27,740 bases of DNA from an uncultured Flavobacteriales bacterium (GTDB taxonomy: Bacteria; Pseudomonadota; Alphaproteobacteria; UBA8366; CAVOAK01), in contig CAZCVU010000001.1 of NCBI GenBank assembly GCA_964501745.1, forward strand, positions 1-27,740. Reading direction: 5' to 3'. Positions within the stretch are counted from its first letter, which is position 1; each line of letters starts with the position of its first letter. Position numbers and translations under genes: made by a program. Below, in pieces: positions 1-27,740 of the stretch. The notes under the pieces are model-generated. The model was not told where the DNA came from. It did not search any database and worked only from the letters and a program-made list of their open reading frames with translations.

Positions 1-135
1 AACCGTGAGGCGCTCAAACTCGCCGATCAGGACGAAGGTCGTGACGACGCGGCGATGCGAATGACCTTCGGCGTCTACTTTTACGGCACCGACGAGCAAG
101 ACGGCGACGGTGAGGCTGGCGATGATTCGGACTGA
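1..135 (+). CDS. C-terminal fragment of a DUF6502-like protein (runs off the left edge)
   Basis: Frame 1 is open from base 1 to TGA at 133-135: NREALKLADQDEGRDDAAMRMTFGVYFYGTDEQDGDGEAGDDSD*. The R-M-x-F-G-x-Y-F-Y ending is typical of DUF6502 proteins, which usually precede DUF5666 genes. It overlaps the next start. Confidence 0.6.
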   Translation, partial: NREALKLADQDEGRDDAAMRMTFGVYFYGTDEQDGDGEAGDDSD

Positions 136-1171
136 CATCGCGTCGACACCGAAGTGGCGCCGGCTGTCGCATTTGGCGGTGTTGATCTGCGCCGCCGTCC
201 TGGCCGCTTGCGCGCCACTCGAAGACGCTTTTCGAGCTGCCCGGCAGACCGTTGCCGATCGCGGTATCGGCGGCACGGGTATCTCGGACGACGACCGGGG
301 AATTGGTGGCACTGGCATCATCGGCACCATCACCGCGTTCGGCAGCGTCATCGTCAATGGACTGGAAGTGGCGTTCAACGCAACGACGCCGTTGTCCTAT
401 GACGCGACGCCGGGCACCGCGGATAGTCTGAGCGTTGGGCAGGTCGTTGCCATCGAGGCCGAGACAGTCTCTGGTCAGTTGGTCGCCCAGTCGATCGCTG
501 TCCAGTCCGCCGTCGCCGGTCCCATAGCGAGTCTCTCGCCCGGCGAAAGCTCGCTTGTTGTTCTGGGGCAAACGGTTGCGCTGGGGCCAAACGTGCTGAT
601 CGATGGAGATCCACTACAAATGTCGGACCTCGCCGTCGGCCAATGGCTGACCGTGAGCGGCCTTCGCAGGCCGGATGGCCGGATCATCGCGTCGCTTGTC
701 GAACGGCGCCCCGCCGAAGGCATCGCCAGTCTTCGCGGATCTGTAACGGCGAGGACGTCAGCCGGATTTATGATCGGCGGTCAAACCGTCGTTGTCGCCA
801 ATGGAGATAATTCGCCTGAGCTTGGACGTTCGGTCTTCGTCGCCGGCCGCCTAGTTCAAACGGGACTCCTCGCCGAAACCATCGAAGTGAGACCAAGCGT
901 ACCGTTCGACGGCCGGATGACACGACTGTCGCTCGAGGGATATGTGAGCGCTTCACGCGATGGGCTCGTCGTAGACGGAGTCGTCATCACGCTCGACGCC
1001 GACGCAGCGACGTTGACGGCGGGATCGCGCGTCACAATAGACGCGCATTTCGGCGCCAGTGGCAGGCTGGAGGTAGAGGAGATTCATCGCGTTGAACCGG
1101 CGTCAGGCGATGCTGGCGGCGACGCTTCCGGCGTGCCGCCCGACCGTGGGCCGTCCAATATGCGCCGCTGA
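122..1171 (+). CDS. DUF5666-domain lipoprotein
   Basis: Lipobox-like VLAAC after a basic/hydrophobic leader; tandem DRGIGGTG motif; GTITAFGSVIVNG and repeated L-x-x-G-x-x-V-x-V/I beta modules. ATG at 122 preferred over 110. Confidence 0.7.
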   Translation: MIRTDIASTPKWRRLSHLAVLICAAVLAACAPLEDAFRAARQTVADRGIGGTGISDDDRGIGGTGIIGTITAFGSVIVNGLEVAFNATTPLSYDATPGTADSLSVGQVVAIEAETVSGQLVAQSIAVQSAVAGPIASLSPGESSLVVLGQTVALGPNVLIDGDPLQMSDLAVGQWLTVSGLRRPDGRIIASLVERRPAEGIASLRGSVTARTSAGFMIGGQTVVVANGDNSPELGRSVFVAGRLVQTGLLAETIEVRPSVPFDGRMTRLSLEGYVSASRDGLVVDGVVITLDADAATLTAGSRVTIDAHFGASGRLEVEEIHRVEPASGDAGGDASGVPPDRGPSNMRR

Positions 1172-1324
1172 CCGTCCTTGATCCGATTGCGCCATCCGGC
1201 TGTGCATGGCGCGGCCTGACGTACTGAGACTTCGACGTCCCACATCGACCAATCCGACTGCTATTCTGTCATTCCTTCGGACTAACGGTAATCCCGGTTT
1301 GTCGACCTCAATCAGAGCCGCCTA

Positions 1325-2230
1325 GTGAAAACATCCATTTCCAACATCCTGTCCAGTCACCCGAGCCATCTGCGCGGCATCACCCTTGGCGTCATCGCCA
1401 CTTTTACCTTTGCCGTTGAAACTGCCGTAGTGAGACATCTGTCGCAGGAATTGCATCCCTTCGAGATTGCGTTCTTCACTGCCCTCAGCCAATCGATCGT
1501 ATTGTTGCCGTGGATCCTTCGTCGCAAACTGGCGGCGCTGCGCACGAAGAAGCTGCATCTGCAGACGCTTCGTATCGTGCTCAGCACGATCGCGGTGCTG
1601 GCCTTGTTCTATGCGCTTCGCGAGACGCCGCTCGCCAAAGTCACGGCGCTCAGTTTCACGATGCCGATCTTTACAGCACTGCTCGCCGCACGGTTCCTAG
1701 GCGAAGCCGTGAGGATCAGGCAATGGGCGGCCATTCTGTTCGGTTTTGCGGGCGCCATGGTCGTCCTGCGTCCCGGCTTCGCGGTGGTCGACGCGGGATC
1801 GTTGACCGTTATTCTGTCGGCTTTCTTCTTCGCTTTGACGATCCTCGTCATTAAGGTCCTGACCCGCACCGATTCCGTCGTCACGATTACAATCTACGGG
1901 GCCGTCATGCGGGTGCCGTTTTCCCTGCTGCCTGCACTCTTCTTTTGGACAGCACCGAGCCTCGAACATCTGGCATGGTTTGCCGTAATCGGCGCGCTGG
2001 AAGCTGCAGCGACGTTCAGTTTTACGCAGGCCCTGAAAGATACCGATACCGGCGTCATCGTGTCGTTGACCTACCTGCAACTGATCTGGGCCGCGGCCCT
2101 CGGGTATGTGTTCTTTGCCGAAGTGCCGGGTCTCTTTACCTGGTTGGGGGCGGCGATGATTGTCGGCGCGACGACCTATATCGCCGTCAGGGATCGCAGC
2201 CCCGACACCTCGTCCGATGAGTCGGCTTGA
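1325..2230 (+). CDS. DMT/EamA family inner-membrane transporter
   Basis: About 10 hydrophobic segments, two EamA halves, motifs PLAKVTALSFTMPIF, LGEAV, GAMVVLRPG, FFAEVP. Confidence 0.9.
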   Translation: MKTSISNILSSHPSHLRGITLGVIATFTFAVETAVVRHLSQELHPFEIAFFTALSQSIVLLPWILRRKLAALRTKKLHLQTLRIVLSTIAVLALFYALRETPLAKVTALSFTMPIFTALLAARFLGEAVRIRQWAAILFGFAGAMVVLRPGFAVVDAGSLTVILSAFFFALTILVIKVLTRTDSVVTITIYGAVMRVPFSLLPALFFWTAPSLEHLAWFAVIGALEAAATFSFTQALKDTDTGVIVSLTYLQLIWAAALGYVFFAEVPGLFTWLGAAMIVGATTYIAVRDRSPDTSSDESA

Positions 2231-2294
2231 GCCCCGCGAACCAAATTATCCCCGCATCGAGCGAATAATCGGCAAGCTGCAAATTCAGCTCGCT

Positions 2295-2681
2295 TCAATA
2301 GAGTCTTCGGCCTTCGATCAAGCTCGATGGCGAACGATATCCATCGCCGGGCACAACCCAAATGATCCTGCCCGGCCCATCCGAGTAGATATCGTAGCAA
2401 TCCCAGCCGAACGCGCCCCATTTCGAACAGTATTGGCCCGCCGCTGCGTCGGCGCGCCAGCGGCCGGTCGTTGGCTAGCTATCCTGCGCCACGTAGATCG
2501 TCGTGCCGTCGGCTGCGAAGTACGACCGATACGGCGTCCCGCGCCAGTTCCCCTCGACGGTATTGCCCGTTAACGCCAGCCGGATTTCATCCGCCGTAAG
2601 TTTGCGTTCGGCCGCGTCCAGCGCAACGCCACCCAGCATCAGTATGCCGACGAGCGCCGGAATGGCACTCCGTATTCTCAT
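2295..2681 (-). pseudogene. Small secreted/periplasmic beta-rich protein interrupted by an in-frame TAG at 2475-2477
   Basis: Signal peptide MRIRSAIPALVGILMLGGVALDA, then LTADEIRLALTGNTVEG...YRSYFAADGTTIY. The same frame continues past TAG for 59 codons (PTTGRWRADAAAGQYCSKWGAFGWDCYDIYSDGPGRIIWVVPGDGYRSPSSLIEGRRLY) to TGA at 2295-2297. This completes the G-R-W...Y-C-S-x-W...C-Y pattern of this small-protein type. Confidence 0.7.
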
Positions 2682-2843
2682 CCTTCGCCACGCACGGGTT
2701 CGCATGGTCGCCATCATTGCCGCTAGCGGCCAATCATGGCAACCTCGCCGGCGTGCCAGCGGCAAGCCTCGGCGCTTAAGAAACGCTTAGCCGTAGGCGA
2801 AGACCAGCGCCGACAGTCAACATCGAAACCCTGCGAGAGACAG

Positions 2844-4193
2844 ATGCCAAGAACACTGATTAAGAACGGGTACGTGATTTCGATGGACGAACAGTTCGGC
2901 GAAATCGTTGGCGGCGACGTTCTCGTCGAGGACGACCGGATCGTCGAGGTCGGGCGCGGCCTGCAGGCCGCTGATGCCGAGACGATCGATGCCAGTGACA
3001 TGATCGTCATGCCGGGCTTCGTGAATGCGCATCTCCATACATGGCAAACTGGGATTCGCGGGACCTCCGGCGATCTGACGATCATGGGCTACATAGGCCG
3101 CATCATCGCCCAATGTGCGCCTCTCTACACACCTGAAGATATGCGAGTTGCAAACTTGGTTGGTGCGTTGAACCAAATCAACGCGGGCACCACGACGCTT
3201 TTCGACTGGTGTCATAACAACCGTACGCCCGAGCATACCGACGCGGCAATTGACGGACTGTTTGAGTCCGGAATCCGCGCCGTGTTCGGACATGGCACGC
3301 CAAAGCCCGAGCCCAAAGACGGTGAGGTTATCGACACCGAATTGACGCAACCCCGGGCAGAGGTTGAGCGGCTTCGCAGCGGGCGTTTTGCCTCGGACGA
3401 CGGTCTTGTCACCTTGGCGCTGGTGATACCGGGGCCGGATTTTACGACCTACGAGGTCACCCGGTACGACATCGAACTGGCCCGTGAATTCGGCTTGGTG
3501 ACAAGTGCCCATATCTGGGGCTCACCGATGCGCGTTACCAAAGACGGTATCTACCGGCTCGCCGAAGACAAGCTACTGGGCCCGGACTTCAACCTCGTGC
3601 ACGGCTGTTTCCTCAGTGACGAGGAACTGAAGATCCTGGTCGACGCCGGCGTATCGGTGACGGTCACCGCCGAAGTGGAAATGCAATCGAGCGGTGGCGA
3701 CCCGCTTACTGGTCGGCTACTCAGCTTAAAGGCGTTGCCTTCGATTGGCGCCGACGTGGAAACAATGGTGAGCGGCGACATGTTCAATGTCATGCGCATT
3801 GGCCTCGACCACCAACGCTCACTCGATAGTCAACAGGCGCGGCGCGACGGCAAAGGGTCTGAAACCTACGCGATCAATGGGAGTGATGCGCTCGAATGGG
3901 CGACCGTCGGCGGCGCAAGAGCGCTTATGCTGGAAGATCGGATTGGAACGCTAACGCCAGGCAAACAGGCGGATATCGTCCTGATCCGCGCGACCGATAT
4001 TAACCTCGTACCGGTCAAATACCCGGTCGAATCGGTCGTCTTTCACGCCAACGCATCGAATGTAGACACGGTCTTGATTGCCGGTACGGCAGTAAAGCGG
4101 CATGGAGAGCTAACCATTCCGGACCTCAGCGGCAAGCTGCAAGCCCTCACGCAATCCAGTCAGCACATTCTCGAGACGGCCGGCATCCACTAG
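2844..4193 (+). CDS. Metal-dependent amidohydrolase (AtzA/TriA/deaminase-like)
   Basis: N-terminal TLIKNGYVISMD...DVLVEDDRIVEVG, MPGFVNAHLH (HxH), later SAH, VHG and IGAD ligands, and C-terminal IGTLTPGKQADIVL. Start at ATG 2844 after GAGAGA. Confidence 0.9.
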   Translation: MPRTLIKNGYVISMDEQFGEIVGGDVLVEDDRIVEVGRGLQAADAETIDASDMIVMPGFVNAHLHTWQTGIRGTSGDLTIMGYIGRIIAQCAPLYTPEDMRVANLVGALNQINAGTTTLFDWCHNNRTPEHTDAAIDGLFESGIRAVFGHGTPKPEPKDGEVIDTELTQPRAEVERLRSGRFASDDGLVTLALVIPGPDFTTYEVTRYDIELAREFGLVTSAHIWGSPMRVTKDGIYRLAEDKLLGPDFNLVHGCFLSDEELKILVDAGVSVTVTAEVEMQSSGGDPLTGRLLSLKALPSIGADVETMVSGDMFNVMRIGLDHQRSLDSQQARRDGKGSETYAINGSDALEWATVGGARALMLEDRIGTLTPGKQADIVLIRATDINLVPVKYPVESVVFHANASNVDTVLIAGTAVKRHGELTIPDLSGKLQALTQSSQHILETAGIH

Positions 4194-4283
4194 GACGTAG
4201 GCCGGCGAACGGCGCTCCTGTGACGGCGAAAAATGTGGCAAAGGTTAGGCCGCCACCGAGCGTCGGCGGCGGCCTAGATGCAA

Positions 4284-4493
4284 TTACTCGACGATTGCGA
4301 GATTTTCAGCAGCGGACTTGCCGTTCTGCCCGGGCACGAGATCATAGGAGACCTTCTGCCCTTCGCGCAGCGTGCTCTCACCGGCGCGTTCGACAGCCGA
4401 AATATGTACGAAGGCATCCTTCGAACCGTCTTCCGGCTGGATAAAGCCATACCCTTTGACGGGGTCAAACCATTTCACTGTTCCAGTAGCCAT
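4284..4493 (-). CDS. cspA: Cold-shock protein
   Basis: MATGTVKWFDPVKGYGFIQPEDGSKDAFVHISAVE (RNP1/RNP2), 69 aa, strong RBS AAAGGAG. Confidence 0.95.
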   Translation of the reverse strand: MATGTVKWFDPVKGYGFIQPEDGSKDAFVHISAVERAGESTLREGQKVSYDLVPGQNGKSAAENLAIVE

Positions 4494-4636
4494 AGCCACT
4501 CCTTTAGCAAAGGATCGGGTGTCGTGCGAGATGCCCGACCCGATCAAAAAACGTCCACAATGTCAGGAGGTAACTCGGCCAGCCGATGAAACGGCCTTCG
4601 TAGTAGACAACGACAAGTGTGTAACGTGCCGCCTAG

Positions 4637-4664
4637 ATATAGACGCCCCACCACGCAAGTCAAG
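4637..4664 (-). promoter_or_regulatory. Probable RpoD promoter of the csp gene
   Basis: Minus strand CTTGAC-N16-CTATAT, close to the rhizobial RpoD consensus CTTGAC-N17-CTATAT. It implies a 5' UTR of ~135-140 nt, as is typical for csp genes. Confidence 0.55.
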
Positions 4665-4762
4665 GTGATTGAAACCGGCGTTTGTGCCCGCGCAACGTGC
4701 CGCGTGCAATGTGCTGCCAAACAGCATCTCGGCGGAGTCTACCAGCGATCCCCCGGCCCGCG

Positions 4763-5983
4763 TCAGGTTGCCGGTTTCTCCAAATGCGCCTGCGCCCGCG
4801 GTACGAGGAATAGCCCGACATAACGCAACGTTTCATCGCTGCTTGCGAGGCAGGCTGCCTTGACGGCAATGACCGTCTTGCCGGCCACTGTCTCGCGCCA
4901 AAACCAGTTATTCAGATCCGTGCTCGAAGCATGTCCGGGTTGTGCCGTCGCCGCCTCGATGCAGAAAGCCCTGAGGTCGTCGCAAGCCAGTTTCAAGACC
5001 TCCACCCGGTCCATATCTTCGCGCGGGCTAGGTGCTGGATCGTCGCCCAGAAATGAACTCACGAACGGTACAATCTGATCGATTTCGAGACCGCTGATCC
5101 CGACCGCTGTCCGCTTGCGCTCCCTAAGCCCAAGGTCGTACCAAGTCGCCAGCTGCGCCACTTCGGCTTCAAGCGCCGTCGCAAGGTCGTCTCCGGTGTC
5201 GGCAATCTCGTCCGGTGGCGCGAGGTTGATGGGACAGGCCCAGCCGGTGATATCCTCTGCCTCCGGCGCATCGTCCGGAAAGTCGGTGTGGACCGGCCCG
5301 CTGTCGGCTTCGAGAAGCTCGAGACAGGAGATCAAAACGCGTTTCTGAAACTCCGGCTTATCGGGCGCGCCAAGCGGCCGGCCAAGTTCAAACGGCACCC
5401 ACAGCGCCCGCGGCGGTGCGATTTTCTCGCTGTGCTCACGAATCAGGCTGATCAGCGTTGTCGGCAGCCCCTCTTCTTCGAAAAAGACGGCAAGCCCGCC
5501 CACGGCGAGCGTACAGAACGGTCAGACCGGGACCAGAAGTACGGCGTTGACCCGGTCCTCCTTGAGCAGTCCGGCAAGTTCACGTGCTTTCGGCTCCAGT
5601 TTGTCCGGCCGGGTTGCGCCCATGAAGGAGTAGTGGAAGTCTGCGACCGAACCGATGACGCCGTCGGCCGCCAGTTCAGCCAGCCGGTCTATGGGAAATA
5701 TGACGTTCAGATCCTGCTGATAGCCGGTGCGGTCGAAGTTAGAGGATACATGGGCCATCAGCAGGTCGCCGGCCACGGTGTCACCGGGGATCACCCGGTA
5801 TTCGTCCGCGCCGAATGGAAATGGCCGGTCGCCGCGGCAAAGCAAGCCGGCCGACGAGACGATCGCCACCCGGCGCTCGCTCAATGGTGGGCCTGAAACC
5901 CATGGATTGCTCTCGTATTGCGGGATCTCTACAGCAAGCAACGCATCTCGTGCGCTTTCCGGAAGATCGCTCAAGCGGACCAT
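4763..5983 (-). CDS. PrdB-like (glycine/sarcosine/betaine/D-proline reductase selenoprotein B family) selenoprotein, 406 aa, Sec at UGA 5522-5524, with extra C-terminal domain
   Basis: The 153-aa and 246-aa ORFs are in one frame joined by ...VLLVPV-TGA-PFCTLAVGGLAVFFEEEGLPT. VAIVSSAG, H-VSSNFD, DLNVIFPIDRLAEL, HYSFMG and the downstream PRALWVPFELGRPLG are collinear with clostridial PrdB (UxxC). A SECIS-like hairpin follows, and tRNA-Sec is adjacent. Confidence 0.9.
5494..5510 (-). promoter_or_regulatory. Candidate bacterial SECIS element
   Basis: GCTCGCC-GTG-GGCGGGC (7-bp stem with one G-U pair, 3-nt loop starting with G) begins 11 nt after the UGA, matching the bSECIS spacing and apical-G rule. 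Confidence 0.7.
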
Positions 5984-6101
5984 AGAGACAGCCTTAAACG
6001 TGTGCCGGCGACATCAAGCCAGCATGACATTACGCAGCAACGTATCGGCAAGCCGCCACCACGGTCAACCACCGGCGGATGCCGCGGCCAGAGCCGGAGC
6101 A

Positions 6102-6196
6102 TGGCGGAAGAGAGTGGGAGTCGAACCCACCAGGCACGCTTGGCGCCCCTCGCCGGGTTTGAAGTCCGGGCGCCCCACCGGAGACGATTCCCTTCC
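6102..6196 (-). tRNA. selC: tRNA-Sec (anticodon UCA), 95 nt
   Basis: GGAAGGGA...TCTCTTCC-GCCA 8-bp acceptor stem, anticodon loop CTTCAAA, long variable arm, GGTTCGACTCC T-arm, encoded CCA. Confidence 0.97.
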
Positions 6197-6340
6197 CTCA
6201 CGCTCGAGAATTAGGCACGTCACGACAACTTGCCTGAGCAATCTTCTCCAATCAACCGACGACCAATCCGATATATTAGTGCCCCATCGCTTCGCGTCTA
6301 AAAATACGCTGTCGTACCGCAACAGAAGGGTCATCAAACG

Positions 6341-6757
6341 ATGGAAGATGAACTGGAGGGATTGATTTCACACCTATCTCTCGGAACGAACGATTTCGAG
6401 CGTGCCGCAGCATTTTACGACGCTGTGCTGGCAACGCTCGGTTTGAAGAGGCTCATTGAGGTTCCGAGCGCCAGCGCCATTGCCTATGGACGGCAGCACC
6501 CTCAGTTTTGGATTCAGAAACCCGGCGACGGTCGACCAGCAACGGTCGGTAACGGCAGTCACATTGGCTTCATTGCCATGTCGCAGGAGGCCGTAATCGA
6601 GTTTCACAAGGCTGGCATTGCCGCCGGGGCGACAGACGACGGCGCGCCAGGACCGCGCCCACAATATGGCGAACCCTATTTTGGCTGTTTTCTCCGCGAC
6701 CTCGACGGCCACAAGATTGAAGCGGCATTTTGGGATTTGACGAAGTCGCAGTCCTAG
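6341..6757 (+). CDS. VOC/glyoxalase family protein
   Basis: ISHLSLGTNDFERAAAFYDAVL, GNGSHIGF, DDGAPGPRPQYG-PYFGCFLRDLDGHKIEA. Confidence 0.9.
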   Translation: MEDELEGLISHLSLGTNDFERAAAFYDAVLATLGLKRLIEVPSASAIAYGRQHPQFWIQKPGDGRPATVGNGSHIGFIAMSQEAVIEFHKAGIAAGATDDGAPGPRPQYGEPYFGCFLRDLDGHKIEAAFWDLTKSQS

Positions 6758-6762
6758 CGGGT

Positions 6763-8724
6763 CTAAGAACTTGAGCTCAGCGCATCGCTTTCGGCGGCCT
6801 GCTTTGGGTCAAACACGGAGTCGGCTGGCTTCAGGACTTGGCGTTCGTTGCCGACGCGGCGGGTCAGTCCAAGCCGATCGAAATGCTCGAGGATCTGAAT
6901 GGCCAAATTTCGCCCGATGCCGGCACGATCGCTGAAACTGCGAACAGAGAACGTCCGCGCGGGCGCAGCGCCGGCCAGAGTGCTCGCCACCGATGCCAGC
7001 GCACGCGCCCGCTCCGCCAGCAGGTAGCGATTTTCCGCAATCTCCACCGCGAGTCCGCGCTGCGCCGCCTGTCGCAGAGACTTCTTGATATCGGGCGTCT
7101 CGATAGACAGGCTGGTTGCAAGCTCGCCGATTCCCGGTGCGTGAGGATCAGCGGCCCGAAGCGCGGCCAGGACCCGCCGCGAAACAGCGGTTTCGGTATC
7201 CGAGCCTTGCGGCCTAAACCCGAGCATATGAACCCGACTACCACTACACGCGATGCGACCCCCGGCGACCAACTTCTCGAAGATCGCTGAACCCACGGAA
7301 TTGGGTAACCTCAGTTTCAGGCCGCTCCGCACCTCCGATTGGGATGGCCCCGGGCTGGCCGGCGATGACCGGTGGTAGCGTTCGATTACCTCGGCTACCG
7401 CTGCGCATAGACCGCTCCAGTGGGCTTCAGAATAGGCGTGACTTTCATCTTCGGTTCCAGCGACTTTAGCAGCGGCTTCCTGCAAAACCGATACGGTCTC
7501 TGCCGCCGTAAGATTTCGCGCGCTGGCAAACTCAACCAACGGAACGCCCGATGGCGATTGCTGCAGCAGACAGCGGAGCGATCTTACCGTGTCCGTGGTC
7601 TCCATCGCTGCCAGCAGTTTGAGCCGCTCTGGCCTCGCCCTGCCGCGTGCGGGTGCAAATGGATCGATCACCTTGCCGCCAGCAAGCGTGTGCCGTGCCG
7701 CCTGATCCCGCAGAATGAGACGGTCTCCCCACAGCGCATGTACGGGCCGGTCGAGCGTGAGACGGGCAAACCCGCTAGCGCCAGGAGCGATGGCATCCTG
7801 TACGAGACCGCCGACCCGCCCGGCAACGTCGGCGTTACCGAGATGAATATGCACGGGCAGGCCTCGCCTCGTCACCGGCTTCTCGCCGGACAGCACCCGC
7901 AGGCGCACATCCAGCCTCGATACCAGCCCGGCCGATGCGTCAGCGAGCAGCCAATCGCCACGGCGTATGCGAACCCGCTTTAGCCCGGTGCCGGAGATGT
8001 TGAGCGCGCACCTCTCGCCTTCGCCAGCGATCCTTACTTCGCGGTTTTGCGCATGAATGCCACGCACCCGAACGGTGGTACTACCCGGCGACAGCGCCAG
8101 CCGGTCGCCGACCTGAACCTGACCAGAATGGACCGTACCGGTAACAATTTGCCCAGCGCCCTTGAGTGTAAAGACGCGGTCGATCGCCAGCCGGAAATGC
8201 CCACCCGGCACCAGGGCCGTCGTCTCGCCCGCTATGGCCGCCAAGTGATCGGCAAGTGCGGCGATCCCCTCACCCGTCAGGGCCGATACCGGGAAGATCG
8301 CCGCCTCTTTCAGGCTCGTCGGCGACACTATTGCCTCAACGGTCCGCCTGACCTCGGCAAGGCGCGTACGGCTCGCGCGGTCGATCTTGGTCAAGGCAAC
8401 CGAACCACGTGCTACCCCGAGCAGATCGAGGATCGCCAGATGCTCAATGGTCTGCGGCATCGGCCCATCATCGGCGGCGACGACCAGCAAAGCGCAATCG
8501 ACTCCGATAACGCCGGCCAGCATGTTGCGGATGAAACGCTCGTGCCCCGGCACGTCGACGAAGCCCAGAGATCGTCCATCCGCAGACGACAGATAAGCAA
8601 ATCCCAAGTCGATGGACAGGCCGCGCTGCTTCTCTTCCGGCAGCCGGTCGGCATCGACCCCCGTCAGCGCCTTCACGAGAGCCGTCTTGCCGTGATCGAT
8701 ATGGCCTGCCGTGGCGACGATCAT
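6763..8724 (-). CDS. selB: Selenocysteine-specific translation elongation factor
   Basis: MIVATAGHIDHGKT, DLGFAY, DVPGHERFIRNM, TKID, and C-terminal winged-helix R--AGIGRNLAIQILEHFDRLGLTRRVG. Confidence 0.97.
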   Translation of the reverse strand: MIVATAGHIDHGKTALVKALTGVDADRLPEEKQRGLSIDLGFAYLSSADGRSLGFVDVPGHERFIRNMLAGVIGVDCALLVVAADDGPMPQTIEHLAILDLLGVARGSVALTKIDRASRTRLAEVRRTVEAIVSPTSLKEAAIFPVSALTGEGIAALADHLAAIAGETTALVPGGHFRLAIDRVFTLKGAGQIVTGTVHSGQVQVGDRLALSPGSTTVRVRGIHAQNREVRIAGEGERCALNISGTGLKRVRIRRGDWLLADASAGLVSRLDVRLRVLSGEKPVTRRGLPVHIHLGNADVAGRVGGLVQDAIAPGASGFARLTLDRPVHALWGDRLILRDQAARHTLAGGKVIDPFAPARGRARPERLKLLAAMETTDTVRSLRCLLQQSPSGVPLVEFASARNLTAAETVSVLQEAAAKVAGTEDESHAYSEAHWSGLCAAVAEVIERYHRSSPASPGPSQSEVRSGLKLRLPNSVGSAIFEKLVAGGRIACSGSRVHMLGFRPQGSDTETAVSRRVLAALRAADPHAPGIGELATSLSIETPDIKKSLRQAAQRGLAVEIAENRYLLAERARALASVASTLAGAAPARTFSVRSFSDRAGIGRNLAIQILEHFDRLGLTRRVGNERQVLKPADSVFDPKQAAESDALSSSS

Positions 8725-10163
8725 GTTGTGGCTTCGTCCGGCAGCGAGAGCTGATCGAACTGCGCCAGCAGCAACTCCTCATCGTCGACGCAACGCAGGT
8801 CAAACAGCAATGCGCCCTTTGCGATGCGGCCGATCACCGGGACTGACAGACCGCGAAAAGCTTCGGACAGCCGGGCCAACACCTTACCTCCGCCGCGCCT
8901 GCCAGCATGCGGCCGGATCGCCAGCGCAACGCTGGGCAATCGTTCTACGGGCAGTGAACCGCTGCCAACCTGGCCCATGCAATCGGCAATCGTCACGCTG
9001 GCAATATCCTGCAGCTTTTGCGATAGCAGCGGCGCCAGCCGTCGGGCCATGGCGGCAAGCTCATCAGGTGGCCGCGTCAGATGGATCAGAACCGGCAGGC
9101 GCTCGGCCAACCGGTCCGGATCGGCGTAAAGCCGCAAAACCGCACCAAGAGCAGCGATCGTCAGCTTGTCGACCCGCAAGGCGCGTTTCATCGGATTGCG
9201 GTTGATCCTGGCGACGAGATCGGCGCGGCCGGCGATGATACCGGCCTGCGGACCGCCGAGCAGCTTATCACCACTGAAGGTTACGAGATCCGCGCCAGCC
9301 GACAGGGTTTCCCGGACCGTCGGCTCGTGCGGCAATCCAAAGGGTTCGAGATCGACCAGCGAACCGCTTCCCAGGTCGACGACCAATGGCAATTCCTTCT
9401 CGTCGGCCAGCTCGGCCAACTTCGCGAACGGCACGCTGGCGCTGAAACCTGCCACCACGTAGTTGCTGGTATGAACCTTCATCAGGAGCGAGCTTTGCGC
9501 GCGAATGGCGGCGGCATAATCCTCGAGGTGAGTCCGGTTGGTGGTTCCCACCTCAACGAGCTTGCAGCCGGCGCGGGCCATGATATCGGGCATCCGGAAC
9601 GAACCGCCGATCTCGATCAATTCGCCACGGGAAACCAGAACTTCCTTGCGCAGCGCCAAACTGTTGAGCACAAGCAGAACCGCCGCCGCATTGTTGTTCA
9701 CAACCGTCACCGCTTCGGCGCCAGTCAGTCCGCGGAGCAAACCTTCCAGGTGATCGTCGCGGGAGCCGCGACGCCCCGATACCAGATCGTATTCCAAATC
9801 CGAAGCGCCGTGCGCCGCTTCGGCCATCGCCGTCACAGCGACATCTGGCAACGGCGAGCGACCGAGATTGGTATGGATAACTATGCCGGTCAGGTTGAAG
9901 ACACGTCTTGGTGCGATGCGCGCCGAAGCGTTTAGATATCGCTCGACCGGATCGAGCAGATCATCATGCGATATTGCCTCGGACAGACCGGCTGCCAAAT
10001 GCGCTCGGCGAACGCGTGCGAACTCATCGCGGACGGCCTCCTTCACTCTCGCCCGGCCATATCTGGTAATCAGCGTCTTGGTTCGCGCCAGGGACAGGAT
10101 GCGGTCCACCGAGGGCAGCTTAACCCTCGCTGTCGTCTGCTTGTTCAAAACGGACCTGGACAT
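8721..10163 (-). CDS. selA: L-seryl-tRNA(Sec) selenium transferase
   Basis: VFNLTGIVIHTNLGRS, VVNNNAAAVLL, SRGELIEIGGSFR, EVGTTNRTH, PLP lysine in FSGDKLLGGPQAG. Overlaps selB by 4 bp (ATGA). Confidence 0.97.
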   Translation of the reverse strand: MSRSVLNKQTTARVKLPSVDRILSLARTKTLITRYGRARVKEAVRDEFARVRRAHLAAGLSEAISHDDLLDPVERYLNASARIAPRRVFNLTGIVIHTNLGRSPLPDVAVTAMAEAAHGASDLEYDLVSGRRGSRDDHLEGLLRGLTGAEAVTVVNNNAAAVLLVLNSLALRKEVLVSRGELIEIGGSFRMPDIMARAGCKLVEVGTTNRTHLEDYAAAIRAQSSLLMKVHTSNYVVAGFSASVPFAKLAELADEKELPLVVDLGSGSLVDLEPFGLPHEPTVRETLSAGADLVTFSGDKLLGGPQAGIIAGRADLVARINRNPMKRALRVDKLTIAALGAVLRLYADPDRLAERLPVLIHLTRPPDELAAMARRLAPLLSQKLQDIASVTIADCMGQVGSGSLPVERLPSVALAIRPHAGRRGGGKVLARLSEAFRGLSVPVIGRIAKGALLFDLRCVDDEELLLAQFDQLSLPDEATT

Positions 10164-10254
10164 TCATAGAGTTTAGGGTTGAGCGTCGGCGACATGCGTA
10201 AGCCTACGGCGGGGCAGTCTTCGCCAACGCTATGGTGCAACCGATAGGCAGACC

Positions 10255-10416
10255 TTACTCGGTCGGCAGACGCTCATCGCCCTGGGTCGGCTCGACGGTG
10301 TCTTCGTTCCGTTTCTTCGACTTTGCCCGTTTTGCCTCAAGCCGGGCGGCTTTCTTCGCGGCCTTTGCACGCTCTCGCTGCAAACGCTCAAATCGGTAGT
10401 TCGGCTTACCTGCCAT
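10255..10416 (-). CDS. Small basic helical protein, 53 aa (absent from ORF track)
   Basis: MAGKPNYRFERLQRERAKAAKKAARLEAKRAKSKKRNEDTVEPTQGDERLPTE*, RBS GAAAGGA. The K-P-N-Y-x-F-E-K/R start resembles a recurrent proteobacterial small-protein family (from recall). Confidence 0.7.
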   Translation of the reverse strand: MAGKPNYRFERLQRERAKAAKKAARLEAKRAKSKKRNEDTVEPTQGDERLPTE

Positions 10417-10557
10417 GCTCGTCCTTTCAATCAATCGGTGACGGTGGCGTCATAGACGCAAGCCTATCATATACCGCGCCCGAGGCTTGGATTAAGTCGT
10501 GGCACCGCTGTTATGTCTTTCCAGAGGCAATCGGCACTATACCAACGACGCAAGTGT

Positions 10558-10571
10558 TTGATTTCAATCAA
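10558..10571. promoter_or_regulatory. FNR/FixK-type binding site
   Basis: TTGAT-TTCA-ATCAA, an exact match to TTGAT-N4-ATCAA, in the divergent region between the small ORF/selA and the porin gene. Confidence 0.75.
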
Positions 10572-10883
10572 TGCGCCGAGACCAGCGGCGGGTCATAGGT
10601 GAAATCCCTGCCGCTGCAGCAATCGAAACGAATGAAGCCTATCCAAACGAGACATGATCAAACCCGATTGCGCCGTTGCAGGTAATCAGGCCGTCCAATT
10701 CCCGACCATAGGTTCGGAGATGCGGCCTTTGACTCGTCGATCCGGCCTGTTCGACAACCATCAGGCCCCGTATAGGGAGTCACCTGATTTATGTCGGCTC
10801 AATCACGGAAGAATCCAGCCACAGTGGCAATGGCGAACGCTCTAAGCTCCCCGACCGATCCAGCCTCGCAGAGAGGGTGTCCG

Positions 10884-12181
10884 ATGCGGCATGCAAGCAA
10901 ACATCTGCTGGAAGTTTGTCCATGGTTCCACCCTGGCGGCGCTGGCCGCCAAGCGGCAAAGGTGATTCTCGCAGGTGCCTTTTTGGGAGTCTTCGGACCG
11001 GCCCTCGGCGTTGAAGCGGCGGACAACCCTGTCGTCGAGGCCCTCACCGGCGGAACGCCCTATATCGATGTTCGTTTCGCTACGAGCACGTCAATCAGGC
11101 CGGCCTTTCCAAGGACGCCGATGCGACGACTGTGCGGACGCGAATCGGCTACGTGACCGACGAGAACCTGGTGCTTTCGGGTCGGCTGGAGGCAGAGCGC
11201 ATCGACCACATCGGCTATCAACACTTCAATAGCACCACCAACGGGCATACGGCGTTTCCCACCGTTGCCGATCCCGACGAAACTGAAATCAACCGGCTCT
11301 ATCTTCAGTTCACCGGCCTCACCGACACGATCCTGAAAGGGGGTCGCCAGCGCGTCAACCTGGACAACGCCCGCTTCGTTGGCAGCGTACCTTTCCGTCA
11401 GAACGAGCAAACCTTCGATTCTCTGGCCGTCATCAATACCAGCCTGCCGGACACCCGCCTGTTCTATGGCTACGTGTGGAAGGTCAACCGGGTCTTCGGG
11501 GACGTCTCCGAAAACGGCAATTTCCACACCAGTACACATCTGTTCAACGGGTCCTACGATGGTCTCGGGTTCGTGAAGCCCTCGGCTTACGTCTACCTCC
11601 TGGACCTTACTGAACCGAGCCAGGAGAACTCCTCGACGGCAACCTACGGTCTCAGGTTCACCGGCAAAACGGCGATAGCCAAGGGCTGGGACGCTCTCTA
11701 TACCGCAGAATTCGCCCATCAGACGGACTGGGCCGAAAGCAATGTCGACAACAACCACAACTACTATACCGCCGAGGTCGGGTTGGCGGCGACCGAGCTC
11801 GCCTCCGTCTTCGACCTGACCGCGAAGATAGGTTACGAGGTCCTGGACGGGGATGGCACGCGGGCCATCCAGATGCCACTCGCCACTCTGTTTGCTTTCA
11901 ACGGCTGGGCCGACAGGTTCCTGGCAAGCACACCGGCGACCGGCCTTATTGACCAATACGCCTCGATCGGTATCAAGGCGCACGGGATCAGCCTCTTAGC
12001 CGCCTACCACGATTTCGACGCCGAGGAAGGCAGCCTGGACCATGGCGAGGAATGGAATTTCCGGATCGCCCGCACGTTTTTCAACCACCTGACCCTGGCT
12101 CTCCGGTACGCCACCTATTCGGCGAGAAATACTTCCGTCGATATCGACAAGCTGTGGGCTACCGCGCAGGTCAAGTTCTAG
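10884..12181 (+). pseudogene. Alginate-export (AlgE)-family outer-membrane beta-barrel, frameshifted at ~11075-11078
   Basis: RBS GAGAGGG and ATG 10884 give a signal-like leader then EALTGGTPYIDVR. After GTT CGT TT the other frame reads RYEHVNQAGLSKDADATTVRTRIGY...GRQRVNLDNARFVGSVPFRQNEQTFDS and ends AQVKF (terminal Phe). One base is missing in a TTT run. Confidence 0.8.
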
Positions 12182-12207
12182 GTACCCTGGCTTGAACCCT
12201 TTCCTGA

Positions 12208-12243
12208 CTGTCGCGACAGCGGTGTCAGCCAGTGGCTGACCGC
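12208..12243. terminator. Palindrome and hairpin between the convergent porin and TlpA genes (possible terminator)
   Basis: CTGTCGCGACAG perfect palindrome (12208-12219), followed by the GTCAGCC-AGT-GGCTGAC hairpin. No clear U-tract. Confidence 0.35.
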
Positions 12244-12376
12244 CTAGAACCGGTCCCCGAATGTTGAGGGATTTGGCGCATTCTGACGTTTCGGAATGGA
12301 ACACGGAGTGAGCCGCAAATGTTGCACCCGGGTGGCACCCGGCTAAAGCTCGCCGCGGAAGTCCACCCGAAACACC

Positions 12377-12913
12377 TCAACCGAGCTTGTCGATGACCTT
12401 GGCCAGTTGCTCACGGCGCAGATAATGGCGGCCGTGCGGGCCGGCATCGCCACCCAGGCGAAATACCTCGCGGCCGGCAGCGTCAAAGATATAGGCCGCC
12501 GGAATACTGCGCACACCGCCGAAGCTGCGGGCGATGTCGCTGTTACCCTTGACCACCGGAATGCTCGGATCGATGCGCTGCAGCATGCGCGCGAGCCGCG
12601 GCTTCGATTCGCCAATCATGTCCTCGAACCAGTTGACGGCAATTACGCTGACCGTATCGCTGCCTTCACTCTCGATGTAGCGGCTGATCTCGCCGAACTC
12701 GGCAGCGCAGGGCGGGCACCAGCTGGCGAAGAAGGTGACGAGCACCGGACGGCCATCGAAGGCCGACGCCTCGACGCCATCACGCAGTGCGGTCAGCGCC
12801 ATCAGCTGTGCCTTGACTTGCGATGTCAATTGAAGCCGATCTTGCGCCTGCGCGGGCGTTGCAGCCGCCATCGCCAACAAAACAAGCGCCAGAGCCCAAA
12901 TATGAAGTTTCAT
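12377..12913 (-). CDS. TlpA/ResA-like exported thioredoxin-fold disulfide reductase
   Basis: Signal peptide, GRPVLVTFFASWCPPCAAEF (CxxC), VIAVN, FGGVRSIPAAYIFD. Confidence 0.88.
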   Translation of the reverse strand: MKLHIWALALVLLAMAAATPAQAQDRLQLTSQVKAQLMALTALRDGVEASAFDGRPVLVTFFASWCPPCAAEFGEISRYIESEGSDTVSVIAVNWFEDMIGESKPRLARMLQRIDPSIPVVKGNSDIARSFGGVRSIPAAYIFDAAGREVFRLGGDAGPHGRHYLRREQLAKVIDKLG

Positions 12914-13125
12914 CTGTATGACCTCTCAAACGCAGCAGCAGGACATTCGAGCGAACCAAGCCCAACCGCCATACTTTAGCGATGGGCACGTCCTCACTTG
13001 AAGTCACACTTGCGTTAGCCGGTAGCTTGACGGGGTGGCGCAGCCGCTCAGAGTCGCCTGACGCTCCACTCCTCGACGATCCTTAGAGCGCTTAGCCTCG
13101 CAAGAACTCCTCTGAAACCCACACG

Positions 13126-14124
13126 CTAGCTGTTTCGCGGCCGCTGACGCCTGATCGCGTCGAAGGCCCGGCCGCCGGTCTCGCGATAGAACACATAGAG
13201 CCCGGAACCGCCGATCAGGGCAATACCGAGCCAGGTCACCGCGTCCGGCCAGTCGCCCCAGATGACGACGCCCCAGAACACCGCCAGCGGCATCGCCAGG
13301 TATTCAAACGGCGCGATCAGGCCGGCTTCCGAGGTTCGATAAGCCTGGCTGATGAGATAGGCGCCGGCAGCATTCAGGCCGCCGATGGCGAGGATGATCA
13401 GCGCGTCGCCGCCGCTCGGCCAGACCCAGACGCGCAGCAGAAAATCCAGGCTGGGACCGACCCCGCCCGCGAAGCGGCCGTCGCCGACGCTCAGGCCGAC
13501 GCTGCTGCTGACGACGATGAAGGTGAGCTGAATATAGAACGCCATGGTCGAGGCCTTTTCAGCGATGCCGAGCTTGCGCGTCATCATCTGCATCAGCGCA
13601 TAGGCAAAGGCGGCGGCCACGGGAAACAGCGCCGCCGCCCGAAACACCTCATCGCCGGGCCGCAGCATCACCACCACACCCGAAAGGCCGATCAAGACAG
13701 CGATCCAGCGCCGTGGGCCAACCCGCTCAGCCAGCAGCACTACCGACAGCACCGTGATGAACAGCGGCGCGATGAAGAACAGCGCCGTCGCCTCGCCCAG
13801 CGGCAGCGTCGCCAGCCCCATCAAGAAGGTAATGTTGGCGCAGACGATCGCCAGCCCCCTGAGCAGGTGCAGCGGCAGGCGCCGGGTCAGCAGATTGCGA
13901 TAACCACCCTCCAGCGGCACCAGGATTGCCAGCGTGATGGTGAGCGCGATGGAGGCCCGGATCAGAACGATCTGATGCAGCGCGTAGTCGCCGCTCAGCC
14001 ACTTGATGGCCATGTCCTGGGTGGTAAAGATGAAGACCGCGACGACCGCACACGAGATGCCAAGCAGATTGGCCGCCGGTCTGGCGTCGATTGGTGGCGC
14101 GGCGGGCGGCGCGGCGTCTGGCAC
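13126..14124 (-). CDS. DMT/EamA family transporter
   Basis: LPLGEATALFFIAPLFITVLSVVLLAERVGPRRW, VVMLRPG, APFEYLAMPLAVFWG. GTG start at 14124 after GGGAGAAG. Confidence 0.9.
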   Translation of the reverse strand: MPDAAPPAAPPIDARPAANLLGISCAVVAVFIFTTQDMAIKWLSGDYALHQIVLIRASIALTITLAILVPLEGGYRNLLTRRLPLHLLRGLAIVCANITFLMGLATLPLGEATALFFIAPLFITVLSVVLLAERVGPRRWIAVLIGLSGVVVMLRPGDEVFRAAALFPVAAAFAYALMQMMTRKLGIAEKASTMAFYIQLTFIVVSSSVGLSVGDGRFAGGVGPSLDFLLRVWVWPSGGDALIILAIGGLNAAGAYLISQAYRTSEAGLIAPFEYLAMPLAVFWGVVIWGDWPDAVTWLGIALIGGSGLYVFYRETGGRAFDAIRRQRPRNS

Positions 14125-14431
14125 GGCGCGGTCTTCTCCCCGGGCTGTGGGTTGGGCCAAGCGGCGTTGCTCGAACAAACAGGTCGAGACCGCTCGGCGC
14201 GGAAACGATGCGCCGAATTCTCCTAGGCCCGGCGCCAAATGTCCAACGGGAATGCGATTTTACTGTGGGAAGGTACAATGCGGCCCAGGCGGCTCACAGG
14301 CATCTGAGACGATAGCGTCTGCCGCTACCGCGTCGGGCAGCTAGAGTCCCGCTCAGGCGAGCTGTGCCCGCGCCCACCAATCGTCGCTGAAGCAGTTGGC
14401 GATAACTGCGCAGGCTGGCCGGCGCAGACCT

Positions 14432-15199
14432 TCACACGCGGTATGATGCCTCCGATCGGGCGTCGTCGATCTCGTTTGGCGGATAGCTCGCCCACTTATC
14501 CTCGTAATACTTCGCCCGCATGTCGCCATCGGACTGTCTATTGAAGGTCAGGAAGATGTTACGCCGGCTGCGGTCGCTGGTATTGGCCGGCGATCCATGC
14601 GGCACGTAGGCATCGAAGAAGACAACGTCTCCAGGATCGGCCTCGAGCAGGGCGTACTCCTCCGCGGGTTGGTAAGGCGGATCGTCCTCGGTCAGCGGCT
14701 GCCACTCCTCGGTCATCAGTCGCCGTTCGTAGTTGCCGGACACCATGAAGCTCAAGGCCGCGTTCGCCATTCTGTTCGCATCCACGACGATGCCCATGGT
14801 GATGAAGACGTCGCAATAGGCGTTCCAGCCGGCAGCCTGGTCCTGATGCAGCTTGTCGGGCCGGCAGCCGGGCAGCTTGTAGTTGATCTTTTCCTTGAAG
14901 AGAACGGGTGGCTCACCCAACAGCTGGGTCAGGCATTCGATAGCTTTGGCTGTGACGAGAAGATCGGCAAGTTCGGGATTGTGGTCGCCCAGCACATTTT
15001 CAATGCGAACCAGGATGTTCTCGCCAGAAAACGTGCTTTTCTCGAAGTATTTTGCCTCCTGGCCATCGCCGGGCTGCTTGTCCCGTAGCTCGTCCAGGCA
15101 GGCGGATACCTTGTCGATCGCGGCCTTGTCGAAGAAGCCCTTGACGACGATGAACCCCTTGCTTTCGAACTCCTTGGTTTGTTCCGTGGTCAAGAACAT
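14432..15199 (-). CDS. Phytanoyl-CoA dioxygenase (PhyH) family Fe(II)/2OG oxygenase, PhnY*-like
   Basis: LFKEKINYKLPG, HQD...AGW, PGDVVFFDAYVPHGS, RRNIFLTFN, YYEDKWASYPP. RBS GAGGAG. Confidence 0.85.
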   Translation of the reverse strand: MFLTTEQTKEFESKGFIVVKGFFDKAAIDKVSACLDELRDKQPGDGQEAKYFEKSTFSGENILVRIENVLGDHNPELADLLVTAKAIECLTQLLGEPPVLFKEKINYKLPGCRPDKLHQDQAAGWNAYCDVFITMGIVVDANRMANAALSFMVSGNYERRLMTEEWQPLTEDDPPYQPAEEYALLEADPGDVVFFDAYVPHGSPANTSDRSRRNIFLTFNRQSDGDMRAKYYEDKWASYPPNEIDDARSEASYRV

Positions 15200-15324
15200 C
15201 TTGTGCTCCTCGGTCTATTCGGGAGCATTTCCGATCAGCCGCGTCTCGACTGCTCCCCGACTTGACTCAAGCTGCTGATCGCCCCAATGGATCAAAATCC
15301 GTACAGCGATGATCGTGGCTCCGC

Positions 15325-15951
15325 TTAGGCGAGCTGTTCCCGCGCGCGCCATTCATCGCTGACGTAATTGACGATGATCGAGCGGCGTACGCCGCGCAGC
15401 GGACGCCTGGCAAAACCGTGCCAGGTGTCGCCGCCGGGGATGAAGATCAGGCCGCGGTTGGGCGCGAACGGTGCCCGGCCAACATGTCTTTTGTCCTGGT
15501 CGTAGATGTCGGTGCCGGCATCGGCCAATTCCGGCTCCTTCGAGAAATAGACCAGCATGGTAAACATCTTGACGCCGATATCGGTGTGCGGCTCGAGCCA
15601 GAAGCCATCGCTGTCCTGGGTGTATTCGATCCTGAGGTTGCCCTGCGAGAGATCGATGCCGCAGGTGCGTTCAAGCTTGTCGATCACGTGCTGGTCCTTG
15701 AAGGCCTCGACGACCTGGCGGCAGACCGGTTCGCGGGCGCAAAGCTCGGGATTGAAATAGGTCCGGCTCTCGTTGTTGCACTCCCGCGTGCCGTCATAGA
15801 GGGTGAGTTTCGGCGGCTCAATCGGTAGTTCCAGAATGCCGTCGCAGGCCTCCTCCGTCAGTACGTCCTCGAGCAGCCAATAACGAAAAGGCTCGGTCTC
15901 GGCCTGGGCCCTGTCGAGACAGTCTAGAAAGGCTTCGGTGATCTGGTTCAT
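15325..15951 (-). CDS. Fe(II)/2OG oxygenase (2OG-FeII_Oxy_3-like)
   Basis: EPF-YW start, LRIEY...GFWLEPHTD (HxD), TWHGF (distal His), RRSIIVNY (2OG Arg). Confidence 0.85.
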   Translation of the reverse strand: MNQITEAFLDCLDRAQAETEPFRYWLLEDVLTEEACDGILELPIEPPKLTLYDGTRECNNESRTYFNPELCAREPVCRQVVEAFKDQHVIDKLERTCGIDLSQGNLRIEYTQDSDGFWLEPHTDIGVKMFTMLVYFSKEPELADAGTDIYDQDKRHVGRAPFAPNRGLIFIPGGDTWHGFARRPLRGVRRSIIVNYVSDEWRAREQLA

Positions 15952-15995
15952 TTCATGCCCTCGCGATAGTTGATCGGCTTACAAGAAACTTCGAT

Positions 15996-16613
15996 TCAAA
16001 AACGGGACAGGTAGCGTTTCACCTTCGCCGACAGACGGTGGCGCGTCGTCTCGCGCCAGGCCGCAGCCTTGCTCGACATCCAGTTGAACATCACGTAGCG
16101 GCGCTGTCCGACATAGCGTTCGTGGCCGTGGAAGGAATTCTCGGAGCGTTTGAAGGCGATGAGTGTGCCGCCATTTGGCGGCACTTCCGCGATCGCATCG
16201 CTGACGTCGTGGGCGCTGCGCAGAAAACGCAGCCGCCCACCGGCCTGATCCCAGACGTCGTTGAGGTAGAGCAGTGCGGTGACCAGCTTGGTCTCGGTGT
16301 CGGTATGAATGCGGCCGTCCTCCTTGCGGCAAATTCCGCGCACGGTGATCATCATCGGCTTGCTGAGGAGATCGAGGCCGAACTTCTCGGACATGATTGC
16401 CGCGAGCTCGGGGCTGCGGATTTCATCGATCAGACTGCCGAAATTGGGACCATAGTTGAGCTCGGCCAGCGGAAAAATGCCGGGCCTGCCGATATCCGGA
16501 AAATCGACCTGAATATCTGCAAGCGCTGCGGGGGCCAGCAGGTCGGTGGCAACGAAATATTTGAAAGGTTCCGCCGCCACCGGTGCCGCGGCGAGGGCGT
16601 TCAGATCAAGCAT
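15996..16613 (-). CDS. Fe(II)/2OG oxygenase (2OG-FeII_Oxy_3-like)
   Basis: EPFKYFV, GRIHTDTETKLVTALLYLN (HxD), GGRLRFLR, SFHGH, RRYVMFNW. Start at ATG 16613 or GTG 16619. Confidence 0.85.
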   Translation of the reverse strand: MLDLNALAAAPVAAEPFKYFVATDLLAPAALADIQVDFPDIGRPGIFPLAELNYGPNFGSLIDEIRSPELAAIMSEKFGLDLLSKPMMITVRGICRKEDGRIHTDTETKLVTALLYLNDVWDQAGGRLRFLRSAHDVSDAIAEVPPNGGTLIAFKRSENSFHGHERYVGQRRYVMFNWMSSKAAAWRETTRHRLSAKVKRYLSRF

Positions 16614-16711
16614 CGGCACGAACGGGTCATCCGGAAAGGGAAGCTCCTGCTGCAGGGAGGGCTCGGAAGTTCATGGCTAGCCCCGGATAGGCATGTCGCT
16701 GGCTGGCGTAA

Positions 16712-16725
16712 ATGACATAGATCAA
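16712..16725. promoter_or_regulatory. Degenerate FNR/FixK-type site upstream of the oxygenase genes
   Basis: ATGAC-ATAG-ATCAA (8/10 match), ~100 nt before the 16613 start. Confidence 0.4.
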
Positions 16726-16874
16726 TAGCGGACCTCCGGGGAGCGATACCGCGCCGACGGGGAGCGACACCAAATCGACCGGACGGCGCCATTCGCCCCG
16801 AAGAGGCGGGCCAACGAGCTCGCATGACCCGCGGAATCCGAAGCCGAACCGCGCGAAGCGTACGGCATGATAAA

Positions 16875-16917
16875 TTGATCTAAATCAACGCAGAGCAGGC
16901 CAAGCGTTGACTATATT
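16875..16917 (+). promoter_or_regulatory. FNR/FixK class II promoter for the radical SAM gene
   Basis: Exact TTGAT-CTAA-ATCAA at 16875-16888 plus TATATT at 16912-16917, placing the box centre at about -42.5. Confidence 0.75.
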
Positions 16918-17157
16918 CGGTCATCGTGTTCACTTCATGAACGAATGGATCGAATTCAGAACTATCCCAGGTTCCCATTGCTTGTAAGCAATGGCATGCG
17001 GCTGCGAGTTTGGCTAGCCGAGAGGACGGTGTGAAATGCGACCAGAGTTCCGGTCGGAAACCTTTTCCTCGGACGGTTAGGTGACTCTTAGGCGAGGCTG
17101 CCAGAGCAGTCGTCTCGGCCCCACGAGCCCGGCTTACATCTGCACCCGGTGGAGAGT

Positions 17158-18099
17158 ATGAATACACTCACAGAGCGTCTCGACAAAATCACTTTTATCC
17201 CGCCCGAATATCGCAGCGTCACGCCGCCATGCCCGAGGAGCGTGAAGATCGAGTTGACGGCGATCTGCGACTTCAAGTGCTTCTTCTGTGCCACCGGCGC
17301 CAAATTGCGCAAGACGGGAAGCATCGACTGGGACCTGTATACCCGGGTCTTGCAGGAAATGCGCGAAGCCGGGGTCGAAGAGATTGGCATGTTCTACCTT
17401 GGCGAATCCTTCCTGTACAAGAAGCTCCCGGACGCCATTGCCTACGCCAGAGAGCTGTGATTTCCCTACATTTTCCTGACAACAAACGGCCGCATGGCAA
17501 CGCCGGAGCGGGTTCGCGCCTGTATGGAAGCTGGATTGGACAGCCTCAAGTATTCCTTCAACTCGGCGGATGCCGAGCAGTGCCTGGAGATCACGCAAGT
17601 CGATGCCTTCGATACGATTGTCGAAAACATCAAGAGCGCCCGGCGGGTGCGCGATGAGGTCGAGGCCGAGACCGGCCATCACTGCGGACTCTATGCGTCC
17701 TCAATCCAGTATGACGGCGAGCAACTGGACCGCATGGCCGCGGCTGTCGAGGTTATCGAACCCTTTGTTGATCAGCACTACTGGCTGCCGCTGTACGGCC
17801 AGGCCGGTTTCACTTCGGGGGCACGAGGCACCGTGCCGGTCGCCGGCAACATCGGAAGGATCGGGGCCCTACGCGATCCGCTGCCCTGCTGGGCCGTGTT
17901 CACGGAGGGCCACATCACCTATGACGGCCAGCTCGCCGCCTGCTGTTTCGACCATGACGGTCGGTTCGGCATGGGCGACCTGAATGAAGTTTCCTTCCTC
18001 GAGGCCTGGCGCAGCCAGAAATTCCAGGACCTGCGCAAGGCCAACTTAGCCAAGGACGTCAGCGGCACGCCCTGCGAGCACTGCATCGCCTATTCCTAA
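17158..18099 (+). pseudogene. Radical SAM protein with SPASM/twitch domain, interrupted by an in-frame TGA at 17458-17460
   Basis: KIELTAICDFKCFFC (CxxxCxxC), GMFYLGES, then EL-TGA-FPYIFLTTNG in the same frame, and a C-terminal LPC...ACCFD...GDL...PCEHC. RBS GGAGAG before ATG 17158. Confidence 0.85.
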
Positions 18100-18205
18100 C
18101 GTAACCGGGAGGATGCAGTCGGGAAGCGCCGGATAGCTCAGGAAACACGGCAACCAAGCTTCCGTCTTAACGCCATAAGTGTCGGGCGTCGCGCCTGAGG
18201 CGAAC

Positions 18206-20029
18206 TCAGGCCGCGCGGCGTGCCTTTTTGCGCTCGTGCTCCTTCAGCAGCTTCTTGCGAATGCGAATGGACAGGGGCGTCACTTCGACCAACTCGTCGT
18301 CGTTGATGAACTCGAGCGCATACTCCAGCGTCGTCTGAATCGGCGGTGTCAGCAGTATATTCTCGTCGCTGCCGGCGGCCCGAATGTTCGTCAGCTGCTT
18401 GGCCTTGGTCGGGTTCACGACCAGGTCGTTGGCCCGCACATGCTGGCCGATCACCATCCCCTCGTAAACCTCCGCACCAGGCGAGATGAAGAGGCCTCCC
18501 CGCTCCTGCAGGTTGAACAGCGCGTAGCCAAGGGCCTTGCCGGCGGCCATCGAGACCTGCACCCCGTTGCTACGGCGGCCGAGGACCGTCTCCAGTTGGG
18601 CGCCATAATGGTCGAAGGCGTGATACATCAGGCCGGTCCCGGAGGTCGCGGTCAGAAACTCAGAACGGAAGCCGATCAGTCCCCGCGTCGGAATCAGGTA
18701 GTCGAGCCGCGTCCGACCCTTGCCGTCCGAGCGCATGTCGCAGAGTTTGCCGCGGCGCTCGCCGAGCTTTTCCATGACGGCGCCCTGATAAGGGTCCTCG
18801 AAGTCGAGCGACAGGCTTTGCCAGGGCTCCAGAGTGTTGCCGTCTACTTGCTTGAGGATAACCTCCGGGCGCGAAATCGCCAGTTCGTAACCCTCGCGGC
18901 GCATGTTCTCGACGAGTATTCCAAGATGCAGTTCGCCACGGCCGGAGACCCTGAACTTGTCGGGGTCGGGGGTCGGCTCGACCCGCAGCGCGACATTGTG
19001 GATCAGCTCTTCGCTGAGCCGCTCACCCAGGTTGCGAGAGGTAACGAAGCGCCCCTCGCGCCCTGCAAAAGGTGAATCGTTGACCTGAAACGTCATGGTG
19101 ATTGTCGGCTCATCGACCACCAGTGCGGGCAGAGGTTCGACACAATCTGGCGCACAGACGGTATCTGAAATCTGCAGCTCACCGAGCCCGGTGAAAGCGA
19201 TGATCTGGCCAGCAACCGCTTCCTCCCACTCGATCCTCTCGAGTCCATGAAATCCGAAGATCTGCAGCAGGCGTTCGCTGCGCGTCTCGCCGCTGGCATC
19301 GACCACCGTGACGGGCGAATTGCGGGCAACGCGGCCGCGCTGCACACGGCCGATGCCGATAACGCCGACATAGCTGGAATAATTAAGCGCGCTGATCTGG
19401 AGTTGAAACGGCCCGTCCCGATCGACTTTCGGCGCTGGTACCTGATCGGCGATGGTTTGGAATAGCGGCGTCATGTCGGGCGTCGGCTGATCGGGTTCCA
19501 GTGAGGCCCAGCCCTGCAGCGCCGAGGCGTAGACGACCGGAAAATCGAGCTGCGCATCGCTGGCATCGAGTCGGTCGAACAGATCGAAGGTCTGATCCAG
19601 CGCCCAGGCTGGCCGCGCGCCTGTCCGGTCCAGCTTGTTGATGACGACGATCGGACGCAGCCCCAGCGCCAGCGCCTTGCCCGTCACGAAGCGCGTTTGC
19701 GGCATTGGGCCTTCGACGGCATCGACCAGCAACAAAACCGAATCGACCATCGACAGGATACGCTCGACTTCGCCACCGAAGTCGGCGTGGCCAGGCGTAT
19801 CGACGATGTTGATATAGATGTCGCCCCAACGCACCGCCGTGTTCTTGGCCAGTATCGTGATGCCCCGCTCTTGTTCCAGGTCGTTCGAATCCATCACCCG
19901 CACCGCCGACCCTGCGGCCCGCCCGAGCGTCCCCGACTGCTTGAGAAGCTGGTCGACAAGCGTCGTCTTGCCATGATCGACATGGGCGATGATGGCGATA
20001 TTGCGAAGGCCGAGAGGCGTGTCGGTCAT
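18206..20029 (-). CDS. typA: Translational GTPase TypA/BipA
   Basis: [71 protein letters not shown]. Confidence 0.98.
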
Positions 20030-20316
20030 CAGGTGGCCGGAACAGTGGTTTTAGGGGGACGAAAAGTGGCGCCAGTCCTGCGGTTATGACGCCAACCTGA
20101 GGGTTATATAGGGCCCCGGGCCCGTTTTCGCCAGCCTCAGGGTTACAATACCTTGTGCCAGTTCATGTTCAACGCCTGAGAGAAACGAATTGACCATCGA
20201 TGGCCAGTTTGCGAGGTTTTCACCTCTGCAAAGGGCGGCCGATCAGATTGGGGGCTGAAGCCGCCGCGATGTTCCGTTCGTTTCAATCACCCATGGACAA
20301 ACGATAGGAGTGCGCA

Positions 20317-21189
20317 TTGGGATTCGTCACCAACGTTGTGCTACCGCTTTCGCTGGCCTTCATCATGTTCACGCTAGGACTCGGGCTGACAGCAAGTGAT
20401 TTCGTCCGCGTCATCCAACAGCCGAAGGACTTTTTCGTCGGCGCCGTCTCACAGGTCGTGTTGCTACCGATCGTCGCCTTTATCCTGGTGACGCTGTGGC
20501 CGGTGTCGCCGGAAATCGCGCTTGGCGTGATGATCATCGCCGCGGCTCCTGGTGGCGTCACCTCGAACCTGTTAACTGCCTTCGGGCGTGGCGACGTGGC
20601 GCTGTCGATTTCGCTAACCGCCGTGATCAGTCTTCTCAGTGTGCTGACGATTCCGCTGATCGTGGTGTTTTCCTACGGCCAGTTCATTGGCGAACAGGTC
20701 GAAGGCGATGTTTCGGTCGCTCGCACGGCCGTCAGCGTCTTCCTGATCGTCACCGTGCCGGTTCTGATCGGCCTCGCGGTGCGCCGTTATGCGGAAGCAT
20801 TTTCACTCCGAGTCGAGCCGGCAGCGCGAAAGGTTTCAGCAGCCCTGTTCGTGCTTGTGCTGCTCGGCGCAATCCTCCAGGAGCGCAACAACATCGTCGA
20901 TTTCTATGCCGAGGCAGGTCTGGTCACGCTGGCGCTCAACGTCGTAATGCTAGGGCTTGCCTGGCTGCTTGGCTCGATGTTCGGGTCTGGCGTTCCGCAG
21001 CGCATCGCCATTTCGATCGAGTGCGGCCTACAAAACGGGACCCTGGCGATCGCCGTCGCGACGCTTCTGTTCGGCGGTGGTCCCGCCGTTATTCCGGCCG
21101 CCACCTACAGCCTGACGATGTTCGCAACGGCGCTGATCCTGATCTACTACCTGCGGCGCAGCGTCGCACCCAGCCCCACCGCGACGTGA
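20317..21189 (+). CDS. Bile acid:sodium symporter (BASS) family transporter
   Basis: IMFTLGLGLT, PGGVTSNL, GDVALSISLT, ISIECGLQNGTLA. TTG start 6 nt after AGGAG. Confidence 0.92.
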   Translation: MGFVTNVVLPLSLAFIMFTLGLGLTASDFVRVIQQPKDFFVGAVSQVVLLPIVAFILVTLWPVSPEIALGVMIIAAAPGGVTSNLLTAFGRGDVALSISLTAVISLLSVLTIPLIVVFSYGQFIGEQVEGDVSVARTAVSVFLIVTVPVLIGLAVRRYAEAFSLRVEPAARKVSAALFVLVLLGAILQERNNIVDFYAEAGLVTLALNVVMLGLAWLLGSMFGSGVPQRIAISIECGLQNGTLAIAVATLLFGGGPAVIPAATYSLTMFATALILIYYLRRSVAPSPTAT

Positions 21190-21444
21190 CCCACGTAGAC
21201 AACGGCGCAGATCTGGCAACTCATTGAAACATAGCGCGTATGTGTCAACGGAGACTCCGCTACGGATTTCGTTCGCCGCTGTTGTTCCGGAGAACCTGCA
21301 AGCTCCAGGTATCGAATCGGAGCCTCAATTCCACTTTGTAACAATTTGTATCAATGTTATTAAATTGAACCTTGGGCAGGGGTCGGTTCTTCAACTTGGG
21401 CGATCTGTGGATTAGGGGAGCAGATCCTGGAGAAAGGGTGAGTG

Positions 21445-22170
21445 ATGGCGAATAACGGTAAGGGCGTTGGCAACGGCAAGGGTTTGGATCAGGCCGAAGA
21501 CAACTTTGCGAACGGTTACTACGAGCACAACAGCAACGGTGCGGCGGACAAGGGGCTGGAAAACGCCCTGGACCACAATCCGTTCAGCATGTCGACAACC
21601 ATCGATTTCGACAGTGGTGTTAACACAATAACGTACAGCTATTACTACTATTATTACTATGAAACTGGCGGCAACTATACGCAGGACGGCTATACCATTA
21701 ACTGGTATGACTATGAGTACTATCCCTGGTATTATGGGTATAGCCCAGCCATCAGTGATACCAACGGCGATGGCGACAACGAGTTCGGCGGTGGCACGGG
21801 ATACAATACGTCCACGTATGGGACGTTGACCGAGGACTCGGGCGAGACCTTCTCGCTGGTCTCAGTCGACGTCGAAAACGATGATGGTGATGGCTATTAC
21901 AGTTATTACTACGACTACGTCTACCTGCAGGCTTATGACGCCAGCGAAAACGATTGGACCTGGTCCTATAACTACGACGACGGATTGGATACCTGGACGA
22001 CCTACGTCTATGATTACGATACCTACACCTACACGACCTACGGCGCAGTAGACAGCGATGTCTCAGGCTATTACCAGGATATCAGTGAATTGTATCTCGG
22101 CACCTATAGCTACTACAGCTACTACTACGACAGCGATGCCATTGCATTGGACAACATTGAAGTCGCCTAG
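21445..22170 (+). CDS. Tyr/Asp-rich acidic protein without signal peptide; candidate type I secretion substrate
   Basis: 241 aa from ATG 21445 after AAAGGG. By hand count 46 Tyr, no Arg or Cys, 3 Lys (all N-terminal). Mixed TAT/TAC codons; DTNGDG Ca-loop-like motif. Confidence 0.75.
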   Translation: MANNGKGVGNGKGLDQAEDNFANGYYEHNSNGAADKGLENALDHNPFSMSTTIDFDSGVNTITYSYYYYYYYETGGNYTQDGYTINWYDYEYYPWYYGYSPAISDTNGDGDNEFGGGTGYNTSTYGTLTEDSGETFSLVSVDVENDDGDGYYSYYYDYVYLQAYDASENDWTWSYNYDDGLDTWTTYVYDYDTYTYTTYGAVDSDVSGYYQDISELYLGTYSYYSYYYDSDAIALDNIEVA

Positions 22171-22211
22171 CAGCTATCGCGCAATCGCGCGGTTTTGCCG
22201 CGTCTAAGGCA

Positions 22212-22245
22212 GACGGAGCGGGTGGGCCGGCCCCATCCGTTTTTG
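22212..22245 (+). terminator. Possible rho-independent terminator after the Tyr-rich gene
   Basis: ACGGA...TGGG-CCGGC-CCCA-TCCGT bulged stem followed by TTTT. Confidence 0.4.
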
Positions 22246-22350
22246 CATTCCGTCAGGCAGGAGAGGCGCTTCAAGCAGGCGATGCGCGGCTCGTCAAAGC
22301 CCTAGGCATCCACCTCCAGCGACGCACTTCCCGCCACAGATCTACAAGAG

Positions 22351-22392
22351 TTGACACAAATCAATGGAACTCTTTGGATCCTGAAGTAGGGT
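22351..22392 (+). promoter_or_regulatory. FNR/FixK class II promoter candidate for the T1SS genes
   Basis: TTGAC-ACAA-ATCAA (9/10) at 22351-22364 and TAGGGT (TAnnnT) at 22387-22392, placing the box centre at -41.5. Confidence 0.6.
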
Positions 22393-22467
22393 TTGTTTAG
22401 GTGGGGCGATCTGCGGACGACGGTCCGCGGATTGTAGCGAAAGGGTGGGGCATGGCGATCGTTCGTT

Positions 22468-23334
22468 ATGGCTCGATCTGCCCTGGCGAGGCTGGGAACT
22501 GCGCTCCGCACGCAAGGCCAAGTGGGAGATGCATCTTCAGCGCAACCGCAATTCGAGAGCCTGACCGCGAAGAAAGTTGTTGTCGCATATCCGCGTGTTC
22601 CGCAGCCTGCTTTACGTGGCATAGATCTCCAACTTACGGCAGGTGAGACATTGGGGATCATTGGCCCGAACGGTGCGGGCAAGACGACACTGCTAAAAGC
22701 GCTGCTGGGCCTTGTTCCGCTGAACGCGGGCTCGGTCCACATCGACGACCTTGATATCCGGAAGATCACTCAGGCCATCCGGATCGACAAGATCGGCTAC
22801 TTGCCGCAAGAAATCGATCTGTTTGCCGCCACAATCGCCGAGAACATTGCCAAGTTGGACATCGCCAACCTCGAAGAAATTCATGCTGCGACGCGTTTGG
22901 CGGGCGTTCACGACGCAATCATGCAGATGCCGCGGGGCTATGAAACCCATGTCGACAAACAAAATGCCCAGGTATCGGCTGGTATTCGCCAACGCATCGG
23001 GCTTGCGCGTGCGATATTTGGAGCCCCGTCGCTGATCGTGCTGGATGAGCCAAACTCCTACCAGGATGCGGAGGGAGACCGAGCGCTAGCCGAAATCCTG
23101 CGCACGGCCAAGGAGCGTCGTGCAATCACGGTGGTCGCGTCTCATAGGCCGCTGATGATGCCGGAAGTTGACAAGCTGTGCTTCCTCGTGAACGGCGAGA
23201 TCAAGCTGTTCGGACCGCGCGAAGAAGTGCAGCGGAAATTGTTCGCTCAGGTATCCGGCCCGGGAAAGGCTCCAGGGGGCATCGCACCACCGCCGCGCGG
23301 CCCGGAACAGGGAACGCCACCGAATGGCCACTAG
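22468..23334 (+). CDS. PrtD/AprD-type type I secretion ABC ATPase, nucleotide-binding domain only (membrane domain missing; possible pseudogene)
   Basis: GPNGAGKT, degenerate signature VSAGIRQRIGLARA, LDEPNS, SHR. The in-frame upstream GAWRSFVMARSALARL is the PrtD last-TM-helix motif, but an in-frame TAG lies at 22435-22437. Confidence 0.8.
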   Translation: MARSALARLGTALRTQGQVGDASSAQPQFESLTAKKVVVAYPRVPQPALRGIDLQLTAGETLGIIGPNGAGKTTLLKALLGLVPLNAGSVHIDDLDIRKITQAIRIDKIGYLPQEIDLFAATIAENIAKLDIANLEEIHAATRLAGVHDAIMQMPRGYETHVDKQNAQVSAGIRQRIGLARAIFGAPSLIVLDEPNSYQDAEGDRALAEILRTAKERRAITVVASHRPLMMPEVDKLCFLVNGEIKLFGPREEVQRKLFAQVSGPGKAPGGIAPPPRGPEQGTPPNGH

Positions 23335-24658
23335 CATTCCACCGGGACCCCGACGCGGCGACCAGTTCGAAAATGTCGGGTCGCTGACAAGAAGGCAGTC
23401 GCTGGTCGCGTCCTTGACGATCATTGCGCTGCTGGGCGGATCGATTGGCTGGTCCGTATTGGCGCCGCTATCCAGTGGTGTGGTCGCAGCCGGACAGATC
23501 GTCGTCGATACCAACCGAAAGAAGATTCAACATCTGGAGGGAGGTATCGTCCGGGAAATCCGGGTCGAGAACGGCGATACCGTGGAGGCCGGCGAGGTCT
23601 TGGTCCTGCTGGACGGCACAGATGCGCTCGTCGAACGGGACGTCCGAGCCGCCGAGTACCTGGCGTTGCGGGCGAAGGAAGCGCGCCTGCAAGCTGAATT
23701 AGCCGGCGTCGATGTCCTTGAATTTCCCGATTTCTTGAATGCAGCCTCGCAGCGCAGAGATCAAGCTATCGCCTTAATGAAGACTCAGATCCTGGAGTTC
23801 CAATCACGCCGTGAAACAAGGCGTGAGAGACTGAAGATATTGGGCAAGCAGATCGATCGTTCAGGCGAAAAAATCTTGGGCCTTAACCGAAAGATCAAGA
23901 CCGCAGAGGACCAGCTGAGCAGTATCGACAAGGAACTGCAGGGCGTGAACCGCCTGCTGGCGAAAGGTTATGTTCCGGCCACGCGGGTGTACCAGCTCGA
24001 GCGGGAAAAGGCACGCATCAGCGGCGAGGTCGAGTCGGATCTTGCGGACATCGCAGAAACCGAGATTTCGATCGGTGAAACCAGGATCGAGATCATTCAG
24101 GTCAAGACAGAATTCCAGGAAGAGGTTTCAAAGCAATTGTCTGAAATCCAGGCCGATATCTACGTGCTCGAACCAAAGCTGACCGGTGCGGGAGACGTGC
24201 TTGAGCGACGCGAGATTATCTCACCGATCGACGGCGTCGTGCTCAACATGACGATTCACACGATCGGCGGCGTTGTGGCCCCTGGGGACACACTACTGGA
24301 AGTCGTTCCGAGCCGAGACGAGCTGCTTGTCGAAGCGGAAATCTCTCCCGTAGACATCGAGGCCGTCACAGTCGGAGACGCGGCTTCGGTACGCTTCTCC
24401 GCGCTGTCGGCTAAGCTGACCCCATTGCTCGATGGTCGCGTCACGCACGTCGCTGCCGATGCTACCGAGAACTCTGAAAAACAGAATGTATATGTGTCCC
24501 GCGTAACCATCGAAAAGCTCGAGCTGAGCAAGCTCGGCGATGTTGACCTCGTTCCGGGCATGCCGGTTGAAGTCCTGATCCGAAAGGGTGAACGAACGGC
24601 TATTTCCTACCTGCTGGACCCGTTGTCTTCAATTATCTTTCGCGGCATGAAGGAGTAG
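23324..24658 (+). CDS. HlyD/PrtE family type I secretion periplasmic adaptor
   Basis: N-terminal TM, APLSSGVVAAGQIVV...KKIQHLEGGIVREIRVENGDTVEAGEVL, coiled coil, ISPIDGVV, LVPGMPVEVLIRKGERTAISYLLDP. Confidence 0.95.
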   Translation: MATSIPPGPRRGDQFENVGSLTRRQSLVASLTIIALLGGSIGWSVLAPLSSGVVAAGQIVVDTNRKKIQHLEGGIVREIRVENGDTVEAGEVLVLLDGTDALVERDVRAAEYLALRAKEARLQAELAGVDVLEFPDFLNAASQRRDQAIALMKTQILEFQSRRETRRERLKILGKQIDRSGEKILGLNRKIKTAEDQLSSIDKELQGVNRLLAKGYVPATRVYQLEREKARISGEVESDLADIAETEISIGETRIEIIQVKTEFQEEVSKQLSEIQADIYVLEPKLTGAGDVLERREIISPIDGVVLNMTIHTIGGVVAPGDTLLEVVPSRDELLVEAEISPVDIEAVTVGDAASVRFSALSAKLTPLLDGRVTHVAADATENSEKQNVYVSRVTIEKLELSKLGDVDLVPGMPVEVLIRKGERTAISYLLDPLSSIIFRGMKE

Positions 24659-24815
24659 CATCAGGTTTCGACGCCTGGTAGGCGGCCAGCCGATCGGCAC
24701 ATTTCTGCGGATTGTGCATCAGCGGTCGCGGACAGTTAGCCGTTGCTTTGCCCGCCACAATGACAACCCGCTTGCAGAATTCAGACAAGTATGTGAAACG
24801 CCTTAGCGCCAAGCT

Positions 24816-25065
24816 TCAGGCGACAGATTCCCCAACTGCAAAGCACGAGCACTGTGCGCCGTGAATAATCTTGTTGGCGATGCTGCCTAGCGACGGGTCC
24901 GGGTCGGGGCCATGTCCACTTCGGCCGGTGACGATCAGGTCGGCGTGGCTGTAATCCGCAGGCCGCAGGATTGCCAAACTCCAAAAATGTATGGATCTTC
25001 TTCACACCCTTTTCACGGGCGATGTGTTCGCCAAGGTCGAGCGCACGCTGACCCACTGCGGTCAT
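24816..25065 (-). pseudogene. Universal stress protein (UspA) remnant, N-terminally truncated and frameshifted at ~24960
   Basis: First frame AREKGVKKIHTFLEFGNPAA, then a shifted frame ADYSHADLIVTGRSGHG...SLGSIANKIIHGAQCSCFAV*, matching the Usp motifs G-D-P-A, ADLIVxGxxG and LGSxxxKVxHxAxC. Confidence 0.75.
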
Positions 25066-25195
25066 CCGTAACGCGCCCTAGGGGTTCCCTCGGTAGGGCA
25101 TAGTCTTCCGATTGCTGCTTCCCTATGCCGCAAGTCCGAGCCACAAATATGGCTTAAAGTCGGAGTTCATCCGAGTCCGAGCGGGGAACGTCTTG

Positions 25196-26110
25196 GTGTC
25201 ACGATTGTTAGCAGCCGTGCACGGCCTCAGCGGCAACCAGCGGGGCATGGCGCTGATGTTTGTCGCGACGATTGGGCTTGCCGCTGGGCAGGGCATGGTG
25301 CGACAAGTTTCGGCCGAGCTGCACACCTTCGAGATCGTCTTCCTGACGACGCTAACCGGTCTTCCGATTCTGCTGCCGTGGTTCGTGCGCCACGGTCTTG
25401 AGCTGTTTCGCACAACGCGCTTCGGCCTGCACCTGGTGCGAACCTTGATCGTGGTCTTCGGAATGACGGCCTGGGTCCACGCACTCGCCATCACGCCGCT
25501 CGCCACCGCTTCGGCCTTGAGCTTCTCCGCGCCGATTTTCGCCACTGTATTGGCGGTAGTGGTGCTGGGCGAGAGGGTTGGTGGGGCTCGCTGGTTCGCG
25601 GTCTTTCTCGGGGTTGCCGGCATGCTCGTGATTCTCCGGCCCGGCCTCATTGCCGTCGAGTTAGGCCCGCTCCTAGCCGTTACCGCGGCGCTCAGCCGAG
25701 GCGTGATACTGATCATCATCAAGGTGCTGAGCCGCACCGATTCGAGTGTCACCATCCTTGCCTACGTGATGGTGCTATTCGTGCCCCTGACGCTCGTGCA
25801 GGCTCTGCTCGTGTGGCGCTGGCCGAGCCCGGAGGCGTGGATGTGGCTGGTGGGAATTGGCGTCATCGGCACCGGTGCGATGCTCATGGTAACGCAGGCG
25901 ATCAAGGAGGCGGAGACCAGTGTCGTCATGCCGTTGTTCTTTTTCCAGCTGGTCTGGATGTCGTTGATCGGCTTCGCATTTTTCGGCGAGATCCCGTCGG
26001 TGTTTGCCTGGATTGGCGGGGCAATGATCATCGCCAGCGGGACGTTTATCGCCTACCGCGAAGCCAGGGCGAAAACAGCGGCGCTATCGCCGGTGGATAA
26101 GGGGAGCTAA
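25196..26110 (+). CDS. DMT/EamA family transporter
   Basis: PLATASALSFSAPIFATVLAVVVLGERVG, LVILRPG, FFGEIP. The start is uncertain (GTG 25196 or TTG 25193 after GGGGAA). Confidence 0.9.
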   Translation: MSRLLAAVHGLSGNQRGMALMFVATIGLAAGQGMVRQVSAELHTFEIVFLTTLTGLPILLPWFVRHGLELFRTTRFGLHLVRTLIVVFGMTAWVHALAITPLATASALSFSAPIFATVLAVVVLGERVGGARWFAVFLGVAGMLVILRPGLIAVELGPLLAVTAALSRGVILIIIKVLSRTDSSVTILAYVMVLFVPLTLVQALLVWRWPSPEAWMWLVGIGVIGTGAMLMVTQAIKEAETSVVMPLFFFQLVWMSLIGFAFFGEIPSVFAWIGGAMIIASGTFIAYREARAKTAALSPVDKGS

Positions 26111-26123
26111 ATCCGAGTCTAAC

Positions 26124-26147
26124 GTCCGTTTCTGGCAATGAGCGGAC
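26124..26147. repeat. REP-like palindromic element of the GTCCGCT...AGCGGAC type
   Basis: GTCCGTT-N10-AGCGGAC hairpin just after the DMT stop. It resembles dispersed alphaproteobacterial intergenic palindromes (from recall). Single copy in the window. Confidence 0.4.
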
Positions 26148-26324
26148 ACAGGAAGTATGAAACCTCAAGGCCGGAATGCGATGGAAAGTGCACAAAGGCC
26201 GGTGCTACCGTCGCAGGCATGGCGTCTCCGCCGCGTATCCGGGACTCCTACAGCTAATTTCATCGAGGCCTGGACTGCAGACGCGGGCAGATTCTGACTT
26301 GGCAAGCGAATGAGGAGTGGCACT

Positions 26325-27353
26325 ATGGCGACATATAAAACGAACTATCTTTCCTGTGATTTCGACTTTGATTTGCAAGGTAAGAACTTCGGTGCGGCGC
26401 GGCTGGCAAACGCCGATGCAGAGCTGGGCAATCAGATCCCGATCGTCACGGTCGCAAATGGCAGCGGCCCCACCGTCCTGCTGTGTGCCGGCAACCACGG
26501 CAACGAGGATGAAGGCCAGTTGATTCTTCGCCGGCTGATCCATGAACTCGAACCGGGCGACGTGCAGGGGCGCATCATCTTCATGCCGGCCTTGAACTAC
26601 CCGGCCGTCCGCGCTTGCAGCCGCACCTCACCGCTTGACGACGGAAACCTGAACAGATTGTTTCCGGGCGACGGAACGATTAGCGCGACGCCCGCGATTG
26701 CGCGCTTCGTCGTCGATGTGCTGCTGCCGCTGGCCGATGCCGGCATGGACTTTCATTCGGCCGCGTACGGCGCCAAGTATGTCGATACGACCTTTCTCTG
26801 CACCTGTCCCGACGCCGCCCTTTACCGCAAGTCGGTCGAACTGGCCGACGCCTTCCAGGCGCCCTACATGTACGTGGTCGACGGAAGCGGCTCGCCGACG
26901 GGTTTCGACCCGGCGGCGCACGCCCAGAATATCCCCTTTGTGTCGACCGAATGCGGGGGCGGCGGTATCGATCTGGAGACCATCAGGATCGGCTATCGCG
27001 GCGTGCGGAATGTTCTGGCACATCTCAACGTGATCGCGGCGCCGAAGGGCGATGCCGCGCCGGAGGACACGGTGTATCTGGACGCCGGCGGCAGATCGGG
27101 CGGTGTGCAGGCGCCGTATCAGGGGCTGTTCGAGGCCCAGTTCGATGTCGGCGATGAAGTCGCCGAGGGACAGACGGCCGGCGTTCTCTACTCGCTTGAT
27201 GAGGTCGACCGTCCGCCGACGGAACTGTATTTCGCCGACCCCGGCATCGTTTGCGTAAAGAACCTCTCGGCCCGGGTGTATTCGGGCAGCAGCATCTGCA
27301 CGACGGCGACGCCGGTAACGCATGACGAGATCCTGGCGCTTGCCGACAGCTAG
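26325..27353 (+). CDS. Succinylglutamate desuccinylase/aspartoacylase (M14-like) deacylase, DoeB-like
   Basis: GPTVLLCAGNHGNEDEG (HxxE), GNLNRLFPG, DFHS, STECGGG, C-terminal biotinyl-like V-GDEV-EGQ. RBS GAGGAG. Confidence 0.9.
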   Translation: MATYKTNYLSCDFDFDLQGKNFGAARLANADAELGNQIPIVTVANGSGPTVLLCAGNHGNEDEGQLILRRLIHELEPGDVQGRIIFMPALNYPAVRACSRTSPLDDGNLNRLFPGDGTISATPAIARFVVDVLLPLADAGMDFHSAAYGAKYVDTTFLCTCPDAALYRKSVELADAFQAPYMYVVDGSGSPTGFDPAAHAQNIPFVSTECGGGGIDLETIRIGYRGVRNVLAHLNVIAAPKGDAAPEDTVYLDAGGRSGGVQAPYQGLFEAQFDVGDEVAEGQTAGVLYSLDEVDRPPTELYFADPGIVCVKNLSARVYSGSSICTTATPVTHDEILALADS

Positions 27354-27520
27354 GACGTGACGATCGGAAAATCTTGAATCTGGCGTTCACAAGGACCGGG
27401 TTCGAATGCCTGGCGCTTTCCCGTTCGAGAGAGCTTGCCACGCTGGGAGGTGGTGGAAAATACTTGAAATATCACGTGATGCTACAGTCGTCGGTTACTT
27501 GATGCAGGCGGGAGAATTTC

Positions 27521-27740
27521 ATGACCGAATGGAACATATCGGCGGAAGCCGCAGCGCTGCACCAGGACGCCCTGTTATGGGACAACACGCTGCCATGGGG
27601 TGAATTGGACCCGCCCAGGGAGGAATGCCTGCCGCGAATGGTGGCGAATGGTTTTGACGCTGTTTCGCTGACGCTCGGCAACGACCTTGACAGCCTTTCA
27701 GAAGCGATTCAGGCGATCGCACGCGAGCGGGCTCATTTCT
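27521..27740 (+). CDS. N-terminal part of a membrane dipeptidase (peptidase M19) family protein (runs off the right edge)
   Basis: MTEWNISAEAAALHQDALLWDNTLPW...LPRMVANGFDAVSLTLG, open to the window end, RBS GGGAGA. Confidence 0.7.
   Translation, partial: MTEWNISAEAAALHQDALLWDNTLPWGELDPPREECLPRMVANGFDAVSLTLGNDLDSLSEAIQAIARERAHF

Follow-up and report, generated by a model that had tools for sequence, protein, structure and literature searches.

A PrdB-like selenoprotein gene with an in-frame UGA, next to selA, selB and tRNA-Sec in an alphaproteobacterial genome, belongs to a catalogued, uncharacterized family

On the minus strand of the window, by which we mean the whole 27,740-nucleotide stretch of DNA analyzed here, a reading frame that starts with an ATG at 5983 meets a TGA at 5524..5522 and then continues in the same frame to a stop TGA at 4765..4763. 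This raises the question of whether the locus holds two adjacent genes, with products of 153 and 246 amino acids, or a single gene for a predicted product of 406 amino acids and 44 kDa in which the internal UGA is read as selenocysteine (Sec), and, in the latter case, what kind of enzyme such a protein would be. On comparative sequence grounds, we conclude that 5983..4763 on the minus strand is one real gene, with its internal UGA predicted to be read as Sec. The features on which the first part of the argument rests are as follows:

4763..5983, minus strand: PrdB-like selenoprotein gene, 406 codons plus the TGA stop, ATG at 5983; read-through translation, collinear with the full-length Cys homologues
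5522..5524, minus strand: in-frame UGA, codon 154, the predicted Sec (U of U-P-F-C); TGA in 111 of 111 matches, Cys in the full-length Cys forms
5513..5515, minus strand: Cys157, the UxxC partner cysteine, kept without exception in the 52 aligned sequences and in the 102 Sec forms compared
5494..5510, minus strand: putative bSECIS hairpin with a 7-bp stem, apical loop GUG and an 11-nt spacer after the UGA, assigned from covariation, fold and its weakness or absence in Cys forms
6102..6196, minus strand: tRNA-Sec (selC), anticodon UCA, found by ARAGORN and by Rfam RF01852 (71.7 bits, gathering score 47)
6763..8724, minus strand: selB, the Sec-specific elongation factor, with Pfam GTP_EFTU, Beta-barrel_SelB, SelB-wing_2 and SelB-wing_3
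8721..10163, minus strand: selA, selenocysteine synthase (Pfam SelA, 519.7 bits)

The motif around codon 154 reads VPV-U-PFC, and the tRNA-Sec lies upstream on the same strand, 118 nt from the ATG of the PrdB-like gene, such that the in-frame UGA, the hairpin 11 nt downstream of it and the upstream same-strand tRNA-Sec are all present where the sequence-only reading of this locus had placed them. The same arrangement, with tRNA-Sec directly upstream, is found in two other metagenome-assembled genomes (MAGs). With selD located elsewhere in the genome (contig C194, 429 bits), selA, selB, selC and selD are all present. A second in-frame TGA in the window, within a radical SAM gene, was also examined as a possible selenoprotein and was rejected, and a promoter and terminator scan of 4250-6800 gave nothing above chance.

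Homologues were retrieved by a word-indexed search of 5.8 billion proteins, and are of two kinds, namely proteins of ~245 aa that correspond to the part after the UGA only, and full-length proteins of 369-418 aa. The first of the ~245-aa matches is the window's own 246-aa fragment; automatic annotation does indeed split this gene, as had been predicted from the sequence, and has deposited its C-terminal half as a separate database protein. All full-length homologues aligned carry Cys at the UGA column, which is the Sec/Cys pairing that the sequence-only reading had proposed to look for by alignment. The same reading had named, as the contrary outcome, that the two halves might turn out to be separate genes in genomes that do not use Sec; in fact, the Cys forms of 395-418 aa hold both halves as a single gene in such genomes. 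At the nucleotide level, TGA occupies the codon-154 column in all 111 tblastn matches, at 100 loci in four phyla. These loci were taken from relatives and from one-genome-per-species collections, and those with the conserved TGA are spread over Alphaproteobacteria, Desulfobacterota, Chloroflexota (Dehalococcoidia) and Burkholderiales.

The putative bSECIS hairpin (GCUCGCC-GUG-GGCGGGC, 5510..5494; the family loop is GUN) was evaluated in 37 diverse sequences, in which it is 90.7% paired in register, compared to 30-56% in slid-register controls. Double changes occur at four of its seven pairs, with 17 compensatory cells against 3.2 in shuffles, and the observed covariation was reached by none of 500 shuffles. 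On its own, the hairpin of the window does not exceed shuffled sequence in folding stability (z = -0.07), and the support for it is thus comparative. As a control against protein-coding constraint, we compared the Sec forms with the Cys forms of the gene: the same-register hairpin in five Cys-form genes has folding energies of -6.8 to +4.0 kcal/mol with 3-6 pairs, whereas the median in 105 Sec forms is -11.4 kcal/mol, with 6-7 pairs in 91 of them. Taken together, the conservation of the TGA, the Sec/Cys pairing, the covariation of the hairpin and its weakness or absence in Cys forms lead us to assign UGA154 as a selenocysteine codon.

The read-through protein comprises two domains joined by a linker, which are encoded as follows:

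5279..5887, minus strand: PrdB/GrdB-like alpha/beta domain, residues 33-235 (TIGR04483, Pfam GRDB, AlphaFold DB fold clusters)
5234..5236, minus strand: Cys250, in an A-C-P motif on the flexible inter-domain linker; Cys in 101 of 102 Sec forms, role inferred
4781..5194, minus strand: family-specific C-terminal helical domain, residues 264-401 (AF2 secondary structure, conservation)

Pfam GRDB (PF07355) matches residues 35-151 with 32.2 bits, above its gathering threshold of 22, and the NCBIfam PrdB equivalog model TIGR04483 matches residues 33-225 with an E value of 3.3e-26, in agreement with the earlier description of the protein as PrdB-like. The score against TIGR04483 (92.2 bits) is nevertheless well under the cut-off of 300, and TIGR01918, the broader model for the selenoprotein B subfamily of glycine, betaine, sarcosine and D-proline reductases, gives 35.1 bits with a cut-off of 65.45; the protein thus falls far short of both the PrdB equivalog and the 'various_sel_PB' cut-offs. 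Judged by these profiles, the protein is PrdB-like and is not a D-proline reductase.

From an alignment of 52 sequences, AF2 predicts the full-length protein with confidence (pLDDT 91.8, pTM 0.92), as two domains packed together. The alpha/beta domain, in which the Sec154/Cys157 pair sits at the N-terminal end of helix 155-170, spans residues ~35-235 and is followed by a low-confidence linker (240-262, pLDDT 58-67) and the helical domain (264-401), which accounts for the long extra domain of the sequence-only reading as a C-terminal helical domain of ~170 residues. The alpha/beta domain has matches in AlphaFold DB among fold clusters that carry the names glycine reductase, selenoprotein B or PrdB. 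A Foldseek search of the PDB with the predicted structure gave no hit at E <= 0.001, VIA-align against the PDB gave only generic Rossmann-like matches (Z <= 8.7), the Swiss-Prot part of AlphaFold DB gave only a partial match to GrdG, and a sequence-profile search of the PDB found nothing. A search of the ESM Atlas with the C-terminal domain recovered only fragments of the family itself, such that neither the PDB, AlphaFold DB and ESM Atlas nor the profile searches yielded a relative of this domain outside the family. We also considered, and rejected, the idea that it is a fused PrdA/GrdE module: hhalign against a GrdE-type protein returned a probability of 0.18% and left the C-terminal domain untouched.

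Conserved residues are found in both domains: the polar residues D84, N93, R192 and Q213 in the alpha/beta domain, and E274, R291, D336, Y341 (Cys in the window protein), E343, W360 and T365 in the C-terminal domain. The Cys250 column holds Cys in 47 of 52 aligned sequences and Ser in three. The window's lineage is unique in having Leu at R159 and Cys at Y341, and these two substitutions may set it apart from the other members of the family.

If UGA154 is indeed a Sec codon, the adjacent sel genes may be kept largely on account of this gene, as the sequence-only reading had suggested in calling it possibly a main client of that machinery. Losses within the genus bear on this point. In the sister species G002, all that is left of the PrdB-like gene is a stretch for residues 174-406, split over two frames; selA is broken into three pieces, neither selB nor tRNA-Sec is present any longer, and the flanking csp gene is intact at 95% identity. 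G003, which is 98% complete, is without selA, selD and the PrdB-like gene, and G004 has the same module as the window, from selA to the gene. In G001, selA and selB run off the end of a contig, and the PrdB-like gene was not seen there; its absence from that genome is thus uninformative. The joint decay in G002 supports the role of main client.

The selenoproteins of the window's own genome were judged from targeted family searches, and the Sec candidates found in this way are all PrdB-like: the window gene, a short form of 292 aa on contig C48 (motif LVPI-U-PVC) and a second long form that is cut by a contig end. No in-frame stop was found in this genome's 12 molybdopterin-oxidoreductase, nine AhpC-TSA and four CMD matches, nor was a SelW-like gene found there. 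A genome-wide scan of coding potential across TGA codons was insensitive, ranking the known gene low and missing the short paralogue. We note that the genome is a MAG that is 87.6% complete in 700 contigs, from which a further selenoprotein or a partner gene could be absent. The PrdB-like gene appears to be the principal reason for which the Sec machinery has been kept in the window's lineage.

The sequence-only reading had further remarked on the lack of a PrdA/GrdE partner in the window, and this holds more widely: searches for PF09338 (PrdA/GrdE) came up empty in the window's own genome and in each of five relatives, whose genomes are 90-100% complete and encode 3-8 members of the family apiece. 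As a positive control, the same search finds GrdE-type genes (E values of 1e-83 and 2e-80) in Desulfobacterales and Dehalococcoidia MAGs that also carry the family, at loci distant from it. To survey neighbours, ORFs in 8-kb flanks on each side of 80 loci were clustered, and no conserved neighbour emerged, the maximum being nine loci. Genes that do recur are an ABC exporter (9 loci), a Pyr_redox_2-SelD fusion (8), a family III CoA-transferase (7), a VTT-Pyr_redox_2 protein (6), and selB and selA (5 each). Nor were any shared neighbours found among 20 paralogue loci of multi-copy genomes, the neighbourhoods of which are unrelated. As PF09338 was not found in these six genomes, no neighbour is shared by more than nine of the 80 loci and the profile comparison showed no similarity between the family and a GrdE-type protein, the PrdB-like protein looks stand-alone, without a pyruvoyl or operon partner.

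Considering these observations together, the best explanation, which we hold to be probable with moderate confidence, is that the locus encodes a single, self-contained 44-kDa selenol/thiol reductase that is not a D-proline reductase and that is the main reason for keeping the Sec machinery. With the hairpin 11 nt after it as the guide for SelB, UGA154 would be decoded as selenocysteine. If the protein works as PrdB/GrdB and other UxxC enzymes do, the Sec154 selenolate would then attack an atom of the substrate, Cys157 would resolve the adduct with formation of an Se-S bond, and a cellular dithiol or disulfide reductase would re-reduce this bond, perhaps via the near-invariant Cys250 on the linker. 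The substrate pocket would be built from conserved polar residues of the two domains, in place of a PrdA-type subunit. Against such a self-contained cycle, we note that in PrdB/GrdB the pyruvoyl partner activates the substrate, and that the chemistry may not work without it; likewise, five of the 52 aligned sequences lack Cys250, which speaks against the role proposed for this residue. The cleavage of C-N or C-X bonds that the sequence-only reading had put forward is pure inference.

The main rival, which we consider unlikely while taking it seriously, is a general redox role for the protein, in thiol-disulfide exchange or peroxide detoxification, similar to that of thioredoxins, glutaredoxins or peroxiredoxins, rather than a role as an enzyme that reductively cleaves a small metabolite. 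The UxxC motif at the N-terminus of a helix would suit such a role, as would the lack of a conserved operon partner, which is typical of housekeeping redox proteins. Class-I disulfide reductases are occasional neighbours (the VTT-Pyr_redox_2 protein at six of 80 loci), a glutathione-reductase-like gene adjoins one of the short forms, and the family is abundant in oxic surface-ocean metagenomes (PMC2398784). However, the fold is not thioredoxin-like, and there are invariant polar or charged residues away from the UxxC motif (D84, N93, R192, Q213, E274, D336, W360 and T365), several of them common to canonical GrdB, which point to a specific small-molecule pocket. Furthermore, a single genome in sister families may hold as many as nine paralogues, which fits substrate diversification better than housekeeping.

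A bolder form of the self-contained reductase, which we regard as improbable, takes the C-terminal helical domain and Cys250 together to make a self-sufficient single-chain enzyme that replaces the PrdA/GrdE subunit, in one of two ways. In the first, Cys250 could be the last member of a three-residue Se/S relay to thioredoxin; in the second, which is more radical, it could be a self-cleavage site that makes a pyruvoyl group, by analogy with the Cys in PrdA and GrdE. Either version, if true, would amount to a new enzyme class behind one of the ocean's most abundant selenoprotein families.

We find it very doubtful that the protein is instead the selenoprotein subunit of a conventional Prd/Grd-type complex, the pyruvoyl and electron-transfer partners of which are encoded elsewhere. 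Its homology to PrdB and GrdB, the incompleteness of the MAG and the distant GrdE-type genes of the Desulfobacterales and Dehalococcoidia carriers would all be compatible with a dispersed complex. Set against this are the negative PF09338 searches with their positive controls, the scores far under the PrdB equivalog and 'various_sel_PB' cut-offs, and the Dehalococcoidia genome itself, in which the GrdE-type genes have canonical GrdB-type selenoprotein genes of their own as neighbours.

Slighter still are the prospects of a role in selenium metabolism itself, for example in delivering or recycling selenide for SelD. The presence of tRNA-Sec within the flanks of 11 of 101 family loci, the Pyr_redox_2-SelD fusion, selB and selA among the recurrent neighbours, and the decay of the gene together with the sel genes in G002 could all be read in its favor, but being a client is enough to explain why selenoprotein genes often lie near sel genes, and about 90% of the loci are not near sel genes. 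Moreover, four alphaproteobacterial genomes with Cys forms, three of which are 100% complete, are without selD; the function of the family is thus independent of selenium metabolism, and this alternative is largely refuted. Finally, the reading of UGA154 as a true stop, with two genes or a pseudogene giving separate products, has next to nothing left to commend it, for although gene callers annotate the locus as two and the hairpin alone is no stabler than shuffled sequence, the TGA is kept at exactly codon 154 across four phyla, Sec and Cys pair at that column, covariation in the hairpin occurs in TGA forms only, the Sec machinery adjoins the gene, and AF2 joins, within one domain, the strand that precedes the UGA and the helix that follows it.

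It remains to set the preferred reading, a stand-alone selenol/thiol reductase, beside the systems to which the gene is related. PrdB is, according to Kabisch et al. (1999) as cited in PMC1088965, the 26-kDa selenoprotein subunit of D-proline reductase in Clostridium sticklandii and Clostridioides difficile. Window residues 33-225 align with positions 26-219 of the 238-position TIGR04483 model, with Sec at the equivalent position in a UxxC motif (U154-P-F-C157). The two differ in that the window protein has 406 aa with a 170-aa helical C-terminal domain and scores 92 bits where the PrdB model asks for 300, in that a PrdA-type partner was not found in the genome and none recurs beside the family at 80 loci, and in that the host is an alphaproteobacterium and not a Stickland fermenter.

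GrdB, GrdF and GrdH of the glycine, sarcosine and betaine reductases (PF07355, TIGR01918) share the alpha/beta domain. A canonical GrdB from a Dehalococcoidia grd cluster aligns with window residues 34-192, with D91, N93, P97, the Sec and T158 in common, at 22-27% identity over 160-190 residues. At position 159, GrdB has R, as do most family members, whereas the window has Leu. GrdB carries its extra domain at the N-terminus, the window protein at the C-terminus, and a GrdE-type gene, the one Grd partner looked for, was not found in the window genome.

A further counterpart is the 'PrdB' family of the marine selenoproteome surveys, which has a pfam07355 domain, a UxxC Sec motif and Sec forms in excess of Cys forms, and which is abundant in non-fermenting marine bacteria. 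The window gene fits this description, with no known difference: it has the pfam07355 domain, the UxxC motif, Sec and Cys homologues and a SECIS, and its relatives belong to the same sorts of organism, the match being to the survey descriptions (PMC2398784, Table 2). In the 2005 survey of the Sargasso Sea, 'proline reductase PrdB' with its UxxC motif ranked third among selenoprotein families by abundance, with 42 genes (PMC1088965), and the 2008 GOS survey counted 235 Sec and 110 Cys sequences (PMC2398784). The gene is therefore not cryptic, as the sequence-only reading had it, since its family has been named in such surveys since 2005. 'Proline reductase' was also named for Anaeromyxobacter and Geobacter (PMC1794560), a 2026 review describes the clostridial enzyme only (PMC13188914), and our literature search found no functional study of the PrdA-less family. 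The window gene is thus a member of a catalogued, uncharacterized selenoprotein family. This family has 276 representatives at 50% identity (E <= 1e-30), and the set of species-representative genomes holds 558 or more of its loci; of 300 genomes sampled evenly from the class, 22 are carriers, and 18 of these have TGA.

The marine surveys took over both the name and the function of clostridial PrdB, and the missing PrdA and the extra domain are not noted there. In databases, the C-terminal halves of Sec forms appear as 'hypothetical protein', and JGI labels the Cys forms 'D-proline reductase (dithiol) PrdB'. The name 'proline reductase PrdB' is borrowed and probably wrong for this family; in annotation, both ORFs should be merged and the D-proline reductase label avoided. 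To what the surveys described, the window adds a clean module of selA, selB, selC and client, and a natural case of their joint loss in a sister species. The family is among the most abundant selenoproteins of ocean metagenomes, with members in Alphaproteobacteria, Desulfobacterota, Chloroflexota and Burkholderiales, and its substrate, once found, would explain the selenium need of many aerobic marine bacteria.

The window's own metagenome-assembled genome (G000) carries two further PrdB-like copies besides the long form in the window.

L003:1360-2238 (G000 contig C48), + strand: second PrdB-like selenoprotein gene, short form, 292 aa, motif LVPI-U-PVC
L002 (G000 contig C652:3-458), - strand: third PrdB-like copy, a long-form paralogue, 53% identity over residues 1-152

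The short form shares 27-28% identity with the window's PrdB-like protein and lacks the C-terminal helical domain, while the long-form paralogue is truncated by the contig end, two codons ahead of the Sec position. Within this order, two sister families carry as many as nine PrdB-like matches in a single genome (G026, G023, G034, G038, G039 and others; for example L116:7001-9432), nearly all with one in-frame TGA and some arranged as tandem pairs of long forms. This single-family selenoproteome is unusually large for Alphaproteobacteria.

Within the window's genus, the syntenic region in a sister species (L149, G002:C11:26500-37500) retains an intact csp gene, the PrdB-like gene and selA persist as remnants only, and neither selB nor tRNA-Sec is found in this region. 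The entire Sec module has been caught there in decay.

Two substitutions in the window's gene, Leu for the conserved Arg159 (codon 159, 5507-5509) and Cys for the conserved Tyr341 (codon 341, 4961-4963), are confined to its genus, occurring in 3 of the 102 aligned Sec forms, all three from that genus. The R159L substitution also falls on a position of the SECIS stem, where U-G pairing replaces a G-C pair.

The window holds a second in-frame TGA.

17149-18099, + strand: radical SAM/SPASM-type gene, TGA at 17458-17460, context AYAREL-U-FPYIFLTTNG

We reject this TGA as a selenocysteine codon because the internal stop is absent from orthologues at both 82% and 56% identity, the latter having Gly in the TGA column; it is a nonsense mutation or an assembly error, GGA to TGA.

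As regards neighboring genes, a glyoxalase/bleomycin-resistance-family gene (6341-6757, + strand) lies between selB and tRNA-Sec, on the opposite strand to both. Elsewhere, in 8 of the 80 loci with clustered flanks (L090:5473-7914, + strand, and seven similar loci), a gene approximately 1 kb from the PrdB-like family gene encodes SelD fused to a pyridine-nucleotide disulfide oxidoreductase domain, 813 aa in all.

A Dehalococcoidia metagenome-assembled genome contains canonical GrdB-type genes (L138:42-533, - strand; L137:3495-3947, + strand) adjoining GrdE-type genes. Their Sec motif is ST-U-GTSTRSG, in which the Sec+3 residue is Ser rather than Cys.

What the first reader, a model, noticed from the sequence alone, without database searches (positions are those of the whole stretch)
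21445..24658. Extremely tyrosine-rich acidic protein beside a type I secretion module: candidate new extracellular material or adhesin system
About 19% Tyr (46/241) including a Y7 run encoded TAT TAC TAC TAT TAT TAC TAT (21640-21660), so not simple slippage. It has no Arg or Cys, abundant Asp, no signal peptide, Ca-loop-like DTNGDG and DDGDG motifs, and beta-strand-like TTIDFD, GETFSLVSVDV and LDNIEV segments. Acidic, Cys-free and signal-less is the established profile of T1SS cargo, but it has no canonical GGxGxDxxx RTX repeats. Inference: surface Tyr arrays could serve dityrosine or DOPA cross-linking (adhesive, sheath), amyloid-like stacking, metal or mineral templating, or electron hopping.
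Basis: partly seen in the sequence, partly recalled or inferred. Interest (0 to 1): 0.82.

Follow-up and report, generated by a model that had tools for sequence, protein, structure and literature searches.

The report
Tyrosine-rich cargo of a broken secretion system
A marine bacterium carries a real, conserved gene for a small acidic protein that is one-fifth tyrosine and belongs to an unnamed family normally exported by its own type I secretion pump, but in this genome the pump gene has lost its membrane half.

Summary
Window 21445-22170 (+) encodes a 241-aa protein with 46 Tyr (19.1%), no Arg or Cys, no signal peptide and the quoted motifs. It is the Tyr outlier of its genome: the next ORF has 8.6% and the mean is 2.3%.

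It is a real gene. dN/dS is 0.15 against an 80%-identical orthologue, and 42 of 46 Tyr are kept. It belongs to a rare unnamed family: 25 clusters among 1.84 billion representatives, with no Pfam, NCBIfam or PDB sequence match.

The family is defined by a ~190-aa C-terminal domain. AlphaFold models it (pLDDT 81-86) as a lectin/CBM-like beta-jelly-roll with a DxDxDG-type calcium loop. It ends in an acidic residue followed by hydrophobic ones, as AprA/TliA-type type I secretion signals do. All five short-form loci with usable context, this window included, have a PrtD-type ABC gene and an AprE/HlyD adaptor directly downstream. Longer relatives carry RTX and cadherin-like repeats.

Tyr content ranges from 2 to 19.5% on the same fold, so the enrichment is lineage-specific rather than family-defining.

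In this window the ABC gene retains only its ATPase half, which a contig from one further seawater metagenome study spans without a difference. No replacement was found in the 88%-complete assembly. Cross-linking or redox roles have no support.

The parts
21387..21444 (+). 5' leader of the cargo gene: a GGGCGATCTG motif with a short hairpin, then a GAAAGGGTG Shine-Dalgarno-like stretch before the ATG. This is copy 1 of a ~65-nt direct repeat.
   Evidence: the repeat finder families D3-D5; fold; the 80% relative L007 has the same leader.
21445..22170 (+). Tyr-rich acidic protein gene (241 aa, 27.5 kDa, P0001), the putative type I secretion cargo.
   Evidence: dN/dS 0.154 against L007. Homologues found.
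21445..21594 (+). N-terminal module (residues 1-50): a Gly/Lys/Asn-rich start followed by the conserved NFANGY.EHN...GLENAL.HNPF motif. Function unknown; predicted flexible with one helix.
   Evidence: Invariant columns in A1. pLDDT 36-61 with helix 33-44. The same module sits on a different C-terminal region in P0028.
21595..22167 (+). C-terminal ~190-aa beta-sandwich (jelly-roll, lectin/CBM-like) domain that defines the family.
   Evidence: AlphaFold pLDDT mostly 85-97 with 12 strands. VIA-align Z 7-7.9 to ConA-like lectins, GH16 enzymes and CBMs. The low-Tyr relative's model matches a PEP-CTERM protein at E 1.1e-4.
21640..21660 (+). Run of seven Tyr codons (mixed TAT/TAC), lying in and around the turn of the first long beta-hairpin.
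21757..21789 (+). Conserved acidic loop D-T-N-G-D-G-D-N-E-F-G (family consensus DADGDGDNEFG). It is a DxDxDG-type putative Ca2+ site, FG-GAP-like.
   Evidence: D105, G108, G110, D111, N112, E113 and G115 are invariant in A1. Weak profile hits to FG-GAP repeat proteins align only here.
22150..22167 (+). C-terminal DNIEVA: an acidic residue followed by hydrophobic residues, the putative AprA/PrtG/TliA-type type I secretion motif.
   Evidence: C-termini of all full-length family members. The motif is described in PMC2642768.
22351..22364 (+). FNR/CRP-like palindrome TTGACacaaATCAA between the cargo gene and the ABC remnant.
   Evidence: 6 such sites in the window against 0.62 expected. A perfect box lies at the equivalent place in L007.
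22393..22458 (+). Copy 2 of the leader repeat (75% identical to 21387-21451). It has a stronger hairpin and ends in ATGGCGA. It abuts the ABC remnant out of frame and is the likely site of the deletion junction.
   Evidence: fold z = -2.9; frame reading.
22468..23334 (+). Remnant of a PrtD-type type I secretion ABC gene: linker plus ATPase domain only (288 aa). The ~300-residue membrane domain is missing.
   Evidence: TIGR01842 positions 289-544 only, 253 bits against a 510-bit cut-off. tblastn with three intact relatives aligns only from their residue ~293-304 onwards. The same structure appears in contig L010, which is 100% identical to the window and whose independence from the MAG's source sample is unknown, and in a seawater contig spanning 22205-22733.
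23324..24658 (+). Intact HlyD/AprE-type periplasmic adaptor (444 aa). Its start overlaps the ABC remnant by 11 nt.
   Evidence: TIGR01843 at 372 bits against a 208.65-bit cut-off. 41-46% identical to the adaptors next to homologous cargo genes.

Best explanation
The ORF is a genuine gene, under purifying selection, for the dedicated cargo of a three-gene type I secretion cassette: cargo, then a PrtD-type ABC exporter, then an AprE/HlyD adaptor, using an unlinked TolC. The protein has two parts. The first is a flexible but conserved ~50-residue N-terminal module of unknown role. The second is a ~190-residue beta-jelly-roll domain of the lectin/carbohydrate-binding-module kind, with one DxDxDG-type calcium loop. 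The domain ends in an acidic-then-hydrophobic C-terminal tail, which in relatives would be recognised by the ABC exporter. The inferred mechanism follows other type I substrates: the chain is exported unfolded, C-terminus first, and folds outside the cell on binding calcium. The most likely extracellular role is binding, to a polysaccharide, a surface or copies of itself, as a small matrix or adhesion protein. In this lineage a surface that is polar in low-Tyr relatives is heavily substituted with Tyr, which I read as a 'sticky' recognition surface. Tyr enrichment is a graded, lineage-specific feature of the family, not its defining property. In this particular genome about 900 nt encoding the membrane domain of the ABC exporter have been deleted. 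The cassette is therefore most likely disabled and the cargo gene is a recent relic, or at best is no longer exported by its own pump. What is shown: the gene is real; the family, the synteny and the C-terminal motif exist; the fold class is predicted; the ABC is truncated. What is inferred: secretion, calcium binding, the binding/adhesive role and loss of function here.
For: Real gene: dN/dS = 0.154 at dS = 0.68 against the 80%-identical orthologue L007. 42 of 46 Tyr are conserved, 8 of them through TAT<->TAC changes. Family: 6 homologues by word search and 25 clusters by profile search of 1.84 billion representatives, with conserved blocks IDFDSG, DGDGDNEFG, FSL.S.D, YDY.T and DNIE. Synteny: cargo -> ABC (580-618 aa) -> AprE-type adaptor in L002 (Paracoccaceae MAG), L003, L004 and L008/L009, each with different flanking genes, and for the long form P0019. 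Secretion-type features: long forms carry HemolysinCabind RTX repeats and Big_9/Cadherin_4/5 domains. All full-length members end in [DE] plus 2-4 hydrophobic residues, matching the AprA/TliA-type motif described in PMC2642768. The protein is acidic, has no Cys and has no signal peptide. Fold: pLDDT 81.1 and pTM 0.75 for P0001, and 85.6 and 0.76 for the low-Tyr member P0012, with the same strand order. The best structural neighbours are consistently jelly-roll lectins, GH16 enzymes, CBM61/29/51/16 and DUF4465 (Z 7-7.9), plus a PEP-CTERM protein ectodomain (E 1.1e-4, TM 0.41/0.44; TM 0.46/0.54). Tyr on the surface: at window-Tyr columns, low-Tyr relatives have either Y/F (core-like) or S/N/E/D/T/G (surface-like), and some Tyr lie in insertions. 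Broken exporter: searches show the truncation. It recurs in contig L010, which is 100% identical to the window, and in a contig from one further seawater run in a different study that spans the junction with no differences. The assembly has no other PrtD-type ABC, no membrane-domain homologue, no second type I adaptor and no RTX protein, while TolC is present.
Against: No expression or secretion data exist, and no RNA run holding the gene was listed. Structural matches are at the level the tool itself calls 'middling' (Z below 8), so the lectin/CBM assignment describes a fold class, not homology, and a fold does not give a ligand. The window protein has no RTX repeats. Its C-terminal tail (E-V-A) is shorter than the classical D plus three hydrophobic residues. 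No polysaccharide-synthesis or biofilm genes are consistently linked. The genome is a MAG of 700 contigs at 87.6% completeness, so a substitute exporter could lie in unassembled sequence. The ATPase remnant still has intact Walker A, Walker B and H-loop motifs. The cargo gene shows no decay. Both observations are compatible with a very recent deletion or with some retained function.
Confidence: 0.6

Rival explanations
1. First reader's reading. The Tyr arrays are the functional point: after export they are oxidised to dityrosine or DOPA to form a cross-linked adhesive or sheath, or they stack as amyloid, template minerals or relay electrons.
For: The Tyr content is extreme (19.1%) and maintained by selection between 80%-identical orthologues. 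The nearest relatives are all Tyr-rich at 12-19.5%. The habitat is marine, where DOPA/Tyr adhesives are known in animals (background knowledge). Many Tyr occupy positions that are polar in low-Tyr relatives, so they are probably solvent-exposed.
Against: No tyrosinase, peroxidase, laccase or sulfotransferase is conserved beside the cassette in any of the five contexts. The protein is confidently predicted as a compact globular sandwich, not a repeat fibre or a disordered adhesive. The same domain works with 2-8% Tyr in other members. There are no Cys, His clusters or haem motifs to support redox chemistry. In this genome the exporter is broken.
Confidence: 0.08
2. The Tyr enrichment is a structural or compositional by-product. 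Tyr has high beta-strand propensity and has replaced Phe and polar residues and filled hairpin insertions in one sub-lineage, with no new function. The protein does whatever its low-Tyr relatives do.
For: Tyr content is graded across the family (2, 4, 6, 7, 9, 12, 15, 16, 19%) on one fold. At many window-Tyr columns the low-Tyr members simply have Phe (35 cells) or Tyr (57 cells). Several Tyr lie in lineage-specific insertions (residues 69-72 and 221-227).
Against: A fivefold to eightfold excess over the genome mean is hard to reach by drift in a genome whose neighbouring genes have about 60% G+C (mean 2.28% Tyr), because Tyr codons are AT-rich and one step from stop codons. 42 of 46 Tyr are retained at dS 0.68 with dN/dS 0.15. 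About a dozen strand positions changed from polar residues to Tyr, which suggests a selected surface.
Confidence: 0.2
3. The cassette is still functional here. The cargo is exported by another ABC exporter working with the retained adaptor and TolC, or the stand-alone ATPase pairs with a separately encoded membrane subunit.
For: The cargo, adaptor and ATPase reading frames are all open. The ATPase keeps Walker A, Walker B and H-loop motifs. TolC is present. The configuration is 100% identical in contigs from two seawater runs of different studies and years, and a contig from a third run in a third study spans the junction with no differences. The assembly is only 87.6% complete.
Against: No PrtD/HlyB-type ABC above cut-off and no homologue of the missing membrane domain were found in the assembly. 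Type I ABC exporters are, as far as I know, single-chain half-transporters with the membrane and ATPase domains fused (background knowledge; PMC8277102 describes PrtD). The signature motif is degenerate, SAGI where relatives have SGG(R/Q). The repeated leader's ATG (22452) is out of frame with the ATPase ORF, and no clear ribosome-binding site precedes 22468.
Confidence: 0.1
4. The protein is an exported toxin or bacteriocin-like effector rather than a binding or matrix protein.
For: It is a small dedicated cargo next to its own ABC and adaptor. In L002 the cassette is flanked by transposase genes, suggesting mobility. Jelly-roll receptor-binding domains occur in some toxins (hits).
Against: There is no conserved immunity gene or small partner ORF in any context. 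The ABCs have no C39 peptidase domain, only ABC_membrane plus ABC_tran at 580-618 aa. There is no catalytic or pore-forming domain. Long forms look like adhesins, with RTX plus cadherin-like repeats.
Confidence: 0.04

Closest known systems
Rap proteins (RapA2, RapD) of Rhizobium leguminosarum, secreted by the PrsDE type I system (PMC9298526, PMC5061743)
   Same: They are small (about 25-30 kDa), acidic, calcium-dependent extracellular beta-sheet proteins exported by a PrtD-family ABC plus an adaptor. They act as lectins or matrix proteins for the cell's own polysaccharide. Long-form relatives of the window protein carry cadherin-like domains, as Rap proteins do.
   Different: There is no sequence or Pfam relationship. 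The window protein has no Ra/CHDL cadherin-like domain. It has its own dedicated exporter genes rather than sharing PrsDE. Rap proteins are not Tyr-rich (background knowledge; their composition was not checked here). The function here is inferred only.
Serralysin/lipase-type type I substrates (AprA, PrtG, TliA) and their PrtD/AprD-AprE exporters
   Same: The exporter subfamily is the same: the best NCBIfam match is TIGR01842 PrtD, and the adaptor Pfam families are HH_AprE and Beta-barrel_AprE. The C-terminus is uncleaved and ends in an acidic residue followed by hydrophobic residues (PMC2642768). There is no signal peptide, and the protein is acidic and Cys-free.
   Different: The window protein has no RTX beta-roll and no enzyme domain. 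Calcium binding would rest on a single DxDxDG loop inside a jelly-roll.
Ectodomains of small PEP-CTERM (exosortase-sorted) proteins, e.g. AFDB cluster A0A239HAM1
   Same: This is the best structural neighbour of the family's domain: E 1.1e-4 and TM 0.41/0.44 over residues 50-234 of the low-Tyr member, and TM 0.46/0.54 for the window protein in the ESM Atlas. Both are extracellular beta-sandwiches of similar size.
   Different: The window protein has no PEP-CTERM motif, no C-terminal transmembrane helix and no signal peptide, so its export route is different. Sequence identity is only 18%, and homology is not established.
Jelly-roll carbohydrate-binding modules and lectins (CBM61, CBM29, CBM51, CBM16, legume-lectin-like, ERGIC-53, DUF4465)
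   Same: They share the fold class, many have a structural calcium site, and many have aromatic-rich binding faces.
   Different: Z is 7.9 or lower, which the tool rates as possibly only a common arrangement. No sequence similarity was found. No ligand is known. Aromatic content is far higher here, at 23%.
FG-GAP / DxDxDG calcium loops
   Same: The DADGDGDNEFG loop matches the DxDxDG pattern, and the family profile weakly hits FG-GAP repeat proteins only in this segment.
   Different: There is a single loop in a sandwich, not a beta-propeller of repeats. It is not a member of that family.

Membership tests
Type I secretion substrate (functional class, AprA/PrtG/TliA-type signal) | The gene is linked to a type I ABC exporter and a membrane-fusion adaptor. 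| tested here: met
   Cargo -> ABC -> adaptor in L002, L003, L004 and L008/9 and for P0019. The order is the same in the window, but the ABC is truncated there.
Type I secretion substrate (functional class, AprA/PrtG/TliA-type signal) | The extreme C-terminus is an acidic residue followed by several hydrophobic residues and is not cleaved. | tested here: met
   All full-length members end in [DE] plus 2-4 of A/V/I/L/M/F. The window protein ends ...DNIEVA, a short version. The motif is as described in PMC2642768. Cleavage is not testable here.
Type I secretion substrate (functional class, AprA/PrtG/TliA-type signal) | No N-terminal Sec/Tat signal; acidic; few or no Cys. | tested here: met
   The longest hydrophobic run in the first 60 residues is 2. 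There are 42 acidic against 3 basic residues and 0 Cys.
Type I secretion substrate (functional class, AprA/PrtG/TliA-type signal) | Secretion shown to depend on the ABC, adaptor and TolC. | not testable with these tools
   This needs an expression and secretion experiment. No RNA run was listed.
RTX proteins (Pfam PF00353 HemolysinCabind) | Tandem GGxGxDxUx nonapeptide repeats. | tested here: not met
   No Pfam hit for P0001 at E up to 0.1. The long-form relatives P0016, P0019, P0023 and P0029 do have them.
PrtD-type type I ABC exporter (NCBIfam TIGR01842), for the neighbouring gene | Full-length match (membrane domain plus ATPase) above the 510-bit cut-off. | tested here: not met
   252.8 bits covering profile positions 289-544 only. 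tblastn with intact relatives finds nothing upstream.
HlyD-family type I adaptor (NCBIfam TIGR01843), for the neighbouring gene | Full-length match above the 208.65-bit cut-off. | tested here: met
   372.1 bits covering positions 3-421 of 422.
Concanavalin-A-like lectin / CBM jelly-roll folds | Significant structural superposition over the whole domain. | tested here: inconclusive
   VIA-align Z 7.0-7.9 over residues 48-241, and all top hits belong to this fold class, but this is within the tool's stated background range. Foldseek against the PDB gave E above 0.01.
PEP-CTERM proteins (PF07589) | C-terminal PEP motif, transmembrane helix and basic tail, with an N-terminal signal peptide. | tested here: not met
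   The sequence ends DNIEVA, has no hydrophobic helix and gives no Pfam hit. Only the ectodomain fold resembles this family.
Rap / CHDL lectins | Ra/CHDL cadherin-like domain. | tested here: not met
   There is no Cadherin-family hit in P0001. Such domains are present only in long-form relatives.
Bacteriocin/microcin-type type I cargo | Double-glycine leader and an ABC exporter with an N-terminal C39 peptidase domain. | tested here: not met
   The linked ABCs are 580-618 aa with only ABC_membrane and ABC_tran. Their best family is PrtD, not the peptidase-containing classes.

The most novel reading that the evidence does not exclude
The Tyr-rich branch of this family is a bacterial, type I-secreted, calcium-folded 'sticky' protein. 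Its Tyr-covered beta-sandwich would self-associate or be oxidatively cross-linked into an extracellular adhesive or coat. That would make it a prokaryotic, folded counterpart of the Tyr/DOPA adhesives of marine animals, carried on a mobile three-gene cassette.
Probability: 0.08. Interest if true: 0.75.

Novelty: new member of a known kind. Interest (0 to 1): 0.45.

Why it matters
The work defines a previously unnamed domain family with no Pfam, NCBIfam or PDB sequence match. The family behaves as the dedicated cargo of a compact, apparently mobile type I secretion cassette in marine bacteria. It adds a non-RTX, single-calcium-loop jelly-roll to the known repertoire of type I substrates. The family also offers a natural series on one fold, from 2% to 19.5% Tyr. 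That series is useful for asking what a Tyr-saturated protein surface does, for example binding, self-assembly or cross-linking, and how far a beta-sandwich tolerates aromatic substitution. For this genome the practical message is more modest. The only type I system found in the assembly has lost the membrane half of its pump, so the locus is most likely a recent relic rather than an active extracellular-material system.

Tried and rejected
- Pfam and NCBIfam scans of the protein, and Pfam scans of all 26 aligned members, gave nothing.
- A profile search against PDB sequences gave nothing at E up to 10.
- Foldseek against the PDB and AFDB with the window model gave no hit below E 0.01, and all TM scores were below 0.3. 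Only the low-Tyr relative's model gave one AFDB hit.
- The ESM Atlas feature search gave scores of 0.83 or lower, which are leads only.
- Homologues were not found in 4 same-genus genomes or in 400 genomes sampled across the class. One hit appeared among the GTDB species representatives, a Paracoccaceae MAG.
- A word-based search with the N-terminal 50 residues found only the protein itself and its closest relative.
- No RNA sequencing run was listed, so expression is untested.
- Rfam found nothing in the leader or intergenic regions.
- A full-text literature search for 'tyrosine-rich' together with 'type I secretion' returned 0 papers.

Ideas considered and dropped:
- The ORF is an out-of-frame reading of the missing ABC membrane domain. 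Rejected because there is no tblastn similarity in any frame, homologues are conserved and dN/dS is 0.15.
- The truncation is an assembly artefact. Rejected because a contig from a different study crosses the junction with no differences.
- The Logan contig ends at 22429 mark a population variant. Rejected because neighbouring contigs overlap by 11 nt at depth ~6, indicating a low-coverage break.
- A LapA/LapG-type N-terminal retention module with a di-alanine site. Rejected because the 'AA' is not conserved across the family.
- A double-glycine leader with a C39 exporter. Rejected because the ABCs lack that domain.
- Tyr-modifying enzymes nearby. None is conserved. The Fe(II)/2OG oxygenases at 13-16 kb in this window are not found in the other loci.

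Full report
**1. Observation**

The ORF is at window 21445-22170 on the + strand. A GTG one codon upstream is also open, but all homologues start MA..., so ATG 21445 is taken as the start.

The 241-aa product has 46 Tyr (19.1%), 30 Asp, 12 Glu, 3 Lys, no Arg and no Cys. Aromatic residues make up 23%.

The Y7 run at 21640-21660 is encoded by mixed TAT/TAC codons. No run of more than two hydrophobic residues occurs in the first 60 residues, so there is no Sec-type signal.

Tyr averages 2.28% in 1404 long ORFs of the same genome, with a maximum of 7.2%. The binomial tail for 46 of 241 is 2.7e-28. Among all ORFs of 100 aa or more, the next highest value is 8.6%.

**2. It is a real, selected gene with homologues**

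A word-indexed search found six relatives at 42-80% identity. A profile search over 1.84 billion cluster representatives found 25 clusters, 20 of them below E 1e-10.

Against the 80%-identical orthologue on contig L007, dS is 0.68, dN is 0.10 and dN/dS is 0.154. Of the 46 Tyr, 42 are conserved, eight of them through synonymous TAT<->TAC changes.

No other long ORF overlaps the gene on either strand.

The family is rare. It was not found in four same-genus genomes or in 400 genomes sampled across the class. It appeared once among GTDB species representatives, in a complete Paracoccaceae MAG.

The organism is marine. Seven seawater metagenome runs from five studies hold at least part of the stretch.

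**3. Anatomy of the family**

Alignments A1 and A2 show two modules.

(a) An N-terminal ~50 residues:
- It has a Gly/Lys/Asn-rich start followed by the strongly conserved NFANGY.EHN...GLENAL.HNPF motif.
- AlphaFold gives it low confidence, with one helix.
- The same module heads a protein with a different C-terminal region (P0028), so it is a separable unit.
- Its role is unknown.

(b) A C-terminal ~190-residue domain:
- Its conserved blocks are IDFDSG, G.Y..DG(Y/F)T, D.DGDGDNEFG, FSL.S.D, (A)YT.D, YDY.T and DNIE.
- In longer proteins (P0014, P0016, P0019, P0023, P0029) this domain is the C-terminal end. It follows canonical RTX repeats (HemolysinCabind) and Big_9/Cadherin-like domains, the usual building blocks of type I-secreted adhesins.
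- The window protein's domain is closest to that of long form P0019, at 52% identity.

**4. Fold**

With the 26-sequence alignment, AlphaFold2 gives pLDDT 81.1 and pTM 0.75 for the window protein. Residues 50-241 form 12 strands, mostly at pLDDT 85-97. The low-Tyr relative P0012 gives pLDDT 85.6 and pTM 0.76 with the same strand order.

Results of the structure searches:
- Foldseek found nothing convincing in the PDB.
- An exhaustive VIA-align pass put jelly-roll lectins, GH16 enzymes and CBMs on top for both models, including CBM61, CBM29, CBM51, ERGIC-53, a legume-lectin-like domain and DUF4465. Z was 7.0-7.9 over the whole domain. The tool warns that this range can reflect only a common arrangement.
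- The best predicted-structure neighbour was a small PEP-CTERM protein ectodomain in two libraries: E 1.1e-4 with TM 0.41/0.44, and TM 0.46/0.54.

I conclude that the fold class is a lectin/CBM-like beta-jelly-roll. Homology to a named family is not shown.

The invariant acidic loop (consensus DADGDGDNEFG; DTNGDGDNEFG in the window) fits the DxDxDG calcium-loop pattern. The family profile weakly hits FG-GAP repeat proteins only in this segment. Calcium binding is inferred, not tested.

**5. Linkage to type I secretion**

Every short-form homologue with usable flanks is followed directly by a 580-618-aa ABC exporter (ABC_membrane plus ABC_tran, no C39 domain) and a ~430-450-aa AprE/HlyD adaptor. 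The flanking genes are otherwise unrelated.
- L002: the cassette is flanked by transposase genes.
- L003, L004 and L008/L009: same gene order.
- The long form P0019 has the same arrangement.
- Two RTX-bearing long forms, P0023 and P0029, are unlinked.

All full-length members end in an acidic residue followed by 2-4 hydrophobic residues, usually with a terminal Ala. PMC2642768 describes this pattern for AprA and TliA and cites the PrtG four-residue motif. The linked exporters belong to the PrtD subfamily (PrtD is described in PMC8277102).

Together with the acidic, Cys-free, signal-less profile, this makes 'dedicated type I cargo' a strong inference. I put it at about 0.85.

**6. The exporter is broken in this genome**

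- The ORF at 22468-23334 matches only positions 289-544 of the PrtD profile, at 253 bits against a 510-bit cut-off.
- tblastn with three intact relatives aligns only from their residues ~293-304 onward. Nothing upstream is alignable in any frame.
- Only 297 nt separate the cargo stop from this ORF, so about 900 nt encoding the six-helix membrane domain are absent.
- The same structure is present in contig L010, which is 100% identical to the window. Whether L010 comes from a sample independent of the MAG's source is not known.
- Contigs from two seawater runs of different studies and years (2020 and 2023) are 100% identical to the window but break just upstream of the junction. A 529-nt contig from a third run in a third study spans 22205-22733 with no differences. 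The truncation is therefore not an artefact of this assembly.
- A ~65-nt direct repeat of the cargo gene's leader (21387-21451 against 22393-22458, 75% identical) ends in ATGGCGA right before the remnant and out of frame with it. I read this as the ABC gene's own leader and first codons fused by deletion to codon ~305. That is inference.
- The remnant keeps Walker A, Walker B and H-loop motifs but has a degenerate signature, SAGI where relatives have SGG(R/Q).
- The adaptor is intact and 41-46% identical to its counterparts.
- In the 87.6%-complete assembly there is a TolC. There is no other PrtD-type ABC, no homologue of the missing domain, no second type I adaptor and no RTX protein.

The only type I system found in this organism's assembly is therefore most likely disabled, and recently so, since nothing else in the cassette has decayed.

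**7. What the tyrosines mean**

Tyr content across the family runs from 2% to 19.5% on the same domain. The window protein and its nearest relative sit at the extreme, and the other short forms mostly lie at 12-16%.

At the window's Tyr columns, low-Tyr members show three patterns:
- Tyr or Phe, which look like core aromatic positions.
- Ser, Asn, Glu, Asp, Thr or Gly, which look like surface positions. About a dozen of these lie in strands.
- Gaps, where the window has Tyr-rich insertions, including part of the Y7 run and residues 221-227.

So the enrichment arose from Phe-to-Tyr changes, polar-to-Tyr changes on exposed strand faces, and Tyr-rich insertions. It is kept by selection between close orthologues.

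This favours a selected, Tyr-covered surface, and Tyr is the classic residue of protein and carbohydrate recognition surfaces (background knowledge). It does not by itself indicate cross-linking, redox or mineral chemistry. No Tyr-modifying enzyme is conserved near any cassette, and the protein is predicted to be globular.

**8. Best explanation and rivals**

Best explanation: a calcium-folded, lectin-like extracellular binding or matrix protein that is the dedicated cargo of a mobile PrtD/AprE-type cassette, with a lineage-specific Tyr-rich surface. In this genome its pump is broken. Composite confidence is 0.6.

Rivals:
- Tyr enrichment as a structural by-product: 0.2.
- Still exported through another pump: 0.1.
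- Cross-linking, redox or amyloid material: 0.08.
- Toxin or bacteriocin: 0.04.

A spurious ORF is excluded.

**9. Comparison with known systems**

Functionally the closest are the Rap calcium-binding lectins of Rhizobium, exported by PrsDE (PMC9298526, PMC5061743). Mechanistically the closest are the AprA/PrtG/TliA substrates of PrtD-type exporters. Structurally the closest are PEP-CTERM ectodomains and jelly-roll CBMs.

It is not a member of the RTX, CHDL, PEP-CTERM or FG-GAP families, because defining features were tested and not met. It is best filed as a new, unnamed family within the known class of type I secretion substrates.

**10. Verdict**

The exotic Tyr chemistries are unsupported, and the local system is probably defunct.

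Interest is moderate at 0.45. This is a new domain family with a striking, selected composition and a clean testable secretion model, but a conventional mechanism and a broken copy here.

Noticed in passing
window 22351-22364; also 10558-10571, 16875-16888, 3168, 11963, 25709; L007:1236-1249: FNR/CRP-type palindromes (TTGAT-N4-ATCAA, up to 1 mismatch) are over-represented in the window: 6 found against 0.62 expected, and 0 of 100 shuffles reach 6. One lies between the cargo gene and the ABC remnant. The 80% relative L007 has a perfect box at the equivalent position, which suggests low-oxygen control of the exporter genes in this lineage only. The box is absent from L002, L003, L004 and L008.
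   Followed up: partly
window 21387-21451 and 22393-22458; L007:1290-1359: A ~65-nt leader is present in two copies in the window. It consists of GGGCGATCTG, a hairpin, GAAAGGGTG and ATGGCGA. The second copy's hairpin folds with z = -2.9. The GGCGATCTGTG core occurs as two exact copies plus one degenerate copy in tandem after the FNR box in L007. There is no Rfam match. It could be a lineage-specific regulatory leader shared by the cargo and ABC genes.
   Followed up: partly
window 21000-25000: The cassette region has lower G+C (0.53-0.57) than its flanks (0.59-0.63). This is partly due to Tyr codons, but the ATPase remnant and adaptor genes are also lower (GC3 0.65-0.67 against 0.75-0.79 in neighbours). 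Together with different flanks in every relative and transposases around the L002 copy, this points to horizontal transfer of the three-gene unit.
   Followed up: partly
P0028 (locus L024:85-678): A 197-aa protein carries the same conserved N-terminal NFANGY...GLENA..HNP module on an unrelated, non-Tyr-rich C-terminal region. The N-terminal module is therefore an independent unit of unknown function. The contig is too short to show its neighbours.
   Followed up: no
own genome G000 (whole assembly): The assembly contains no HemolysinCabind (RTX) match, and its only type I adaptor is the one in this window. The truncated cassette is thus the only type I secretion system found in the 87.6%-complete MAG.
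   Followed up: yes
L004:4255-5913: In one relative the cassette is followed directly by a response-regulator/EAL (c-di-GMP phosphodiesterase) gene, a possible link to biofilm control. This is not conserved in the other loci.
   Followed up: no
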